NCBI GenBank assembly: GCA_963845565.1
Contig: CAWJSJ010000002.1
Coordinates: 2,112,001-2,176,000 of the forward strand
Length of the DNA: 64,000 bases
Reading direction: 5' to 3'
From: an uncultured Methylomirabilota bacterium
GTDB taxonomy: Bacteria; Methylomirabilota; Methylomirabilia; Methylomirabilales; 2-02-FULL-66-22
Of this stretch, positions 1 to 64,000 are shown one piece after another. The position numbers and the translations under genes are program-made. How positions within the stretch are numbered: position 1 is the first letter of the stretch; every line of letters starts with the position of its first letter. The notes beneath the pieces are model-generated. The model was not told where the DNA came from, ran no database searches, and saw only the letters and a list, made by a program, of their open reading frames with translations.

Positions 1-254
1 ACGAAGAGATCTTGCGCCGTTTCCTCGCCTCGCCTCGGGCCCGCGCCTTCGCGGTGGACGAGGAGACAGCCGACCGGTACGCGGTGATTCACAACTATCT
101 ACGGAAGCAGGGGAAGCCGGTGCCGAGCAACGACCTGTGGATCGCGGCGACGGCTTCGCAGCACGGTCTGCGTCTCCTCACGCTGGATGGGCATTTTCTT
201 CAGATCCCTCAGGTGATCGTGAGCTTTTTTGAGCCGGTATCGTCCACCCGGTAG
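1..254 (+). CDS. vapC: PIN-domain (VapC-like) toxin/ribonuclease, 5' truncated by window
   Basis: C-terminal PIN motif 'P-SNDLWIAATA..HGL.LLTLDGHF'. Confidence 0.85.
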   Translation, partial: EEILRRFLASPRARAFAVDEETADRYAVIHNYLRKQGKPVPSNDLWIAATASQHGLRLLTLDGHFLQIPQVIVSFFEPVSSTR

Positions 255-400
255 GCCGACCATGCCCCAGCGCCACTGAGGCATCGTCTCCTGAACACGT
301 TCCAACGTGGGCGCGCCTCTTGTCCCAGGGCGCTCTCGTGTGCAGCCCCAAACGGCTCTCGCGCGCCTCGCGCCAGGAAACGTCTTGTAGGAGTTGAGCC

Positions 401-1747
401 ATGTCCGACCTCGCCTCTCGCCTTACCCAGATTGTCGGGTCCATTCGCCTCGTGGATACCCACGAGCACCTGTTGTCCGAAGAGGAGCGGAACCGCGCGG
501 CGCATGACTTCGGGTACCTCTTCCCGCACTATGCGTCGAGCGATCTGGTGTCCTCGGGCATGCCGCCGGCTCTCCTCGAGGCCGTGCGGGGCGCGGCCCG
601 GCCGGTGCTGATGGAACGCATGGCGCGGATCGGCTGGATCCGCAAGCCGCCACCGTTCGTCGCACCCACCAGGGCGGATCTCTCGCTGGAAGAGCGCTGG
701 GCGGCACTGGCGCCGTACTGGGATCGGATCCGTCACACCGGCTATGGGACGTGTCTGCGCATCGCCATCCGCGACCTTTTCGGCGTGGCGGAACTGAACG
801 GGCAGACGTACGCGCAGCTTTCCGACGCCATCGCGAAGTCTCGCCGCGCGGGCTGGTACCGGCACGTCCTGAGAGAGAAAGCCGGAATCGCCGTGAGCAT
901 CCAGGACGACTTCCGGACGGCTGTGGATCAGGAGTTGTTCGCGCCGGTGGTGCGAATGGAGCACTTCGCGTGCGCCACGACGCGCGGCGATCTCCGGAAT
1001 ATCGAGTCCGACACGGACCGTACCGTCCACTCCCTGGACGACCTGATTCAGGCCATGCACGCCGCACTGGACCGCGACCTGGCCGCCGGGGCGGTCGGCG
1101 TCAAGATCGGGATCGCCTATCGCCGCACCATCCGCTTTGAAAAGACCCCGCGCGCCGATGCCGAGCGGGTGTTCGCCCGGCTCTTCGGTCATCTGGGCGA
1201 GGGGCCCTCCTGGGAAGAGGCTCGCCCCCTGCAGGACTACATGTTCCACGAAATCGTCCGGGCTGCCGTCGAGCGCAACGCGCCGGTCCAGATCCACACC
1301 GGCCTCCAGGAGGGAAACGGCAACGTTCTGGAGAACTCGAACCCGCTGCTCTTGACCAATCTCTGTCTCGAGTACCCACAGGCAAAGTTCGACCTGTTTC
1401 ACGGCGGCTACCCGTTCATGGGGGAGGCGCTGGCGCTGGCCAAGAACTTCAGCAACGTGTTCTTGGATCTGTGCTGGCTGTACATCATTTCCCCCTCGGC
1501 AGGCGCGCGCATGCTGCACGAGGCGATCGAGACCGTCCCCGCCAACAAGATCTTTGCCTTCGGCGGAGACTTCATCATTCCCGAGGGCAGCTACGGGCAC
1601 AGCGTCATGGCGCGACGGACGGTCAGCCGCGTGCTGACGGAAAAGGTCGAGGACGGCTACCTCTCGGAGGATGAGGCTGCGGCGTTGGCGCGGCGGATCC
1701 TGCGTGACAACCCGGCGGCACTGTACAAGCTTCGGTTGGATGGATAG
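401..1747 (+). CDS. amidohydrolase-superfamily protein (TIM barrel, uronate isomerase-like)
   Basis: DTHEH metal motif, QIHTG, FHGGYP, FGGD; GGAG RBS. Confidence 0.85.
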   Translation: MSDLASRLTQIVGSIRLVDTHEHLLSEEERNRAAHDFGYLFPHYASSDLVSSGMPPALLEAVRGAARPVLMERMARIGWIRKPPPFVAPTRADLSLEERWAALAPYWDRIRHTGYGTCLRIAIRDLFGVAELNGQTYAQLSDAIAKSRRAGWYRHVLREKAGIAVSIQDDFRTAVDQELFAPVVRMEHFACATTRGDLRNIESDTDRTVHSLDDLIQAMHAALDRDLAAGAVGVKIGIAYRRTIRFEKTPRADAERVFARLFGHLGEGPSWEEARPLQDYMFHEIVRAAVERNAPVQIHTGLQEGNGNVLENSNPLLLTNLCLEYPQAKFDLFHGGYPFMGEALALAKNFSNVFLDLCWLYIISPSAGARMLHEAIETVPANKIFAFGGDFIIPEGSYGHSVMARRTVSRVLTEKVEDGYLSEDEAAALARRILRDNPAALYKLRLDG

Positions 1748-1758
1748 GGGGTGCTTTC

Positions 1759-3066
1759 ATGGACGCTGACATCATCAGGACGGCGCAGGCCCTGAAGGGG
1801 AAGGCGATCGCCCGGCGGCGCGATTTCCACAAGCACGCCGAGGCCGCCTGGACCGAGTTCCGGACGGCCTCGATCGTGGCGACGGAGTTGGCGGCGTTGG
1901 GGTACCGGGTGCTCGCGGGGGCGGAGGTGGTGGAGGCGAGCGCGATGATGGGCGTCCCGCCGGCGGCTGAACTGGAGCAGCACCGCCAGCGGGCCCTCGC
2001 CCAGGGGGCGGACCCCGTCTGGGTTGAGAAGATGCGCGGCGGGAAAACGGGGGTGGTGGGGATGATGACGTTCGGGCGGCCGGGGCCCACAGTGGCGCTG
2101 CGCGTGGACATGGACGCCAACGACCTCGGGGAGGCGACGGAAGAGAAACACCGGCCCTTCCGCGAGGGATTCGCGTCGGTGAACGCCGGCGCGATGCATG
2201 CCTGCGCCCACGACGGACACACGGCCATCGGCTTGGGAGTGGCGGAGGTCCTGGCAGGACTCAGGGACCGGCTGGCGGGGACGATCAAGTTGATCTTCCA
2301 ACCGGCCGAGGAGGGCGTCCGGGGGGCCAAGGCCATGGTTGCCAGGGGTGTGGTGGACGACGTGAAGTATATCGTGGGGTCCCACCTGGGGGTCAATCTC
2401 CGGAAGACCGGTCAAGTGGCCTGTCGGACGGAAGGGTTTCTGGCGACGACCAAGCTGGACGCCATCTTCACGGGTGTGCCGGCCCACGCAGGAGGGTCGC
2501 CCGAGACCGGGCGTAACGCCATCCTGGCGGCGGCCACGGCCACGCTGAACCTGCACGCCATCTCTCGTCACAGCAAGGGCGCCTCGCGTGTCAACGTCGG
2601 CGTTTTCCAGGGTGGGACCGGGCGCAACGTCATCCCGGCCAAGGCGGTCATCAAGGTGGAGACGCGCGGCGCCACGACCGAGATCAACGAGTATGTATAC
2701 GGCGAGGCGGTGCGGATCATCGAGGCGGCCGCGGCGATGCACGGCGTGAAGGCGGAGATCCAGCTCATGGGGGGCGCCGCCGGCTGCGACAATGATCCGG
2801 CGCTGGTGGCCCGGATCGAGCAGGTGGCGAAGCGGCAGGCGCTGTTCCCCGAGATCGTGTCCGCGGGCAACATCGGCGGCAGCGAGGATTGCACCTACTT
2901 CATGGAGCGGGTGCAGAAGAACGGCGGGCAGGCGGCGTTCGTGATCTTCGGCACGGAGCTGGCGGCGGGGCATCACGATAGCTTCTTCGACATCAACGAG
3001 GATGCGCTGGTCCCCGGCATCGCGCTGCTCTCGGGCGTTGCCGCGGAGCTGCTGACCAACGGGTAG
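1759..3066 (+). CDS. M20 family amidohydrolase, AbgA-like
   Basis: RRDFHKHAE, LRVDMDA, MHACAHDGH, FQPAEEG, GSED motifs. Confidence 0.9.
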   Translation: MDADIIRTAQALKGKAIARRRDFHKHAEAAWTEFRTASIVATELAALGYRVLAGAEVVEASAMMGVPPAAELEQHRQRALAQGADPVWVEKMRGGKTGVVGMMTFGRPGPTVALRVDMDANDLGEATEEKHRPFREGFASVNAGAMHACAHDGHTAIGLGVAEVLAGLRDRLAGTIKLIFQPAEEGVRGAKAMVARGVVDDVKYIVGSHLGVNLRKTGQVACRTEGFLATTKLDAIFTGVPAHAGGSPETGRNAILAAATATLNLHAISRHSKGASRVNVGVFQGGTGRNVIPAKAVIKVETRGATTEINEYVYGEAVRIIEAAAAMHGVKAEIQLMGGAAGCDNDPALVARIEQVAKRQALFPEIVSAGNIGGSEDCTYFMERVQKNGGQAAFVIFGTELAAGHHDSFFDINEDALVPGIALLSGVAAELLTNG

Positions 3067-3195
3067 GGCTGGGACGCACGTCCACAGGGCGCGGGGCGCA
3101 CCGACAATAGCCACAAGAGGCACAGGACGCACAGAGGGGGTACGGGAACTCTGGGGGTTCCGCCTTCTGCGTTCTTCTACGGGGAGGATTGGCGG

Positions 3196-3642
3196 ATGAC
3201 GATGCGAGTTGACGAGGCGGTGACGAAATTCCGAAACGGGTGCAACTGCTCGCAGGCGATCCTGTCCACGTACGGCAAGACCTTCGGTCTGGACGAAGCG
3301 CTGGCCAATCGCCTGGCGTGCGGCTTCGGCGGCGGGATGCGCCGGGCGGATGTCTGCGGGGCAGTCACCGGGGCCCTGATGGTGCTCGGGCTGCGTCACG
3401 GTCCGACAAGCTGCCCCGGACAGCCGCAGAAGAACGAGACATATGCAGCGGTGCAGGCTTTCCACGAGCGATTTGCGGAGCGGCAGCGAACGGTGATGTG
3501 CCGGGACCTGCTCGGCTGTGATGTCACGACCCCCGAGGGACTGCAAAAGGCGCAGGCGGAACAGTTATTCAAGACGATTTGCCCCGAGGCGGTCAAGGTG
3601 GCTGCTGAGATCTTGGAGGAGATGCTGAGCCTCCCGGCGTGA
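3196..3642 (+). CDS. C_GCAxxG_C_C family putative redox protein
   Basis: NCSQA...GFGGG...CGAVTG...CRDL...C pattern. Confidence 0.9.
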   Translation: MTMRVDEAVTKFRNGCNCSQAILSTYGKTFGLDEALANRLACGFGGGMRRADVCGAVTGALMVLGLRHGPTSCPGQPQKNETYAAVQAFHERFAERQRTVMCRDLLGCDVTTPEGLQKAQAEQLFKTICPEAVKVAAEILEEMLSLPA

Positions 3643-3644
3643 GA

Positions 3645-3805
3645 CGCGGCAGCGGGCAGACGGACGGGTGGCGATTGGTCGATTGGCCAGTTGGTCAATT
3701 CGGGAAGGAATGGAGCGCAGCCGGCAGCCGGCAGGCGGCAGCGAACAGAACGCAGGGCAAAGCGCCAAGGGCCGAACGCTATGCGCTAGGCGCCTTGCGC
3801 TTCGC
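3645..3805. repeat. patches of degenerate 7-8 bp tandem repeats
   Basis: gattggtc/gattggcc/agttggtc; gcagccg x2 + gcaggcg; ctatgcg/ctaggcg/ccttgcg. Confidence 0.55.
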
Positions 3806-3831
3806 ACTGGGGTGAGAGAGGTGGAGGACCG

Positions 3832-4137
3832 ATGAAAGCCATTGTTGATCTGTGCGTCGTTCCGCTGGGTGTGGGTGTATCCGTATCCCAATATGTCGTG
3901 GCCTGCGAGCGCATTCTGAAAGAGGCTGGACTCCAGACCCACCTGCATGCCTATGGCACCAACATCGAAGGCGAGTGGGACACGGTGTTCGCCGCGATCA
4001 AGACGTGTCACGAGACGGTGCACGCCATGGGCGCTCCCCGCATCTCCACGGTGATCAAGCTTGGCACACGGACCGACCGGGATCAGACCATGGACGACAA
4101 GGTCCGGAGCGTGGAGGCTAAATTGAATACACGGTAG
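3832..4137 (+). CDS. MTH1187/YkoF family thiamine-binding protein
   Basis: SVSQYV, HAYGTNIEGEWD, GAPRIST..K.GTRTD; GGAGG RBS. Confidence 0.9.
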   Translation: MKAIVDLCVVPLGVGVSVSQYVVACERILKEAGLQTHLHAYGTNIEGEWDTVFAAIKTCHETVHAMGAPRISTVIKLGTRTDRDQTMDDKVRSVEAKLNTR

Positions 4138-4378
4138 GACGCCGTGTCGGACCGTTTCGCGGGCGGCAATCGGCGAGCTACGCCTCTGTCACAACGGGGT
4201 TGCGCAGGACGCCAATTGCGTCTTGCTCCAGGCCCCCTGCGGCAGCGCGACGACGTCGCTCTCGAAATGGAACTCGGTCATGTCTACCCCTCGCGACACT
4301 ACCTTCGGTCCAGTCCTGTCGTCGGCCGATCCAATCCGGTAGTCTTGGATTGTGATGCTGTAGAGCTCATTCCTGCCC

Positions 4379-4542
4379 AGGCTGCCCAAAAGGGCCCAGG
4401 TGCAAGGCGGCTAGCCGACGGCGGGGTACCCCCAGCGCAGCTGGGTCTAGGCGTACTGGAGGTACGCCGCAGCGAGTGCCGAGGCCGGCGGGGAACCTAT
4501 CCGCAGGATGGGTCACCGCAGATGGGCCCTTTTCAGCAGCCT
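4379..4542 (-). mobile_element. MITE-like repeat family B, copy 1
   Basis: terminal inverted repeat AGGCTGC..AAAAGG / CCTTTT..GCAGCCT; internal CACTCGCTGCGGCGTAC (on minus strand) shared with copies at 6979 and 11494. Confidence 0.75.
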
Positions 4543-5612
4543 GCCACCTTCACCGCTTGGGCTTGCGCCTTGAGGGCAAGTTCGATGGCCAGGAATGTCT
4601 GCCGCTGGGACATGGCCTCTTCCGTTCGGTGCAGGCAGTCCAGGATGAGTTGGCCAAAATAGGGGAACCCGATGGTGCCGTGTACGGGAAGATGGTGTTC
4701 GCCCTGGTGATCGACGAGGTAGATGTGATCACCGGTCGCATCACGGGCGACATCGAGATACTTCCGGAGCTCGATGTATCCGTCGGTGCCCAAGATCATC
4801 GTGCGGCCGTCGCCCCAGGCGCCGAGTCCGGCGGGCGTGAACCAATCCACGCGAAAATACCCAGTCGCACCGTTGTCGGCCACCAGCGTGGCGTCGCCAA
4901 AGTCCTGGAAATCTGGGTGATTCCGGTTGTGGTAGTTGCCGACCATGCTATGGAGAACGCGCGCGTCGTTCGCGCCCGCGTAGTGGAGAAACTGCTCGAT
5001 TTGGTGGCAGCCGATATCCACCAGGATGCCGCCGTACTGCGCGGGATCCCAAAACCACGGCGGCCGAGTCGGTGCGTTGAGGCGATGCGGCCCCAGGCCG
5101 ATCACCTGGACCACCCGCCCGATGGCCCCCTGGTGAATCAAGTCACCGGCCTTGACCGCGGCCTCGACGTGCACCCGCTCGGAGTAGTAGGCAGCGTAAA
5201 TCCGGCGCGTCTCGGCGACCTTCTTCCGGGCGGCGTCGAGTTGGTCCAAGGAACTCAGCGGCGGCTTGTCGGCGAAATAGTCCTTTCCGTGATCCATGAC
5301 CCGAAGGCCCAGCGGACCGCGTTCGCACGGAATGGCGGCACTGGCGATCAAGCGAACGCTGGGATCTTCGAGGACCTCCGCCTCGGCGCGAGCCGCGTTC
5401 ACGCCGGGATAGGTGGCGCAGAACGACGCGATCCTCTGCGGGTCGGAGTCGACCACCCACGCCAGCTCGCCGCCCGCCTCGATGAGGCCGTTGCACATCC
5501 CGTAGATGTGGCCGTGGTCGAGACCCACGGCCGCGAAACGGAATTCACCTGGCCGGCACACCGCGTTCGCCTTGCCTCGCGGCGCGTAATTCATCCCGTC
5601 CGCTTTTTGCAT
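4533..5612 (-). CDS. Gfo/Idh/MocA family oxidoreductase
   Basis: GLDHGHI, DKP, GGILVDIGCHQIEQF; likely start MQKADGMNYAP; stop lies inside the MITE end. Confidence 0.9.
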   Translation of the reverse strand: MQKADGMNYAPRGKANAVCRPGEFRFAAVGLDHGHIYGMCNGLIEAGGELAWVVDSDPQRIASFCATYPGVNAARAEAEVLEDPSVRLIASAAIPCERGPLGLRVMDHGKDYFADKPPLSSLDQLDAARKKVAETRRIYAAYYSERVHVEAAVKAGDLIHQGAIGRVVQVIGLGPHRLNAPTRPPWFWDPAQYGGILVDIGCHQIEQFLHYAGANDARVLHSMVGNYHNRNHPDFQDFGDATLVADNGATGYFRVDWFTPAGLGAWGDGRTMILGTDGYIELRKYLDVARDATGDHIYLVDHQGEHHLPVHGTIGFPYFGQLILDCLHRTEEAMSQRQTFLAIELALKAQAQAVKVAGC

Positions 5613-5915
5613 CGCGTACCTCTTGCGATTACCTGCCGACGTTTCGGCCCCGTGTGATGTCGTTGTCCCTGACGCTCTTCGCGTTGCGGGTCGTTTCGTG
5701 AAAATGCCGCGCATTTCCGAGGACGCCTTCGCGCGTATTGCACATGGCGGCGCAGCTTGGCGCACCCCGCCGGCAACTGTCAAGCGGAATCGCCGAGATA
5801 TTCGGCCTGTCGAGGGGTGTCGTGCGTCACGGTGCGTGCTGCTCGGCGGGCCCCGCGCGTCCCCGGGGGGCGCAAAGGGTCGGGTGGCGCGGGCGGCGCT
5901 GCCGAGACGTTTGCG

Positions 5916-5945
5916 TTGACACCTTTTCGCGGCGGGCAGTATACT
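5916..5945 (+). promoter_or_regulatory. sigma70-type promoter of glpX
   Basis: TTGACA-N18-TATACT. Confidence 0.65.
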
Positions 5946-6020
5946 GCGTCGCGCTTCGGGGGCGACGACGGCTGTGCTCCTGTTTCGCACCAGCGGGCAC
6001 GGGCCGCGCAAGGAGGGACC

Positions 6021-6977
6021 GTGGAACGGAATCTCGCGCTTGAAGTGGTCCGCGTCACCGAGGCGGCGGCCCTGTCGTCGGCCCGCTGGATGGGCCTGGG
6101 CAACGGGAAGGCCGCGGAACAGGCCGCGGTGGACGCCATGCGGCGGGGTTTCGACGCCGTCTCCTTCTGTGGCCGAGTGGTGATCGGTCAGGGCGAGCGG
6201 GACGAAGCGCCGATGCTCTTCATCGGCGAGCGGATCGGCGGCGGCGACGGGCCGGAGTTGGATGTCGCGCTTGGCCCCCTGGAGGGCTCGAACATCGTGG
6301 CGCAAGGGCGCGCCAACGCCCTGTCCGTAGTGGCGATCACCGAACAGGGTGGCCTGTTCCGGGCGCCGGATATCTACATGGAGAAGATCGCCGTCGGCCC
6401 CCGGGCCAAGGGGGCCGTGGACCTGAGCCTGACGCCCGCGCAGAATCTGGAGAGTATCGCCGGCGCCATGAAGTGTTACGTGGAGGATCTGACCGTCGTG
6501 ATCCTGGACCGGCCGGCCCACGCGGACCTGATTCGGTCTGTCCGCGAGGCGGGGGCGCGCATCAAGCTGATCCAGGATGGTGACGTGTCCGCCGCCATCG
6601 CTACGGCCTTTCCGGAGACGGGGGTCGATGTCCTGATGGGTGTGGGCGGGGCTCCCGAAGGCGTTCTGGCGGCTGCGGCGCTCCAGTGCTTGGGCGGGGA
6701 TATGCAGGGACGCCTGCGACCGCGGAACGACCAGGAGATCGAGCGGGCCCGCCGCGCCGGTATCAAGGAGATGGATCGGATCTACCGGATCGGCGACCTG
6801 GCGTCGGGCAACGAGCTGATGTTTGCGGCCACCGGGGCCACCGACGGCGACCTGTTGCGAGGGGTCCGGTTTTTCGGGGGTGGGGCGCGCACCCATTCGG
6901 TGGTGATCCGGCGCCGGTCCGGGACGACGCGGTTTATCGAGGCGACGCATCGGTTCGACCGCCGCCCAGTCTACTAA
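6021..6977 (+). CDS. glpX: class II fructose-1,6-bisphosphatase
   Basis: VRVTEAAA, GERDEAPML, PDIYMEK, DGDV, GGAPEGV; GTG start after AGGAGG. Confidence 0.93.
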   Translation: MERNLALEVVRVTEAAALSSARWMGLGNGKAAEQAAVDAMRRGFDAVSFCGRVVIGQGERDEAPMLFIGERIGGGDGPELDVALGPLEGSNIVAQGRANALSVVAITEQGGLFRAPDIYMEKIAVGPRAKGAVDLSLTPAQNLESIAGAMKCYVEDLTVVILDRPAHADLIRSVREAGARIKLIQDGDVSAAIATAFPETGVDVLMGVGGAPEGVLAAAALQCLGGDMQGRLRPRNDQEIERARRAGIKEMDRIYRIGDLASGNELMFAATGATDGDLLRGVRFFGGGARTHSVVIRRRSGTTRFIEATHRFDRRPVY

Positions 6978-6978
6978 A

Positions 6979-7100
6979 AGGCTGCTGAAAAAGGCCCATC
7001 TACGGCGTTGGCGCGCTCGGGCGCTCGCTGCGGCGTACCCCAGTACGCCTCACTCGGCCCATCGCTTGCCGCCTTGTAGCTGGACCTTTTTGAGCAGCCT
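6979..7100 (+). mobile_element. MITE-like repeat family B, copy 2
   Basis: AGGCTGCTGAAAAAGG ... CCTTTTTGAGCAGCCT. Confidence 0.75.
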
Positions 7101-7240
7101 GGGTCTAAGTGGAGTCTTCGGCATCGTCCGAAAGAGCATCGAGAAAACTCTGGCGTAAGTAGGTGCCACGCAAGCGAGAAGAACGAGAACACGGTCGCGC
7201 TGCATCGCTGACTGCTGAACGCTGAACGCTCGCAACCGAG

Positions 7241-8518
7241 GTGAACGTGATCAAGGGCATTCGAGGGGCTCCGGACATTCTTCCCGACGAGACGGGGAAA
7301 TGGCAGGCGCTCGAGACGGTGGCGCGTGACGTGCTGGATCGGTACGGCTATGCCGAGATTCGCACCCCCATCTTCGAGCGGACCGAGTTGTTCGTCCGCG
7401 GGATCGGTGAGGCAACCGATATCGTCGAGAAGGAGATGTACACCTTCGAGGACCGCGGGGGCGAAAGCCTGACGCTGCGTCCCGAAGCCACCGCCTCGCT
7501 GATGCGGTCGTTCGCAGAGCACAACCTGGCCGCCAAGAGCAGCCTGGTGAAGCTGTACCTGATCGGCCCGATGTTCCGGCACGAGCGGCCCCAGTCGGGT
7601 CGCTTCCGACAGTTCCACCAGGTGGACGTGGAAGCGATCGGCTCGCCGGGCCCTGCCGTGGATGCGGAGGTCGTGGCGCTGCTCCACCATCTGCTGGAGG
7701 CATGGGGTCTGCGCGGCGTGGAACTGCACGTGAACAGCATCGGGGACCCGGCCTGCCGCCCGCGATACCGCGACGCGTTCCTGGCGTACCTCGGGGGGCA
7801 TCGGGACGCGCTGTGCCCCGACTGCCATGTCCGGATGACGAAGAACCCGCTGCGTGTCCTGGACTGCAAGCAGCCGGCCTGCCGGGCGGTCGCCGCCACG
7901 GCGCCGACGCTCTCCGGGTATCTGTGTGACGCGTGCCGGGACCACTTCGCCGAGGTGCGTAGTCTGCTGGACGGCTTGAAGATCGGATACGAGGTGGATG
8001 AGCGGTTGGTGCGCGGGCTGGATTATTACACCCGCACGACCTTCGAGTTCCTGAACCCGGCGCTGGGATCGCAGAACGCGGTGGCCGGCGGAGGCCGCTA
8101 CGACGGCCTGGTCGAGGAGTTGGGCGGACCGCCCACGCCGTCCATCGGATTCGCCATCGGCGAGGAGCGGATCCTCACCTCTCTGGCCGCCCAAGCCGAA
8201 GCGGCCGAGACCCCCCCCATCACCGGAGTGTATGTGGCGACGGCGGGGCCGGTGGATCTGCGGGTGGCCATGGAGCTGACTCAGACGTTGCGGCGGAAGG
8301 GGCTGCGGTCAGCGCTGGACCTGGAGAGGCGCAGCCTGAAAGGGCAGATGCGGCAGGCGAACAAGGACCGGTTCCGGTACTCGCTGATCCTGGGGGCCGA
8401 TGAACTGGCGCGGGGGCAGGTCACGCTGAAGGACATGGTCGGTGGGGCGCAGCACGAGATTCCGCTTGCCGAAGCGGCCGATCGGTTGACGCACTTGCCG
8501 GAACGGGAGATCGTATAG
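7241..8518 (+). CDS. hisS: histidine--tRNA ligase
   Basis: KEMYTF, LRPEATA, ERPQSGRFRQFHQ, LVRGLDYY, GGGRYDGL. Confidence 0.98.
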   Translation: MNVIKGIRGAPDILPDETGKWQALETVARDVLDRYGYAEIRTPIFERTELFVRGIGEATDIVEKEMYTFEDRGGESLTLRPEATASLMRSFAEHNLAAKSSLVKLYLIGPMFRHERPQSGRFRQFHQVDVEAIGSPGPAVDAEVVALLHHLLEAWGLRGVELHVNSIGDPACRPRYRDAFLAYLGGHRDALCPDCHVRMTKNPLRVLDCKQPACRAVAATAPTLSGYLCDACRDHFAEVRSLLDGLKIGYEVDERLVRGLDYYTRTTFEFLNPALGSQNAVAGGGRYDGLVEELGGPPTPSIGFAIGEERILTSLAAQAEAAETPPITGVYVATAGPVDLRVAMELTQTLRRKGLRSALDLERRSLKGQMRQANKDRFRYSLILGADELARGQVTLKDMVGGAQHEIPLAEAADRLTHLPEREIV

Positions 8519-10288
8519 ATGAAGGGCTGGGAGCGGAGTGTCTACTGCGGCCAGGTCCAGGCCGCCCAGGTGGGAAAGACGGTCACCCTCAACGGCTGGG
8601 TGGATCGCCGGCGGGATCTTGGCGGATTGATCTTCGTCCACCTGCGGGATCGCGAAGGCATCGTGCAAGTGGTCTTCAACCCGGAGCAGTTTCCCGATGC
8701 GCACCGCTGCGCCGAGGAGATGCGGTCCGAGTATGTGGTGGCCGTCCGGGGCGAGGTCCGCCCGCGACCCGCCGAGAGCGTCAATGCCGACTTGCGCACC
8801 GGCGCGATCGAGGTGCTGGCGCACGCGGCGATCATCCTGAACGACGCCAAGACGCCCGTGTTCGCCATCGCGGACGAGACCGACGTGGCCGAGGACATTC
8901 GGCTGGCCTACCGCTACCTGGACTTGCGGCGTGCGCCGCTCCAGCGAAATCTGCGCCTGCGGCACCGATTCTACCAGACGACGCGGCGGTATCTGGACGG
9001 TCAAGGTTTCGTGGAGGTGGAGACGCCCGTGCTCACCAAGAGCACGCCGGAGGGCGCGCGGGACTACCTGGTTCCCAGCCGGGTGAATCCGGGAGAATTT
9101 TTCGCACTCCCGCAGTCCCCGCAGCTCTTCAAGCAACTCCTCATGGTGGCGGGGTTCGACCGGTACTACCAGATCGTCAAGTGCTTTCGGGACGAGGATC
9201 TCCGCGCCGACCGGCAGCCGGAGTTCACGCAGATCGACGTCGAGATGTCGTTCGTGGACCGCGACGCGGTCCTGGCGCCGATGGAGGGGCTGGTCGTCGA
9301 GCTGTTCCGCGAGGTGCGGGGGATTGAGCTGCCCCGGCCGTTCCCGCGCATCACGTTCGACGACGCGATCCGGCGGTTTGGTCTGGATGCCCCGGATATG
9401 CGCTTCGGCCTGGAGCTCCAAGATGTCGGCACGCTCTTCGCCGGGTGCGCGTTCCGGGCGTTTGCCCAACCCCTGGCGGCCGGCGGCCGCGCCATGGCCC
9501 TGAAGGTTCCCGGGCAGGGGGAGATCACCCGGAGCCAGCTCGACCTGCTCGAGACCTTCGCAAAAGGGTTCGGCGCCAAGGGGCTGGCCTGGTTCAAGAT
9601 CGGTCCGGACGGAATCACCTCGCCGGTGGCCAAGTTTCTCCCGGCGGAGCTGCTGCAACAGTTCCGCGAGCGGATGGGCGGCGAGGCAGGCGACCTGCTG
9701 CTCCTCTGCGTGGACCGGCCGAAGGTCGCCGCCGACGCCATGGGGCGCCTGCGGCTCAAGTTCGGCCACGAACTCAAGCTGATCGACCCCAAGGCGTTGG
9801 CCATCACCTGGGTGACCGAGTTCCCGCTGTATGAGTGGGACGAGAAGGAAAAGCGCTGGTCCGCCATGCACCACCCGTTCACCTCGCCGATGGACGAGGA
9901 CCTGGCGCTCTTCGACAGCGACCCCGGGAAGATCCGGGCGAAAGCGTACGATCTGGTGATCAACGGGGCCGAAGTGGGCGGCGGCAGCATTCGGATCCAC
10001 CGGCGCGAGGTCCAGAACAAGATGTTCCAGACCCTGGGCATCGGACCGGACGAGGCCAAGGCCAAGTTCGGCTTCCTGCTGGACGCGCTGGAGTACGGCA
10101 CGCCCCCGCACGGCGGGATCGCCTTCGGTCTGGACCGCCTGGTGATGATCCTGACGGGCGCCGATTCCATCCGGGACGTGGTCGCCTTCCCCAAGACACA
10201 GCGGGCCCAGGACCTCATGACCAAGGCCCCGTCGCCCGTGGACCCGGCGCAGTTGAAGGAGCTACACATCAAGGTGGATCTGGCGTAG
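8519..10288 (+). CDS. aspS: aspartate--tRNA ligase
   Basis: [53 protein letters not shown]. Confidence 0.98.
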
Positions 10289-10328
10289 TGCCAGATTCGA
10301 GCGCGCTGTCACCGTGTGCGGTCACTTA

Positions 10329-10427
10329 GGAGCCGTTACGAAATGACCTATACATCTCTTTCTATTTCGTTACGGCTCCTTATGCCGTTTCGGAATGTCT
10401 CCGCTCAACTACTTCTTTGACAACGGC
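10329..10427 (+). mobile_element. 99-bp MITE-like repeat family A, copy 1 (TTA duplication)
   Basis: GGAGCCGTTACGAAAT...GACAACGGC flanked by TTA on both sides; four copies in window. Confidence 0.85.
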
Positions 10428-10469
10428 TTACGATCCGGTCAGAACGAGCAGGCTAGGGAGGACGCTCGC

Positions 10470-11492
10470 ATGAGACACCCATCCGTCATCAGCCGCCGCC
10501 GTTTCGTCCAAATCGGAGGGGCAGCCCTCGTGATGCCTGCGCTCATCGGCACGGCGCGGGCGCAGACCAAGTTCACCTGCCGGATCGCCCATAACGAGGC
10601 GATCGGATCGCCGCTCACGCAGGCGTTCGAGACCTGGACCAAACTGCTGAACGACAAGAGCGACGGCCGCATCCAGGCGCAGCATTTCCCAGCAGGCCAG
10701 CTCGGCAGCTACACCCAGAACATCGAGCAAAACCGGCTCGGCACGATCCAGATCACGACCGGCGGACCCGACACCGAGGAATCCGTCGCGCCGGAGATCG
10801 CGGCCACCGGCGGCGCGCCCGGCTTCATCTACCGCGACGATGCACATGTCGATCGCGTCCTGCAGGGGGAGATCGGCGTGGAAGTCTCGCGCATCGCGCG
10901 GGCGAAGACCGGCGTCGAATTCGTCGACTATGGCGAGGTCGGATTCCGGCACATCCTGGCGAAGCGGAAGGTGACCAGCCTCGACGAGGTGAAGGGTCTC
11001 AAGATCCGCGTGCCAGAGCTCAAGATATGGGTCGATTTCTGGAAGAAGCTCGGGGCCAACCCCACGCCGCTTCCCTATGCCGAGCAGTACAGCGCGCTGT
11101 CGACCGGCCTGATCGACGGGCTCGAGGCGGACGTCTTCTCGATCAAGGGCTTCAAGTGGGGCGAGCAGGCCAAACATTTGACCCTGACCGGCCACTGGTT
11201 CCTGCCCAAGGCGGTGCGCGTGAACGCGCGCTGGCTCGATTCGCTGCCCGAAGATCTGCGCAAGTTCGTTCGCGACTCCGCCAAAGGCGTCTTCGCCGAG
11301 CAGCGGAAGCAGAACCGGGCCAACGCGGCAAAGACCCTCGAGGAGCTCAGGGCGTCGGGAATCACCATCTATCAGCTCAGCGACGCGCAGAAATGGCGCG
11401 AAGCGACCGAGCCGCTCTTTGCGGAGTTCGGCGCCAAGAGCCCGGCGACCAAGGCGATGATCGACAAGATCCGTGCGCTCGCCGGCGCGTAA
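10470..11492 (+). CDS. dctP: TRAP transporter substrate-binding protein (Tat-like signal)
   Basis: SRRRFV signal; FPAGQLG, GFRH, KGLKIRVP, LGANPTPLPYAE. Confidence 0.92.
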   Translation: MRHPSVISRRRFVQIGGAALVMPALIGTARAQTKFTCRIAHNEAIGSPLTQAFETWTKLLNDKSDGRIQAQHFPAGQLGSYTQNIEQNRLGTIQITTGGPDTEESVAPEIAATGGAPGFIYRDDAHVDRVLQGEIGVEVSRIARAKTGVEFVDYGEVGFRHILAKRKVTSLDEVKGLKIRVPELKIWVDFWKKLGANPTPLPYAEQYSALSTGLIDGLEADVFSIKGFKWGEQAKHLTLTGHWFLPKAVRVNARWLDSLPEDLRKFVRDSAKGVFAEQRKQNRANAAKTLEELRASGITIYQLSDAQKWREATEPLFAEFGAKSPATKAMIDKIRALAGA

Positions 11493-11493
11493 C

Positions 11494-11655
11494 AGGCTTC
11501 TGAAAAAGGCCCATCTGCCGGGACCCGTCTTCCGGACGGGTACCCCGCTTACTCGGGCACTCGCTGCGGCGTACCGGGAGTACGCCTTGACCCACCTTCG
11601 GTGGGTACCCCGCCCTTTGCGTGCCGCCTTGCATCTGGGCCTTTTTGAGCAGCCT
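11494..11655 (+). mobile_element. MITE-like repeat family B, copy 3
   Basis: AGGCTTCTGAAAAAGG ... CCTTTTTGAGCAGCCT. Confidence 0.75.
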
Positions 11656-11744
11656 TGGCGAAAACGATCATTTCAGCGTTTTGCTACAGCTCTACCACGG
11701 CGCGGGGGGCGGCCTGCGGCCTCCGCGGTGCGAGGGGCAGCGCT

Positions 11745-13625
11745 GTGAGTTCGGAAGCCGCCGTCACGGGCGCCCCGCGAGGCGCCCGCACGCCGATCCC
11801 GGTTCGCATTGCCGATGCGGTGGACCTCGCAGTGGAAGCGGTGTCCGCCACGCTCCTCGTCGGAACCGTGGCGATCGCGTTCGTGCAGGTCGTCTTTCGC
11901 TACGTGCTGAACAGCGCGCTGAGCTGGCCGGAGGAGATGGCCCGCTTCGCCTTCGTGTGGTTCGTGTTTCTCGCCGCCGCGATGGTGACGCGGCGGTCCC
12001 GCCACGTCGTCATCGACCTGCTGCCGCGGGCGCTCGGGCCGAGCGCGCTTCGGGTGCATGCGTGCGCAGCGCGGATCATCTCGGCGACGGTCGCCGCGTT
12101 CCTTCTCGTCTATGGGGCCGATCTGGTCCTGAAGTCCACCTACGTGTCTCCGGCGCTGCAGTGGCCTTACACCTATCTCTATCTCGCCGTCCCGAGCGGC
12201 GCGGCGATTTCGCTGGCGCTGCTGACGCTTGAACCCATCGCTGGCTTCGCTCGGGGCTGGAGCGGCCCGCTGTCGACCCTGGCCGGCGTTGCCGCGTATC
12301 TCGCGCTGGAACGCGCGGCGGGTACGAGCGTCATGGGCTCCTTCGGTGTCGTCTGGCCGCTGGTGATCATCGGCATCGGTTTGATGATGCTCGGCGTTCC
12401 GATCGTCGATGCCCTGATCTTCGGCACATTCGTGGCGTTCCTGCCGCAGGGCGAGCTGGCGCTGCTTCCGGTGCCGCAGGGGCTCACGAACGCGCTGGAT
12501 TACCTGCTGCTCGCCATCCCGTTCTTCATGCTGGCGGCGGGCCTGATGAATGTCAGCGGCATCACCGAGCGCCTGGTGGCGTTCGCGGCGACCCTGGTCG
12601 GACATTTCCGCGGCGGCCTGGGGCACGTGAACGTCCTGACCAACACGCTGATGGGCGGCGTCTCCGGTTCCTCGACGGCGGACGCCGCCGCCATCGCCAA
12701 GACCATGGTTCCCGCCATGGAGCGACGCGGCTATCCGAAACCCTTCGGCGTCGCGCTGACGAGCTCGGCGTCGATTCTCGCCAACATGATTCCGCCGAGC
12801 CTCGGGCTCATCATCTACGGCGCGTTGGCCAGCGTGTCGGTCGGCGCCCTGTTCGTTGCCACCATCGTGCCCGGCCTGTTGATGGCGCTAACGCTGGCCG
12901 TCGTCGTGCACGTCGAGTGCCTGCGGCAAGGCATCGGCGAGCACGGCGAGCGCGCAAGCTGGGCGACGCGTGGAGAGGCCGGGCTGCGCGCACTGCTGGC
13001 TCTCATTCTGCCGCTGGTGATCGTCGGCGGGATCCGGTATGGCGTGTTCACGGCGACCGAGGCGGGGGCGGTCGCCGCGCTCTATTCCGTGGTCTGCGGC
13101 GCGCTGGTATACCGAACGGCCGGCGGGGCCTCGCTGCTGCGGGCGCTTCGCGAGTCGCTGACGGAAACGGCGACGGTGATGGTCATCATCGCGGCCTCCG
13201 CGCCGTTTGCCTTTGCCCTGATCATCGAGCAGGTCCCGCAGAAGCTCGCGATCGCCATGGGCACGCTCGCCGGCAACTGGGTACTGTTGCTGCTGGTACT
13301 CAACCTGTTCCTGCTCTTCGTCGGTCTGGCCATGGAGATGATCGCCTCCATGGTGATCCTGGTGCCGTTGCTGGTTCCGATCCTGAACGCGGCGAAGATC
13401 GACCTGGTGCATTTCGGCGTGGTGATGGTCGCAAACCTGTGCATCGGCGCGCTCACGCCGCCGCTCGCGATCCTGGTGTTCACCGCTGCACGCGTCACCG
13501 ATACGCCGATCCATCTTGCCTATCGCGCCTGCCGACCGTTCATGATCGGTCTGCTGATTTGGCTCGCCGTGATCACCTTCGTACCGGCGCTGAGCCTCGT
13601 TCCCGTGGGCTTGTTCGGTCCATGA
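11745..13625 (+). CDS. fused TRAP small+large permease (DctQ-DctM)
   Basis: QVVFRYV..SWPEE (DctQ) followed by LLAIPFF, SGSSTADAA, IPPS, TPP (DctM); start approximate. Confidence 0.9.
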   Translation: MSSEAAVTGAPRGARTPIPVRIADAVDLAVEAVSATLLVGTVAIAFVQVVFRYVLNSALSWPEEMARFAFVWFVFLAAAMVTRRSRHVVIDLLPRALGPSALRVHACAARIISATVAAFLLVYGADLVLKSTYVSPALQWPYTYLYLAVPSGAAISLALLTLEPIAGFARGWSGPLSTLAGVAAYLALERAAGTSVMGSFGVVWPLVIIGIGLMMLGVPIVDALIFGTFVAFLPQGELALLPVPQGLTNALDYLLLAIPFFMLAAGLMNVSGITERLVAFAATLVGHFRGGLGHVNVLTNTLMGGVSGSSTADAAAIAKTMVPAMERRGYPKPFGVALTSSASILANMIPPSLGLIIYGALASVSVGALFVATIVPGLLMALTLAVVVHVECLRQGIGEHGERASWATRGEAGLRALLALILPLVIVGGIRYGVFTATEAGAVAALYSVVCGALVYRTAGGASLLRALRESLTETATVMVIIAASAPFAFALIIEQVPQKLAIAMGTLAGNWVLLLLVLNLFLLFVGLAMEMIASMVILVPLLVPILNAAKIDLVHFGVVMVANLCIGALTPPLAILVFTAARVTDTPIHLAYRACRPFMIGLLIWLAVITFVPALSLVPVGLFGP

Positions 13626-13692
13626 CCGGAGATTGCCGCGCGCGATAGGCGCTCGAGAAACGGGGGGACTGGTGTTCCGTGAGGGGTCAGAG

Positions 13693-14484
13693 GTGAGCGG
13701 ATTACCGTTTGCGCGTGGCAGGTACCGGACCGGCGAATCTCGGCGCTCGGTCCTCGGGCGGTTGTCGCCCGGGCTGGCCCTCTATGCGCGCATCGTCTCC
13801 ATCGTCCTGCGTGCCGGCGCCAAGGCCAAGCGGGGACGGTACGATGATGCGGAGTGGAAAGCGAGCAGCCTTGCCACCGTGCGTGCACTCGAGGCGGCGG
13901 GTGTCACGATCGACATCTCCGGCCTGGAGCACCCGGCAGCGCTGGAGGGCCCCTGCGTCTTCATCGGCAACCACATGAGCACGCTGGAGACATTCGTCCT
14001 TCCGGTGGTCTTGCTCCCCTTCACGAAGGTCACCTTCGTGGTCAAGCGCAGCCTGGTAGAGTACCCGGTGTTCGGGCACGTCATGCGCTCCAGGGATCCC
14101 ATCACGGTGGGGCGAACCAATCCACGGGAAGACCTGAAGGCGGTGCTGGAGGGCGGCGTGGAGCGGCTCGGCAAGGGGGTCTCGATCGTCATCTTTCCCC
14201 AGACGACGCGCGTGCCGCTCTTCGATCCGGAGGAATTCAACACCATCGGCGTCAAGCTGGCGAAGAAGGCCAACGTTCCGGTGGTCCCCTTGGCGCTCAA
14301 GACGGATGCGTGGGGCAACGGGACGCTGATGAAGGAATTCGGCAGGATCGATCCCTCCAAGACCGTGTACTTCGCCTTTGCGGCGCCGATGCGGGTCCAG
14401 GATCGGGGCGCGGAGGAACATGAGGCCATCGTCCGGTTCATCAGGACGAAGTTGAAGGTGTGGGGTGGGTCGGTCGTGGAGTGA
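13693..14484 (+). CDS. 1-acyl-sn-glycerol-3-phosphate acyltransferase family
   Basis: NHMSTLE (HxxxxD-like), VVKRSL, IFPQTTR. Confidence 0.85.
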   Translation: MSGLPFARGRYRTGESRRSVLGRLSPGLALYARIVSIVLRAGAKAKRGRYDDAEWKASSLATVRALEAAGVTIDISGLEHPAALEGPCVFIGNHMSTLETFVLPVVLLPFTKVTFVVKRSLVEYPVFGHVMRSRDPITVGRTNPREDLKAVLEGGVERLGKGVSIVIFPQTTRVPLFDPEEFNTIGVKLAKKANVPVVPLALKTDAWGNGTLMKEFGRIDPSKTVYFAFAAPMRVQDRGAEEHEAIVRFIRTKLKVWGGSVVE

Positions 14485-14710
14485 CCTTTCGATCTATCCG
14501 CCCCTGTCCAGGGGACGATTCCGCTGCGACGTTAATCATTCCCACGGCTGGAAACAATCCTGCGGTCTTGTGGTTTCCAGCGGCTTCTTGGCCATGCTCG
14601 GAGTTTACGGGCCATCCAGCCGGCGGCACCGGAGGCCCTGCCAGAGGCGCGAGGGGCCGCGGGTGCGTTGGACAGCCTCCGCCATGCACCTGGGGTGCGT
14701 GGACGGCGCA

Positions 14711-15679
14711 TCACGGGGTCAAGGGCGAGGATTTGATCTGCCGAGCCATAATGAACAGCGATTCCGCCCGTTCACGCGCCTGCGCATCGGGCGCGCGCCG
14801 GAGGGCGAGCTCGCCCAGGCGGCGCAGATGGCCCGACATGCCATCCCGGAACGCGCGAGCGGCCACCGGACCTTTTGGAAAGAGCAGAGCCAGGCCCTCA
14901 GCCAAGAGAGAGGGGTTGACAGAGGTTTCCAGATCCACCGCCCATCGGATTGCGCTTTCGACGGAAGGGCGCGGCTCCCGGGCGAGAGACTCCTCGGCCG
15001 CTTCCAGGGCTGCTTCGCGCCGGATATTCTGCGCCAGAAATCGCTCCGCCGCCTCCACCTCAATGTGCGCCTCGCGCGCGTGGCCGCGGAAAAAGCCCAA
15101 CAGGTTGGCATGGTTGCTCTCGTTCAGGGAACGATCGAGCCAGAACCGGGCCTCCTCCTCATCCACCGGGTATGCCTCGGCCAAGCGGAGGTAAAACTGA
15201 GAAGAGCGGGCCTTGAGGGCGATCGCCCTCCCGAGGATCTCCAAGCCCGGTGCGGGAGGGACACGTGTCGGTAGGAGCGCTTGCTCGAACCAGCACCGAT
15301 AGAGTGACTCGACCGCGCCGATGATGCCCTTGCCTGCCGACATCTTGGAGAGATAGCAGTTCGCCCCAAGGATATAGGCCTCGGTTACGTCCTCCGGGTC
15401 GACTTTGTTGGAGAGTACGATCACGGGGATGGCCGCCCAGGCCGGGTTCGCCTTCACTCTCCGGATCACGTCGAGACCGGAACCGTCCGGCAGTTCCACG
15501 TCCACCAGGATTAGGTCAACAGGTTGGCCGGCCGCCAGGCGCTCCTGAAGGAGGGTCAGCGCTTGGCGCACGGTTGCCGCTGGCAAGACCTCCCCTGAGA
15601 AACCCAGCTGCTGGAAACCAATCTGGACGAGTCTTGCCAGGTGGGGATCGTCTTCCAGGTGAAGAATGCAATATGCCAT
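14711..15679 (-). CDS. response regulator: receiver plus C-terminal ferritin/rubrerythrin-like helical domain
   Basis: LHLEDD, DLILVDVELPDGSG, GANCYLSK; C-terminal AI..K.....FY..LA...ESNH; GGAGG RBS. Confidence 0.8.
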   Translation of the reverse strand: MAYCILHLEDDPHLARLVQIGFQQLGFSGEVLPAATVRQALTLLQERLAAGQPVDLILVDVELPDGSGLDVIRRVKANPAWAAIPVIVLSNKVDPEDVTEAYILGANCYLSKMSAGKGIIGAVESLYRCWFEQALLPTRVPPAPGLEILGRAIALKARSSQFYLRLAEAYPVDEEEARFWLDRSLNESNHANLLGFFRGHAREAHIEVEAAERFLAQNIRREAALEAAEESLAREPRPSVESAIRWAVDLETSVNPSLLAEGLALLFPKGPVAARAFRDGMSGHLRRLGELALRRAPDAQARERAESLFIMARQIKSSPLTP

Positions 15680-15816
15680 GTCGGTCCTCCGGGGGGAGAC
15701 AGGTGGGGCAGGACGTCTCGGCCGCTCCCCTCTTATTTTTGCTGCTATCCGCGACGAATCGCTCGCCTCGGCAACTCCTCCGACGCGGGTCGCAGTTACC
15801 GCTCCGATGCGGTGGC

Positions 15817-17081
15817 CTACCGGAAGGAATCCAAGCCGGTGAAATCCAACGTTCGGAAGTAGTCCTCCACGGTCTCGGCCCGGCGAATCAGGCGCACGCT
15901 GCCGTCCTCGCGCAGGAGGAGTTCCGCGGAGCGGAGTTTCCCGTTGTAGTTGAAGCCCATCGCCCAACCGTGCGCGCCGGTATCGTGGATGGCGAGGAGA
16001 TCGCCGACCGCGATCTCGGGCAACGACCGCTGGATCGCGAACTTGTCGTTATTCTCACACAGGCTTCCCGTGACGTCATACGTCGCGGTGGCAGCCGCCG
16101 ACTCCTTGCCCAGGACGGTGATGTGATGATAGGCCCCGTACATGCCAGGGCGCATCAGGTTCGCCATGCTGGCGTCGGTGCCGACGTATCGGCGAAAGGT
16201 CTCCTTGAGGTGGATCACCCTGGTCACGAGCCAACCATAGGGCCCCGTGACGACTCGTCCACACTCCATGGCAAGTCTGACCGGGTGCAGTCCGTTCCGC
16301 ACGATGAGGTCGCCGTACGCCTGCCGGATTCCCGCCGCGACGCGATCGTAGCGGTACCGGGTCCTGGTCGGGCCGGTAGGGGATGCCGACCCCTCCGCCG
16401 AGATTGACCAGCTCCATCCGAATCCCGAGGCGCTGCGTGATCTCGACCGCCAACTCGAACACGAGCCGAGCGGTTTCCACGAAATACGCCGGGTCGAGCT
16501 CGTTCGACGCGACCATGGTGTGCAGTCCGAACCGGGTGGCCCCTTTCGCCTTGAGACGGGCGTACCCGGCTAGAAGCTGATCGCGGGTGAACCCGTACTT
16601 TGCCTCCTCCGGCTTTCCGATGATCGCGTTGCCGCCCTTGAGCGGACCCGGGTTGTAGCGGCACGAGACCAGTTCAGGAACCCCGCAGGCACGCTCCAGA
16701 GCGTCAATGTGGCTGATGTCGTCAAGGTTGATGACGGCCCCGAGTCGCCGCGCCTCGCAAAACTCCTCGGCAGGCGTGTCGTTCGAGGTGAACATGATGT
16801 GTTCACCGGTGATGCCAACCCGTTCCGCCATCAAGAGCTCGGGTCGGCTGGAACAGTCCGCCCCGAAACCCTCGGCCTTGAGGATGGCGAGGATGTACGG
16901 GTTCGGCAGGGCCTTGACGGCGAAATAATTGATGAAGCCGTCGAACTCGGCGAAGGCGCGCCTGAAGTCACGGGCGTTCGCCCGGATGGCTCGTTCGTCA
17001 TAGACGTGGAAGGGGGTCGGGAACTCGGCGGCGATCTTCTCTGCCCGCGCTTTCGTGAAGGGGTACGGTCTTTGTGGTCAT
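15817..17081 (-). pseudogene. lysA: diaminopimelate decarboxylase with two apparent frameshifts (~17060, ~16352); possibly sequencing error
   Basis: FPTPFHVYDE, YFAVKALPNP, NLGGGVG, MECGR, MRPGMYGAYHHI, GSLCENND, MGFNYN spread over three frames. Confidence 0.85.
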
Positions 17082-17509
17082 CGGTGTGTTTTGGATTATG
17101 GGTGAGCATCCACGCGCAACCTCGGCACACATCTCCGAGCCTGCAGCGGTGTAAGCCACGAGAAAATGCCTCATTAACCCGGTCGGCGTCAAGGGGAAAC
17201 GCGAGACAACGCGACGTGGGAAACTGCCAATCCGGACGCTCGCTCGACGCGGCGATTCTTTTTCGGGAGGGGTTCGGAGGGCCTCGTGGTGCAGGGAGAC
17301 AACCGTTACGTGATCGCAGAGGAGGGTATGATCCGTTGCGCGCCAACGGGTAGCCAGACACATCCGTTTTCGCTTCGCCGGATAATCATTCCCGGATCAT
17401 CTTTTCCCCTGGGTCAAATTGGGCGGGAATTTTTACCGGCTTCCCGCCATTGTTTTTTCGGAAGAACCATAACCTCCCAAAAAGTAACACCAGCAGACTC
17501 GCAAAAACC

Positions 17510-17525
17510 GGGCACGAGTCTTGCC
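17510..17525 (+). promoter_or_regulatory. sigma54 (-24/-12) promoter candidate
   Basis: GGGCACGAGTCTTGC vs consensus TGGCACGNNNNTTGC, ~90 bp upstream of the secreted repeat protein, preceded by an AT-rich tract. Confidence 0.6.
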
Positions 17526-17616
17526 AAGGGTTAAACCGGTTTGACTGATCCAGTTCCCGACCGTTTCCATCCGATTTCATTGCGTATTCATTGGGCAGAT
17601 GTCGAGGGGGGTGACG

Positions 17617-19111
17617 ATGGGGTTGATGGCAAGAACCCTCGTCCTTCGGGTAATCAGCCGTGCTTCACGAAGGATCGTGACGAGTCTTTGCTTCGCGAGC
17701 CTCATCCTTGGAACCGCTCACGCCGCGCAGCTCACCGCAACGTGGGTTGACAATTCGGATAACGAGAAAGACTTCAAGCTCGAGCGGAAGACGGAGACAA
17801 CTGGAAAGTATCAACTCCTTGCGTCTGTGCCCGCCGACACGACTGTCTACGTCGACACCACGGTGACCGCAGGTACCACTTACTGTTACCGAATCCGGGC
17901 CAAAAACGACGCCGGGGAGTCCGCCAACTCCAACGAGGCCTGCGCGGTGGCCACCAACCCCGTACTCCGGGCCCTCACCGTTGCCAAGGCGGGCACCGGG
18001 ACCGGTACCGTCGCTTCGAGCCCTGCCGGAATTAACTGCGGCGCCACCTGTAGTGCGAGCTTCACCAGCGGGACCAGCGTCGGCCTGAGTGCGACCGCTG
18101 CCACCGGCTCGACCTTCACCGGCTGGAGCGGGGCCTGTACCGGGACCGGCGGATGCGCCGTGGTACTCGATGCTGCCAAGAGCGTCACGGCGACGTTCGC
18201 GGTCGGAGCGCAGGCCACCACCACGCTTACCATGTCCAGCGTCACCGCCAGCCCAGGCGAGCCCGGTAGTGGCCGGGACGGCCCTCACGCTCACCGCCAC
18301 GGCGACCGGGGGCACCGCCCCCTATCAGTTCAAGTGGTGGGTCTGGAACGGCAGCGCCTGGTCCGTGGCGCGGGAGTGGGCCCCCGGCAACACTCTCCGC
18401 TGGACGCCCACTGCCCCCGGAGATTACGAGGTCCATGCCTGGGTCCGCAATAATGGCGTGACCGCGGACGCCTGGCAGGCGTGGGGCCGTCTCGCTTACA
18501 CGGTGACGGCTGCTCCCACCGCCTCCCTTTCCACCATGTCCACCACTGTCACCGCCACCCAGGCGAGCCCGGTAGTGGCCGGGACGCCGCTCACGCTCAC
18601 CGCCACGGCGACCGGGGGCACCGCCCCCTATCAGTTCAAGTGGTGGGTCTGGAACGGCAGCGCCTGGTCCGTCGCGCGGGACTGGGGGACCGGCAACACT
18701 CTCACCTGGACGCCGCCGGCGCCGGGGACCTACGAGGTCCATGCCTGGGTCCGCAATAACGGCGTGACGGCGGACACCTGGCAGGCGTGGGGCCGTCTCA
18801 CCTACACGGTGACAGACGCCGCCGCCCCGACCATGGCCAGCGTCACCGCCAACCGGACGGGCATCCGACCGGTCGGCCGGTCCGTCACCCTCACCGCCAC
18901 GGCGACCGGGGGCACCGCCCCCTATCAGTTCAAGTGGTGGGTCTGGAACGGGAGCGCCTGGAGCGTCGCGCAGGAGTGGGCCCCCGGCAACACCCTCCGC
19001 TGGACGCCCACTGCCCCCGGAGACTACGAGGTCCATGCCTGGGTCCGCAATAACGGCGTGACCGCGGACGCCTGGCAGGCCTGGGGACGCCTCAGCTACA
19101 CGGTGAGGTGA
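17617..19111 (+). CDS. secreted protein: FN3 domain, divergent InlB-B-type repeat and three Trp-rich Ig-like (Y_Y_Y-like) modules; frameshift at ~18251
   Basis: signal peptide AHA|AQL; WVDNSDNE...YCYRIRA; GTGTVASSPAGINCG..C; YQFKWWVWNGSAWSV..W x3; extra G at ~18251 relative to the sister repeat. Confidence 0.8.
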
Positions 19112-19173
19112 CCGCGGCGATCCCGTAGCCAGGGCCTCCTGGTCGGTCAGGAAGGTATCGAGTGACACCCAAA

Positions 19174-19210
19174 GACGCGGGGGCTGCCAACAGCTCCCGC
19201 GTTTCTTCCT
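19174..19210 (+). terminator. intrinsic terminator candidate
   Basis: ACGCGGGGGCTG-ccaa-CAGCTCCCGCGT followed by TTCTTCCTT. Confidence 0.55.
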
Positions 19211-19761
19211 TGGCGACGCATTGGATCCCTCCGCTGCACAGCCCCATTCCGCCCCTCGCCGCCTATGGCCCTTCAGCGCACACCCGCCCATACCCAGGCC
19301 CTGCTCGACAAGCGCGAGGACTCTTGCGGTAATAGCTGCGATGCGGGTTCGCGCCAACTGCTTTCCAATTGACACTTGGCGGAATAGTTGTTAGATGAAG
19401 CTAACGCGATTTATATCGAGGAGGCGATTTTTTTAGGAGTGTAATCGGTGTGGGTGTGTTTGCCCGCTTTGTATGTTCGCCTTCCTGGGTCTGTGGCCCA
19501 GGAAGGCGTTCCTGTTTCTGGGACTGAAATGGTGCTCTACTCAGAGAGTCGATCATGCGGATCGCTCGTGGCCCCGGCCGGGCCTGGTGTGACCACAGAG
19601 GGAACCTCAAGAACGTCGCCCAACAGGACGCGGGCCCATCTTGCGTTCTTGACTGATGGTTGACGCGGTGTCTGTTTCTCCCGATCTTTGCCAGCACGGG
19701 TGTCGAGAGGTGTTCGCATGATTGTTGGTCTCGAGAGCGTTGGAGGCGGGGAGGCGGCGAG

Positions 19762-20223
19762 TTGAAGTCATCATTCGTAATTGGTCTCATCCTTCTGCAA
19801 ACATGTTGCACAGAAATGATCGGACATTGCGTGGACGATTCCGCTCAGTTTTTTTCCGTAAAAGAGATTCTTGATTCATGCGGGATTCCGGGCCCGTGCG
19901 ATGTGGCGAGGGGCTGTGAGGGGAGAATAGTCAGGGTCAAAGGTCACATAGATTATGACAACATCTTCGATAAGAAAACGTATCCGCATTTGCCTTACGA
20001 GAAATTCACCATTCGCGACAGAGACGGGAAGTCCATAGAGGTATGGATTGGCTCCAAGGATAGTCGTGAGATATTCAGCGCCATTCGTCGCCATAAATCC
20101 TTACCTGAGAAAATGGTACACCTCGAGGGAGAAATCGTGGGTTTCGACCTGCCGATAATGGGGGAGTGCCATCGGGGAATAAAGATCCAGCTTGCAGGAG
20201 CCGGGAAGATATTCTTTAGGTGA
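19762..20223 (+). CDS. small hypothetical exported/lipoprotein upstream of C10 protease
   Basis: MKSSFVIGLILLQTCC N-terminus; lower GC than flanks; 16 bp before the protease start. Confidence 0.6.
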   Translation: MKSSFVIGLILLQTCCTEMIGHCVDDSAQFFSVKEILDSCGIPGPCDVARGCEGRIVRVKGHIDYDNIFDKKTYPHLPYEKFTIRDRDGKSIEVWIGSKDSREIFSAIRRHKSLPEKMVHLEGEIVGFDLPIMGECHRGIKIQLAGAGKIFFR

Positions 20224-20239
20224 TCTTGAGGAGATAGCC

Positions 20240-23008
20240 ATGTGGGCAAGAAAACTCCTGCGCTACGGCACCATTCTATGTCTTCTGTTCTCAACGGCGG
20301 CACTTGCCAAAGAGGTCGGTCAGAACGAGGCCAGGACTGTCGCGCAGAATTGGCTCCATCACCTTACGCGCGAAGGCCGATTTGTAGATCATCCCACTGC
20401 TACTCCTCAGATCATTGAGGAGGAGGTCATCGTCTATAACAATTCCGTCGTTGGCTACAATTTTATCCTTCATCCGAGGGGGCACATGATCGTGCCACTT
20501 CGGGACGAACTACCTCCGGTCAAGCTCTATTCTGATACGGCCACGTTGCGGATGGCCGACATGTCTGAGGTGGCAGAGTGGATCAAGGAGGAGCTATTCA
20601 AACTCAACGAAGCGATGGATGCGCACAAGGGGGAACTAGACACCATTGACCATGCCACGACCCATAATGGTAGTCTCTGGTCGCTCTTTGGAGCGGGCGC
20701 CTCGTCTTTCCCCCTGGCATACGAGCGTGCGTCACCCGGGGTCGAATCTCTCTCCATAGGGCCGCTTCTTTCCACGACCTGGAATCAGTCCGCACCATAC
20801 AATATGTATACCCCCTTGTGGTACACGGGGGAAGCTACGGTAACCGGTTGTGTGGCTACCGCGGCTGCCCAGATCATGAAATATTGGAATTTTCCACCCA
20901 CGGGGCAGGGATCTACCTCCTATTCGTGGTCGAACGGAAGCTCTCCGGTGACCCTAAGCAGGGATTTCTCGACGAGCACATATAACTGGGGTTTGATGAA
21001 GAACAACCATACCACGGGCGACACCTCCGCCCAGAAGGATGCGGTGGCCCGGTTGATGTCTGATGTTGGAATTGCGTTTCAGATGGTTTATGGGCCAGCG
21101 AGTTCGGGTGGTTCCGGTGCCAACACGATGTATGGGGTGACGGTCTTTCCAGCGTATTTCAGGTACGCGAATACGATCAGTGGCGCCTATCGAGCCTATT
21201 ACAGTAGCGACAGCGCATGGATGCAGGTGTTCAAGAATGAGGTCCAGAACGGCCGACCGAGTCAACTCCGCCTCAGAGACCCTGCGGCTGGTGGACATTC
21301 CGTCGTGGTCGATGGTTATCGCGATTCCCCATCCGAGCAGATCCATATCAACTTCGGATGGGGTGGATCCTACGATGGTTGGTATGTCACAAGCAATATC
21401 GTTACAGGAGGTTACAGCTGGAGCGATGTCAATTATCAGGCGGCTGTGATTGGGATTTCTCCAACTCCCCTCCCGACCGTCACCAACGTCACCGCCACCC
21501 CGCTGAGCCCCCAGGTTGCCGGGACGCCCATCACCGTCACCGCGACCGCGACCGGGGGCACGGGCTCCTATCAGTTCAAGTGGTGGGTCTGGAACGGGAG
21601 CGCCTGGAGCGTCGGCCAGGACTGGAACGCGAGCCCCACCTTCGGGTGGACCCCCCAGGCCGCCGGCGCCTACGAGGTCCACGCCTGGGTCCGCAATACC
21701 GGCGTGACCGCGGACACCTGGCAGGCCTGGGGCCGCCTCGCGTACACGGTGACGACCGCACCCCTCCCGACCGTCACCAACGTCACCGCCACCCCGCTGA
21801 GCCCCCAGGTTGCCGGGACGCCCATCACCGTCACCGCGACCGCGACCGGGGGCACGGGCTCCTATCAGTTCAAGTGGTGGGTCTGGAACGGGAGCGCCTG
21901 GAGCGTCGGCCAGGACTGGAACGCGAGCCCCACCTTCGGGTGGACCCCCCAGGCCGCCGGCGCCTACGAGGTCCACGCCTGGGTCCGCAATACCGGCGTG
22001 ACCGCGGACACCTGGCAGGCCTGGGGCCGCCTCGCGTACACGGTGACGACCGCACCCCCCCCGACCGTCACCAACGTCACCGCCACCCCGCTGAGCCCCC
22101 AGGTCGCCGGGACGCCCATCACCGTCACGGCGACCGTGACCGGGGGCACGGGCTCCTATCAGTTCAAGTGGTGGGTCTGGAACGGGAGCGCCTGGAGCGT
22201 CGGCCAGGACTGGAATCCGAGCCCCACCTTCGGGTGGACCCCCCAGGCCGCCGGCGCCTACGAGGTCCACGCCTGGGTCCGCAATAACGGCGTGACCGCG
22301 GACACCTGGCAGGCCTGGGGCCGCCTCGTGTACACGGTGACGACCGCACCCCTCCCGACCGTCACCAACGTCACCGCCACCCCGCTGAGCCCCCAGGTCG
22401 CCGGGACGCCCATCACCGTCACGGCGACCGCGACCGGGGGCACGGGCTCCTATCAGTTCAAGTGGTGGGTCTGGAACGGGAGCGCCTGGAGCGTCGGCCA
22501 GGACTGGAACGCGAGCACCACCTTCGGGTGGACCCCCCAGGCCGCCGGCGCCTACGAGGTCCACGCCTGGGTCCGCAATACCGGCGTGACCGCGGACACC
22601 TGGCAGGCCTGGGGCCGCCTCGTGTACACGGTGACGACCAACCTGGCGGCGTATCAACCCCTGGGATGGTCGGACGCCATCGTGGTGGCAGCGGTGAGCG
22701 GGTCCAAGGCGGATGCCGGGACCTACGTCCGGGGGCAGACCTACGACCTGAACGCTGCAGTGGGGAACTACGGGACCGGAGCCATTCTGGGGCGTTACTA
22801 CGTGGACTTCTATGATAACGACGTCCCGATCGGGACGGGTTACGTCGACACCCACCCCGCGGGCTACTTTGTCTCCTGGGAGAGTGCGGCGTACGCGTTC
22901 AGTACGGCGGGCACCCATGTGCTCAAGATGGTGATCGACTCCACGAACGTCGTCCCGGAGACCAAGGAGGCCGACAACGTGTATAGCAAGGCGCTCTTCG
23001 TGAACTGA
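20240..23008 (+). CDS. C10 family (streptopain/SpeB-like) cysteine protease with propeptide, four tandem 98-aa modules and a CARDB-like C-terminus
   Basis: signal ALA|KEV; WNQSAPYN, TGCVATAAAQIM, GHSVVVDGY, HINFGWGG; VIDSTNVVPETKEADN. Confidence 0.92.
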   Translation: MWARKLLRYGTILCLLFSTAALAKEVGQNEARTVAQNWLHHLTREGRFVDHPTATPQIIEEEVIVYNNSVVGYNFILHPRGHMIVPLRDELPPVKLYSDTATLRMADMSEVAEWIKEELFKLNEAMDAHKGELDTIDHATTHNGSLWSLFGAGASSFPLAYERASPGVESLSIGPLLSTTWNQSAPYNMYTPLWYTGEATVTGCVATAAAQIMKYWNFPPTGQGSTSYSWSNGSSPVTLSRDFSTSTYNWGLMKNNHTTGDTSAQKDAVARLMSDVGIAFQMVYGPASSGGSGANTMYGVTVFPAYFRYANTISGAYRAYYSSDSAWMQVFKNEVQNGRPSQLRLRDPAAGGHSVVVDGYRDSPSEQIHINFGWGGSYDGWYVTSNIVTGGYSWSDVNYQAAVIGISPTPLPTVTNVTATPLSPQVAGTPITVTATATGGTGSYQFKWWVWNGSAWSVGQDWNASPTFGWTPQAAGAYEVHAWVRNTGVTADTWQAWGRLAYTVTTAPLPTVTNVTATPLSPQVAGTPITVTATATGGTGSYQFKWWVWNGSAWSVGQDWNASPTFGWTPQAAGAYEVHAWVRNTGVTADTWQAWGRLAYTVTTAPPPTVTNVTATPLSPQVAGTPITVTATVTGGTGSYQFKWWVWNGSAWSVGQDWNPSPTFGWTPQAAGAYEVHAWVRNNGVTADTWQAWGRLVYTVTTAPLPTVTNVTATPLSPQVAGTPITVTATATGGTGSYQFKWWVWNGSAWSVGQDWNASTTFGWTPQAAGAYEVHAWVRNTGVTADTWQAWGRLVYTVTTNLAAYQPLGWSDAIVVAAVSGSKADAGTYVRGQTYDLNAAVGNYGTGAILGRYYVDFYDNDVPIGTGYVDTHPAGYFVSWESAAYAFSTAGTHVLKMVIDSTNVVPETKEADNVYSKALFVN
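21467..22639 (+). repeat. 4 x 294-bp near-identical intragenic tandem repeat
   Basis: units start at 21467, 21761, 22055, 22349. Confidence 0.95.
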
Positions 23009-23178
23009 CGCCGCTCCTTTGTGAGAACACCCCCGGTTCGCTTGTTGGACTTGCCCGACAGCCATTCCAAGGACTCAGCGCGACCCAGGGCATGCGCTCC
23101 GCACACCACGCTTGCAGATTGGCACCGCAACCTCACTTCCACCTCTTTGCCATTCAGCGACGAGTGACTTCTTCCCGC

Positions 23179-24264
23179 TTACACCCAGGGTCTAAAGAAC
23201 TCTCGGAACTTCCGGGTTTCATCGGCGGTCTCCATCACGATCTGAAGGTACAGGCCATCCGGCGAGAGGTGTGACCGGAGGAGCGTGAGGTCGTCGAGGT
23301 CGAGCTTCCCGCGAATCAGCAGGCTCCGCCGTCGCGCCTGGACCATCTTGAAGAACGGCATCATCTCCGCGATGGCCGCGTTGCCGACGTCCTTGTTGAT
23401 CTGGATGCAGCCGAGCGATTCGATGTCGAGGATGCGATCCAAGAGGAACAGGGACGAGGAGTGCAGGTGGATGGCGGCGTACGGAAACGCCTCGGCCATC
23501 CGCCGGTCCCAGGGCTGCAGGAGGGTGGTGTACAGATCGGGAGAAAAGAGGGCGGACGAATCCTCTTGGAGGCGGGCCAGCCGGTCCGGGGCCCAGATGC
23601 CCAACTGCTCGATGAGATATCCCCCAGCGAACGGGCCGGTAATTCCGTGCTGCGCGCGGACCAATCCGATCGCGAAATCCGTGCAGCCCTCGGCCAGGCG
23701 TCTAAAGTCGTCCGGATGGTCGTAAAAATCGAAGATCATCTCCGAGGAACCGCGCATTGCGGCGATCATATCGGAGGGGCCCCGGAGAATGGGTTGGCCG
23801 ACGGGGACTCGGTCGCCGAAATGCCTCTTCAGTGTCGCCACGAATTCCAGATATTTTCGCCGCCAGGGATTCTCGTCGGTGAAATCGACCCCGGGAAGAT
23901 CCGCGTATTCAAACCCTCCCTCTTCGGCCCAGATGGATTCCTCGCCGATCTGGACGCGGCACCCCAGCATTGCTTCAAGCCACGGGAAAGGCGGGATCGG
24001 GGCCAGGCCCCGGATCATGTCGTCCTCGACGCCGTCCCAGAGAGCCACGACCCCTTCGTAATCGTCCAGGAACTCCTCGGGGTTGAGATCGTCCGGGGCG
24101 AGCGCCACCTTGCCACGGAGTTTCTGCATGGCCCGGTAGCTCTGCAGGGGAAACCACCCCCCCACGGAGAATCCAATCAGGGGGCGCCCAACCGGTGTGC
24201 GGTTCCAGAACCGACGGTAGCGGTCGATCTTGCCTGCGACGGTTGAGGGAGGTGTACTTGTCAC
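23179..24264 (-). CDS. uroporphyrinogen decarboxylase/methyltransferase-like TIM-barrel protein
   Basis: LRGPSDMIAAMRG..MIFDFYDHPD, LQEDSSALFSP, IHLHS. Confidence 0.7.
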   Translation of the reverse strand: MTSTPPSTVAGKIDRYRRFWNRTPVGRPLIGFSVGGWFPLQSYRAMQKLRGKVALAPDDLNPEEFLDDYEGVVALWDGVEDDMIRGLAPIPPFPWLEAMLGCRVQIGEESIWAEEGGFEYADLPGVDFTDENPWRRKYLEFVATLKRHFGDRVPVGQPILRGPSDMIAAMRGSSEMIFDFYDHPDDFRRLAEGCTDFAIGLVRAQHGITGPFAGGYLIEQLGIWAPDRLARLQEDSSALFSPDLYTTLLQPWDRRMAEAFPYAAIHLHSSSLFLLDRILDIESLGCIQINKDVGNAAIAEMMPFFKMVQARRRSLLIRGKLDLDDLTLLRSHLSPDGLYLQIVMETADETRKFREFFRPWV

Positions 24265-24976
24265 GTGGGTTCTCCTGGCAGCGTGGGCTGTTTCCCTTCG
24301 AGAGATGCGTGTCAGCTTGCCTGAGCCGCGCCGCGAGTGTCAAGGGGAAAGCCGTCTCGCTAATTGTTTTAACGAGACATCGGTGACCTCCTTTCTGTGG
24401 GATGCACTCCTGGTCTATCCCAGGAGCCCGAAAGCCTCACCCATGTCTGTTTACAATAAAGGGTTACTTTGTTTCGCCTTGACAAGGAATTGATACGGGA
24501 GTTACCTAATGCGAAATGGTTCTTCAGACGGAGGAATTTGTTCTGGCGTTTCGCGGGACGCCGGCTCCGTCCCTCCAATCGGAACCGGATCCGATCTGAG
24601 CCACGCGCTGGACGACCTGGCGACGAGACCGGAATCCGGTCTTCCGGTCTACGGGACTTGCGGGCGGTTTCAGTTCATCGACTGGAATGACGGAATCCAG
24701 CCGCGGATTCCCGGGAGTTGACGATCACGCGCAACTTGAACCTGGCCAAAGCGGTGGCGGAGTTCAGGTTGTCCGAAATCATCGCCGATCACTCGCGCGG
24801 CGGTGGGTACTGCCGCGGGCCATGTGCAGCCCCTGATCCGGCGCCTTGACGGTGGGGCAGCAAGCAGACCGGGAACCGGTCACGATCTGTGATCGCCGTC
24901 AGACGTCTTGGATTTCACCGCGATCCTGGCCACGGCTTCACGCCGCGATGCAATGTTACCACGGGGGGGAATCGCT

Positions 24977-25777
24977 ATGCCGGTCAGTCCCAGTTTGCCC
25001 CGTAAGGTGCTCGTGGTTCATGGGGTCCAGTCCAGCGACACCACCCTCAACCAGGACGCCCTCATCAATGAGCTGATCAGGGCCCGCATTGATAACATCC
25101 CCCTGTCTTATGAGTGTGAACTCTACCGATACGAAAACCTCAACGTGGACGCCTTGCAGAAGTACAATACACTCCTCGGTCTGCTGGTGGCGAATCCGAT
25201 CGGCACGGCCATCGGCGGAGCGATCCTTGAAATGATCGGAGATGTGGTGATCTCTCTGCAGAATAGCGCAACCGCCAACAAGATTCGAAGGGGGTTGCGC
25301 CAAAAGGTCCTGGCGATCTTTGAAGCCGGCAACCCCTGCTATATCGTGGCCCACAGTCTCGGCTCCATCTACACCTTTGACGTCCTCAACGCTCTAATCG
25401 CCTCCCGCAGCTATTTCGACCGCAGTTCTCGCAAGACCTGGCCGGTCCAAGGACTGTTGACCATCGGCTCGCCCATTGGCCTTGATATGTTCCAGGCAAC
25501 CGGCCGCAACGCAATCAAGGACTTCGGCGCGGGAGACAAATGGTTTCGGTGGCTGAACATCTGGGATCCCAATGATCCGGTCGTCTCGGGGAACATCTTC
25601 GGCCAACACCTGTCCGGGTACAAGATTGGCGAAAAGTTTCTCTCCGGCGACCCCAATCAAGGATGGGTGATCCGGGATATCTCCACCGATACCGGCAAGA
25701 GTTGGCTCATGGCCCATACGGCTTACTGGCATAGCCCGATTGTTGGTGACAAACTGGTCGACATGATGACGTCTTAG
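24977..25777 (+). CDS. alpha/beta hydrolase (lipase-like)
   Basis: VVHGV, VAHSLGS nucleophile elbow, TIGSP, WLNIWDPNDPV, AHTAYW. Confidence 0.8.
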   Translation: MPVSPSLPRKVLVVHGVQSSDTTLNQDALINELIRARIDNIPLSYECELYRYENLNVDALQKYNTLLGLLVANPIGTAIGGAILEMIGDVVISLQNSATANKIRRGLRQKVLAIFEAGNPCYIVAHSLGSIYTFDVLNALIASRSYFDRSSRKTWPVQGLLTIGSPIGLDMFQATGRNAIKDFGAGDKWFRWLNIWDPNDPVVSGNIFGQHLSGYKIGEKFLSGDPNQGWVIRDISTDTGKSWLMAHTAYWHSPIVGDKLVDMMTS

Positions 25778-25874
25778 GAGCCGTTACGAAATACCTTAGC
25801 CATTTTTGTAATTTTGTTACGGCTCCTTATGCCGTTTCCGAATGTCTCCGGTCAAGTTATTCTTTGACAGCGGC
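25777..25874 (+). mobile_element. MITE-like repeat family A, copy 2 (more diverged; TTA duplication)
   Basis: same sequence family; TTA at 25774-76 and 25875-77. Confidence 0.8.
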
Positions 25875-25899
25875 TTAGCCGGTGGGATGGAGGGCAGCA

Positions 25900-26456
25900 A
25901 TGATTTCCAGACGTTTTCTGCTGCTTGCGATGACCCTGTGGCTGATCGCGGGGTGCGCGAATTCCCTTTACCAGGGGGAACTGGCCGCCGCGGATGCCTA
26001 CGGCAAGGACCGGCACTTTCCTTGCTCTACTGGACCAAGAGCGACCCATTGCTCGGGCAGGCAAAAGCCGGCCCAGCGATTCTCCTGACCGAATGCAGTC
26101 CGCTCACCCGGATTGAATTCGGCGATCGACCGGAAGGCATCGTCTTTCGAGGAATGCCCGGCTTTGACGTCTTACCGGGACAGGCTGGGGCGGTCAATCC
26201 GGACCCAGTCTGCGGGACGATCCTCAATTACCCCACCCTGGCCGACGCCCACGCAGGGCCGTTAGCAGTGGCCATCTACTGTCAGCCGGCGCCGGGGGAC
26301 GGCTTCGCCGTGCAACCGCGCAACTACCTGGCCGCCCGCCCAGAGCCGTATGTCTTCTCGGTCGATGAGAAGATCAAGAAATGGAGCCTCGGCGGAGAGA
26401 CCCTGGCAGGGCCGCCGGTGCCGGAGTGCCGGGAATCGCGGATGCCCAACCAATGA
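25900..26456 (+). CDS. hypothetical lipoprotein, apparent frameshift at ~26020
   Basis: MISRRFLLLAMTLWLIAGC lipobox; the frame ends at 26088 but coding appears to continue in another frame as LLYWTKSDP... to 26456. Confidence 0.6.
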
Positions 26457-26472
26457 CCACAACGGAGGCAGC

Positions 26473-28746
26473 ATGAAAACTCTCTGGTTCGTCCTACTGC
26501 TCCTGGCCGCCCTCACCCCCGCCTGCGTTTCTCCGCGTGCGGTGGGACTCACGACTGAAGCCCTGACCCGGAACGCATCTGTTTGGCCATTGGAAATTGC
26601 CGAGGGGCGCGTCTATACGGACAACGATGCGGCGTTCCTTTCCAAGCTGCGAATGGTCGAAGGGGCCCGCAAGTCCATTGATCTGAGCTACTACATCTTC
26701 GTGGACGACCACAGCTCGTCAGCGCTGATCAAGGCGCTCGTCGACGCGGCCGGCCGCGGTGTCAAGGTGCGGCTCATCGTGGATTACCAGACGAACTACA
26801 AACACCTCGACCTGTACTCGCTGATGGAGAAGGAAGGGAAAGGGAATCTCCAGGTCAGAATGTACGGCCGCCCAACCGCGAATATCGTCAAGGATGCGGT
26901 GTTCATGACCATGGGATGCGGCAAGGAGATGGCGGGGACCCGGGCGGGCCAATGCAGCGCCGACAAGTTCGCCGCCATCGATAAGCTCTTCGCCGACGAG
27001 ACCATTGGAGGCGTGTCGGCGGCCGGCCGGAATATCTCCAACCTGAACATCGGCAATTCCGGGCTGTTTCTTTCGGGTATCTACGCCAAGCGAGCCGACG
27101 TGGTGGCCCTGGCCGCCCAGCAAGGGCAAGGCGTTGACGTGCAGCAGTTGCGGGCGCAAGGGTCCTCCGCTTCCCCCAACGAGAAGGAGCGGCTGAAGTC
27201 GCTGGGCAAAGATTATTGGCGAGCCAAGACCGGGGCGCCGTTCCAGCGCGTGGAGGCCAATGCTGAGTTGTTCTTCGCCTTTGCCGCGTACGGCCAGCAG
27301 TTGAATCCGCTCAAGGACACCGTCACCTCGCTTCTCCCAGTCGGTCGGACAATCAGCGACACCGAAACGCGGGACTGGGATCACTTTACCGACTACACCC
27401 ACCACAAGTTACTGCTGGTGGACGGGACCGCGGTGCAGCTCGGAGGCCGGAATGTGGAGAACTCCTACCACATGCACCCGAATCCGCTGGTGAGCAAGTA
27501 TGTCTTCATGGATACCGACCTCTACGCCAAGCTCACCCAGGGGGGAGAGGCGCTCACGCAGGCGTTCGAGAGTCTCTGGAGCTTCGCCCCCATGGTGGCC
27601 TCCCTGGCCGAGGTGCGCCAGCACGCGCCCAACGATGTTGTCGTGAACATCAAGTACGCCGAGACCCGCTGCGAAACGCGGAAAGAAAAACGGCAGCGCG
27701 AAGAGTGCGTGGCCAAGGAGATGCAGACGAACTTCCATGACCTTGGAACGCGAATGGCTGACGCCAAGCGCACTGTGGACGAGAACGCCCGAGTGTACCT
27801 GACCAAGTACTTGCCTGCACTTCCGCCGCAGCCGGGGCCGGGGTTTGCCCTGGACAAGGGAAGTACCCTCGCCTATCTGGAGAACCTCCCGTTCAACAAG
27901 CAACTCCCCGCCGAGAGGCGGCAGCGCACCTATGGGGCACTTGCCGGCGAGGAGGCGGAGGACGGGAAGTACATCCACGATTCGTGGCTCAAGGCGATCC
28001 CCGGGGTCTGCGCGGCAGCAGCGCCCGGGAACCCGAAGCGGATTGTCCTCCACAACGCCTATTTCCTGCTCCCCGCCAACCTCACCTATGCGATGAGCCA
28101 GCTGGTGGACGGCACCTATGATTGCTCCAACGTGACCGTGACCGTCTTGACCAACTCTTTCGGGACCACCGACCTGAACGTGGTCAATATCGTCGCTCGC
28201 CATGCCCTCAAGGCGTTCACCGAATTCTACCAGCAGCACAGCGATCCGGCGCGGCGGGCGACATTCGAGTATTACGAGTATCAACCCCCCGCGACAGGTC
28301 CCAACCCCTCTCTGCACAGCAAGGTGTCCGTTTTCGGTGATGAGATCATGATCGGCTCGGCCAATGCCGACGTGCGGAGCTTCATGATGGACAGCAACAA
28401 TGCCGTGCTGATTCGGAACGCCCCCGCCTTCCACCGCGAGTACCTGGCCTACATCCAAGGGATTCTTGCGGACGCGGCCAGGTCAAAGAACGTCAACGAT
28501 TCCCTCGCCAACACCCCGCGCGACGTGATGCTGCGGGAGGACCTCGCCTCCTTCCGGCAGATCATGGCCAAGTACGGCGCCGACACACGATTGAATGCCG
28601 GGGAGAAAGCAGGGGTCGAGGCGCGCTTCACCCAGATGCTGAATGATGCCTACGGACTGACGCGAGATTCGATCTCCCCCGATCTGTCGCCCGGCAGGCG
28701 TCGGGAAAACCAGAACCGGTTCAACGAGATGTTCAAGCCGATCTAA
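26473..28746 (+). CDS. phospholipase D superfamily lipoprotein (two HKD-type motifs)
   Basis: signal ...LTPAC; SIDLSYYIF; HHKLLLVD...GGRN; LHSKVSVFGD...GSANAD.RS. Confidence 0.9.
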   Translation: MKTLWFVLLLLAALTPACVSPRAVGLTTEALTRNASVWPLEIAEGRVYTDNDAAFLSKLRMVEGARKSIDLSYYIFVDDHSSSALIKALVDAAGRGVKVRLIVDYQTNYKHLDLYSLMEKEGKGNLQVRMYGRPTANIVKDAVFMTMGCGKEMAGTRAGQCSADKFAAIDKLFADETIGGVSAAGRNISNLNIGNSGLFLSGIYAKRADVVALAAQQGQGVDVQQLRAQGSSASPNEKERLKSLGKDYWRAKTGAPFQRVEANAELFFAFAAYGQQLNPLKDTVTSLLPVGRTISDTETRDWDHFTDYTHHKLLLVDGTAVQLGGRNVENSYHMHPNPLVSKYVFMDTDLYAKLTQGGEALTQAFESLWSFAPMVASLAEVRQHAPNDVVVNIKYAETRCETRKEKRQREECVAKEMQTNFHDLGTRMADAKRTVDENARVYLTKYLPALPPQPGPGFALDKGSTLAYLENLPFNKQLPAERRQRTYGALAGEEAEDGKYIHDSWLKAIPGVCAAAAPGNPKRIVLHNAYFLLPANLTYAMSQLVDGTYDCSNVTVTVLTNSFGTTDLNVVNIVARHALKAFTEFYQQHSDPARRATFEYYEYQPPATGPNPSLHSKVSVFGDEIMIGSANADVRSFMMDSNNAVLIRNAPAFHREYLAYIQGILADAARSKNVNDSLANTPRDVMLREDLASFRQIMAKYGADTRLNAGEKAGVEARFTQMLNDAYGLTRDSISPDLSPGRRRENQNRFNEMFKPI

Positions 28747-28991
28747 TGAGGGAACGCTTTTGTCGGGGGACCGCAACAGGCGGACGATCTCAATAACAGG
28801 TCGGCAAGAAAGAGCGTGAAGGAGGCCCGCCAGTCGCCTCGGAGGCTCCGGAGCGCCGGACACAGGACGTGTTCGGCGCTCTCGTGTCCCGCGACACTGC
28901 GGATGGGGTGGCGCTTTCTGTGATCCGTAATAGCTCGGTCCGTCCCAGATCAAACCACGTCGACGGTTCCTCTCGGAAACGGCCGACCGAA

Positions 28992-30185
28992 ATGGACGCA
29001 GCGCTTGGAGGATTCGAGCGGGGGCGGATCCGGCTCTCCGCCCTGGCCGCCGAGGCGGCCCTCAGCCTGATGGGGTACGCCTCGCTTCGCCCCCTTCCCC
29101 CGCCTCGGCTGGCAATTCCCCATGACAGGGCTCATCCAGACGATTTGTGGCGCCAGATCGACACCATTCCCCGCCAAGAACGAGACGAAAGCGCTTTCGC
29201 CAGTACGATTCGCATGGCCAAGGGCGACGTGTGGCGAAAATTGGCCGACCAGGTGGTCGGGGTGGCCGGAATCGGCTCGATACCCCGCCACCTCCACCAG
29301 ATCCACGTGGCTATGCCCTCCGGCCGAGCCCCCCTTCACGGCCTGCTCCATCTCCCGGAGTCCGCGCGGCCATGGGTGATCCTGGTCCATGGTCTGTACG
29401 ACAGCAAACACAGCCGGTACGTCGTCCTGCTAGCGCAGGCTCTGATCCGACAGGGGTTCGGCGTGCTGATCCCTGACATGCGATGGCACGGATGCCTGCT
29501 TTCTCTGGACTGGCTTCCGACGCTGGGCATCGAGGAGGCGCTGGACTTGCTCGAGTGGGGGCAATGGCTAACGCGGAGTCATCCTGGTCATCCCGTCGGT
29601 CTGCTGGGATTCAGCCTCGGCGGGCTGGATGTGATCCACGCCCTCGGCCGGGTGGACGCGGGAGAGGTCTTCCAGGCGGGCGGGATTGCCATCTCCCCGC
29701 CGGCCTCGCTCCGAGGGACTCTCGACACGCTGGACGCCGCCGCCTCGTTCTGGACCCTCGGGCTGGACGCGGTCCTGCGGAAGTTTTTTCAGCAGGCGCT
29801 GGGGACCCGAATGCGGGCGCTGGGGATCGGGCGGAACGGTGGAGGGCGCTTCGCCCAGTTCCTGGAGTGGATGGTGAGTCGCCTGACCCGGGGGCCGGAA
29901 TTCACATCCTCGCGCTTCTTCGATCTGGCGGATCCTTCCTCGCGGCTTCCTGCCTGCCAAAGGCCGCTCTTGATTCTCGCCTCCCGAAACGATCCGATCT
30001 ACCGGGAGCCGACGGCAGCACGCCTGGTCGAGAAGGCGAAGGGCAACGCCCTCGTGCGCGTGATCGAGACCCCCGGCGGGGGTCACATCGGCCAGCCTGG
30101 GATCTACCCGCAGTGGATGGCGGAGATTCTGAATCAGTTCTTCAGCCTGGCAGCGGGGGTGTCCGGACCTCCCATCACACGCTGA
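28992..30185 (+). CDS. alpha/beta hydrolase (YheT-like)
   Basis: LVHGL, DMRWHG, GFSLGG, SRNDP, GGHIG; start uncertain. Confidence 0.8.
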   Translation: MDAALGGFERGRIRLSALAAEAALSLMGYASLRPLPPPRLAIPHDRAHPDDLWRQIDTIPRQERDESAFASTIRMAKGDVWRKLADQVVGVAGIGSIPRHLHQIHVAMPSGRAPLHGLLHLPESARPWVILVHGLYDSKHSRYVVLLAQALIRQGFGVLIPDMRWHGCLLSLDWLPTLGIEEALDLLEWGQWLTRSHPGHPVGLLGFSLGGLDVIHALGRVDAGEVFQAGGIAISPPASLRGTLDTLDAAASFWTLGLDAVLRKFFQQALGTRMRALGIGRNGGGRFAQFLEWMVSRLTRGPEFTSSRFFDLADPSSRLPACQRPLLILASRNDPIYREPTAARLVEKAKGNALVRVIETPGGGHIGQPGIYPQWMAEILNQFFSLAAGVSGPPITR

Positions 30186-30192
30186 GCCAGTC

Positions 30193-30837
30193 TCATTTGG
30201 GCTTGCGAGCGCGACGGGCGACGCTCGCCAACAGGTCGGGCAGACTCTGCGTGATGGCCAGATTGTACGCCCAGCGGGGGATCAGGCCGCCTGGATCGGT
30301 GAACACATGATAGAGGAGCAGGGTCTTCCCCGGCCCGTCCTCGGTGAGCACCCAGGCCCCGCGAGTCTCGCTGATATTGCCGGAGCCCGGGACATAGGTC
30401 CAGGCAGATTCCCACACCCGCTGCATCCCGTCCCCCCTGATCCCGTTGGTGATCCGCACGTCGTACTGCCGATCGGTGATCGGGAACGGGAGGCCGAGTT
30501 CCTGATGATTGATGATCGTCCCATCGATCTGCCGCTCCGCGCGGGAGGTCTTCACGTACGGCATGAACTCGGTGAACTTCTCGACGTCGGTGAGGACCTC
30601 GAAGAGCCGCTCCGGTGCGGAATCCATCAGGGCGACTGCGACGACCTCCGTGAGCCGCTCCGGCCCCAGCGGCATCAACTGCACCACATTCTTCCCGCTC
30701 AAGACATCCCGCTGCTGCTCCTCGGAAAGACGGACCGGCAGGCGATCGAAGCTCTCCTGCGCCCGGGCGATTCCCGGCGACCCGAGCAGGGTCAGGAGCA
30801 TCAGAGCAGTCGCGAGGCGGCGCGGTGACGGACTCAT
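30193..30837 (-). CDS. exported SRPBCC/START-domain lipid-binding protein
   Basis: signal ARA|QE; LTDVEKFTEFMPYV, PFPITDR, TDPGGLIP.W. Confidence 0.8.
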   Translation of the reverse strand: MSPSPRRLATALMLLTLLGSPGIARAQESFDRLPVRLSEEQQRDVLSGKNVVQLMPLGPERLTEVVAVALMDSAPERLFEVLTDVEKFTEFMPYVKTSRAERQIDGTIINHQELGLPFPITDRQYDVRITNGIRGDGMQRVWESAWTYVPGSGNISETRGAWVLTEDGPGKTLLLYHVFTDPGGLIPRWAYNLAITQSLPDLLASVARRARKPK

Positions 30838-32201
30838 GCGGGGATCGGCTCTCCGAGCAGGGGGCTGATTCGATCTGCCTGCTTTCGACGCAGCAACGGA
30901 ATGACGACCGTGAGTTTGCCGAAGATCTTCGGGCTCACGATTTCTTGCAGGTGCGTGGTGGCCACATCGGGGTCGACCTGCCAATAGGTCACCAGTTCCT
31001 CGGCAGTTCGTATACCGGTCCGGTCGGCGAACTCCTCGAAATCCTCGGCGAGCTGCACACGGAGCCGCGCCTCTTCCACCCACTGCTTGAGTTGCCGGTA
31101 ACTGAAACCGGTCCGCACGGCAAGATCGATGGGCCGAGCATGGCTGAGGTTTTCCAGGTTATCGAAGCCTTCCCGGTCCAGGCGCACTTCATGATCGCTG
31201 CTCATCCCGGCCAGCCGTGCGAGCGGCGTCCCCGCGTATGCTTGTGGCCCGAGACCGAGCAACTGGTTGCTGGTCTTTTCCAGGAGGAACAGCGCGCGAT
31301 TGGGAAAATACCCCAAGAAGAACGCCAGGAGCGGCAGGAGGCGGAGAAAGCGCTCGCTGTTCGCCGCCTGGGAGGCCGCACCGAAGACGTCCAGAGCCGG
31401 GAGCGCAAACGAGAGGACGAGTGCCAGCACACTGCTGACAACCATTCGGAGACTCCCGGCCACATAGGTATGCGGGGACAGATCGAGCGTGAAATAGGCC
31501 CGCAGGAGATACCCGATGAAGTAGACATAGGCCCCCAAAAAGCCGAACTGGAAGGCGGTGAGGCTGATGACAATCTGGTGGTAGTACCTCGGGCGATCGG
31601 TCGAATAGAGCTCGACAAAGGGGCCCAGCAGCAGCATGTTTCCGCCCCTTCCGTAATCCACTCCCAGACCTACCGGATCCGACGTTCGCGGCGCCGAGAG
31701 CGACACCGCCGGCTCGCCGCCGCCCTGGCTCCGCTCTGCCTGGGATGCGGCAGGAGGGGCCGCCGTTTGCTCACCCGCGGGTAAGGGGAAGTACGGCTTG
31801 AAGAGCAAGAGGATGGACACTCCCAACGTGATCACCGCCATCACGACCGTCAGGCTCCCCCAATAGTTCCCCAACCGAAACTGCAGCGGAACGAGGTGCT
31901 CGATGTCCCGCCGAAATAACTCCAGTTCTTTGGCACTGAGATCCCGTTCGATCCGCCGGATCTTTTCGGTTTTCATGTTGCGCACGTATTGGACGGTGAC
32001 CATGGGAACGATGAGGATGGCCAAGAGGGCCAGCGCGAGATTGTACTGGAGGAACAGTGGATCAAACCAGCGCAGGACTTCGGCGAGAGGCCCCATGCCG
32101 ACCCGGAAAACGACCGCCCCGAGCGCTACACAGGTTGCGACGCTCAAGAGAACAAGGCCAAAGCGCGCCATCAGCTTTGCGGTCCGCTCGATTGTAGACA
32201 T
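30834..32201 (-). CDS. multi-pass membrane protein with C-terminal helix-hairpin-helix-like domain
   Basis: about six hydrophobic segments, GFLGAY...DLSP, GYFP; C-terminal LAGMS..HEVRL..EG.DNLENL; start uncertain (32255 possible). Confidence 0.7.
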   Translation of the reverse strand: MSTIERTAKLMARFGLVLLSVATCVALGAVVFRVGMGPLAEVLRWFDPLFLQYNLALALLAILIVPMVTVQYVRNMKTEKIRRIERDLSAKELELFRRDIEHLVPLQFRLGNYWGSLTVVMAVITLGVSILLLFKPYFPLPAGEQTAAPPAASQAERSQGGGEPAVSLSAPRTSDPVGLGVDYGRGGNMLLLGPFVELYSTDRPRYYHQIVISLTAFQFGFLGAYVYFIGYLLRAYFTLDLSPHTYVAGSLRMVVSSVLALVLSFALPALDVFGAASQAANSERFLRLLPLLAFFLGYFPNRALFLLEKTSNQLLGLGPQAYAGTPLARLAGMSSDHEVRLDREGFDNLENLSHARPIDLAVRTGFSYRQLKQWVEEARLRVQLAEDFEEFADRTGIRTAEELVTYWQVDPDVATTHLQEIVSPKIFGKLTVVIPLLRRKQADRISPLLGEPIPA

Positions 32202-32746
32202 CTCACCGGTCCTCACCTTCTCTCGGGTTACAGCCAATCGGAGCCGATTGGCCATCCTTCCCGAACGAGTCCTCGGGGGTTGGCGGCCGGTCCAGGTACC
32301 TGTCGCGGCGCGCCTCGGCTGTGTGGACTACGCCTAGACGAATAAAAGCACGCCAGGCGGGGGGATGCGCTGAACGACGCCGAAGGAACACACGCCACGG
32401 GCCCAGGCAGGTTTTGACGATCGCGGCGCTGATGGGAAGGGGCGCATCATCGATTCGAGCGGAGGGCGCGCTCGGAGGACCATCGCGTTTCATCGAGAGC
32501 GGCGCACACCAGAGCCCGCTGCGTCTTCTCCCCTTGCGAGGACCCATCGATCGCTTCGTGATCCCGCGGGACGCGAACAGGTAGGCTCTTATCCCATGAT
32601 AGATTCTGAGCGTCAACTCCGTTATCGCTCACCCTCCCGGAGCGGCCGTCACCGGCGTCAGGCCGTATGCCGCCGGTGCGGCGACGGTTGCGCCAACCCG
32701 AAGAGCACATTCGTACTCAGTCCCACCGCACCAACGTGGTGGAGAG

Positions 32747-33634
32747 TTACGCCCGTGGGTGGAACTTGTCGTAGATCGTCTTCAGGTGGGCCCGGCTGAG
32801 ATGCGTGTAGATCTGCGTGGTGCCGATGTCCGCGTGGCCCAGCATGAGCTGGACCGAACGGAGGTCCGCCCCCCGTTCCAGCAGGTGGGTTGCAAAGGAA
32901 TGGCGCAGCGTGTGGGGTGTCACCGATGTGGTGATGCCGGCGGCGAGGGCGACCTTCTTGATGAGCTGCCAGAACATCTGGCGCGTGAGCCCGCGGCCGT
33001 GGCGGCCCAGGAAGAGGTAATCGGACGGGTGGCTCTTCGCCAGACGAGGGCGGCCGTCGCGGAGGTAGGCTTGCAGACTCTCGGCGGCGGCGTCGCCGAC
33101 CGGCACCAACCGCTCCTTGTCGCCTTTTCCCACCACCCGCACGATCCCCACGCCGAGATCCACATCTCCCAGGCGCAGGCCCACCAGTTCGGATACGCGC
33201 AGGCCGGAGGCGTACATCAACTCCAGCATGGCCCGATTGCGCAGCTCCCGCGGCGTGGTGACCTGGCGCGCCGCCAGGAGGCGGTCCACCTCCTCGCTGC
33301 TCAACACTCCGGGTAGTCGCCGCCAAGGGCGCGGGGCCTCCAGGTGCGCGGTCGGGTCCTCTGCGGCCTGTCCTTGCCGGACCAGAAAACGGTGAAACTG
33401 GCGGATGGCCGAGAGATGCCGCGCGACAGAGCGGGGGTTGAGCCCCGCCTCACGCAGGGTGAGCAGGTAACGGGGAACGTCTGTCCGATCCAGGGCGGTC
33501 GCCTCTCGCCCTCGACCCGCGAGGTGGGCCAGATAGCGGATGAGGTCGCGCTGGTACGCCTCCAGGCTGTTCTGCCGGAGGCCGCGTTCCACCACCAGCG
33601 ACTCGAGGAATCGGTCGAGGTCGGGATGGTTCAC
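32747..33634 (-). CDS. xerD: site-specific tyrosine recombinase XerD
   Basis: YASGLRVSEL, GKGDKERLVP, TPHTLRHSFATHLLERGADLRSVQ.MLGHADI.TTQIYTH. Confidence 0.96.
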   Translation of the reverse strand: MNHPDLDRFLESLVVERGLRQNSLEAYQRDLIRYLAHLAGRGREATALDRTDVPRYLLTLREAGLNPRSVARHLSAIRQFHRFLVRQGQAAEDPTAHLEAPRPWRRLPGVLSSEEVDRLLAARQVTTPRELRNRAMLELMYASGLRVSELVGLRLGDVDLGVGIVRVVGKGDKERLVPVGDAAAESLQAYLRDGRPRLAKSHPSDYLFLGRHGRGLTRQMFWQLIKKVALAAGITTSVTPHTLRHSFATHLLERGADLRSVQLMLGHADIGTTQIYTHLSRAHLKTIYDKFHPRA

Positions 33635-34848
33635 GTCCGCGCCTCCGTCGAGCGAAGGGCATCGGCGCGTGCGGCCGCCGGCGCGAGACGCCGGGCGGGC
33701 AGCAGCTCCGCGTACAGGCCGAGCAGCGTGGCGGCACTTGCCTCGGGCGTGAACTGCGCCGCGAGCCGTCGGCCTGCGTCCGCCATCGCGAGTCGCCGGT
33801 CTGGAGCCGCCCACAGCGTTGTGACGGCCTCGGCGAAGGCCTTCGGATCCTCGGGACACAGGACGCCCGCGGACTCGCCCTGCAAGAGGTCCGTCGCTGC
33901 CTCGGATGCCACGGCAACGACTGGAACCGCGGCCGCCAGTGCCTCCAGCGCTGCCAACCCCTGCGTCTCCGACTTCGACGGAAAGAGGAACAGATCGGCC
34001 GCCCGCGTGTACTCCACGACCCGCTCGCGTGGGACCGCCCCGACGAACCGGACGCTCGGCCGGACGCCGAGGTCGCGCGCCAGGCGTTCCAGAGCCAGGC
34101 GCTCGTCGCCGTCCCCCACCAGCACCAGCCGGGCGGCGGGAAGGGCGCGCACGATATGGTGGAAGCCATGCAGGAGAAACGCCAGGTTCTTCTCCTTGGC
34201 AAGCCGCCCCACCGAGAGGCACAGCGGGTTTCCGTCGTCCAGGCCGAGTAGGCGGCGACTCGTCCGGCGGTCCGTACCGTCCGTTGTCGGAAGGGTTACG
34301 CCCGTGGGGACGATCTCGATTGGCGTCCGTACCCCCAGCGTGCAGAGATCGCGAGCCACCGACGGGGTCGGGGCAATGACCAAGTCCGCCCGTTGGGCGA
34401 ACGCGAGGGCCCGACGGAGCGCCATGGTCGCGACGATGCGGGACGGCCCGGGAACGTAATGGGCGTATCGATCGTAACGGGTGTGGTACGTGAAGACCAG
34501 GGGTCGGTTCGCCCGGTGAGCCCAGCGTGCCGCGGCGGCGCCCAAGAGAAAGGGGTGTTGCGCGTGATAGACATCCAGGTCCAGCCTAGCAATCGTCTGC
34601 CGGATCCCCGGCCACCAGGGAATCGGGAGGACGTACGCGTGATGGGTCGGCGCCCGGAAACCCGGAACGCGCAGGACGGTGTCCAGATCGGATGGTGTGT
34701 TGTGGTACCGCGGGGCCACGATGGTGACCTGGTGGCCGGCACGGCGGAACGCCTGGGCGAAGGTGTCGATGGACGTTACCAGGCCGTTGGCCAGCGGTCG
34801 GTAGTTATTGGTGAAGAGGCCGATTCGCATGGACGAAGGTTCCGCCAT
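33631..34848 (-). CDS. glycosyltransferase family 4 (diacylglycerol glucosyltransferase-like)
   Basis: MRIGLFT..Y.P..NG, TYHT, VGRLAKEKN, SETQGL..LEA. Confidence 0.92.
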   Translation of the reverse strand: MAEPSSMRIGLFTNNYRPLANGLVTSIDTFAQAFRRAGHQVTIVAPRYHNTPSDLDTVLRVPGFRAPTHHAYVLPIPWWPGIRQTIARLDLDVYHAQHPFLLGAAAARWAHRANRPLVFTYHTRYDRYAHYVPGPSRIVATMALRRALAFAQRADLVIAPTPSVARDLCTLGVRTPIEIVPTGVTLPTTDGTDRRTSRRLLGLDDGNPLCLSVGRLAKEKNLAFLLHGFHHIVRALPAARLVLVGDGDERLALERLARDLGVRPSVRFVGAVPRERVVEYTRAADLFLFPSKSETQGLAALEALAAAVPVVAVASEAATDLLQGESAGVLCPEDPKAFAEAVTTLWAAPDRRLAMADAGRRLAAQFTPEASAATLLGLYAELLPARRLAPAAARADALRSTEART

Positions 34849-34925
34849 CAGCGTTCAGTTCTCAGCTGGTTCGTCGGAAGGACCGAAATCAGGGGGCGGC
34901 TTCTGGCGCCGGCCGCCGCGCCCGG

Positions 34926-36611
34926 TCATTTCCGCGTGACCGGGGTGTGGGCGATGGGAAGACCCAAGGCCAACTTTCCCTGCATGTAGAGCTGGGCGGT
35001 GGCCATCAGGAAGTAGGAGTGGAGGTTGATCGGAGAGAAGACCAACCGGAACCACTCGGCAAACGTGCGACTCCGGCGCCAACGGCGCGGGGTGGGCTGG
35101 TAGATGATCGGCTTCATGGTGTGCGGAATGACCACCATTCCCAGGAGTGTGGACCCGGTGAGGACGATCGTCTGAAAAACCAAGTTGAATGCCGCCATCG
35201 GGCTGACGCACAGGCTCTTTCCCGCCTGTTTCAGCGCAAGGACATCCGGCGAGAGAAACACCGGCACCGGCCACAGTTCCCGGACGCAGGGACTGATCCA
35301 GGAGATCAGGATGAGTTGTGCCGGCAAGAGGACGGTCAGCGGCGGCATGGCGTTCGCGAGCAGGGCACGGAGCGCCTGGAAGGTCTTGCTCCGGAAGAAC
35401 GTCACAGACGCACGAGGACACATCCGGCGGTAGCGGACCACGAACTTCACGTCTACCGCCCCCCGCGCCCAGCGAGCGATTTGCCCCCAGGATTCGCGGG
35501 TCGTGAGCGGCGCCTGGCCCCAGGTGGGGATCTTCAGGGGGGCGACCCGGTAGCCCTCCATGACCACCTTGTAGCGGAACTGCATGTCCTCGTTGTGGCG
35601 ATTGGGCTCGAAGTACTCCACCGCGCGGAACGCCTGGAGATCCATGCTGGTGCCCGGCCCCAGCACCAGGTAGTCGCCCTGCGTCTGCATCTTGCCCATT
35701 TGGTACAGGACGAACCCGGTGTTGTGCAGGCGGGGGAGCATCGGGACCTTCCAGTAGTTGGCCGTGTACGTGGTCAGCGATTGCAGGACGACGCCGCGAA
35801 GCCCCCGCGCGACGGCCGTGGCCTCTTCGTCGCGGTGTGTCGTCTCCCGGAAACCGAGGTCCTGCTCGTGGAGGATGGTGTCGGCGTCGATGATAAGGAC
35901 CTTGACACCGCCCGGGCCCGCCGGGAATTCTCCCCGGTCCACGCGTTCGGCCAGGTGCCGGCCCGCCGTGGTCACCGAGGTGGCCTTGCACTTCACGGGC
36001 AGGCCGTCGGCCGGGTACACGAACGGCTCCACCCGGATGCGGTGCCGGAAGGACGACACCACCTCGGAGAGCTTTTCCAGGGTCACCTGGTCGTCCGCCT
36101 CCACGATAGGCATCAGGGTCACCAACGACGCGGGATAATTGAGTCGCTCCACCGACCGGAAGGTTTGGAAGAGGACGTGGCGGTTCCCCTCGTTCTTGAG
36201 CGGCATGAAGATGACATAGTGACTCAGCGGCGCGGCGACGGATCGCAGTCGGCCGAGCCAGTCTGTCTCCAGGTTCTGCAGGATGGTCTGGCGCGTCTTC
36301 TGGGCGCGCACCATGTTGACGATCAGGAAACCGATCCAGAAGGCGATGAATGCGAACCGGAAAAGCTCCGCCGGGAAGGGATCGCGGAGCAGGTATCGCA
36401 GCAGGGGGTAGACGGACACCAGCAGCAAGGTGGTGAGCAGTGGCGCCACCTCGAGCAGGCGATCCACGGCCCGATGGAGCCCAGTTTCCTGCGGGTGACT
36501 CGTCCGACGCCGGGCGAAAAAAAAGGCTCGCCCGCGGTGCTCCGGCTGCGTCGGGCGAGCCATGGTGGAGGAATCCGGGGCCTCGCCGGCCCCGGGAAGA
36601 TTCGCTCCCAT
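34926..36611 (-). CDS. membrane glycosyltransferase family 2 (processive type)
   Basis: PLKNE, IIDAD, NED, QIARW (QxxRW) and flanking TM segments. Confidence 0.85.
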   Translation of the reverse strand: MGANLPGAGEAPDSSTMARPTQPEHRGRAFFFARRRTSHPQETGLHRAVDRLLEVAPLLTTLLLVSVYPLLRYLLRDPFPAELFRFAFIAFWIGFLIVNMVRAQKTRQTILQNLETDWLGRLRSVAAPLSHYVIFMPLKNEGNRHVLFQTFRSVERLNYPASLVTLMPIVEADDQVTLEKLSEVVSSFRHRIRVEPFVYPADGLPVKCKATSVTTAGRHLAERVDRGEFPAGPGGVKVLIIDADTILHEQDLGFRETTHRDEEATAVARGLRGVVLQSLTTYTANYWKVPMLPRLHNTGFVLYQMGKMQTQGDYLVLGPGTSMDLQAFRAVEYFEPNRHNEDMQFRYKVVMEGYRVAPLKIPTWGQAPLTTRESWGQIARWARGAVDVKFVVRYRRMCPRASVTFFRSKTFQALRALLANAMPPLTVLLPAQLILISWISPCVRELWPVPVFLSPDVLALKQAGKSLCVSPMAAFNLVFQTIVLTGSTLLGMVVIPHTMKPIIYQPTPRRWRRSRTFAEWFRLVFSPINLHSYFLMATAQLYMQGKLALGLPIAHTPVTRK

Positions 36612-36638
36612 GGCATACTCCGATGATTTCGACGGGGT

Positions 36639-37085
36639 TCAGCCCGTCGGCGAATCGATAAGAATCGTGACCGGACCGTCGTTGACCGATTCCACCTGCA
36701 TGGTTTCTTGAAAACGGCCGGATTGAATTATAAGCCCCGAGGGTCGAAGTCTGTCAATGAATTTCTCGAACAGGGCCCGCGCCGTCTCCGCCGGGGCGGC
36801 CCGGTCGAAACTCGGTCGCCGTCCTTTGCGCGCGTCGCCGTACAATGTGAACTGGGACACGACCAGGAGGTCTCCGCCCACGTCCAGCGCCGAGCGGTTC
36901 ATCTTGCCCTGCTCGTCCTCGAAGACGCGCAAGGAGACGATCTTCTCCGCCATCCAGGCAAGGTCCTGCTCCCCATCCCCTCCGCGAAAGGCCGCGTATA
37001 GGAGAAGCCCCGGACCGATGGCGCCGACCGGCGCCCCACCGACCCGGACCTCCGCTCGTATCACGCGTTGGACGACAACTCGCAT
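36639..37085 (-). CDS. dtd: D-aminoacyl-tRNA deacylase
   Basis: MRVVVQRV, VSQFTL, GRRPSF, NDGPVT. Confidence 0.97.
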   Translation of the reverse strand: MRVVVQRVIRAEVRVGGAPVGAIGPGLLLYAAFRGGDGEQDLAWMAEKIVSLRVFEDEQGKMNRSALDVGGDLLVVSQFTLYGDARKGRRPSFDRAAPAETARALFEKFIDRLRPSGLIIQSGRFQETMQVESVNDGPVTILIDSPTG

Positions 37086-37351
37086 CCCGGACGCCCCCGT
37101 GCCATGATGTCACCCGAGTGTGCGGAACTATACCAGAAAAGCGGCGCCGACTCCATTCGCGGATGCGGTCCGGCCAGGTACCGACGGGGGGGCTGGTTAC
37201 CTCATCGTGCACTGCACCATTTCTTGTTTGACTGGATCAGGCGTCGAGTGGTAGGAGGTGAACTGCCCCGCATCGCTCTGCGGGGGGGCGGAGTGAAGAA
37301 TGCTTTCTTCGTGTCCTCCGCCGGAATGAGATGAGAAAGGGAGGGGTCGGC

Positions 37352-38485
37352 ATGCTTTCGCCAAGCGCAGCGCGCCACGCGTGTGCCCCCTGGGTTCTTT
37401 CCGCGGCCGTGTGGTTCGGTGTGGTCGGATGCGGGGCCCAGATGGGCGCCGGCGGCAGGATGGTCCTCACGCTTCCCACCGAGATCCCTGCCGCGCCCGC
37501 GGCCGCGAAGGGATACGTCGGCGCACAGGCGTGCGCCATGTGCCACGAGCAGATCTACAATTACTACCGGGACCACGGGCATCCGAAGAAGCTGCGACCT
37601 GCGGCCGAGGTCCGAGCCTGGGGGATCCCACTTCCGGACGGCTATACCTGGAATGACATCCCCTACGTGATCGGTGGGGCCACCCGCAAGGCCCGTTACA
37701 TTGACCAGCAGGGTTACATCATCACGAAAACCGGCCCGGGCAAAGATAAGCCCGGCAAGAATCAGTACAACACCGCGACCGGCCGGTGGGTGGATTACGA
37801 GGCCGGGAAAGTCACGAAGTATGACTGCGGACCGTGCCACATGACGGCGTACAGCAAGGATGGCAATCAGGATGGCCGTCCGGGAATGGTGGGGACTTGG
37901 GTCTTCCCCGGGATCACCTGCGAGGAGTGCCACGGGCCGGGCAAGCCGCACGTGGCCGCCCCCAATAAGACCAACGTCAAGGTGGATCGGTCCGATGCGG
38001 CCTGCGGGAAGTGCCACATCCGTGGCGCCAAGGAGCGCATCCCGGCCGGCGGTGGATTCATCTCCCACCACGAGCAATACAACGAACTCCTCGCCAGCCC
38101 ACACGCCGGGAAGGTCACCTGCGTGACGTGCCATGACCCCCACAAGCGCGCGGCCATCTCGCGGAAGCTTGGCTGCGAGAATTGCCACGTCAAAGAGGCG
38201 ACCGATTTCAAGGGCAGCCGGCACGAGAAATCCCTCGTCCAGTGCACCGAGTGCCACATGCCGGCCGCCGGGAGGAGCGCGGAGAGCTTCGGGAAATACG
38301 TTGGGGACATCAAGACGCACATCTTCAAGATCAGTCTCGGCCCGACCGACGAGATGTTCTCGCCGGACGGGAAGTTCGCCACCGGGAAGCTTACGGCGGA
38401 CTTCGCCTGCTTGAGTTGCCATGCCGGCCGCGACAAGGCCTGGGCGGCGGCACAAGCCAAGGGGATTCACACGCGGGGGAAGTAG
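37352..38485 (+). CDS. exported octaheme c-type cytochrome
   Basis: eight CxxCH motifs: CAMCH, CGPCH, CEECH, CGKCH, CVTCH, CENCH, CTECH, CLSCH. Confidence 0.92.
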   Translation: MLSPSAARHACAPWVLSAAVWFGVVGCGAQMGAGGRMVLTLPTEIPAAPAAAKGYVGAQACAMCHEQIYNYYRDHGHPKKLRPAAEVRAWGIPLPDGYTWNDIPYVIGGATRKARYIDQQGYIITKTGPGKDKPGKNQYNTATGRWVDYEAGKVTKYDCGPCHMTAYSKDGNQDGRPGMVGTWVFPGITCEECHGPGKPHVAAPNKTNVKVDRSDAACGKCHIRGAKERIPAGGGFISHHEQYNELLASPHAGKVTCVTCHDPHKRAAISRKLGCENCHVKEATDFKGSRHEKSLVQCTECHMPAAGRSAESFGKYVGDIKTHIFKISLGPTDEMFSPDGKFATGKLTADFACLSCHAGRDKAWAAAQAKGIHTRGK

Positions 38486-38513
38486 CCGCCGACTGCCGGT
38501 CATCGCGTGGTCT

Positions 38514-38556
38514 CACCAGTGCCCCCGGGGGTTTCTTACGGGGGCACTGGTGTTTT
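38514..38556 (+). terminator. intrinsic terminator
   Basis: 14-bp perfect stem CACCAGTGCCCCCG / CGGGGGCACTGGTG followed by TTTT. Confidence 0.85.
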
Positions 38557-38673
38557 GGGCGGGTGTCGCGAGAGCGTCGCCGAACCCGAGGGCGGCGAGG
38601 GGTGCGCACACGCCACCGAGGGCCAGAGACTTGCTGTGTGGTGGGGGCGGGGAGTCGGTCCGGGCGATCTGTC

Positions 38674-40653
38674 TCAGGACTGAGGGGCGACGATGCGTAG
38701 CTCTTGGCCTGGTTTCAAGGAGGCGGTTCGCGACAGGCCGTTCCAGCGCCGGAGGTCTGCCATCGTGACGCCGTGGGTGCGGGCGATGGCAGCCAGCGTG
38801 TCCCCGTGCTTGACGGTGTACCGCCGGGCGGGGGTCGGGACTGGGGACGGTTTGTCCGACGCGCTGGACGTCTGTTTCTGGAGGCCGGCGGTGGACATCT
38901 TTGCGCTCGGGGCGGTCACCTTCAGGGTCTGGCCTGGTTTCAAGGAGGCGGTTCGCGACAGGCCGTTCCAGCGCCGGAGGTCGTCGCTCGACACACTGTA
39001 CGCCTGCGCGACCTGGGCTACCGTCTCCCCTTTCTTGACGGTATGCCGCGACGCTGTCTTCGTGCGCGACGCCTCCTGCTTGGCGCGGCCCGCATCGGTC
39101 GCGGCGGTTCCCGTAGTCGGCAGCGTGGCCGAGGTGGGAACCAGAAGGGAGCTGCCAGGCTTCAGGGACGGGCGCTTGCCGAGTCCGTTCATGTCCAGGA
39201 CCGCCTGCAGGCTGGCGCCGTACCGCTTGGCAATCACGGGAGCGGTTTCGCCCTTCCGGACGCGATGGGTGATCCAGCCAACCCGCTGCGAGACGGGAAT
39301 CTCGGCGAGCTCCTCCAGGAAGTCGGCCTTGACGCCCGCCGGGATCCGGAGGGTGTACCGCGCGACGCCTGGGGGTGTGGACCAGCGGATCAACTCCGGG
39401 TTCAACTCGCGCAGGCGTTCTGCAGAGGTGCGCGCCGCCTGCGCGAGGCTGCGGAAATCCGCGGGTTGATCCAGCGTGACGAGATCCGTCTCGAAGGGGT
39501 CGTCGGGTGGTGGCGAGAACCCGTACCGCTCCGGGTCCTTCGAGATGATGGTCATCGCCATGAAGGCCGGGACGAACAGTTGTGTTTCCTTGGGAAGCCG
39601 CAACGCCCAGAAGTTCCGGGTGCGCTGCCGGTCGATGGCCCGCTGCACCGCCCCCTCGCCGGCGTTGTAGGCGGCCAGGGCGAGCTCCCAGGAATCGAAC
39701 ATCCGGTAGAGGTTCTTGAGGTACTCGGCGGCGCCGCGCGTGGCCTTCTCGGGATCCCGGCGCTCGTCCACCCACCAGGACACCTGCATCCCGTAGAGGC
39801 GGCCGGTCCCCGCCATGAACTGCCAGATGCCCGCCGCCTTGGCCTTGGAGGTCGCCCAGGGGTTCACGGCGCTCTCGATGAACGCCAGGTTGATGAGTTC
39901 TTCCGGCAAACCTTTTTCTTGAAAGACCTTCCGCATCATGGGTAGATAGCGGCTGGCGCGCTCGAAGGCGCGGGCGACCACGGCCCATTTGCGGGTCTGG
40001 AAGTACCCGACAAACGTCTTAACCTGGTCGTTGTACACGATCGGGAACTGGAATTCCCCGAGTTTGGGGTCGGGCACCGCGCCGGTGTCAACCGGTAGAT
40101 CCTTTCCGACCGCCTGCAAATCGTTGGGTTCCAGGAGCGCCGCCGCGTCTTGTGTCGGCTGGTCCGGATCCTGGGGCAGGCTTTCGGTCACGGGCTGAGG
40201 GGCGCGCGTCGCAGGGGCGAGCCAGCCGTGGAGCGACACCGTAGACGAGCGATCGGTTCCCAGGAGGCGAGGGGGCAGGGCCGGCGACAGTCCCGTGTCC
40301 AGCAGGGACTCCAGGGCCGCATCGAACTCCCACTCGGCCTGGTCCGTCTTCCCATTCCGCATGGCCAGCAGCCCTCGCTCATAATGCGAGTCGGCACGAG
40401 CCATGGCAAGCGCCAAAGGCGACGGTGGGGTGGGGGGCGGGGCCGATGCGCTCTTCCACGGCACGCCCAGCGCCGCGGTCTGTCCGCTGTCCGTCACGGC
40501 GACAGGGTCTCCGGGAAGGCTCTTCGCAGTCGATTGGTCGGTTGGCTGGAATCCAGAGGCGGGAACGCGGCCAGCGGTGCAGCCGGCGCCGCATGCGGCG
40601 ACGATCGCCAGCACGATACTCACCCGGAGTCCAGGGAACTGCCGGAAGGCCAT
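38674..40653 (-). CDS. mltD: MltD-like lytic transglycosylase with three LysM domains (lipoprotein)
   Basis: LAFIES, AAGIWQF, DERRDP, LAAYNAGEG, LPKET; LysM x3; start approximate. Confidence 0.9.
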   Translation of the reverse strand: MAFRQFPGLRVSIVLAIVAACGAGCTAGRVPASGFQPTDQSTAKSLPGDPVAVTDSGQTAALGVPWKSASAPPPTPPSPLALAMARADSHYERGLLAMRNGKTDQAEWEFDAALESLLDTGLSPALPPRLLGTDRSSTVSLHGWLAPATRAPQPVTESLPQDPDQPTQDAAALLEPNDLQAVGKDLPVDTGAVPDPKLGEFQFPIVYNDQVKTFVGYFQTRKWAVVARAFERASRYLPMMRKVFQEKGLPEELINLAFIESAVNPWATSKAKAAGIWQFMAGTGRLYGMQVSWWVDERRDPEKATRGAAEYLKNLYRMFDSWELALAAYNAGEGAVQRAIDRQRTRNFWALRLPKETQLFVPAFMAMTIISKDPERYGFSPPPDDPFETDLVTLDQPADFRSLAQAARTSAERLRELNPELIRWSTPPGVARYTLRIPAGVKADFLEELAEIPVSQRVGWITHRVRKGETAPVIAKRYGASLQAVLDMNGLGKRPSLKPGSSLLVPTSATLPTTGTAATDAGRAKQEASRTKTASRHTVKKGETVAQVAQAYSVSSDDLRRWNGLSRTASLKPGQTLKVTAPSAKMSTAGLQKQTSSASDKPSPVPTPARRYTVKHGDTLAAIARTHGVTMADLRRWNGLSRTASLKPGQELRIVAPQS

Positions 40654-40945
40654 GAGGAACCCCCACCAGGCCTCGCTGGCATGAAATGTCCAGCGAGGAC
40701 GGCGATCCTTTTCGGTCATCCTCGACAACCCCTGAGCGAGCGGGCCGACGAACGCCAACTTTTTAACGGGTACCTCGCCCTTTGTCAAGCTCTTCTAGGT
40801 TTCCGACCACCCCGGGGCGCGGAAACGTTTGGTGCGAGGTGGTTAGCAATTCGGCGGGCTTCCAAGACCTCGCCGGGCGGCAGGCCGTGCGGCCGGTCAC
40901 CATGCGACGGCGGCGCCTCGCACGATGGTGTGGAGTTGGATGCCG

Positions 40946-41281
40946 TCACGCGGTGGTGTCCAGCATCCACGCGAGATATGGGGGGGAGCCTGCAGCAACC
41001 GGTACGGCGACAATCGCCGGGACGGCATACGAATGGAGGTCTCGCACCCGACCTGTCAGCGCCGCGAAGCGCGATCGGCGCGTCTTGATCAGGAGGAGGA
41101 CCTCCCGATCCCGACACACCTTGCCTTGCCACCGATAGATCGAGGTGACTCCCGGGATAACGTTGGTGCAGGCGGCCAGATGTTCTTCGACGAGGATCCG
41201 GCCGATGGTTTCACCGGCCTGGCGATTCGGACAGGTCACCAGGACGACGACGAACTGGGAGGATTTTGGCGTATTCGGCAT
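40946..41281 (-). CDS. cutA: divalent-cation tolerance protein CutA
   Basis: LAAC.N, SIYRWQG, E.LLLIKT, HSYAVP. Confidence 0.95.
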   Translation of the reverse strand: MPNTPKSSQFVVVLVTCPNRQAGETIGRILVEEHLAACTNVIPGVTSIYRWQGKVCRDREVLLLIKTRRSRFAALTGRVRDLHSYAVPAIVAVPVAAGSPPYLAWMLDTTA

Positions 41282-41309
41282 CGTGGTCGTCCCCCCAGAG
41301 ATTGTCGGG

Positions 41310-42482
41310 TCACGAGGCCGGCATCTCGCCGACCTGCACCTTGACGGACCGTTTCTCTTTCTCCCGCAGGACGATCAAATCCAGGCCCTTGCCGATGTCT
41401 GCGTCGGCAATGAGCCGCGTTAACTCCCGCGGATCCTTGATGCTCTTGCCGTCGATACTGAGGATCAAGTCTCCGGCCTTGAGGCCGGCGGCCTCGGCAG
41501 GACTCTTGGGCATGACCTGGTTGACCAGGACACCTTCACCCGAGACGCCGAAACTCTTGGCCAGCTCAGGTGTGAGCGGCTGGATTCCAATACCAAGCCA
41601 CCCGCGGGTGACTTTTCCCTTCTTGACCAAATCGTCCATCACCTTGCGGGCCAGGTTGATCGGGATCGCGAAACCGATACCCTGACCGGACGCGACGATG
41701 GCCGTGTTGATGCCGATCACCTCGCCACGGACGTTCAGGAGGGGCCCCCCGCTGTTCCCGGGGTTGATGGAGGCGTCCGTTTGAATGAAGTTCTCGTACG
41801 CGGCAATGCCGACCTCGGACCTCCCCGTGGCGCTGACGACGCCCACCGTCAGGGTATGATCCAGGCCGAACGGATTCCCGATGGCGATCGCCCACTCGCC
41901 GACCCGCAGGGCCTCTGAGTTCCCAAGGCGAGCGACGGGGAGCTCATCCTTCGCGCCGACTCGAATCACGGCCAAATCGGTCTTGGCGTCTGTCCCGACC
42001 ACCTTTCCCTTGACCTCCTGTTTGTTGGAAAAGCGGACGGTGATCTCATCGGCATCCTTGATGACGTGATTGTTGGTGAGGATCAGGCCACTCTTGTCGA
42101 TGATCACGCCGGACCCGAGGCTTGTCTGTTGGCGCCGGCGCGGCATCCCCTCGAAAAATCGGTCAAAGAAATCGCGGAAGAATGGGTCGTTTCCAAATGG
42201 GCGAAAGAGTTCGTTGGGCGTCCTCCCCTTGCCGGAGGAGACGGTGCTGATGTTGACCACGGATGGCGTGACCTGCTCCGCGACTTGGATGAACGGGTTG
42301 TCGGCACCCCCCCTGTCCGGCGACGTCGCGACGGTCGGCGCGCCCACCGGCCCGCGAGGGGATTGCCAACCGGGCGTAGCGGCCGGTTTTGTGAGAGCCG
42401 TGTGGACATAAATCCCGAGGCTGAAGAACGCCAGGGCATACACGGCGTAGGTGAAAAACCTGAACCAGCGAGAAGTCGGCAT
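41310..42482 (-). CDS. HtrA/DegP-family serine endoprotease (one PDZ)
   Basis: GSGVII, TNNHV, DLAV, AIGNPFGL, QTDASINPGNSGGPL. Confidence 0.95.
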   Translation of the reverse strand: MPTSRWFRFFTYAVYALAFFSLGIYVHTALTKPAATPGWQSPRGPVGAPTVATSPDRGGADNPFIQVAEQVTPSVVNISTVSSGKGRTPNELFRPFGNDPFFRDFFDRFFEGMPRRRQQTSLGSGVIIDKSGLILTNNHVIKDADEITVRFSNKQEVKGKVVGTDAKTDLAVIRVGAKDELPVARLGNSEALRVGEWAIAIGNPFGLDHTLTVGVVSATGRSEVGIAAYENFIQTDASINPGNSGGPLLNVRGEVIGINTAIVASGQGIGFAIPINLARKVMDDLVKKGKVTRGWLGIGIQPLTPELAKSFGVSGEGVLVNQVMPKSPAEAAGLKAGDLILSIDGKSIKDPRELTRLIADADIGKGLDLIVLREKEKRSVKVQVGEMPAS

Positions 42483-42529
42483 GGTCCGCCGTCCTTTGGG
42501 GGACTCGTCGATTAACTAGTTGCCGTCAC

Positions 42530-42558
42530 ATTAGAAGATAGCTACGCCGGACTGTCAA
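42530..42558 (-). promoter_or_regulatory. sigma70-type promoter of the htrA-cutA unit
   Basis: TTGACA-N17-TCTAAT on minus strand. Confidence 0.5.
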
Positions 42559-42675
42559 CAAAGATATCGAGGCGGGGGCGAGGCGCACCACGCAACAGCA
42601 AGACGGGTTGTTGGGATCCGACGCTCCGCGTGCCACCATCACCAACCAGGGACGCCGGACTTTCTTTCGATGATG

Positions 42676-42724
42676 CTTGACAGATATCGGCTCAGGTTTT
42701 ATATTGAAGTCCGTGTGATTCAAG
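42676..42724 (+). promoter_or_regulatory. dnaK promoter overlapped by HAIR-like (HspR) operators
   Basis: TTGACA(42677)-N17-TATATT(42700); CTTGACA-N7-GCTCAGG matches 10/14 of HAIR CTTGAGT-N7-ACTCAAG; second TTGA-N12-TCAAG. Confidence 0.7.
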
Positions 42725-42783
42725 CGCAAGATATTCATGGCTTCAATACCTATGAATTCCGCAACATAAACAGGAGGATAGCC

Positions 42784-44703
42784 GTGGGAAAGGTGATCGG
42801 GATCGACCTCGGAACGACTAACTCGGTGGTGTCCGTCATGGAAGGCGGTGACCCGGTTGTTATCACCAACACAGAAGGCGGTCGCCTGACTCCGTCCGTG
42901 GTCGCCTTCTCCAAGGACGGGGAGCGACTGGCGGGGCAAGTCGCCCGGCGCCAGGCCATCACCAACCCAGAGAACACCATCTTCTCGATCAAACGCTTCA
43001 TGGGCCGGCGGTACGACGAAGTGAGCCACGAGATCAAGCTGGTCCCATACAAGGTGGTACGGTTCGGCAACGGTGACGTCCGCGTGGAGGCCCGCGGGAA
43101 GCAATATTCGCCGCCCGAGATCTCGGCCATGATCCTTCAGAAACTGAAGGAGTCGGCCGAGGCGTACCTCGGCGAGAAGGTGACACAGGCGGTCCTCACC
43201 GTCCCGGCCTATTTCAACGATAGTCAGCGGCAGGCCACCAAGGATGCCGGTAAGATCGCGGGGCTGGAAGTTCTGCGTATCGTCAACGAGCCGACGGCGG
43301 CCTCGCTGGCCTACGGTCTGGACAAGAAGAAGGACGAGAAGATCGCCGTCTTCGATCTGGGCGGCGGCACCTTCGACATCTCCATCCTGGAGTTGGGCGA
43401 GGGAGTCTTTGAGGTCAAGTCCACCAATGGGGACACCCATCTCGGTGGCGACGACTTCGACGAGCGAGTCATGAACTGGCTGGTGGACGAGTTCAAGAAG
43501 GACCAAGGGATCGACCTGAGCAAGGACCGCATGGCCCTGCAGCGACTGAAGGAGGCGGCGGAGAAGGCGAAGTGTGAGCTGAGCACGACGCTCGAGACCG
43601 AGATCAACCTGCCGTTCGTCACGGCGGATGCCTCTGGGCCGAAGCACCTCAACCTCAAGCTGACGCGGGCGAAGCTGGAACAGTTGGTGGACGATCTGAT
43701 CCAGCGGACGATTGGTCCATGCCGCCAGGCGTTGAAGGATGCCGGGCTCAACGCCAGCCAGATCGACGAAGTGGTCCTGGTGGGCGGGCAGACCCGCATG
43801 CCCAAGGTCCAGCAGGCGGTGAAGGAGTTCTTTGGGAAGGAGCCGCACAAGGGGGTGAACCCGGACGAGGTCGTGGCCATCGGCGCTGCCATCCAGGCGG
43901 GCGTCCTGGTGGGGGACGTCAAGGATGTGGTTCTGCTCGACGTGACCCCGCTGAGCCTGGGGATCGAGACGCTGGGCGGTGTGTTGACACGCTTGATCGA
44001 ACGCAACACCACCATCCCGACGCGTAAGAGCGAGATCTTTACGACGGCCGCTGATAGCCAGACGAGCGTCGAGATCCACGTCCTGCAAGGCGAGCGCGAA
44101 ATGGCCCGGGACAACCGGACGCTGGGGAAGTTTCATCTGGTCGGTATCATGCCGGCGCCTCGGGGGATTCCACAGATCGAGGTCACCTTCGACATCGATG
44201 CCAACGGCATCGTGAACGTGTCCGCCAAGGACATGGCCACCGGCAAGGAGCAGGCGATCACCATCACGGCCTCCTCCGGTTTGTCGAAGGACGACATCGA
44301 CAAGATGGTCAAGGACGCGGATCGGCATGCCGACGAAGACAAGAAACGCCGGGCCGATATCGAGGGGCGTAACCAGGCGGACAGCCTGGTGTACAATACG
44401 GAGAAGATGCTGAACGAGAATCGGGAGAAGATTCCGGTCAGCGACATCAAGCCGATCGAGGATGCCCTGGCGGCGGCGAAGGAGGCCCTCAAGAGCGAAG
44501 ACATGGACAAGATCCGTGCGACGATGGAGACGCTCACCAAGGCCTCGCATCGCCTGGCCGAGGTGATGTATCGGCAGGCGAAGGAGAAGCAGCCCGCCGA
44601 CACCCCGACCGAAGGCGGCGAGTCTCAGCACAAACCGGGTCCGGCCGGCGAGGGTGAGGTCGTGGATGCGGAGTTCGAGGATCTCGGCAAGGGGAAGAAG
44701 TAG
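42784..44703 (+). CDS. dnaK: molecular chaperone DnaK
   Basis: [39 protein letters not shown] start after AGGAGG. Confidence 0.99.
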
Positions 44704-44720
44704 CCGCAAGGGGGCGCGCT

Positions 44721-45167
44721 ATGGCGGTAGTGAAATGGGATCCGTTTCGCGACCTCGTGTCGATCCAAGATCGGATGAATAAGCTCTTCGAGCAGACCCT
44801 CTCTCGGTCGCGAGGCGAGGAGGGGGTATCGGCCACGACCTGGACGCCGTCCGTGGACATCTACGAGACGACAGATGCGATCGTCATGAAGGCGGAACTT
44901 CCGGGGGTTTCCCGGGAGGATATCCAGATCCAGCTTCACGAGAATACGCTGACGCTCAAGGGGGAGCGGCGGTTTGCCAAGGACGTGCAGGAGGAAAGTT
45001 ACCTTCGGATCGAGCGGGCCTACGGCAGCTTTCACCGCGCCTTCACCCTGCCGTCTGTGGTGCACCAGGAGACCATCCGCGCGGTGTTTCGAGATGGCGT
45101 CCTGGAGTTGACGCTGCCGAAGGCGGAGGGGGCCAAGCCGAAGCGGATTTCCATCGACGTGCGGTGA
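44721..45167 (+). CDS. Hsp20/alpha-crystallin small heat shock protein
   Basis: WDPFRDL, VDIYET, AELPG, ERAYGSF.R.F.LP, DGVLEL.LPK. Confidence 0.95.
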   Translation: MAVVKWDPFRDLVSIQDRMNKLFEQTLSRSRGEEGVSATTWTPSVDIYETTDAIVMKAELPGVSREDIQIQLHENTLTLKGERRFAKDVQEESYLRIERAYGSFHRAFTLPSVVHQETIRAVFRDGVLELTLPKAEGAKPKRISIDVR

Positions 45168-45247
45168 GTCCGCTGCATCGCGCGAACGGAACCCCTGCGC
45201 CCGTCCGGGCCGAGGGGTGTGGGTAAACGGATCGTCGGAGGTGCGTC

Positions 45248-45709
45248 GTGGCCGTGCAGCCGTGGCCTGGTCCCGGATGGGATCCGCTAGGGGATCTGCT
45301 GCTGATCAAGCAGGAGATGAGTCGGCTCTTCGAGACCCTCCAGAGCCAAGGCGCAGGCGGGGCGCAATCCGCCGAGGGGGCCTGGACGCCGCCGGTCGAT
45401 GTCTGCGAAACCAAGACGGATCTCCGGATTCAGGTCGAGCTTCCAGGGATTTCCGTGCGCCAGATTCGGATCGAAGTTGCGGAAGGCGTCCTGACGATTC
45501 GGGCCGAACGACCGCCCGACCCCTCGTTTCGGCGCGAGCAGATCCAGCAGATTGAGTGCCGGCACGGCGTGTTCATCCGGCGCTTGACGCTTCCGCCCCT
45601 GGTAGATCCGGACGGGATCCGGGCCACTTGTCGGGACGGCGTGCTGGAGGTTCGGTTGCCGAAGCGCGCGGAGTCTCAACCACGGCAGGTCTCCATCGAG
45701 GCCGCGTGA
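45248..45709 (+). CDS. second Hsp20 small heat shock protein
   Basis: WTPPVDV.ET, VELPG, G.F.R.LTLP, DGVLEVRLPK. Confidence 0.9.
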   Translation: MAVQPWPGPGWDPLGDLLLIKQEMSRLFETLQSQGAGGAQSAEGAWTPPVDVCETKTDLRIQVELPGISVRQIRIEVAEGVLTIRAERPPDPSFRREQIQQIECRHGVFIRRLTLPPLVDPDGIRATCRDGVLEVRLPKRAESQPRQVSIEAA

Positions 45710-45744
45710 CGGGCGAACCGATGCGGAACTGGCGAGAGTGACGC

Positions 45745-46851
45745 ATGGCAAAGCGGGATTACTATGACGTGCTGGGCTTGACCCGGGGCGCCTCGACCCA
45801 GGAGATCAAGCGCGCCTATCGCAAGTTGGCGCGGAAATATCACCCCGACGTGAATCCCGGGGACAAGACGGCCGAGGGAAAATTCAAGGAGGTCACGGCG
45901 GCCTACGAGGTCCTCAGCGACCAGGAGAAGCGGGGCCAGTACGATCAGTTCGGCCATGACGGATACGCGCGGACTGCGGGCGGGCCGCAACCGGGGGCCG
46001 GGCCGGGTGGGTTCGATTTCAGCCGGGTGAACTACGGATCCGGTGGGTTCGGCGATCTCGGGGATTTCCTCTCCGATCTCTTCGGCGGCCAGGGCGGCGT
46101 CCGGACGGAGGGCCCGGCCGCAGGGGAGGACGTTCACTACAGCCTGGACATCAATTTCGTCGATGCTGTGCGGGGCCTCGCCACCGAGATTAGCGTGCAG
46201 AGGCACTCTCCGTGCGACGCTTGTCGCGGATCGGGGGCCAAGCCCGGGAGTTCGCTGGACGCCTGTCCCGACTGCGGTGGAAGCGGCCGTCGGGGCGGCC
46301 GTGGCCTGCGGCGAACATCCGACGCGTGTCCCCGCTGCCGCGGCAACGGCAAGATCGCCCGGGAGGCCTGCAGCAGTTGCGGCGGTCGGGGGACGACCTT
46401 CGGGACCGAGCGCATTGCGGTCAAGATCCCCGGCGGGGTGGATACGGGCTCTCGCATCCGGCTGCAGGGAAAGGGCGAACCCGGCGCGAACGGGGGTCCG
46501 CCCGGCGATCTGTACATCGTGACCCGGGTGCGCCCCCATCCGTTGTTGGAACGGAAGGGGGACAACCTCCACGTGGAGGTGCCGATCACCATCACGGAAG
46601 CGGCCCTCGGTGCGCGCATCGATGTCCCGACGATCGACGGCGTCACGACCATGCGCATCCCGCCCGAGACCAGCAGTGGGCAGATGTTCCGCCTGCGCGG
46701 AAAGGGCGTGCCGCATTTGAAGGGGGGTGGGCAGGGCGATCAGTTCGTGGGCGTCAAGATCGTGGCTCCCAAGAACCTCGACGTTCGTTCGCAGGAACTC
46801 CTGCGGGAATTCGCGCGGCTGAATCCGGAGGACCCGCGGCCCCGACACTAA
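45745..46851 (+). CDS. dnaJ: molecular chaperone DnaJ
   Basis: HPD J-domain, G/F region, four CxxCxGxG motifs. Confidence 0.97.
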
Positions 46852-46950
46852 GGAGCCGTTACGAAATAACCTAGACATCTCTTTCTATTTCGTTACGGCT
46901 CCTTATGCCGTTTCGGAATGTCTCCGCTCAACTTATTCTTTGACAACGGC
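46852..46950 (+). mobile_element. MITE-like repeat family A, copy 3 (TAA duplication)
   Basis: TAA at 46849-51 (dnaJ stop) and 46951-53. Confidence 0.85.
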
Positions 46951-46991
46951 TAACGCGGGCGCCGGGCGCTTCGATCGGCAGGTGAGGGACG

Positions 46992-47393
46992 ATGCCAAAA
47001 ACCAGGCGGCCTCTCTATATGATCAGCGTGGTGGCCGAGATGTTCGATGTGCACCCCCAGACGCTCCGCGCCTATGAGCGGGAAGGGTTGCTCCGGCCCT
47101 CGCGGACCGACGGGAACACCCGCCTCTACTCCGAGGACGATCTGGCGCGCATCGAACTGATCCTGCGACTGACCAAGGAACTGGGGGTCAACCTTGCCGG
47201 CGTCGAGGTGATCCTCAACATGCGTGAGCGGATGGGGGAGATGCAGGGGCGTATGAATGAGATGCTCCAGGAGGTTCTCCGTCGGATGGAATCGGAGTTC
47301 AAGGAGCGGGCCCAGGGCCAGGCCCATGGCGAAGGATTGGTCCCCGTCGGACGCAAGGGGATCGTGCGGCACATTCCCGTCGAGGAAGACTGA
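46992..47393 (+). CDS. hspR: heat-shock repressor HspR (MerR family)
   Basis: YMISVVAE...HPQTLR.YEREGL..P.RT.G.TRLYS, LGVNLAGV; downstream of dnaJ. Confidence 0.9.
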   Translation: MPKTRRPLYMISVVAEMFDVHPQTLRAYEREGLLRPSRTDGNTRLYSEDDLARIELILRLTKELGVNLAGVEVILNMRERMGEMQGRMNEMLQEVLRRMESEFKERAQGQAHGEGLVPVGRKGIVRHIPVEED

Positions 47394-47407
47394 GGCCGGA
47401 GGCGTCC

Positions 47408-47436
47408 TTGACAGTCCCTGATCCCTCTCGTATGCT
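47408..47436 (+). promoter_or_regulatory. sigma70-type promoter of htpX
   Basis: TTGACA-N17-TATGCT. Confidence 0.7.
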
Positions 47437-47504
47437 CGAATCCGTTATGGACGAGTCACCCGGCCGTTGCCGACGTGAAATGAAAGAGTAAAGGAGTTAA
47501 CGCG

Positions 47505-48365
47505 ATGTCGAATTCGGTGAAGACCGCGGCCCTGTTGGCGGCGATGACCGTTCTCTTCATCCTGATCGGCGGCATGCTCGGCGGCGAGCAGGGGATGGTG
47601 GTGGCGTTTCTGTTCGCCGGCCTGATGAACTTCGCCTCGTACTGGTGGTCCGATCGGGTGGTTCTCTGGATGTACGGGGCGAAGGAAGTGAGCGAAGCCC
47701 AGGCGCCGCAGTTCCACGCCCTGGTCCGGCGTCTGGCCCAGCAGGCCGGCCTGCCCATGCCGAAGGTGTACATCATTCCCACGGACACCCCGAATGCCTT
47801 CGCCACTGGACGGAATCCCCAGCACGCCGCCGTGGCCGCCACCGAAGGCATCCTGCGCATCCTTTCCCCGGACGAGCTGGAAGGGGTCATGGCCCACGAA
47901 CTGGGTCATGTCCGCAACCGGGATATCCTGATCTCGACCATCGCCGCCACCATGGCCGGGGCCATCATGATGCTGGCCCGCATGGCGCAGTTCGCGGCCA
48001 TGTTCGGGGGCGCCCGGAATCAGGATGACGAGGAGGGCGGCGGCGGTGGTGGCATCGTCGGCATGATCCTGCTGGCGATCCTGGCCCCTCTGGCGGCGAT
48101 GTTGATCCAGATGGCCATTTCGCGGGCGCGGGAATACCTGGCGGATGCGACCGGGGCGCAGATCAGTCGAAAGCCCTGGGCGCTGGCCGACGCCCTGGAG
48201 AAGCTGGAGCGGGGTGCCACGGCGCTGCCGATGGACGCGAATCCGTCGACCGCCCATATGTTCATCGTGAATCCACTGCGCGGGTCCAGCCTGCTCAATC
48301 TGTTCTCCACCCATCCACCGGTCGAACAGCGTGTGGCGCGGCTCCGGGCCATGCGGATCGCCTAG
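47505..48365 (+). CDS. htpX: zinc metalloprotease HtpX
   Basis: [30 protein letters not shown]. Confidence 0.97.
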
Positions 48366-49013
48366 ATGACGACGAACCGGACGACCCAGCGGTGTCGCGC
48401 GTGGCGGACCGGCGTTGCGATCCTCGGCCTGTGTGGGGTCCTGGCCAGCTGCGCGACGACCGAGCCGCCGAAGGGGCCGGCGATCGTGCGCCCGGCGTCC
48501 CAGCAGGCGCCGGTCAACCAGGTTGTCGGCGAGGCCATCGTTGCGTCCTTGGGGGGTGCGGCGGTGACGGTGCGCTGGCTGGACGCGGCGGCCGTGGGCC
48601 ATTACTACGCGAATCGCCCGGGGTTGGTGGCTCCGTGGCCACCGGAACTGTGGCAGGAATCTCCGCCGACAATCTTCCTGGCGCGGATCCGGAACCAGAC
48701 CCGTGAGGAGGTGCAATTCGACCCGGCGGTCGTGGCGCTGGTGGCGCAGGACGGGCAGCGTGACCAGACAATTCCTTACGAGGAAATGTACATGCGCCTG
48801 GCGGATACCGACGGGGCCGCGCCGCGCTTGAGGAGCCTCCAGGCCACACTGCTGAGCCGCTTCGTGGTCATCCAGCCGGGCGGCGAGCGCGAAGGTATGT
48901 TGCTCTTTCCGAGTCTCAAGCCCGAGGCCGTTTACCTGCTACTGGAACTGCCGTCCTTCTTCGTCGGGGGGCGCCCGTTTCCCGGCCGCCTCGAATTCCA
49001 GGTCACCCACTAA
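48366..49013 (+). CDS. hypothetical lipoprotein
   Basis: lipobox LASC; abuts htpX stop. Confidence 0.7.
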   Translation: MTTNRTTQRCRAWRTGVAILGLCGVLASCATTEPPKGPAIVRPASQQAPVNQVVGEAIVASLGGAAVTVRWLDAAAVGHYYANRPGLVAPWPPELWQESPPTIFLARIRNQTREEVQFDPAVVALVAQDGQRDQTIPYEEMYMRLADTDGAAPRLRSLQATLLSRFVVIQPGGEREGMLLFPSLKPEAVYLLLELPSFFVGGRPFPGRLEFQVTH

Positions 49014-49050
49014 CCCGGATTGCTCCGGGAACAGCCGCATCATCCACAGA

Positions 49051-49371
49051 TTACCGCGATCCGCTCTCTCGCCGGGCGGGCTGAAGGCGGTTGAGAATCG
49101 CGGCGGCGTCGGCATCGCGGATGCGGAACAGCTTGGCGCGAGCCGTATCCCCTCGCACGATGGTGATGCGGGATTTGGCGACGTCAAGCCGTTCGGACAG
49201 GAAGGCGCGGCAGGCGGCGTTGGCGGCCCCATCCACAGGCGGCGCGGTAAGCCGCAGGACGATCCGGTCCGAGGAGAACGCGAGATGGTTTCGCGAGGCG
49301 CGGGGCTGGACGTGGATGGTCAGGAGGACATCGGGTCCCTCTTGCTTCACGAGAGGTGGGTCCAGTGTCAC
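49051..49371 (-). CDS. DUF167/YggU family protein
   Basis: VQPRAS, APPVDGAAN, G.TAR.K. Confidence 0.92.
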   Translation of the reverse strand: MTLDPPLVKQEGPDVLLTIHVQPRASRNHLAFSSDRIVLRLTAPPVDGAANAACRAFLSERLDVAKSRITIVRGDTARAKLFRIRDADAAAILNRLQPARRESGSR

Positions 49372-49835
49372 TTGGCAGGCGCCGGCTTGTCCGGGATGGC
49401 AGCGTCCAGCAGATCCTGGTGCGTCTTGAAATGCCCGCGCAGCTTGGCGGCAAACAAATCCCGCTGCCGCCGGAGCTCGGCGACCTCTGCCTGGACCTGG
49501 CCGAGCTTCTGGTGGGCCTGCTCCAGGAGCTTTTCCGCCCGGAGTTCGGCCTCCTTGATGATCAGCTCGGCCTCCCGTTTGGCGTTTCCCTTGATCTCCT
49601 CGGTCATCTTCTGCGCGGTGACCAAGGTGTTTCGCAGCGCGTCCTCGCGCTCCTGGTGACCTTTCATCTGCGCTTCCAACCGCTGCACCAGGCTGGCCTG
49701 GTCGGTGCTCTGTTGCAAGAGCCGCGTCATCTCCTCGGCGACTTGCTCCAGAAAGGTGTGCACCTCGTCCGGGTCCAGACCGCGCAGCTTCCGACCGAAC
49801 TCCCGTTGCGTGATCTCCAAGGGGGAGAATTCCAT
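49368..49835 (-). CDS. divIVA: DivIVA domain protein
   Basis: SPLEI....F..KLRG.DP.EV..FL followed by coiled coil. Confidence 0.92.
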   Translation of the reverse strand: MEFSPLEITQREFGRKLRGLDPDEVHTFLEQVAEEMTRLLQQSTDQASLVQRLEAQMKGHQEREDALRNTLVTAQKMTEEIKGNAKREAELIIKEAELRAEKLLEQAHQKLGQVQAEVAELRRQRDLFAAKLRGHFKTHQDLLDAAIPDKPAPAK

Positions 49836-50134
49836 CAGCGCATCCTCCAGGCCAGTTCTCTCAGGGAGGCCACCAGGAAGTACTGGACGAACATGACGGC
49901 CAGTATTGCCACCAGCGGCGAGAGGTCGAGACCCACGCGCCAGGTCGGCAACCGGCGGCGGATCGGGGCCAAAACGGGTTCGGTCGCCCGTTGCAGGAAC
50001 TGGACGATAGGGTTCCAGGGGTCCGGGTTGACCCACGAGAGCAATGCCCGCACGATGATGATCCAGTAGTATGCCGTGAGGATGACGTCCAACACCCCGG
50101 CGATGGCACTCAGAAAGTTGGCGAACACGAACAT
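49835..50134 (-). CDS. yggT: YggT family membrane protein
   Basis: LSWVNPDP.NPIV.FL...TEP.L.PIRR, DLSP. Confidence 0.95.
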   Translation of the reverse strand: MFVFANFLSAIAGVLDVILTAYYWIIIVRALLSWVNPDPWNPIVQFLQRATEPVLAPIRRRLPTWRVGLDLSPLVAILAVMFVQYFLVASLRELAWRMR

Positions 50135-50949
50135 CAGGGTTTTCCCAGCTCTCGCGAGCGGCGTGTGGCCGCCTCGACCGCGTTGATGAGGGCGGCGCGG
50201 ACGGCCCCCTGTTCGAGGGCGTGCAGCCCTGCAATGGTGGTCCCGCCGGGGGACGTGACCATGTCCTTGAGCTCGCCCGGATGCTTTCCGGTGTCCAGGA
50301 CCATGCGGGCAGCGCCCCGCAGGGTCTGGGCGGCGAGGGCCACGGCCGTGTCGCGCGGCAAGCCGACCTTGACCCCGGCGTCGGCGAGCGCCTCGATGAT
50401 CAGGAAGGCATACGCGGGTCCGCTGCCCGAGAGGCCGGTGACACCGTCCATCAGCGCCTCGTCCACGACGACGACCCGCCCCACGGCTTCGAACAGGTCG
50501 CGGGCGGTCTCGAGATCCTGGGGTGTGGCATGGGTCCCTCGGGCGAGAGCGCTGACGCCTTCCAGAACCAGGGCCGGCGTGTTCGGCATCACGCGGATGA
50601 CCCGGACGGGGCGAAGAAAGGCGTCGGCAAGGGTCGTGGTGGAAATGCCCGCGGCAATCGAGATGACGAGCTGCCGGTCGGCGACGACCCTGCGCAGATC
50701 GTCCAGCGCCCGGCTCATGACCTGCGGCTTGACGGCAAGGATCACCGTCTCGGCGTGTCGAGCCGCCTCGGCGTTGTCCGAGGACACGCCGATCCCATAG
50801 GTGGTCTTGAGATAGGCGAGTCGGTCGTCGCGAACGTCGGTGACGAGGATCTCCTCCGGCGGCACACGCCGCGCCGCGAGAATCCCCCGCACCAAAGCCT
50901 CCGCCATGTTGCCGCCACCGATGAACGCCAGCCGCACGCCCTGTCCCAT
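50134..50949 (-). CDS. proC: pyrroline-5-carboxylate reductase
   Basis: FIGGGNMA, LAVKPQ, RVMPNTP, SGSGPAY, VTSPGGTT. Confidence 0.98.
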   Translation of the reverse strand: MGQGVRLAFIGGGNMAEALVRGILAARRVPPEEILVTDVRDDRLAYLKTTYGIGVSSDNAEAARHAETVILAVKPQVMSRALDDLRRVVADRQLVISIAAGISTTTLADAFLRPVRVIRVMPNTPALVLEGVSALARGTHATPQDLETARDLFEAVGRVVVVDEALMDGVTGLSGSGPAYAFLIIEALADAGVKVGLPRDTAVALAAQTLRGAARMVLDTGKHPGELKDMVTSPGGTTIAGLHALEQGAVRAALINAVEAATRRSRELGKP

Positions 50950-51113
50950 GCCTACCTCCGTCGGGGTTTTATAGCCCCCGCGTCTGCGGAAGTCAAGCTT
51001 TTCGCCCCACCGGGACCGCTTGGGGCTTGCAGTCCGCGCCGGTCTGGGCTATACAGCCGGAGGGAACCACAAGGGATACGAGGAATGTCGATCGAGACGT
51101 GACGGAGGACCGC

Positions 51114-52037
51114 ATGGAAAAACGGCGGTGGGTGAGGCTGCGGGTGCCGGCCTCCACGGCCAACCTCGGAGCGGGGTTTGACGCGCTGGGCATGGCCCTG
51201 GGGTTGTACAACGAGATCGAACTGGAGCGCACGGGAAGCGGGGTGCGCCTGGAAATCGAGGGTGAGGGCGCCGATCGGTTGCAGGCGCTCGGTACGCAGA
51301 ACCTGGTGGCACGGGCGGTCACGAGCACGCTGACGTACCTGGGAGACCCGTCGGACGGGCTTCGGGTGCGCATGCTCAACCGGATCCCGCTGAGTCGCGG
51401 TCTGGGCAGCAGTTCGGCGGCGGTCCTGGGGGGTGCAGCCGCTGCCGCGGCGCTGGCCGGGGTCTCGCTACCTCCGGAAGAACTGCTCGATCTTGCCCTG
51501 CCGCTGGAAGGCCATCCGGACAACATCGCGCCGGCGCTGCTGGGCGGCCTGACGGTGGCGACGCTGGTGGGGGGAAAGGTGCGCTGCGTCAAGCTGCCGG
51601 TTCCCGAGTTGTTGCAGGTCGTCGCCGTGATTCCGGATTTCCGCCTGCCGACCGTCAAGGCCCGGCAGGCCCTGCCCCCGACGGTGCCGCGGAGCGACGC
51701 GATCTTCAACATCGGGCGCGTGGCGCTGTTCCTGGCCGCCATGCAGATGGGCCGCCTGGATCTCTTGCGCGAGGGGGTCAAGGACCGGCTGCACCAGCCC
51801 TACCGGGCGCCCCTGGTCCCCGGCATGCCCGAGGTCCTGGCCGAGGGGGAACGCGCCGGGGCACTGGCATGTTTCCTGAGCGGGGCGGGGCCGACATTGT
51901 TGGCGTTGGCGGCCGGAGATCCCGGGGAGATCGGCGCGCGGATGGTGCGCTGCTGGCGCGAGCAAGCGGGCGTGTCGGCACGGGCGGAAGTTCTGGCGAT
52001 CGACCGGCAGGGCACCCGAGTGGAGGAGGAGCGGTGA
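51114..52037 (+). CDS. thrB: homoserine kinase
   Basis: PASTANLG.GFD, IPLSRGLGSS, EGHPDN, LHQPYR, SGAGPT. Confidence 0.96.
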   Translation: MEKRRWVRLRVPASTANLGAGFDALGMALGLYNEIELERTGSGVRLEIEGEGADRLQALGTQNLVARAVTSTLTYLGDPSDGLRVRMLNRIPLSRGLGSSSAAVLGGAAAAAALAGVSLPPEELLDLALPLEGHPDNIAPALLGGLTVATLVGGKVRCVKLPVPELLQVVAVIPDFRLPTVKARQALPPTVPRSDAIFNIGRVALFLAAMQMGRLDLLREGVKDRLHQPYRAPLVPGMPEVLAEGERAGALACFLSGAGPTLLALAAGDPGEIGARMVRCWREQAGVSARAEVLAIDRQGTRVEEER

Positions 52038-52073
52038 GCGCTCGGCCGATGGAGTGATCGGGAGGCTCCCGCG

Positions 52074-53570
52074 TCACACGTTGAGAGGAAAGTGTACCGT
52101 GAAGGTGGTGCCGAGGCCGACCTCGCTCTTGACGTCGATAGTGCCCTTGTGGTCCTCGACGATCCGGTGGGTGATGGCCATGCCCAAGCCCATCCCCTTC
52201 TCCTTGGTGGTGAAAAAGGGGTCGAAGATGCGGGGCAGGCGATCCGCCGGAATGCCCTGGCCGGTGTCCGTAACCATCACGCGAAGCGCTGGTTCCGGCT
52301 GGGGGTGGGGAGGGCCGGAATTGGAAAAGACCATGGCGGGGACCGTGCCCGTCCGGACGGTCAGGTCGCCGCCCGCGGGCATTGCCTGGATGGCATTCGA
52401 CACCAGATTGCTGAAGCACCGATGCAGCCGCTTCCGGTCGGCCATACAGAAGGGCAGTTCGGGATCGTACTCCTGCGCGAGCTTGACCTTCTGAGTGGCC
52501 ATCTGGTTTTCAAACAGCTCCAGAACCTGCGCGAAGACCTCATTGAGATTGACGGGGTCCCGGTGAATCGCGACGGGGCGGGCCAGTTCCATCATGTCCT
52601 CGATGACGGCCTGGACCCGCTCCAGCTCTCGTGGCACCACTCGGTTGAACTTTTCCCGCACGTCGGGGTCGTCGTGATGCAGCGACATGAGCTGCGAAAA
52701 GATCAGGATGGAGGTCAGGGGATTGCGGATGTCGTGAGCGATCCCGGCCGCCATGGTGCCCAGGGCGGCCAGGCGATCGGCGCGCCGCAGACGATCCTCC
52801 AGGTCGCGCACCCGAGAGAGCTGGGCGATCATCTCATTGAACGCCGCCGACAGTTGTCCCAGCTCATCTCGCGAGGTGATCTCGATCCGATGGTCGAACT
52901 CGCCGCGGCCGACGGCGGCCACGCCGCGCATCAGCGCCTGGATCGGCCGGGCCGTACGCCGCGCCAGAAAAATGGAGCCGACGCTTCCGATCAGCAGCCC
53001 GAGAAGCACGAACCCTGCGATCTGCCAGCGCGTCCGAGTGATTTCCTGATGCATGGCCTGGAGGGAGACTCCAAGGCGGATCACCCCCCACGTTTCTTGC
53101 GATCCCTCGATGGTCACGGGAAGTCGCACGTCATATACCGTCTCCCGCTCGGTACCGGGAAGATGGAGCTGGTCCACGGTCGCGTCGCCGGGCTTCACGT
53201 CGTTCCGTCGTTGTAGCAGTTGACCGAGCGGGTAGTCTGGGATGAACTGCGCGGCGACGTTGCCTTCCTTGTCGAGGACCACGGCGTATACGAGATCCGG
53301 TTTCTTCTTGAACTGATCCAGCGTTTGCTCGATGGACACATAGTTGTAAGTCAGAAGATCGCTGGCCACCGAACCCGCCAGCGCTTCGACCATGACGAGC
53401 GCGCGCTTCTCGACTTCCTGGACGATGGCGGTCCGCTGCCGCTGCTCGACCAGAAAAGCCGAACTGCCGATCAGCAACACGATGAGCAGGTTCACCAGCA
53501 GGGCGAGTTTGACCCGGAAGCTCAATCGTTCGGCCCACGCGAGCCAGTGGAACCTCTTGAACGGACTCAT
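52074..53570 (-). CDS. membrane sensor histidine kinase (2 TM, periplasmic sensor, HAMP, HisKA, HATPase)
   Basis: DELGQL..AFN.M (HAMP), AHDIRNPL, NL..NAIQA, DTGQG, FDPFFTTK, GMGLG; ATGA overlap with upstream SBP. Confidence 0.95.
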   Translation of the reverse strand: MSPFKRFHWLAWAERLSFRVKLALLVNLLIVLLIGSSAFLVEQRQRTAIVQEVEKRALVMVEALAGSVASDLLTYNYVSIEQTLDQFKKKPDLVYAVVLDKEGNVAAQFIPDYPLGQLLQRRNDVKPGDATVDQLHLPGTERETVYDVRLPVTIEGSQETWGVIRLGVSLQAMHQEITRTRWQIAGFVLLGLLIGSVGSIFLARRTARPIQALMRGVAAVGRGEFDHRIEITSRDELGQLSAAFNEMIAQLSRVRDLEDRLRRADRLAALGTMAAGIAHDIRNPLTSILIFSQLMSLHHDDPDVREKFNRVVPRELERVQAVIEDMMELARPVAIHRDPVNLNEVFAQVLELFENQMATQKVKLAQEYDPELPFCMADRKRLHRCFSNLVSNAIQAMPAGGDLTVRTGTVPAMVFSNSGPPHPQPEPALRVMVTDTGQGIPADRLPRIFDPFFTTKEKGMGLGMAITHRIVEDHKGTIDVKSEVGLGTTFTVHFPLNV

Positions 53571-55195
53571 TCGCGTCCCGGAGATTTTGCCAGCCAGATC
53601 TTTCGCATGGGGATGTATGGATCGCCCAGGGCGTTCACCTCGATGCTTCGCACATACGGTTGGAAGATCCGCTCGTAACTGTAGTAGTTCAAGGGGATGA
53701 TCGGTGCATCGTCGAGGATCAATCGCTCCGCCTCGCGGTACAAGATCACGCGCTTCGGAAGATTCTGCTGAATGCGGGCTTCGTCGAGTAGTCGGTCCAC
53801 CCGCGGGTTTCGGTAGCGCGTCATGTTGTTCCGACCCTGCGAATGGAAGAGGCGGTAGAGAAAATTCTCCGGCTCAGGGACGTCGCCGACCCAGCCATAT
53901 CGAAAGATGGGCATCTTCCCGTCGTACATGTCGCGGTTGAAGGCCGGAAAATCCGTATTGTAGCGGAATTCGATCTGGACGCCGATTTCGGCCAGTTGCT
54001 GTCGAAGGGTTGCATGTTCCCGTTCGACGATTTCCGAACGCGGGTTGGACCAGACTTGAAAAACGGGCAGGCCTTTCCCGTCCGGGAATCCGGCCTTTAT
54101 TAACAGGGCACGCGCACGCGCGGGATCATAGGCGTACGGTTTGAACTGGGGGTCATGGCCGTATGTTCCTGGTGGAAGGAAGCTGTTACCGGGCTTGTAT
54201 CGTCCCTTGTAAACGTTCTGCACCAAAGCGTCTCGGTCGATCGCGAAATTGAATGCCTGGCGCAATTCCCGGCTGGTAAGCGGCTCCTTGGTGGTGTCGA
54301 AGCCAAAGAACCGGACGCCGAGAATGGGTCGGCTTACGAACTGGTGTTGTTTGCTCTCACGCGCCGTGCCCAATTCGCTTGTTGGAACTGGGGTGTCCTC
54401 GAGGTCTCGTTTGCTGAACCTCGAATACATCTCCTCGATCTTCTGTCCGGGGAAGATACGGTATTGCAGACGATCCAGGAAGGGCCGCCCCGCGAAGTAG
54501 TCAGGGTTTGCCTCCAGCTGGATCATGTCGTCTTTTTTCCATCCGGCGAACTTGAACGGGCCCGTTCCTACGGGACGATTCCCGAACTCGACGCCACTGG
54601 CTTGCACCGCTTCCCGCGGTACCACCTTCGCGTACCCGATGGCCAGGCTGGAGACAAACGGGGCGGAGGCTTCGGCGAGAGAGATCTCGATCGTGTGCGC
54701 GTCCAAGACCCGGAAACCGGAGACGCTCCGGGTTCGGCCCTCGATAAAATCCCGTGCGCCCCGTACCTTCGCAAACACTTCGATGCCGCTGGAACGTACC
54801 TTGGGGTCAAGGATGCGGAGGAACGAGAACACGACGTCATCGGCAACCAATTCCCGGCCGTTATGGAACTTGACCCCCTTCCGCAAGAAAAACGTCCAAA
54901 CCAGATTATCTCGCGAACTCTTCCAGGTTTCGGCCAAAGCCGGCGCGATGGAGAGGGTGTTGTCGTACTGCACCAAGCCGTCGAAGATCTGCTGGACCAC
55001 CGTGACGGCATTCGTATCCGTGACCCCTGCAGGGTCGAGCGTGGAGGGATTGTTGCTCAATGGACGACGATATGTCCCGCCATACTGAGGCGTCGGGCCC
55101 TTACCCTTGGTTTGCGCTAAGACATCAGGGGCGCCGAGCATTCCGGGGGCGAGGGACAGGAAACACAGAACGCAGAGAACGCGATGCAGCAGCAC
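53567..55195 (-). CDS. family 5 (Opp/Dpp-like) peptide-binding solute-binding protein, without adjacent permease or ATPase
   Basis: TLDPA, FDGLV, PALAE.W, LRKGVKFHNG, PVGTGPFKF, RQAFNFAIDR. Confidence 0.93.
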   Translation of the reverse strand: MLLHRVLCVLCFLSLAPGMLGAPDVLAQTKGKGPTPQYGGTYRRPLSNNPSTLDPAGVTDTNAVTVVQQIFDGLVQYDNTLSIAPALAETWKSSRDNLVWTFFLRKGVKFHNGRELVADDVVFSFLRILDPKVRSSGIEVFAKVRGARDFIEGRTRSVSGFRVLDAHTIEISLAEASAPFVSSLAIGYAKVVPREAVQASGVEFGNRPVGTGPFKFAGWKKDDMIQLEANPDYFAGRPFLDRLQYRIFPGQKIEEMYSRFSKRDLEDTPVPTSELGTARESKQHQFVSRPILGVRFFGFDTTKEPLTSRELRQAFNFAIDRDALVQNVYKGRYKPGNSFLPPGTYGHDPQFKPYAYDPARARALLIKAGFPDGKGLPVFQVWSNPRSEIVEREHATLRQQLAEIGVQIEFRYNTDFPAFNRDMYDGKMPIFRYGWVGDVPEPENFLYRLFHSQGRNNMTRYRNPRVDRLLDEARIQQNLPKRVILYREAERLILDDAPIIPLNYYSYERIFQPYVRSIEVNALGDPYIPMRKIWLAKSPGRE

Positions 55196-55263
55196 GTTGG
55201 TGCTCCAGTTGGCGCGACCTTTGTTGTGCGAGGGCGCGTTAGGCGCTTGAGTGTGTACCGTGG

Positions 55264-55292
55264 AGGCTAGCGCTCGCGCTGCCCGAAGTCAA
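55264..55292 (-). promoter_or_regulatory. sigma70-type promoter candidate for SBP-kinase unit
   Basis: TTGACT-N17-TAGCCT on minus strand, just downstream of the terminator. Confidence 0.55.
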
Positions 55293-55320
55293 GGTGCGTG
55301 TGCGGAAAGGGCGGCGGGAC

Positions 55321-55355
55321 AAACAAAAGAGCGCGACCCTGAGGATCGCGCTCTT
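55321..55355 (-). terminator. intrinsic terminator after the peptide genes
   Basis: AAGAGCGCGA-N9-TCGCGCTCTT stem running into TTTTGTTT on minus strand. Confidence 0.8.
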
Positions 55356-55389
55356 ACTCGGTAGTCTTAATGAGTGCTGTCTTTATTCC

Positions 55390-55524
55390 CTACTCGCCGC
55401 CGCCCCCGTCACCCTCGGCCATGCCAACGCGGCTGAACACCTGGGTCGAAGACTGGAGCTCCATCGCCGGAACGATCGCCAGAAGACCGAGCACCACCAG
55501 GGCGAGCACGATGAGCTTCTTCAT
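55390..55524 (-). CDS. 44-aa secreted peptide precursor, third in transcription order
   Basis: GGAGGA RBS, ATG..TAG; MKKLIVLALVVLGLLAIVPAMELQSSTQVFSRVGMAEGDGGGGE. Confidence 0.85.
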   Translation of the reverse strand: MKKLIVLALVVLGLLAIVPAMELQSSTQVFSRVGMAEGDGGGGE

Positions 55525-55602
55525 GTCAGTTCCTCCGCTTTGGCAGCGTAAGTTATTTTATTGAATGATAACGGCTTCGTTTCCACTCGGACGAATGATT
55601 GC

Positions 55603-55737
55603 CTACTCGCCGCCGCCCCCGTCACCCTCGGCCATGCCAACGCGGCTGAACACCTGGGTCGAAGACTGGAGCTCCATCGCCGGAACGATCGCCAGAAGAC
55701 CGAGCACCACCAGGGCGAGCACGATGAGCTTCTTCAT
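55603..55737 (-). CDS. 44-aa secreted peptide precursor, second in transcription order
   Basis: identical to the other copies. Confidence 0.85.
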   Translation of the reverse strand: MKKLIVLALVVLGLLAIVPAMELQSSTQVFSRVGMAEGDGGGGE

Positions 55738-55815
55738 GTCAGTTCCTCCGCTTTGGCAGCGTAAGTTATTTTATTGAATGATAACGGCTTCGTTTCCACT
55801 CGGACGAATGATTGC

Positions 55816-55950
55816 CTACTCGCCGCCGCCCCCGTCACCCTCGGCCATGCCAACGCGGCTGAACACCTGGGTCGAAGACTGGAGCTCCATCGCCGGAACG
55901 ATCGCCAGAAGACCGAGCACCACCAGGGCGAGCACGATGAGCTTCTTCAT
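55816..55950 (-). CDS. 44-aa secreted peptide precursor, first in transcription order
   Basis: identical to the other copies; first gene after the sigma54 promoter. Confidence 0.85.
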   Translation of the reverse strand: MKKLIVLALVVLGLLAIVPAMELQSSTQVFSRVGMAEGDGGGGE

Positions 55951-56070
55951 GTCAGTTCCTCCGGTTGGTTGAGAATCGTTTTTGAGTCTTCGACGAATCT
56001 ACACGCGTGATTCGTTGTTGGTCGCTGGTGTGTTTTCGCTGTGTTTCTCGTCGTACGGTGTCTACAGGAA

Positions 56071-56086
56071 AGCAGGCTTCGTGCCA
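56071..56086 (-). promoter_or_regulatory. sigma54 (-24/-12) promoter of the peptide genes
   Basis: TGGCACGAAGCCTGCT on minus strand (GG-N10-GC). Confidence 0.75.
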
Positions 56087-56264
56087 GGTGTCGGGATTGC
56101 GCGATGTGGGCCGGGAAATGGCCGTGCATGGCGGCGATCTGTGGGTGAAGGTCGCCCCCCAAGAATCCCCGATGCCCAATTCTCTGGGCGAACGACGCAT
56201 CGAAATCGGAGATTATCGCCGCGGAAGGAAGGGAACTGCTTGAATCGGAAGGGGTTTATGTCGA

Positions 56265-56303
56265 TGTCAGATTTTTTGTGCAAGCTGCTACAAAAATCGT
56301 GCA
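56265..56303. promoter_or_regulatory. candidate tandem enhancer (UAS) sites for the sigma54 activator
   Basis: two 18-bp sites TGTCAGATTTTTTGTGCA and TGCTACAAAAATCGTGCA, 21 bp apart. Confidence 0.55.
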
Positions 56304-56325
56304 AGCCAGCATACACGAAGAGTGG

Positions 56326-57735
56326 CTAACTATTCGGAAATAGCTGGGGGCGAGAGTCAATCCGCAAGCGCTGCAGCTTCCACGCGAGCGTATTGCGATG
56401 CAAGCCGAGTACCCGAGCAGCTTCTGTCTGGTTCCACTGCACTTTTTCCAGGATGTTCAGGATATATTGGCGCTCGAAATGGCCCCGTGCCTCCCGCAAA
56501 GACAGTCCTGCCTTCTGGATGTCCTCGATGACATCCCCGCCAAGAATAGAGATTTCCAGGGGCAGCTCCCGCAGTGAGATCGTCTCGCTCTGGGCGAGGG
56601 CCACGGCCCGCTCGATCACGTTTTCCAGTTCGCGCACGTTGCCCGGCCAGTCGTAATGATAGAGAGCGGCCGTCGCCCCGGCGGAGAAACCCTTCACCTT
56701 CCGGACGAACTCCCGATTGTACTTGCCGATGAAGTGCTCCACCAGCAGCGGAATGTCCTCGCGCCGCTGACGCAGCGGCGGGAGAACGATCGGGACCACG
56801 TTCAGCCGGTAATACAGGTCCCCTCGGAACGTACCATCCTCGATCGCCTTCTTCAGGTCCCGGTTGGTCGCGGCGATGACCCGGACATCGATCTTGATGG
56901 TCCGGGTGCCGCCGACCCGCTCCACCTCGCGCTCCTGGAGGGCTCGGAGGATCTTCGCCTGAAGGTCCAGGCGCATGTGGCCGATCTCGTCCAGGAAAAG
57001 ACTCCCCCCGGTCGCGAGCTCGAACTTTCCCACCTTGGTGGCGATGGCCCCGGTGAATGCCCCCTTCTCGTGACCGAAGAGCTCCGACTCCAGGAGTTCC
57101 GCCGGGATGGCGGCGCAGTTGACGGCGACGAAGGGGCGCTGGTTCCGGTTGCTCTGCTGGTGGATGGCGCGGGCCAGCACCTCTTTCCCGGTTCCGCTCT
57201 CGCCGCTCAGCAGCACCGTCGCATTGTTATCGGCGATCCGGGCGACCAGGGTGTAGATCTCTTGCATCCGTTGGTTGCGCCCCACGAGATTCTCGAAGCG
57301 GTGGTCGCGCGCGATCTCGGAGCGCAGGTAGAGGACCTCCTTGACGAGTTCCTGCTTCTCGACCACGCGCTTGATCAGCGAGAGGATGTCGTGGGTGTCG
57401 AAGGGCTTGGTGATGTAGTCGGATGCGCCGAGCTTGATGGCCTCGATGGCGGTCTTCAGGGATTTGACTGCGGTGACGATCACCACCTCGGTCTGTTCGT
57501 TCAGGTCTTTGATCCGGCGCAGGACCTCGATTCCGTCCATGCCCGGCATCCGAATGTCGAGCAGCACGAGATTGACGTCGCGGGTGCTCAGGATGCGGAG
57601 CGCCTCGGGGCCCTGGGCGGCGAAGAGCAGGTCGTAATCCTTGGCGAGGACCGCCTCGAAGGATTCGCGGATGGCGGCGTCATCGTCCACCACCAGGATG
57701 CAGGCCCGGATCGGATGCCCGTCGTGATTCGTCAT
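56326..57735 (-). CDS. sigma54-dependent response regulator (NtrC/AtoC family: REC-AAA+-Fis HTH)
   Basis: VVDDD, LLDIRMP, GESGTGKE, ESELFGHEKGAFTGA, LFLDEIG, WPGNVREL, NQTEAARVLGLHRNTL. Confidence 0.97.
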   Translation of the reverse strand: MTNHDGHPIRACILVVDDDAAIRESFEAVLAKDYDLLFAAQGPEALRILSTRDVNLVLLDIRMPGMDGIEVLRRIKDLNEQTEVVIVTAVKSLKTAIEAIKLGASDYITKPFDTHDILSLIKRVVEKQELVKEVLYLRSEIARDHRFENLVGRNQRMQEIYTLVARIADNNATVLLSGESGTGKEVLARAIHQQSNRNQRPFVAVNCAAIPAELLESELFGHEKGAFTGAIATKVGKFELATGGSLFLDEIGHMRLDLQAKILRALQEREVERVGGTRTIKIDVRVIAATNRDLKKAIEDGTFRGDLYYRLNVVPIVLPPLRQRREDIPLLVEHFIGKYNREFVRKVKGFSAGATAALYHYDWPGNVRELENVIERAVALAQSETISLRELPLEISILGGDVIEDIQKAGLSLREARGHFERQYILNILEKVQWNQTEAARVLGLHRNTLAWKLQRLRIDSRPQLFPNS

Positions 57736-57916
57736 GCCGTATCCCACCCCCGCGAGGTTCCCTTGGCACACATGCGACCCGGCCCGGCGGCCCGAAAGAC
57801 TGTTCGGGCTAGTAGCCCAAACGACGCAAGAAGTCAAGTCCAAAGGCCCGCCACGCCTTGACAGGGCCGGACAACTGTGCGACCGTTCGGTCCCTCATTA
57901 CGGGAGTCGGAATCAG

Positions 57917-59707
57917 ATGGACCTGCACGAGAAGATCCGCGGCCTCCCCGACGCGCCCGGCGTGTACCTGTTTACCGACGCCCAGGGCGCGCTGCTCTAC
58001 GTGGGCAAGGCGGTCTCCCTGCGAAAGCGAGTGCAGTCGTATTTCACCGAGCGGGATCTCGGCCACGATGCCGAGCGACTGGGCGCCATGGTGGCGCAGA
58101 TCGCCGAGGTGGAGTACCTGCTGACCGCGAACGAGCTGGAGGCGCTGATCCTGGAGAGCAACCTGATCAAGGAGCGGCGCCCCCGCTACAACATTGTCCT
58201 CCGCGACGACAAACATTATCCATTCATCCGGCTGGACCTGCGGGACCCTTTTCCGGCGCTGCAGGTGGTCCGCCGGATCCGTCGCGACGGCGCGCTTTAC
58301 TTCGGACCCTACGTGCCGGCCGGGACGATGTGGAACCTGCTGGCCCTGATCCACCGGACGTTTCCGCTGCGCACGTGCCGCAGCATCGCCGGGCGCACGC
58401 GTTGCCTGGAGTATCACCTGGGGCGTTGCCTGGCCCCCTGCGAGGCCCTGGTGACGGCACAAGAGTACGGCCAGATGGTGCAGGAGGTGCGGTTACTCTT
58501 GGAGGGCCGGGACCGCGAGGTCATCGGGCAGCTGGAGTCGCAGATGCGGACGGCGGCGGAGCGGCTGGAGTTCGAGCGTGCGGCGCGTCTGCGGGATCAG
58601 GTCGCATCGTTGCGCAGGGCCGGGGAGGGGCAACGGGTTCTGTCCGCCCGAGGCGAGAACCAGGACGTCTTCGGCGTGGCCCACGAGGGACGCGAGGCGC
58701 AGGTGCAGCTCCTGGTGGTGCGGGGCGGCAAGCTGATCGGGCGGGACCGCTTTCCCTTCGAGGCCGTGCCGTCGCAGGCGGCCGGCGCGCTCCTGGGGGC
58801 GCTCTTGCCTCAGTACTATCTGGGCGCCCGCGAGATCCCGGGGACGATCCTGACCTCGCACGCGCCGCCGGAGGCGGACCTGCTGGCGGCGATGCTCTCG
58901 GCGCGGGCGGGACAGCCGGTGACGCTCAAGGTGCCGGAGCGAGGCCCCAAGGCGCGGCTGGTGGAGATGGCGGTCGGCACCGCGGAGGCGGTCCTGGCGC
59001 AAAGCCTCGCCTCGGCATCGGCGCGGGAGCGCGCCGTGGCGGAGGTGCAGGCCGCACTCGCCCTGCCGCGCCCGCCCCGCCGGATCGAGTGTACGGATAT
59101 CTCCGACCTCTCCGGGACGCTGGCCGTCGGCTCTTTGATCGTGTTCGTGGATGGCCTCTCGCGCCGGTCGGAATACAAACGGTTCCGGATCCGGACGGTG
59201 GAAGGGGCGGACGACTACGCCATGCTGCGCGAGGTGCTGCGCCGGCGGCTGGCCCGGACGGAATGGCCAATGCCGGATCTGCTCCTGATCGACGGGGGCC
59301 GAGGGCAGCTCACAGCGGGGATGCTGGCGGCGCGGGAGGCCGGGTTCCCCGATCTTCCGCTGGCCAGTCTGGCCAAGGAGGAGGAGCTGGTCTTTCGTCC
59401 GGATCGGTCCCAGCCGATCCGGCTCCCGGACGGCTCGCGCGGCAAGCACCTGCTCCAACAGGTCCGCGACGAGACGCACCGATTCGCTCTGGCCTACCAC
59501 CGGACGCTCCGTGGGAAGGCGGGGCTCGCCTCCGCCCTGGACGAGATTCCCGGGGTCGGGACGAAGCGAAAACGCCAACTCCTGCAGCGGTTCGGGAGCC
59601 TCGCGCGGCTCCGCGACGCGTCGGTGGAGGAGCTGGTCCGGGTCGGTGGGATCCCGCCACGCGTGGCCGAGGCGACGCACCGGATGCTGAATGCGGTGGT
59701 GGAGTAA
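57917..59707 (+). CDS. uvrC: excinuclease ABC subunit C
   Basis: PGVY...YVGKA..LR.RV.SYF, PRYNI.LRDDK.YP, LIDGG.GQ, RDETHRFA, HhH. Confidence 0.97.
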   Translation: MDLHEKIRGLPDAPGVYLFTDAQGALLYVGKAVSLRKRVQSYFTERDLGHDAERLGAMVAQIAEVEYLLTANELEALILESNLIKERRPRYNIVLRDDKHYPFIRLDLRDPFPALQVVRRIRRDGALYFGPYVPAGTMWNLLALIHRTFPLRTCRSIAGRTRCLEYHLGRCLAPCEALVTAQEYGQMVQEVRLLLEGRDREVIGQLESQMRTAAERLEFERAARLRDQVASLRRAGEGQRVLSARGENQDVFGVAHEGREAQVQLLVVRGGKLIGRDRFPFEAVPSQAAGALLGALLPQYYLGAREIPGTILTSHAPPEADLLAAMLSARAGQPVTLKVPERGPKARLVEMAVGTAEAVLAQSLASASARERAVAEVQAALALPRPPRRIECTDISDLSGTLAVGSLIVFVDGLSRRSEYKRFRIRTVEGADDYAMLREVLRRRLARTEWPMPDLLLIDGGRGQLTAGMLAAREAGFPDLPLASLAKEEELVFRPDRSQPIRLPDGSRGKHLLQQVRDETHRFALAYHRTLRGKAGLASALDEIPGVGTKRKRQLLQRFGSLARLRDASVEELVRVGGIPPRVAEATHRMLNAVVE

Positions 59708-59750
59708 GGGGTCGGCCGGCGCCCGGCGGACGCGGTCCGCCGACCGCTAA

Positions 59751-59849
59751 GCCGTTGTCAAAGAATAAGTTGAGCGGAGACATTCCGAAACGGCATAAGG
59801 AGCCGTAACGAAATAGAAAGAGATGTATAGGTTATTTCGTAACGGCTCC
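59751..59849 (-). mobile_element. MITE-like repeat family A, copy 4 (inverted; TAA on plus strand on both sides)
   Basis: reverse complement of the family A sequence; TAA at 59748-50 and 59850-52. Confidence 0.85.
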
Positions 59850-62251
59850 TAAGCGATGGTCGCCGCCCTGACCTGCTGGAGGGTGGTGCGACCCTGCAGA
59901 ACCTTGATCGCCCCGTCCTGCAGGAGGGTGGTCATTCCCTCGTCCACGGCCACCTTCCGAAGCTGCTCGGCGGTGGCGCGTTTCAGGATCGCGCGCTTGA
60001 TCCGGTCGGTCCCGAGCAGGAGCTCGTGCAGGCCGAGCCGGCCGTGGAGCCCGCTGCCCCGGCAGAGGTCGCAGCCCGTGCCGCGATACAGGACGAGGCC
60101 GTCCGTATAGGTGTACCCGAGCGTCTCCAAGACCGCCAAGCCGCACACCCGGGCCAGCTCGTCGAACTCCTCTTTGGGCGGATGGTACGCCTCGCGGCAT
60201 TTCGCGCAGACCGCCCGGCACAGCCGCTGGGCCAGCACCCCCACCAGGGCGTCGGCGACGCCGAAGCAGTCCAATCCCAGGTCCAGCAGGCGTGAGACGG
60301 TCTCCACGGCGCCGCCCGCGCGCAGGGTGCCGAGGACCAGATGGCCTGCCAGCGCTGCCTCGAGGAGCGCATCCCAGGTGTCCTGGGTCCGCACGGCATC
60401 CACCGCGATCACGTCCGGGTCGGCGCGGAGCGCCGCGCGGACGGCCGCGGCGACGGTCACGCCGCGTGCGGGTTGGACCTGGACTCGGCGCAGACCGGTG
60501 TGGGCCGTCTCGATCGGGTCTTGGATACTCCAGACCTTGCGCTCGACCGCATCGACGGCACCGAGGATGGCGCCGAGCGCAGCGGTGGCGCCGGCGCCCG
60601 GCGGGCTCCCGCAGAGGAACAAGCCAGCGGGTCTGGACGCGATCGCGTGAAGGGTGTGGAGGTTTCGCTCGGCGAGACCGAGTTGGTCCAGCGACAGGGG
60701 CACGCTCGCCGGCAGGAGGTGCATCACCAGGTCCTCGTTCGACCCGGCCGTCGGGAGCGTGGCGACGCGCAGGGCGACCTCTCGGTTGTCGACGACATAC
60801 GTTCCCCGACCCTCCTGGGGCGCGCGCCGCTCGGCGGGATCGAGTCCGGCCACGGCCTTGCAGTGAGCCACCAGGGCCAGCCCCTCTGCCGCCGGCAGCG
60901 TGGTATGCTCGACACACAGACCGTCCACCCGGAAACGAATGACGCACGCCCGCTGGCCGCCCTGCGGCTCGAGGTGCACGTGCGACGCCCCGACCCGGCA
61001 GGCGTCACGCATGATCTGATCGGCGACTCGGGTGCCGGCCGCCTCGCTCGCCTCCCCAGGCTTACTTCCCTGGTCCTCTCCGGTCTGCCCCATGGGCATT
61101 TCCGGCTCCCGCTGGTGGGCCACCTCGTCCGCCGTGTCTTCCGCGGCCGCTTCGCAGACCAGCGGCGCGGTTGCGACGGAGACCGGTGCCTCTGCATCGA
61201 CGGACCGGCTCGGCGTGTCCGCAACGGACGCATCGTCAGGCGTGCGACCGGCAGGGCCGGTCACCGCGTCGAGGAATCGCAGGATATCCGCGCGCAGACC
61301 GACGGCGAACCGGATGGGCCGGCCAGGGAAGGTCCGCTTGATATCCTGGATACGGTTCAGGTGATTTGGGTCGTCGCTCAGGATATGGACGCCGTCCTTG
61401 TCGTGCTTCAGGGGAATCCAGCCGTTGTTCCGCAGGGTTTCGGGATTCACGCTGTCGAGCAGAGTCGGATCGAGGCTCGTCGCGCCGTCGTATTCGATGA
61501 AGGGGCACCGGTAGAACTGGCTGAGGGACTTCCCGATGTCCGCCCTGGGGACCTGGTACTGCTCCAGCAGGACCGTTTCGACGTCAACCTGACCCTGCTG
61601 CGCCTCCCGGATCGCCTGCTCCAAATCGGCTTGGGTGATCCGGTTGTGGGCTACCAGATAGTCGAACTTGGTGGGGATCCGCCGGGAGACCTTGAGTCGG
61701 TTGAAAAACGCGATCCCCAATGTCTGGGCGAGTTCGGAGACCGCGTCCTCGTCCTTCTGGGTGAATCGTCCGCCACTCTTCTTGTTCACGAGCTGTATCA
61801 CGCCCATCAGATACTTGCCATCGGCCACGATCGGGTAGGTCAGGATCTGCTTGGTGCGGAATCCGCTCTTCCGGTCCCAGGAGCTGTCGAACGTGAGCGC
61901 CGGGCTGACGGCGCGAAGCTCGGCGCGGCTGTACGCGTCCGCGATGTTCACGGGGCGGCGGAACTTGGCAGCGAAGCCGGCGATGCTCTGCTCGCTGATG
62001 GGGACGCGGATCTCGCGGATCTTGTTGATATCGAGAAACTTGGAGTAGATCTCGCGCCGTTCGGCGTCCACGACGTACAGGGTCAGCAGCTCCGCGTCGA
62101 GCACCTGGAGGATCTCATCCTTGAGGTCCACCACGATGTGGTCCAAATCCTTGGCAGAATGGATCCGATTGATGATCTCTTTGACGTGTTCCGCGCGGGC
62201 GACTTTCTGCTCGAGTTCTTCCACCCTACTGGAACGGCCTTCGGTCTCCAT
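59849..62251 (-). CDS. GAF domain + GspE/PilB-family ATPase-like protein with degenerate catalytic motifs
   Basis: GAF (SIAGF, FD.SWD.KSGFRTKQIL, QLVNKK...FT..DE); ERRAPQEGR, QDPIE, LRADPDVI, AQRLCR.VC..C, GCDLC. Confidence 0.88.
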   Translation of the reverse strand: METEGRSSRVEELEQKVARAEHVKEIINRIHSAKDLDHIVVDLKDEILQVLDAELLTLYVVDAERREIYSKFLDINKIREIRVPISEQSIAGFAAKFRRPVNIADAYSRAELRAVSPALTFDSSWDRKSGFRTKQILTYPIVADGKYLMGVIQLVNKKSGGRFTQKDEDAVSELAQTLGIAFFNRLKVSRRIPTKFDYLVAHNRITQADLEQAIREAQQGQVDVETVLLEQYQVPRADIGKSLSQFYRCPFIEYDGATSLDPTLLDSVNPETLRNNGWIPLKHDKDGVHILSDDPNHLNRIQDIKRTFPGRPIRFAVGLRADILRFLDAVTGPAGRTPDDASVADTPSRSVDAEAPVSVATAPLVCEAAAEDTADEVAHQREPEMPMGQTGEDQGSKPGEASEAAGTRVADQIMRDACRVGASHVHLEPQGGQRACVIRFRVDGLCVEHTTLPAAEGLALVAHCKAVAGLDPAERRAPQEGRGTYVVDNREVALRVATLPTAGSNEDLVMHLLPASVPLSLDQLGLAERNLHTLHAIASRPAGLFLCGSPPGAGATAALGAILGAVDAVERKVWSIQDPIETAHTGLRRVQVQPARGVTVAAAVRAALRADPDVIAVDAVRTQDTWDALLEAALAGHLVLGTLRAGGAVETVSRLLDLGLDCFGVADALVGVLAQRLCRAVCAKCREAYHPPKEEFDELARVCGLAVLETLGYTYTDGLVLYRGTGCDLCRGSGLHGRLGLHELLLGTDRIKRAILKRATAEQLRKVAVDEGMTTLLQDGAIKVLQGRTTLQQVRAATIA

Positions 62252-62574
62252 GTGTCTCACTCCCCCTGCCTTCCGGCGCAGGTCCATCCGCGTCGCGTGC
62301 CCCTGGTGCCTTTGGGGTGACCCGAGGACGGTGCGCGGTGAGCCGCCGCCCTTCCCGGGTCTGGGACGAGTTGCCGGCAGAAGACTAGCGATCGTTTTTG
62401 GCGAAGGCAAGTTGAAAGATGACCTGCGACATTCGCTTGCCCAGCGGGTCGCCTGGCAGTATGCTCTCGCGCGATCACATGCGAGGGTGCGACCCAGGGG
62501 CACCCCCGCCGGGCACGACCATTATTGCCCCGGCTCCTCCACCTGGGGGAGGTGCCCCCGTTCAGGAGGCCCCC

Positions 62575-64000
62575 GTGATTCCTGTCCATGGTTTCAACGT
62601 CATCCCGCGGATCCCGGATCAACTGCAAGGACTCTTCCGTATCGCGATGAATCTGTGGTGGTGTTGGGACCCGGAGGCGATCGACGTTTTTCGCCATCTG
62701 GACCGTATGCTCTGGGAGCGGTGCTACGCCAACCCGATCCGGATGCTGGGTCTGGTGTCTCAGGAGCGACTGGCCGAGCTGGCCACCGACGAAGGATACC
62801 TGGCCATGCTCGACCGAGTCGGCGCGCGCCTCTCCCATTACCTGGAGCGGCCGACATGGTTCGCGCAGACCCACGGAAAGAGCGGCCTTCAGGTGGCCTA
62901 CTTCTGCGCGGAGTTCGGCATCGTGGAGGGGGTCCGCTTGTACTCGGGCGGTCTCGGCATCTTGGCGGGCGATCATCTCAAGTCGGCCAGCGACCTGGGC
63001 ATCCCCCTCACGGCGGTGGGGCTGCTCTACCGCCGAGGGTATTTTCGCCAGTACCTGAACGCCGACGGCTGGCAGCAAGAACAGTATCCGGAGGCCGATT
63101 TCCATGCGCTCCCCCTGTCGCTGGAGCGAGGGCCAGACGGCAACCCGATGACCGTCTCGGTGGAGTTCCCCGGCCGGACCGTGCAGGTGCAGGTGTGGCG
63201 GGCTCAGGTCGGTCGCGTCCCGCTCTACCTCATGGACACGGACATAGACGCCAACCGGCCCGAGGACCGCGCGGTGACCTCCACGCTCTACGGCGGGGAC
63301 AAGGACCTGCGCATCCGACAGGAGATCGTCCTGGGCATCGGGGGGTTGCGGGCCCTCACGATGCTGGGGATCCAGCCCACGGTCTGCCACATGAACGAAG
63401 GGCACGCGGCCTTTCTGGCCGCCGAGCGGATCCGACAGGTGATGGAACGGTTCGGCGTCCGGTTCGCCGAGGCCAAGGAGGTGGTGGCGGCGAGCAACGT
63501 CTTCACCACCCACACGCCTGTCCCCGCCGGCATCGACGTCTTCCCTCCGGATCTGGTGGATCGGTATTTCGGTCCGACCTACGCGCAGTTCGGGCTCACG
63601 CGAGAGGCGTTTCTGGCGGCAGGTCGCCAGAATCCGGCGGACGGAAACGAACCGTTCTCCATGGCCGTCCTGGCCATCCGGCTTTCCGGGGCCACCAACG
63701 GCGTGAGCGCCCTGCATGCGCGGGTGTCGCGGCGGATGTGGGGCGGGTTATGGCCGGACGTGCCGGTGAACGATCTGCCGATCACCTCCATCACCAACGG
63801 GGTGCACGTGCGTGGCTGGCTGTCCCAGGACATGGCCGGCTTGTTCGACGCGTACCTCGGGCCGCGGTGGGTCTCCCATCCGGCCGATCAGTCGGTCTGG
63901 GAGCGGGTCGAGCAGATCCCGGACGCCGAGTTGTGGCGCACCCACGAACGGCGGCGCGAGCGGCTGGTGGGCTTCGCCCGGCGGCGGCTCCGGATGCAGC
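62575..64000 (+). CDS. glgP: alpha-glucan (glycogen) phosphorylase, runs off window end
   Basis: read by hand: NLWWCW, AYFCAEFG, YSGGLGILAGDHLKSASDLG, HMNEGH, FTTHTPVPAG, ITNGVH; AGGAGG RBS + GTG. Confidence 0.95.
   Translation, partial: MIPVHGFNVIPRIPDQLQGLFRIAMNLWWCWDPEAIDVFRHLDRMLWERCYANPIRMLGLVSQERLAELATDEGYLAMLDRVGARLSHYLERPTWFAQTHGKSGLQVAYFCAEFGIVEGVRLYSGGLGILAGDHLKSASDLGIPLTAVGLLYRRGYFRQYLNADGWQQEQYPEADFHALPLSLERGPDGNPMTVSVEFPGRTVQVQVWRAQVGRVPLYLMDTDIDANRPEDRAVTSTLYGGDKDLRIRQEIVLGIGGLRALTMLGIQPTVCHMNEGHAAFLAAERIRQVMERFGVRFAEAKEVVAASNVFTTHTPVPAGIDVFPPDLVDRYFGPTYAQFGLTREAFLAAGRQNPADGNEPFSMAVLAIRLSGATNGVSALHARVSRRMWGGLWPDVPVNDLPITSITNGVHVRGWLSQDMAGLFDAYLGPRWVSHPADQSVWERVEQIPDAELWRTHERRRERLVGFARRRLRMQ

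Follow-up and report, generated by a model that had tools for sequence, protein, structure and literature searches.

The window (the whole 64,000-nucleotide stretch that was analysed) holds a compact module, conserved across the class (Methylomirabilota), which joins a gene for a secreted-type peptide, a peptide-type periplasmic binding protein (SBP), a sensor kinase and a sigma-54 activator. In the reading that we prefer, and to which we give a probability of roughly 45%, the exported peptide is sensed via the SBP and the kinase and feeds back on its own sigma-54 promoter. The parts all lie on the minus strand, in the order activator, three sites, promoter, three peptide genes, hairpin, SBP and kinase, as listed here with the basis of each assignment:

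56326..57843, minus strand: sigma-54 enhancer-binding response regulator (REC, AAA+ with GAFTGA, Fis-type HTH), the predicted activator; ORF, translation, Pfam
56286..56303, minus strand: putative distal activator site 1, TGCAC-N8-TAGCA, an imperfect palindrome; sequence, site matrix
56265..56282, minus strand: putative distal activator site 2, 21 bp from site 1; site matrix
56173..56190, minus strand: putative proximal activator site 3, CGCCC-N8-GGGCA; site matrix, relatives
56071..56086, minus strand: predicted sigma-54 -24/-12 promoter, TGGCACGAAGCCTGCT; sequence, conservation
55385..55963, no strand assigned: tandem array of the three peptide genes with their ribosome-binding sites; TRF
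55816..55950, minus strand: peptide gene copy 1, 44 aa; ORF
55603..55737, minus strand: peptide gene copy 2, identical to copy 1; ORF, TRF
55390..55524, minus strand: peptide gene copy 3, identical to copy 1; ORF, TRF
55327..55355, minus strand: terminator-like hairpin after the array; scan
55264..55292, minus strand: weak candidate sigma-70 promoter, TTGACT-17-TAGCCT; sequence reading
53567..55195, minus strand: orphan family-5 (DppA/OppA-like) periplasmic binding protein; Pfam, structure relatives
52074..53570, minus strand: sensor histidine kinase with TM, periplasmic sCache_3_2, TM, HAMP, HisKA and HATPase_c; ORF, Pfam

An earlier note on this DNA had proposed the same minus-strand order of parts, and the open reading frames, Pfam, TRF and the sequence bear it out with one exception. 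The sigma-70-type promoter that it placed before the SBP gene did not hold up, as the -10 hexamer agrees in only 3 of 6 positions and a promoter scan of the strand upstream of the SBP, at its thresholds, reported no sigma-70 promoter. The flanks of the module in the window are housekeeping genes (UvrC, a homoserine kinase of the GHMP type, ProC and YggT), and no ABC permease or ATPase adjoins it, just as the note had said.

In regard to the distribution of the module, one to five peptide genes were found between the activator and the SBP in all 40 complete modules of the class, as a single copy in 30 modules, as two copies in seven, and as three, four and five copies in one module each. A further sample of 20 loci was drawn from those in which the peptide profile had given no match, and peptide genes were present in 18 of the 19 loci of this sample that had at least 480 nt upstream of the SBP gene. 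A lack of small secreted ORFs in homologous loci, which the earlier note had named as a refutation of its circuit, was thus not what the comparison showed. The association of the peptide gene with the module is obligate, although one locus (G004), with a transposase fragment where the peptide genes would be, counts against this. Relatives keep the peptide gene as well as the promoter and the sites, so that the combination of parts is more than chance. The orthologous kinase comes after the SBP gene in the modules examined, and Pfam on 41 neighbouring proteins of 11 modules recovered only regulators, binding proteins, kinases and unrelated genes, with no modifying enzyme, protease, exporter or immunity gene either among them or in the flanks of the window's module. 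Likewise, no AgrB/ComAB-like processing or export protein was found in these flanks or in the modules scanned, and no second conserved target gene was found near the modules.

The activator is predicted to be an NtrC-family sigma-54 enhancer-binding response regulator, with the REC, AAA+ and Fis-type HTH parts all present (Response_reg 5.1e-30, Sigma54_activat 3.7e-74, AAA_lid_14 and HTH_8 6.6e-12 in Pfam) and with an intact GAFTGA, already claimed before, that can be read in the translation. Its ORF opens at a TTG (57843), the likely start being the ATG at 57735. No NCBIfam equivalog (AtoC, NtrC, ZraR, GlrR, LuxO and others) is reached at its curated cut-off, the scores being 488.8 of 714 for AtoC and 425.9 of 760 for ZraR; the best named families are AtoC/ZraR for the activator and AtoS/ZraS for the kinase, where ZraS, with 207.6 of 479, is also under the cut-off.

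Upstream of the array there are three 18-bp palindromic candidate sites for this activator. The distal two were described in the earlier note as paired sites and are conserved in relatives, where homologues of site 1 occur, while the third, about 105 bp downstream of the pair and conserved in relatives as well, is an addition to its list. The same 21 bp spacing of the distal pair is seen in another family of the class, and the two-plus-one layout also recurs in another family. According to a matrix built from 16 sites of relatives only, with the own genome left out, site 2 (18.2) and site 1 (18.0) are the best and the second best in the whole 5.36-Mb genome, site 3 (12.8) is among 28 genome-wide matches of 12 or more, and no other site clusters were found in this genome. 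As the distal sites are the top two genome-wide, the peptide array looks like the dedicated target of the activator, and it is the only evident one.

The -24/-12 element, which had also been claimed, reads TGGCAC-N5-CTGCT, is of the GG-N10-GC type, and is located 136 nt before the first peptide ATG. It recurs in 14 of 15 near loci, and 37 of the 40 modules have a GG-N10-GC element 74-136 nt ahead of their first peptide gene. If activator sites about 100-250 bp upstream are taken as the criterion for a sigma-54-dependent promoter, the combination found here, namely a GG-N10-GC element, palindromic sites upstream and rpoN in the window's genome, is that of such a promoter.

The three peptide ORFs match letter for letter, in agreement with the three identical secreted-peptide genes read earlier, and each encodes 44 aa with a leader that is of Sec type by sequence. 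The peptide is built of MKK, a hydrophobic stretch of about 15-18 residues, P-x-x-E, and a polar, acidic, Gly-rich tail; a GGAGG ribosome-binding site precedes the ATG of copy 1. TRF describes the array with a period of 213, 2.7 copies, 99% matches and a score of 1151. The ORF is a real gene under purifying selection, as judged from a pN/pS of 0.245 (66 pairs of 12 genus orthologues) and from the residues P19, E22, G34 and A36, invariant in 28 sequences. It matches no Pfam or NCBIfam family, ZraP, CpxP and MgrB included, and its Atlas cluster bears only the name "hypothetical protein". After the array, a terminator-like hairpin of 13 pairs, 8 of them G-C, followed by a T-rich tail, corresponds to the intrinsic terminator proposed before.

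The SBP had been assigned to the peptide-binding type of family 5, which is in line with SBP_bac_5 at 1.5e-88 in Pfam and with the best solved relatives, which are peptide binders (8upi 8.3e-72, DppA 1dpp 1.8e-59), while NikA follows at about 1e-29. In DppA, Asp408 anchors the free N-terminus of the peptide; Asp438 of the SBP aligns with it and is invariant in 11 orthologues. These relatives and this residue together suggest an SBP of peptide type, far closer to peptide binders than to NikA. On the other hand, Arg355 of DppA is not kept, Asn384 being found there, which counts against the reading that we prefer. The translation begins with a Sec-type hydrophobic leader that carries no lipobox. 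Furthermore, the nearest OppC-type permease (OppC_N) is 43.5 kb from the SBP gene, an OppC-type permease occurs within 8 kb at 23 of the 29 family-5 SBP loci of this genome, and in the modules to which Pfam was applied no permeases or ATPases accompany the SBP gene. Paralogues of the SBP, about 40% identical to it, stand in 10 of 10 loci with neither activator nor kinase alongside. Considering the distant permease, the coupling of the SBP gene to the kinase gene and the paralogues devoid of both partners, the SBP looks like a sensor rather than a component of transport.

The kinase start overlaps the SBP stop by 4 nt (ATGA), and Pfam recognizes HAMP, HisKA and HATPase_c, so that the ATGA-coupled HAMP histidine kinase of the earlier note stands; the periplasmic sCache_3_2 (32.4 bits, cut-off 28.4) is a domain that it had not named. 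An SBP gene adjoining a kinase gene whose product has a predicted periplasmic domain is the layout of an SBP-dependent kinase.

From these parts the following circuit can be proposed. The phosphorylated activator would bind the three sites of TGCAC-N8-GTGCA type and drive the sigma-54 promoter, the evident product of which would be the tandem array of small genes only. By means of the Sec-type leader the tail, about 22-26 residues long, would come to lie in the periplasm, whether released by signal peptidase or remaining tethered, and there the orphan DppA/OppA-like binding protein encoded next to it could take it up as its cognate ligand. The binding protein, in turn, would dock on the periplasmic sCache of the translationally coupled kinase and set its activity, and the peptide output would thereby feed back on its own promoter; phosphotransfer from kinase to activator and the sign of the feedback are steps that we infer. 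The interpretation given in the earlier note is supported in part: the anatomy and the regulatory wiring, with the sites and the sigma-54 promoter before a secreted-type peptide gene, stood and were strengthened by the comparison, and its signalling steps are proposals. Within the circuit, we would divide the weight roughly in half between a quorum-sensing-like signal shared by cells and a loop that stays within the periplasm of the producing cell. For quorum sensing in a diderm the peptide has to leave the cell, and a peptide of about 2 kDa cannot cross general porins. Because of this limit, and as neither an outer-membrane route nor an exporter is encoded in the locus, cell-to-cell signalling would need parts not seen here.

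Evidence on the peptide-SBP pairing comes from co-variation. In two lineages, the genus g62 and the window's genus, the peptide diverges in step with the SBP and not with the activator, as found in Mantel tests on 9-11 related, non-independent genomes in which the peptide and SBP genes are physically adjacent. In g62 (9 genomes) the peptide correlates with the SBP at r 0.74 (p 0.002; still 0.74 after removing activator distance), compared to 0.05 with the kinase sensor and 0.12 with the activator; in the family f10, too, it follows the SBP, the partial r with the kinase sensor being -0.08. In the window's genus (9 genomes) the values are 0.40 for peptide and SBP (p 0.026), 0.10 for peptide and activator, and -0.08 for SBP and activator; there, the SBP falls into three deep classes 0.36-0.49 apart and the activators differ by 0.03-0.14. 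Such co-variation, together with Asp438, may be taken as indirect support for a specific pairing, but a recombination cassette could yield the same signal without any binding. When all 30 modules are considered and activator distance is removed, the partial r is 0.57 (p 0.0005) for peptide and kinase sensor and 0.18 (p 0.045) for peptide and SBP, and the 10-column core of these 30 modules shows no correlation with the SBP (-0.00), both of which count against the pairing. The window's own peptide is 0.05-0.15 from the peptides of one SBP class, whereas its SBP is 0.36-0.42 from that class.

The variability of the core differs among lineages. In g62, a 5-residue core has a pN/pS of 1.12, against 0.11 and 0.25 in its flanks at similar pS, a hypervariable and specificity-like pattern, where the value of 1.12 fits neutrality as well as positive selection. 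Two g62 paralogues of one genome are 100% identical over the last approximately 110 nt to the stop and unrelated before and after, which suggests gene conversion between peptide paralogues in this genus. In most of the largest family (f9), the core SGTSGSTQ is strongly conserved, unlike in the rapidly diverging pheromones of agr or com. Variants with His, Met and Cys occur in g62, and most lineages have no His or Cys.

A more far-reaching version, which we hold to be unlikely, would be a Methylomirabilota pheromone, that is, a Sec-exported ribosomal peptide read by an orphan DppA-like SBP that gates an sCache kinase and a sigma-54 activator, with peptide and SBP diversifying into strain-specific pairs. 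If true, peptide quorum sensing would be native to diderms, with a receptor architecture unlike agr, com and RRNPP. The idea of strain-specific pairs draws on the three SBP classes of the window's genus and on the hypervariable cores of another genus.

Several other explanations have to be weighed against the feedback circuit. It is conceivable, if somewhat unlikely, that the peptide is output only: the SBP and the kinase would sense another periplasmic ligand, such as environmental oligopeptides or cell-wall peptides, and the activator would induce a small exported or membrane peptide that has its target elsewhere and does not act back on the sensor. Family-5 SBPs bind many short peptides without a dedicated partner and the best solved relatives are generic peptide binders, an array as the only evident target fits an effector as well as a signal, and the conserved core in most of f9 and the mismatch between the window's peptide and SBP class point in the same direction. 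What such a model leaves unexplained is the adjacency of peptide and SBP genes in 40 of 40 modules, the SBP-tracking and activator-independent divergence in two lineages, and the homogenisation of same-genome paralogues over the tail-coding part only; nor is a second target gene conserved nearby. The peptide could also be an accessory feedback regulator of the kinase, induced by its own two-component system in the manner of MgrB/PhoQ, ZraP/ZraS or CpxP/CpxA, residing in the inner membrane or periplasm and damping or tuning the kinase via the sCache or the TM helices while the SBP brings a separate signal. We consider this quite unlikely, since in g62 and f10 the peptide follows the SBP and not the kinase sensor, it has no sequence relation to MgrB, CpxP or ZraP, and for none of these proteins do we know of a hypervariable core or of gene arrays with as many as five copies. 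In its favour are the correlation over the 30 modules, which is best with the kinase sensor, the named families AtoS/ZraS and AtoC/ZraR, the precedent of ZraPSR, in which a sigma-54 system switches on the periplasmic accessory protein that belongs to it, and the hydrophobic segment, which with its 15-18 residues is long for a signal peptide that is cleaved off and could instead hold the peptide in the membrane, also in view of its ending in the invariant P-x-x-E.

An exported weapon or protectant, either a Sec-dependent microcin- or bacteriocin-like peptide or a metal-binding periplasmic one, auto- or stress-induced via the SBP and the kinase, is improbable. Gene arrays, hypervariable cores and deep allelic classes of a neighbouring gene, all seen in the module, are also displayed by toxin-immunity and bacteriocin loci, family 5 includes nickel and metallophore binders, and the g62 variants hold His, Met and Cys; however, the tail is acidic and Gly-rich, neither amphipathic nor cationic, His and Cys are absent altogether in most lineages, no conserved immunity, exporter or modification gene is found nearby, and the SBP is far nearer to peptide binders than to NikA. 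Most improbable of all seems a RiPP precursor, for example of a methanobactin-like product recognised by a family-5 SBP, with the modifying enzymes encoded elsewhere. A conserved leader-like part with a variable core, the multi-copy arrays and the family-5 binding protein MbnE of methanobactin operons recall such precursors, but the leader is of Sec type rather than one for RiPP recognition, most lineages lack Cys, and neither a modifying enzyme (e.g., MbnB/C) nor a protease or exporter turned up, be it in the modules to which Pfam was applied or in the flanks of the one in the window.

Known systems resemble the module in part. In LuxP-LuxQ, TorT-TorS and CBP-ChiS, the SBP gene likewise adjoins the kinase gene, and periplasmic ligand-dependent control of the kinase is what we infer for the module too. 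CBP, an SBP_bac_5 protein, is the only family-5 case in that part of PMC8050422 which tabulates SBP-dependent kinases. The ligands of these three systems are AI-2, TMAO and chitin oligosaccharides, whereas the locus of the module itself encodes the candidate ligand, a ribosomal peptide; CBP works for an ABC transporter as well, which the SBP of the module does not have nearby, and the output here would be a sigma-54 activator with the candidate ligand's own gene as its evident target. The peptide-autoinducer two-component systems of monoderms, agr (AgrD/AgrB/AgrC/AgrA) and ComCDE, share with the module a precursor peptide gene accompanied by a kinase and a regulator and apparently controlled by that regulator, and the deep allelic classes of the candidate receptor (the SBP) and the hypervariable core of one lineage add to the likeness. 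Unlike them, the module has no dedicated processing or export protein, its leader is of Sec type, its kinase is of the sCache/HAMP kind with a separate binding protein rather than polytopic as AgrC and ComD, its regulator is a sigma-54 AAA+ activator and not LytTR, its core is conserved in most lineages, and its host phylum, which we take to have an outer membrane, is not monoderm.

Among systems of outer-membrane bacteria, the enterobacterial ZraPSR is a two-component system that depends on sigma-54 and turns on the gene of its periplasmic accessory protein. It resembles the module in that the activator is of the same family, the sensor of the kinase is periplasmic and the local sigma-54 target encodes a small exported product. 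ZraP, however, is folded, has about 140 residues and shows no likeness to the 44-aa peptide, and Zra has no binding protein and, as far as we know, neither gene arrays nor a variable core. MgrB and SafA, small membrane peptides that are induced by two-component systems and act on PhoQ, are similar in length (44-47 aa), in the single N-terminal hydrophobic segment, in the short periplasmic tail and in their induction, but they have no sequence relation to the peptide, which is always found with a binding protein, occurs in tandem arrays, and in two lineages co-varies with the SBP and not with the kinase sensor. Family-5 peptide binders are also used for sensing in DppA-Tap chemotaxis and in monoderm Opp pheromone uptake; in those cases, however, the binder is part of a functional ABC importer and the target of the signal is a chemoreceptor or lies within the cell, whereas the module has no importer and the partner of its SBP is a histidine kinase.

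Signalling loops based on ribosomal peptides are textbook knowledge for Gram-positives and poorly documented for outer-membrane bacteria, and a self-regulating loop of this make-up looks not yet to have been described in double-membraned bacteria. If the peptide is the ligand, the binding protein and the kinase would represent a new receptor architecture for peptide sensing and offer a first starting point for studying signalling between cells or at the envelope in a phylum that is largely uncultured, the Methylomirabilota, which matter in soils, sediments, and methane and nitrogen cycling. A loop confined to one cell would still be unusual, as a switch that primes itself by means of an exported mini-protein and an orphan SBP. 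The module is small enough to be rebuilt in E. coli, so the question is directly testable. The tandem unit was also found in contigs of four RNA-library runs from four studies, in two of them with one differing letter, which is a weak hint of its expression.

In all 40 whole modules compared (39 from six coded families plus the window), one or more peptide genes occupy the gap between the activator and the binding protein (SBP), and the peptide gene is thus an obligate part of the module. In the window, its parts are arranged as follows.

Features of the module in the window
56326-57843, minus strand: activator, 505-aa ORF with likely start ATG at 57735; Response_reg, Sigma54_activat, AAA_lid_14 and HTH_8 domains (Pfam) and a GAFTGA loop
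56286-56303, minus strand: distal activator site, imperfect palindrome TGCACGATTTTTGTAGCA
56265-56282, minus strand: distal activator site, imperfect palindrome TGCACAAAAAATCTGACA
56173-56190, minus strand: third activator site
56071-56086, minus strand: -24/-12 element TGGCAC-N5-CTGCT
55816-55950, 55603-55737 and 55390-55524, minus strand: three letter-identical 44-aa peptide ORFs within a 213-bp tandem repeat (2.7 copies, 99% matches)
55327-55355, minus strand: terminator-like hairpin from the hairpin scan, 13 pairs and a T-rich tail
53567-55195, minus strand: SBP, 542 aa, SBP_bac_5 at 1.5e-88
52074-53570, minus strand: kinase, 498 aa, HAMP, HisKA and HATPase_c domains and a periplasmic sCache_3_2 domain; its ATG overlaps the SBP stop (ATGA)

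Most of this composition had been read in the earlier note from the sequence alone. Pfam domains and the translation bear out the REC-AAA+ sigma-54 activator with intact GAFTGA; the paired 18-bp sites (to which the third is an addition), the -24/-12 promoter, the three identical genes for secreted-type peptides, a terminator-like hairpin, and the family 5 SBP followed by an ATGA-coupled HAMP kinase are likewise all in place. As also claimed, no ABC permease or ATPase adjoins the module in the window flanks, which encode UvrC, a GHMP (homoserine) kinase, ProC and YggT. The sigma-70 promoter placed before the SBP gene was not confirmed, as the -10 hexamer has 3/6 matches and the scan gave nothing on that strand. 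The spacer holding the activator sites is AT-rich, in contrast to 66% G+C in the genome (5.36 Mb over 6 contigs, completeness 98.7%).

A single peptide gene is present in 30 of the 40 modules and two in seven, while three (the window), four and five copies occur in one module each. Among the near loci, 11/14 have the peptide flanked by activator and SBP homologues, the other three being at a contig edge or needing ORF reading. According to Pfam searches with 41 proteins of 11 modules, the same parts are present throughout; in the families of the other order, the kinase has a PAS domain as well, and a HisKA-HATPase-REC hybrid gene lies downstream. This hybrid kinase gene (~390-530 aa, REC before or after the kinase core) follows the module in loci L053, L054, L061, L062, L063, L065 and L067; the window's genus has neither the extra PAS in the sensor kinase nor the downstream gene.

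An SBP orthologue is present in about 110 genomes. Twenty further loci were chosen for an SBP orthologue (47-64% identity, E <=1e-150) without a peptide profile match. One of them has 303 bases only, and among the 19 that offer at least 480 nt upstream of the SBP, 18 carry 1-5 diverged peptide genes. The scan of homologous loci for small secreted ORFs between activator and SBP, suggested in the earlier note, therefore found them in every whole module and in nearly all the loci read that the profile had missed; the lack of such ORFs, which the note gave as grounds for refutation, was not observed. The exception is L085 of genome G004 (G004:C174:1-788), where a transposase fragment abuts the SBP gene at the contig start. 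The transposase-like fragment (bases 3-431, motif DNYGTHKH...) stands in place of the peptide genes, promoter and activator; an insertion sequence may have disrupted the module, or the assembly may have broken there. SBP paralogues of ~40% identity in peptide-less families are no counter-examples, because activator and kinase are missing beside them in 10/10 loci.

The peptide gene itself has the properties of a real coding sequence. A GGAGG ribosome-binding site precedes every peptide ATG, and pN/pS among 12 genus orthologues is 0.245 (pS 0.43, pN 0.105; 66 non-independent pairs), with similar values for the hydrophobic and tail halves. In 28 aligned peptides M1, L15, P19, E22, G34 and A36 are invariant, and the layout runs from MKK/MTK through 15-18 hydrophobic residues and P-x-x-E to a polar tail ending G-x-A-[DE]-G-G-G. 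The three copies are the only ones in their genome. A single-sequence search (E <=1e-9) found the peptide in 12/20 further genomes of its genus and in a single genome from a different family, and among at least 599 stretches listed in a peptide-pattern scan there was one confirmed relative, its peptide 90% identical. A profile of 15 sequences (E <=0.01) matched at least 104 of the 251 genomes of the class, in families f1 (12/20), f5 (3/6), f2 (1/1), f9 (81/159), f10 (4/21), f11 (1/1) and f12 (1/1); the same search gave no matches in f4 (0/15), f7 (0/20), f3, f6, f8 and f13. Four genomes flagged unpublished (G075, G217, G028 and G050) are counted here; no specific claim rests on them. The total is a lower bound because the profile misses diverged peptides: the first profile (A1) matched 4/21 f10 genomes, and locus reading revealed diverged peptides in all loci read. 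The family is nevertheless small, since a full scan of 1.84 billion library representatives gave just 72 matches at E <=0.001. No Pfam or NCBIfam family matches the peptide, and the only naming found is that of an Atlas cluster of 173 members, 'hypothetical protein'.

Seven representatives from the library were read. The long match P0046 is an unrelated repeat protein, and P0062, P0066 and P0072 look like frameshifted gene calls in which the peptide runs into downstream sequence, the apparent reading continuing into the binding-protein gene in P0062 and P0072. In P0049 (88 aa), one ORF combines a hydrophobic leader with two modules that resemble the tail, both ending ...AEGGGGG; this is a duplication inside the gene and not a gene array. 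Frameshifts near or within the glycine-codon run are also found in array copies, giving 60-72-aa ORFs with unrelated tails in 2/3 copies of L004 (genome G009) and 2/4 copies of L072 (L072/L098, genome G240); they may represent real decay or assembly error in the G-rich run.

Parts of the stretch occur in 14 RNA-library runs. In each of the four runs examined, from four studies (X1, X2, X7 and X9), contigs cover the repeat unit and the 213-bp tandem joint, two of them with 243-nt contigs having one differing letter, presence in an RNA library being no proof of transcription. The region 55971-56400 (5' leader, promoter, sites and activator end) is uncovered by contigs of these runs, a gap that is uninformative given the contigs and filters. 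As the near-identical unit (window 55751-55963) was found in river, sediment and freshwater metagenome RNA libraries across the four studies, the organism or its close kin, together with the array, is widespread in such samples.

In regard to the control of the array, the -24/-12 element is kept in 14/15 near loci, and a GG-N10-GC element lies 74-136 nt ahead of the first peptide ATG in 37/40 modules, the remaining three being one near-match, one array with its first copy mis-set and one truncated locus. In the window the transcript's 5' end is predicted near 56060. The site layout, two palindromes 21 bp apart and a third ~105 bp downstream, recurs in f10 as TGCAC-N8-GTGCA. A matrix was derived from 16 sites in relatives, with the own genome and its near twin excluded. 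By this matrix the window's distal sites rank first and second (18.2 and 18.0) across the 5.36-Mb genome, and the third scores 12.8, among 28 genome-wide matches >=12. Because of these top-ranking sites, the promoter, and the lack of any other site cluster in the matrix scan of the genome, the array is the evident, and perhaps the only, direct target of the activator. The genome has one copy of rpoN. Judging from adjacency, the neighbouring kinase would be the one that phosphorylates the activator. Many loci in the other order (L054-L067, L103-L105) have a conserved hairpin, CCCTCATGG(T/G)GAGGG, in the 5' leader of their peptide mRNA, ~30-60 nt before the first peptide ATG; it is missing in the window's genus and could serve in RNA stability or translation.

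The top solved relatives of the SBP bind peptides (8upi at 8.3e-72, DppA 1dpp at 1.8e-59, HbpA, MppA, OppA), whereas NikA is far weaker (~1e-29); no NCBIfam equivalog was reached, DppA scoring 204 of 1005. In the 1dpp alignment, DppA Asp408 corresponds to SBP Asp438, invariant in 11 orthologues, and Arg355 to Asn384. We take Asp408 to hold the free amino terminus of the ligand and Arg355 the dipeptide carboxylate. If these roles hold, the SBP is predicted to bind peptides via their N-terminus without the dipeptide limit. An OppC-type permease lies within 8 kb at 23/29 family-5 SBP loci of the genome, in contrast to 43.5 kb for the nearest one to the module SBP. Five other such loci, including C1:1025926-1029588, C4:37246-38340 and C2:256977-257999, also have none within 8 kb; the distance is at least 44 kb for four of them and 8.1 kb for the fifth, C2:36789, and all five could be additional SBPs of the sensor type. 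An SBP that is orphan and coupled to a kinase fits among the binding proteins that act as co-sensors (LuxP, TorT, CBP); in the review PMC8050422, CBP-ChiS, whose ligands are chitin oligosaccharides, is the sole SBP_bac_5 co-sensor tabulated. Co-folding of SBP 28-541 (11-row alignment) with peptide 15-44 (28-row) scored 0.00 in both runs, which is uninformative either way on binding.

Co-variation was assessed by permutation tests on few, related genomes in which peptide and SBP genes are adjacent. In the window's genus the SBPs form three classes 0.36-0.49 apart and the activators are 0.03-0.14 apart, independently of these classes; L015, for example, differs from the window by 0.03 in the activator and 0.49 in the SBP. 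Over nine genomes, distances between peptide tails correlate with those between SBPs (r 0.40, p 0.026), compared to 0.10 with the activator and -0.08 between SBP and activator. The nine genomes of genus g62 gave r 0.74 (p 0.002) for peptide and SBP, still 0.74 with activator distance removed, and 0.05, 0.09 and 0.12 for kinase sensor, kinase core and activator, respectively. In 11 f10 genomes the SBP reached a partial r of 0.64 (p 0.0035), and the kinase sensor gave -0.08. In the close pair L099/L094, activators are 0.02, kinase cores 0.03 and SBPs 0.16 apart, and the peptides differ. Other results count against such pairing. Across all 30 modules the partial r is higher for the kinase sensor (0.57) than for the SBP (0.18, p 0.045), and the peptide core alone gives -0.00 with the SBP. 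In the window, moreover, the peptide is similar to that of one SBP class although the SBP makes up a separate class. Peptide-SBP co-variation may be taken as a lead, not proof, and a recombining peptide-SBP cassette would look alike.

We propose a self-regulated loop, with a probability of about 0.45, slightly under even. The phosphorylated activator would drive the peptide array's own, dedicated sigma-54 promoter, the Sec-type leader would insert or export the peptide, its tail would be read by the orphan peptide-type SBP, and the SBP would control the coupled kinase, closing the loop. Within this reading, the weight is split about evenly between a signal that cells share and a loop inside one periplasm. 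Confidence is held down because the hydrophobic segment is long enough for a membrane anchor, the candidate signal-peptidase sites (VPA|ME in the window, IES|GT in the other order) are at non-homologous positions, and the locus encodes no outer-membrane route for a ~2 kDa peptide. Besides the cut after VPA, one after LQS is a candidate.

Alternatively, the peptide could be a pure output while the SBP senses something else, which we consider rather unlikely beside the within-group correlations of peptide and SBP. An accessory acting on the kinase in the manner of MgrB, ZraP or CpxP draws on the comparison of all 30 modules given above; the peptide is unrelated in sequence to all three proteins, and we regard such a role as distinctly doubtful. 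A weapon or metal-binding peptide (microcin, metal sponge) seems improbable, and a RiPP precursor, including a methanobactin reading, very improbable.

The proposed loop shares with LuxPQ, TorTS and ChiS-CBP a kinase co-sensed through a binding protein, with agr and ComCDE a peptide-autoinducer two-component system, and with ZraPSR a sigma-54 system inducing its own periplasmic accessory. In its proposed working the module resembles a hybrid of these three kinds, and it is a member of none, since equivalog cut-offs were not reached, the AgrB/ComAB-type exporter and polytopic peptide-sensing kinase of agr/ComCDE are lacking, and the peptide is unrelated to the known accessories. Full-text search of a limited paper collection found no description of it and no literature joining Methylomirabilota with sigma-54. 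Being class-wide, compact and directly testable, the module is of high interest.

Genus g62 shows a specificity-like pattern. Its tail consists of a constant APVIESGT, five variable residues (PTSVP, KTHMP, QNRLP, PSHLS, LTSGP, QSRVP and PNQVH among them) and a constant VFQAVGNA[CS]DGGGGGW. When the first copies from 12 genomes are compared, this core has a pN/pS of 1.12, against 0.11 in the preceding and 0.25 in the following part, with pS 0.36-0.40 throughout, which is compatible with diversifying selection or lost constraint; the matching segment is strongly conserved in f9. Arrays with four and with five copies occur there. Some genomes hold two paralogue lineages that differ in their hydrophobic parts and have identical or almost identical tails. 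The L091 pair shows 100% identity over the final ~110 nt to the stop and unrelated sequence on either side, and the paralogues of L093 and L102 have few, mostly synonymous, tail differences. This pattern indicates gene conversion restricted to the part that encodes the tail.

Finally, just past uvrC and upstream of the module, the window encodes an 884-aa protein (59849-62503, minus strand) combining GAF, MshEN and T2SSE domains, an unusual sensory N-terminus for a type II/IV secretion or pilus ATPase.

Follow-up and report, generated by a model that had tools for sequence, protein, structure and literature searches.

A tandem array of three identical copies of a 44-residue peptide gene is present in the window (the whole stretch of 64,000 nucleotides that was analysed), placed between the gene of an NtrC-type sigma-54 activator and that of an orphan DppA/OppA-like solute-binding protein (SBP). 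Judged by its signals, the array is one predicted transcription unit with two enhancer sites, a sigma-54 box, three cistrons and a strong terminator. Together with the activator, the SBP and a histidine kinase, it makes up a putative four-gene signalling module that recurs across the class within Methylomirabilota. We estimate the probability at roughly 0.55 that the peptide is exported and is the cognate ligand of the SBP-kinase sensor, closing a feedback or autoinduction loop in which the extra copies would raise the dosage. The locus points to a peptide signalling loop not described before.

The features of the locus, with the evidence for each, are:

56326..57843, minus strand: NtrC-type sigma-54 activator with receiver, AAA+ sigma-54 interaction domain and Fis-type HTH (Pfam)
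56297..56318, minus strand: terminator-like hairpin after the activator gene, weak and of presumed function (consensus scan, 7-bp stem and T run)
56272..56293, minus strand: UAS1, putative distal enhancer, ~200 nt upstream from the sigma-54 box (conserved block, relatives-only PWM)
56174..56189, minus strand: UAS2, proximal palindrome GCCCA-N6-TGGGC, ~100 nt upstream from the box (alignment)
56071..56086, minus strand: sigma-54 -24/-12 element TGGCAC-N5-CTGCT (pattern scan, PWM, conservation)
55951..56058, minus strand: presumed 5' untranslated leader (from the usual -12-to-start distance)
55816..55950, minus strand: peptide gene copy 1, 44 aa (ORF, RBS, family of 105 proteins, dN/dS ~0.17)
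55738..55815, minus strand: spacer 1, 78 nt, with the RBS in its final 13 nt (identical to spacer 2; in RNA-library contigs of three studies)
55603..55737, minus strand: peptide gene copy 2 (ORF, sequence identity)
55525..55602, minus strand: spacer 2 (identical to spacer 1)
55390..55524, minus strand: peptide gene copy 3 (ORF, sequence identity)
55327..55355, minus strand: intrinsic terminator ending the array transcript (13-bp stem with 8 G-C pairs and T run)
53567..55195, minus strand: orphan periplasmic SBP, family 5, DppA/OppA-like (PF00496, 1.5e-88)
52821..53570, minus strand: histidine kinase sensor half, residues 1 to about 250, with TM1, sCache_3_2, TM2 and HAMP (Pfam)
52074..52820, minus strand: histidine kinase core with HisKA and HATPase_c, part of the conserved backbone (Pfam)

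Tandem Repeats Finder reported a single array (55385-55963, period 213, 2.7 copies, 99% matches), in line with the proposal, made from the sequence alone, of three identical 44-aa genes in a 213-bp tandem array. The minus-strand ORFs 55816-55950, 55603-55737 and 55390-55524 encode the same 44 residues, their leading 126 nt as printed are identical, and so are the two 78-nt spacers. The details of the proposal were also confirmed: GGAGGA plus 6 nt precedes every ATG in all three copies, the plus-strand ORFs across the array are shadow frames, and identity extends to 13 nt before the first ATG and to about 4 nt beyond the last stop. Between spacer 1 and the 5' leader the match is confined to the 13-nt RBS part, and the genome itself holds only these three copies.

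The activator exhibits Pfam matches to Sigma54_activat (3.7e-74), Response_reg (5.1e-30) and HTH_8 (6.6e-12); its relatives align from residue 36-37 on, and its true start is therefore probably near 57735 (Met37 of the ORF). The SBP matches PF00496 with 297.8 bits against a cutoff of 32.4, its NCBIfam equivalog scores are all far below cutoff, and its best solved relatives are peptide-binding proteins. Its W-V-G-D438 aligns to GWTGD of DppA, so that D438, conserved to at least 90% in 121 SBP relatives, corresponds to DppA Asp408 (position counted on the alignment). In DppA this residue forms a salt bridge with the charged N-terminus of the ligand (PMC3295651). The kinase gene (sCache_3_2 1.2e-07, HAMP 1.3e-16) directly follows the SBP gene and overlaps its stop by 4 nt, suggesting translational coupling, and a convergent GHMP kinase ends the unit.

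A scan of 16 neighbouring ORFs revealed neither an ABC permease nor an ATPase, and the locus neighbours gave no TPR or RNPP match. The Phr/PapR logic put forward by the sequence-only reading was thus not borne out, as an RNPP/TPR receptor and an Opp permease are absent nearby and the OppA/DppA-like protein is paired with a histidine kinase. Processing, export (AgrB, ComQ, ComAB type) or immunity/target genes were not found in the module; the missing processing or export gene is a point against the peptide being a ligand.

The -24/-12 pattern matches just once in the 64 kb window, at this box; the chance expectation is 0.10. A strict sigma-54 pattern is found in 14 of 15 peptide-bearing 3-kb loci, and a relaxed one in 14 of the 15 parsed loci of the distant families. 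In an alignment of 13 loci the box is invariant and the two palindromes are conserved; 12 of the 13 cover the UAS1 block, for which the relatives' form is TTGTGCA-N3-TGCACAA. PWMs built from relatives only gave their best genome-wide matches here, both for the box (26.3 bits, next 20.3) and for UAS1 (24.8 bits, next 15.8, in the 5.36 Mb genome). Furthermore, only one of the 38 strict sigma-54-like boxes in the genome, namely the peptide promoter, has a UAS2-type palindrome within 300 nt upstream. From this arrangement we infer that the adjoining activator binds UAS1 and UAS2 and controls the peptide gene, and the peptide promoter appears to be its only target. The array terminator has a predicted energy of -21.8 kcal/mol, and 10 of 12 related loci have an equivalent hairpin with a T run. 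Gene, spacer and next gene occur together on RNA-library contigs of three studies, and positions 55964-56330 are covered by the DNA run and by no RNA contig, a gap from which no transcript end is read; assembled contigs, which show no strand, start or level of RNA, give a weak hint of array expression.

A match to the peptide profile was obtained in 83 of 251 Methylomirabilota genomes, a tally that includes the unpublished G075 and G217. The order activator, peptide, SBP, kinase is kept in the same-genus loci. In the distant families activator, peptide and SBP are found in 12 of 12 larger loci and the kinase in 9, the other 3 contigs ending first. Eight same-genus genomes lack a peptide match, and 4 of them carry an orthologous kinase; in 3 of these 4 the contig ends inside the kinase or SBP gene, and that of G004 starts with a transposase-like fragment, 490 nt upstream of the SBP. 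Since contigs break at the repeats and the hypervariable cassette in 3 of the 4 genomes, such genes are easily lost from metagenome-assembled genomes, and the 8 genomes offer no clean case for or against a sensor module without the peptide.

In the loop that we favour, the orphan DppA/OppA-like binding protein and the Cache/HAMP histidine kinase would form the sensor, and the kinase would phosphorylate the NtrC-type activator. The activator would bind the two upstream palindromes and fire the single sigma-54 promoter, whose only product would be a pre-peptide of 40-48 aa, here encoded by three identical cistrons. The pre-peptide is presumably exported through Sec, after which cleavage may release a peptide of about 19-24 residues that contains the conserved core STQ-x-F...G-x-A-[DE]-Gly(n)-x; alternatively, the pre-peptide may stay anchored with its core part in the periplasm. 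The peptide would bind back to the binding protein and the sensor domain of the kinase, and the system would thereby measure its own product. A feedback or autoinduction loop would result; the feedback could have either sign, and the peptide might act between cells or only in the periplasm of its producer. Lineages would exchange the specificity types A and B as a single cassette comprising the peptide, the binding protein and the sensor half of the kinase, and tandem copies would raise the peptide output per transcript.

The signalling role suggested earlier gains indirect support, albeit not in its Phr/PapR form, from the co-inheritance of the peptide with the extracytoplasmic parts of the sensor. 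When the loci are divided into types A and B by peptide length and tail, groups for which the SBP identity bands had already been seen beforehand, SBP identity is 75/81% within types and 56% between them. The corresponding values are 73/70% and 52% for the kinase periplasmic domain, 76/76% and 75% for the kinase cytoplasmic part, and 85/83% and 85% for the activator. A and B are deep clades in the trees of the SBP (SH-aLRT 100/100) and of the kinase periplasmic domain (97/98); A and B as clades are rejected on the activator tree (AU p 3.6e-5 and 3.3e-4), and the kinase core tree mixes the peptide types (AU p 7.1e-4 and 5.5e-4). In each of the 12 loci examined, the type of the peptide agrees with that of SBP and sensor; the window locus is of type A, and the G012 locus is of type B. 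The DNA of L024 (type A) and L034 (type B) is 85-94% identical over the activator, about 41-72% over the SBP and the 5' part of the kinase, and 92-98% from about kinase residue 250 on. The window exhibits the same step at about residue 250, and the other (left) breakpoint of the variable cassette is around the peptide gene.

The type labels on the activator tree need 4 changes, the minimum possible being 2, and well-supported branches force 2 changes per type; with only two types in the genus and few label changes, the number of independent events is small. The cassette is one contiguous DNA segment, and co-inheritance could therefore reflect linkage or recombination breakpoints rather than co-adaptation. 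Within type A the SBP goes down to 63% identity with the peptide core almost unchanged, and SBP divergence is thus not driven by the peptide alone. Both the contiguous cassette and the divergence within type A would suit an output-only peptide. The SBP-kinase pair would then sense an unrelated external ligand (e.g. environmental or cell-wall-derived peptides), and the peptide would be an envelope-acting, protective or antagonistic effector without feedback on the sensor, travelling with the SBP and the kinase 5' half by adjacency. The SBP, which keeps the generic peptide-anchoring Asp of DppA/OppA, could bind many peptides, and a promoter that is apparently the only target of its activator is what a dedicated effector would have. 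On the other hand, the right breakpoint falls within the kinase gene, where the sensor and catalytic parts meet, and not at a gene border, so that with the left one around the peptide gene both cassette edges coincide with functional limits. This, the agreement of peptide type with SBP and sensor type throughout the loci examined, and the absence of immunity, export and target genes beside the peptide lead us to regard an effector without feedback as unlikely.

The peptide family comprises 105 homologues of 36-76 aa in a large protein database, those elsewhere carrying the label 'hypothetical protein'. A search among 1.84 billion representatives gave only 19 matches at E <= 1e-3, and the family is thus narrow and specific. 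The peptide had no Pfam or NCBIfam match at E <= 0.01, and the protein atlas contained unnamed 'hypothetical protein' clusters only and no structure for the family. Scanning of genome contigs with the peptide alignment yielded, owing to the low-complexity MKK pattern, at least 600 stretches, of which 2 were confirmed among the matches listed (on the contig of G013 and at L039). L039 (Lysobacteraceae) was rejected as chance, being an 18-residue similarity inside a longer frame without a signal peptide. The pattern scan of metagenome contigs yielded at least 117 stretches, giving with L038 and L039 a total of 119 loci screened; at least 5 of these encode the peptide (L038, L090, L139, L141 and L148), which among the metagenome matches listed is too few for a large covariation study.

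It had been suggested that the C-terminal tail might be the conserved part, but tail length and last residue vary. What is conserved is the core P-x-x-E...STQ-x-F...G-x-A-[DE], near-invariant in the genus and recognisable across the class. For a pheromone such a mature core is unusually conserved, a point against the peptide being a ligand. RiPP, microcin, PEP-CTERM or GlyGly-CTERM sorting and a Pup-like tail were considered and dropped, as the hydrophobic segment is N-terminal and modifying, export and sortase genes are absent nearby.

The n-region and h-region of a Sec-type signal are clear in the peptide, with candidate cleavage after A20 or S25, the latter site being T-S-G in the distant family. 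Of the two cleavage sites proposed from the sequence alone, VPA is not conserved, the distant family reading A-P-V there, and GMA has nothing in its support. The peptide could also be an uncleaved membrane micro-protein, held N-in/C-out in the inner membrane by a signal anchor and modulating the kinase directly, as in MgrB-PhoQ, through helix packing and periplasmic contacts. The feedback would then be cell-autonomous, and the SBP would sense something else or act as a bridge. Such an arrangement would fit the hydrophobic segment, which measures 15-23 residues (membrane-spanning length in some distant members) and is strongly conserved in the genus (G13, L14, L15 and A16 each at least 90%). 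It would likewise fit the variable cassette, which includes both transmembrane helices and HAMP of the kinase, and would avoid the outer-membrane problem. Moreover, the position just before the conserved x-E is occupied by A, T or V, a variation that is unfavourable under the -3/-1 rule of signal peptidase I and makes a poor site. However, both sequence and length of the hydrophobic segment are free to vary in distant members with the periplasmic core fixed, as in a signal peptide, and a canonical alternative site is located five residues on (here after L-Q-S and before S, in the distant family after T-S-G and before S; n=3, h=15, c=7, by the -3/-1 rule). We therefore hold an uncleaved anchor to be rather improbable, and the exported ligand remains the preferred reading.

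A real, conserved and apparently expressed small gene is supported, with an N-terminal export-or-anchor segment and the acidic Gly-rich tail described by the sequence-only reading. Over 38 codons and 13 loci, variable sites at codon positions 1/2/3 number 17/4/28, and mean dN (0.115) and mean dS (0.689) give a dN/dS of ~0.17, i.e. purifying selection. Frame, strong RBS and length of the gene are kept across the class while the DNA diverges. These protein-like features argue against a function of the array as RNA, either as tandem sigma-54-dependent sRNAs or as a translated leader controlling read-through into the SBP-kinase pair. Qrr sRNAs are driven by sigma-54 and an NtrC-type activator and occur in tandem copies, a combination also seen here, and a 17-nt stretch (ACC CAG GTG TTC AGC CG) is almost frozen, synonymous sites included; the array is, besides, directly upstream of the SBP-kinase pair. 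However, the strong terminator between array and SBP gene is found in 10 of 12 loci, and the Rfam search over 55000-56500 gave no credible match (the single match, at E=0.1, was a vertebrate lncRNA model with 13 bits against a gathering score of 80). An RNA function is accordingly very improbable.

The logic of the locus, as judged by analogy, resembles that of agr/com plus LuxPQ. As in comQXPA of Bacillus, agr of Staphylococcus and comCDE of Streptococcus, a small peptide gene adjoins a histidine kinase and a response regulator. These systems, too, have discrete specificity types, the peptide being inherited with the sensing part of the kinase and the catalytic part and the regulator being conserved; the polymorphism stops inside comP and agrC. 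Pherotypes and the striking comQXP polymorphism are described in three sources (PMC4408185; PMC5629823; PMC7595303). The present locus differs in having a Sec-type N-terminus in place of an AgrB, ComQ or ComAB maturation/export enzyme, in the separate family-5 binding protein included in the variable unit, and in its Cache/HAMP kinase, the agr/com kinases being polytopic. Further differences are the sigma-54 activator as regulator, a presumably diderm host phylum, a far more conserved peptide core and a peptide gene that would be its own transcription unit. Phr-Rap and PapR-PlcR (RNPP) share with it a Sec-exported small precursor and an Opp-family binding protein in peptide perception. In contrast, RNPP peptides enter the cell by way of a complete Opp permease and there bind a TPR receptor in the cytoplasm, and the binding protein here is predicted to be coupled to a kinase.

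CBP is, like the protein described here, an SBP of family 5. In LuxP-LuxQ and CBP-ChiS a periplasmic SBP docks on the periplasmic domain of the kinase and sets its activity, as would be the case here. The CBP-ChiS interaction and its LuxPQ parallel are described in bioRxiv 10.1101/2020.01.10.902320. Their ligands differ from a peptide encoded at the same locus in being a small molecule or a sugar from other pathways; both systems lack a sigma-54 output, and CBP also serves a transporter, of which the SBP here has none nearby. The same layout of binding protein, kinase, sigma-54 activator and one adjacent sigma-54 promoter is found in AioX-AioS-AioR. There, however, the ligand is arsenite, the target an enzyme operon and the binding protein of another family, and peptide and type cassettes are absent.

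In ZraP-ZraSR and CpxP-CpxAR the main target is a small periplasmic product, encoded adjacently, that acts back on the sensor, and ZraSR uses sigma-54. ZraS and ZraR are among the better NCBIfam matches for the kinase and the activator, all below cutoff. ZraP and CpxP are folded proteins of one family (~140-170 aa), and their systems lack a binding protein; the peptide has no Pfam or NCBIfam match and is outside the CpxP/Spy/ZraP family. In size and layout it is similar to MgrB, which at ~45 aa consists of a single hydrophobic segment at the N-terminus and a short tail in the periplasm and is induced by the very two-component system under its control. MgrB relies on periplasmic cysteines, whereas the peptide has none and is unrelated to it in sequence, and an SBP is involved here.

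In the literature searched we found no description of a module of binding protein, kinase, sigma-54 activator and signalling peptide, and, among the papers listed, nothing relevant by title or abstract on quorum sensing in Methylomirabilota. Signalling by gene-encoded peptides that come in specificity types is textbook knowledge for Firmicutes and is regarded as rare or absent in two-membrane bacteria. A peptide quorum-sensing or kin-recognition system in this largely uncultivated phylum, with parts not previously combined, is a tentative suggestion on the unlikely side. The signal would be a Sec-exported peptide of about 19 residues that carries no modification; an OppA/DppA-like co-receptor for a Cache kinase would read it outside the cytoplasm, and the sigma-54 activator would amplify it. 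At least two pherotypes would be maintained and swapped as peptide, binding protein and kinase sensor half, and gene copy number would tune the signal output between strains. We take Methylomirabilota to be diderm, and general porins would not let a 2-kDa peptide pass the outer membrane; this speaks against signalling from cell to cell.

Methylomirabilota are prominent in soils, sediments and groundwater and include nitrite-dependent methane oxidisers. The locus is a compact testable candidate, with four genes, one promoter, a synthesisable unmodified peptide and two natural types. Should the peptide prove to be the ligand, it follows that a peptide-binding protein of the transporter type has been taken over as co-receptor for a pheromone, that autoinduction loops can be run by sigma-54, and that pherotype-like exchange of cassettes evolves beyond the Gram-positives. 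A peptide limited to cell-autonomous feedback would still represent a new class of small-protein regulators of sensor kinases.

The repeat unit was found in contigs of three independent metatranscriptome studies. X15 and X18 gave RNA-library contigs with a length of exactly 243 nt, in the order gene, spacer, next gene start; this length equals 213 + 30 and would be the cycle of a k=31 assembly graph, and one X16 contig has a joint that 'goes back 213'. Since the spacer sequence requires at least two tandem copies, the RNA-study contigs with that spacer speak for a real tandem. In DNA run X1 a near-identical strain has a single copy, on a 611-nt contig consisting of 5' flank, gene and 3' flank (depth 6.55, against 6.57 on a flank-only contig); X1 differs from the window by SNPs and is thus another strain. 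A mis-assembled array in a truly single-copy genome, to which the single copy in X1 might point, is a negligible prospect given that X1 is a different strain, that cycle contigs with the same spacer occur in the three RNA studies, and that G009 independently has three copies with spacers homologous to those of the window and slightly diverged.

With one-copy X1 and tandem contigs elsewhere, the copy number is polymorphic and not an artefact, and the anticipated variation between relatives was indeed found. It ranges from 1 to 3 (G012 and L090 have 2 copies each), and with unrelated spacers in three lineages the amplification is recurrent and has occurred independently at least three times, which fits a dosage effect. 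The perfect identity of the copies had been taken as a sign of recent expansion, and this fits the single copy in the near-identical strain.

The sequence-only reading had described three identical 44-aa genes in a 213-bp tandem array, and Tandem Repeats Finder recovered the array at 55385-55963 (period 213, 2.7 copies, 99% matches). The three minus-strand ORFs encode the same 44 residues, GGAGGA plus 6 nt precedes each ATG as had been noted, and the plus-strand ORFs over the array are indeed shadow frames. The two 78-nt spacers are identical to each other, their likeness to the 5' leader being limited to the last 13 nt (RBS). No further peptide gene copies were found in the genome itself (5.36 Mb, 6 contigs, 66% G+C). 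The array lies in the following module, bordered by a divergent uvrC gene ahead and a convergent GHMP kinase gene at the end.

Features of the peptide module
56326-57843, minus strand: NtrC-type activator upstream of the array, with receiver, sigma-54 interaction and HTH_8 domains
between activator and palindromes, minus strand: weak terminator-like hairpin
about 200 and about 100 nt upstream of the sigma-54 box, minus strand: two palindromes, conserved in aligned loci
56086-56071, minus strand: sigma-54 box TGGCAC-N5-CTGCT, a motif match
55816-55950, minus strand: peptide gene copy 1, ORF of 44 residues
55603-55737, minus strand: peptide gene copy 2, ORF of 44 residues
55390-55524, minus strand: peptide gene copy 3, ORF of 44 residues
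55355-55327, minus strand: terminator hairpin with a 13-bp stem, 3' of the three cistrons
53567-55195, minus strand: family-5 solute-binding protein (SBP), downstream of the array (PF00496, 1.5e-88)
start overlapping the SBP stop by 4 nt, minus strand: histidine kinase of 498 aa with sCache_3_2, HAMP, HisKA and HATPase_c domains

Ten of 12 related loci have an equivalent of the array terminator, and the 16 neighbouring ORFs scanned included no ABC permease or ATPase. The longest activator ORF opens with a TTG codon; the alignments with relatives all start 36 codons further in, and translation probably begins at Met37, near 57735. In the gap that separates the array terminator from the SBP gene lies TTGACT-N17-TAGCCT (minus strand, about 55245-55290; found by eye and absent from the consensus-scan list), a possible weak sigma-70-type promoter of the SBP-kinase operon. 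Elsewhere in the window, genes for an NAD-specific glutamate dehydrogenase (PF10712, 1.7e-182) and for a GAF/MshEN/T2SSE secretion-type ATPase (42526-44709 and 59849-62503) look ordinary and unrelated to the module.

The sigma-54 box is the sole such match in 64 kb, where 0.10 were expected, and among the 38 strict sigma-54-like boxes of the genome only that of the peptide promoter has the proximal palindrome within 300 nt. Weight matrices for the box and the distal palindrome, built from relatives only and leaving out the window and its near twin G009, ranked the peptide promoter first genome-wide, with 26.3 against 20.3 bits for the next site (box) and 24.8 against 15.8 bits (distal palindrome). 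The peptide promoter thus looks like the only target of the activator, which presumably binds at the two palindromes.

The closest solved relatives of the SBP are peptide-binding proteins (8upi at 8.3e-72, then DppA, HbpA, MppA and OppA), and its matches to NCBIfam equivalogs were all far below cutoff. In the window's SBP an Asn stands at what we take to be the position of DppA Arg355, the residue that anchors the carboxylate of dipeptides. Its W-V-G-D438 aligns to GWTGD of DppA (position counted by hand on the alignment), and D438 is at least 90% conserved among 121 relatives. According to PMC3295651, Asp408 of DppA is strictly conserved and salt-bridges the charged terminus of the ligand. 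This orphan, kinase-coupled, peptide-type SBP has the expected look of a peptide co-receptor, and could equally bind other peptides.

Same-genus loci were grouped by the peptide alone, the SBP identity bands being already known when the groups were fixed. In type A peptides (42-44 aa) the core ends in V-G-M-A-E and the Gly tail is long; type B peptides (40 aa) have x-G-[FL]-A-[ED], with G-G-x as the tail.

Mean identity within and between peptide types (within A; within B; between A and B)
Activator: 85%; 83%; 85%
Kinase, cytoplasmic part: 76%; 76%; 75%
Kinase, periplasmic domain: 73%; 70%; 52%
SBP: 75%; 81%; 56%

Quick trees of 19-21 rows with distant-family outgroups were computed, leaving out the split ORFs of the L026 SBP and the L024 kinase and the partial activators of L025, L027, L028 and L032. 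In the SBP tree both types are clades with long stems (SH-aLRT 100 and 100), a genome of another family being placed beside B, and in the tree of the kinase periplasmic domain they are supported at 97 and 98. In the activator tree, the window (A), locus L034 (B) and locus L024 (A) group in one clade (support 100), and neither A nor B holds as a clade under AU tests (p 3.6e-5 and 3.3e-4). The types are also mixed in the kinase core (p 7.1e-4 and 5.5e-4), where the window again pairs with L034. Sliding DNA identity between L024 and L034 was 85-94% in the activator gene, lay at 57-75% between the genes and at about 66-71% within the peptide gene, ranged over about 41-72% along the SBP gene and the initial 750 nt of the kinase's, and rose to 92-98% from about kinase residue 250, just past HAMP; the window and L034 exhibit the same step. 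By the identities, the trees and the step in DNA identity, the peptide, the SBP and the membrane-and-periplasm half of the kinase are one exchangeable unit, whose history is different from that of the cytoplasmic signalling backbone.

We propose, with a probability of roughly 0.55, that the peptide feeds back directly on its sensor. The SBP and the kinase would form a sensor controlling the activator, whose single promoter would yield the peptide only; the peptide would be exported, and the exported part recognised by the same SBP-kinase sensor. The three extracytoplasmic partners would then have to match, and would be swapped together. Of the mechanisms that give each part of the module a role, this is the simplest. 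A sigma-54 output, as proposed here, is a feature of ZraPSR and AioXSR. The polymorphic comQXP, agr and comCD cassettes, described in PMC4408185, PMC5629823 and PMC7595303, follow the same logic as that proposed for the peptide/SBP/kinase cassette, and an SBP co-receptor arrangement like that proposed here is described for LuxPQ and CBP-ChiS in bioRxiv 10.1101/2020.01.10.902320. No prior description of such a system was found in the literature searched for it, the family libraries or the protein atlas. We rate peptide-sensor feedback with specificity cassettes as a known kind of circuit; new here is the set of parts, and its setting in the largely uncultivated Methylomirabilota.

Several points count against such feedback. 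Being contiguous DNA, the cassette could be co-inherited through linkage alone; just two types were seen, with few independent switches; the peptide core is far more conserved than typical pheromones; and the SBP diverges within type A with the peptide core almost unchanged. Moreover, an outer membrane would be an obstacle to a 2-kDa signal, and the phylum is taken to be diderm. The peptide could alternatively be an output-only effector that does not act on the sensor, which we regard as unlikely but as the most serious of the competing explanations.

A third possibility, which appears doubtful, is that the peptide stays uncleaved as an MgrB-like membrane modulator.

By the -3/-1 rule the peptide has two candidate cleavage sites, after A20, a weak site where members carry T or V instead, or after S25, which is T-S-G in the distant family. 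Speculatively, a cut after S25 would free the invariant S-T-Q-x-F as an N-terminus able to meet the SBP's conserved Asp. Both the sequence and the length of the hydrophobic N-terminal segment vary freely across the class-wide peptides, which share a core of P-x-x-E, S-T-Q-x-F and G-x-A-[DE] followed by 2-5 Gly and one variable residue. Across 56 aligned members there is no variation at M1, K3, G13, P19, E22, S25, R32 and A36, and conservation is 90% or more at S26-S31 and G34. The suggestion that the C-terminal tail would be the conserved part did not hold, since tail length and last residue vary among homologues.

That the array acts as an RNA or leader is very improbable. Judged from 13 loci, the peptide gene is protein-coding: variable sites by codon position 1/2/3 number 17/4/28 over 38 codons, with mean dN 0.115 and mean dS 0.689. 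Its 105 homologues in a large protein database are all unnamed or 'hypothetical', a profile search of 1.84 billion representatives gave only 19 matches, and Pfam, NCBIfam and Rfam gave none. A 17-nt stretch of the gene, ACC CAG GTG TTC AGC CG (55844-55860, at the corresponding position of copies 2 and 3 and in loci L023-L034), is near-invariant, also at its synonymous sites (13 loci), whereas third positions of adjoining codons vary freely; codon preference may explain this, or an additional constraint on the RNA.

An assembly artefact is scarcely credible as the origin of the array, the arrangement having been met again when one DNA run (X1) and three RNA runs (X15, X16 and X18) from different studies were compared with window 55690-56330. 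The X15 and X18 contigs are exactly 243 nt, in the order gene, spacer, start of the next gene, and an X16 contig jumps back by 213 at a joint; we read 243 as 213 + 30, a tandem-repeat cycle in a k=31 assembly graph. The same spacer is thus present in tandem in three independent studies. In X1, which differs from the window by SNPs, a 611-nt contig runs from the 5' flank through a single gene into what stands after copy 3 in the window; the contig's depth of 6.55 compares with 6.57 for a flank-only contig, and its share of words is 0.84, i.e., everything but the spacers. The peptide gene copy number is therefore polymorphic between near-identical strains, and variation in related genomes, for which a check had been proposed, was found: G009 has three copies with slightly diverged homologues of the window's spacers, G012 two with a spacer copied from its own 5' leader, and metagenome locus L090 two with a third, unrelated spacer, alongside the single copy in X1. 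By these spacers, amplification arose at least three times. The stretch is present in 20 runs from 15 studies, mostly of freshwater, wetland and sediment samples.

Position 55814, one base into the spacer after the stop codon region, is G in the window and C in all four runs; the difference between this genome and the sampled strains is fixed. The assembly of G009 (locus L023, G009:C28:6000-22000) looks frameshift-rich, with SBP and activator split into pieces, and two of its three peptide copies read past the Gly-run tail into 60-61-aa frames. Similar long-tailed variants (database proteins P0006, P0008, P0044, P0103 and P0105) are, like these, probably G-run sequencing errors, or may be real frameshift variants.

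The peptide is present in 12 of 20 other genomes of the genus. Four of the eight without a match carry the orthologous kinase; in three of these a contig ends inside the kinase or SBP gene, and the contig of G004, beginning 490 nt upstream of the SBP, opens with a transposase-like fragment. Bases 1-420 of this locus (L203), the expected place of peptide and activator, read like the C-terminal part of a transposase; the peptide gene may have been lost to an insertion here, or the contig may have broken at a repeat. Across the phylum the profile matched 83 of 251 genomes (including the unpublished G075 and G217), by family 12/20 (f1), 64/159 (f9), 2/21 (f10), 0/20 (f7) and 0/15 (f4). The few database records examined were titled 'Candidatus Methylomirabilota' or 'candidate division NC10'. 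In 3-kb loci of the f9 group the SBP adjoins the small ORF in 16/16 and the activator is also there in 15/16 (one locus being from G075); larger loci hold activator, peptide and SBP in 12/12 and the kinase in nine, the remaining three contigs ending first. TGG-N9-TTGC lies 80-96 nt upstream of the peptide ATG in 14 of 15 parsed loci.

The window's SBP has a long terminal branch (0.53 changes per site) and 63% identity to its nearest type A relative among genomes, although database proteins at 91-93% exist; it may represent a third sub-type. In distant-family loci L185-L194 the module kinase is 632-924 aa, compared with 498 aa in the window; the extra sequence sits between the sensor half and the catalytic core, and the query matched two separate stretches.
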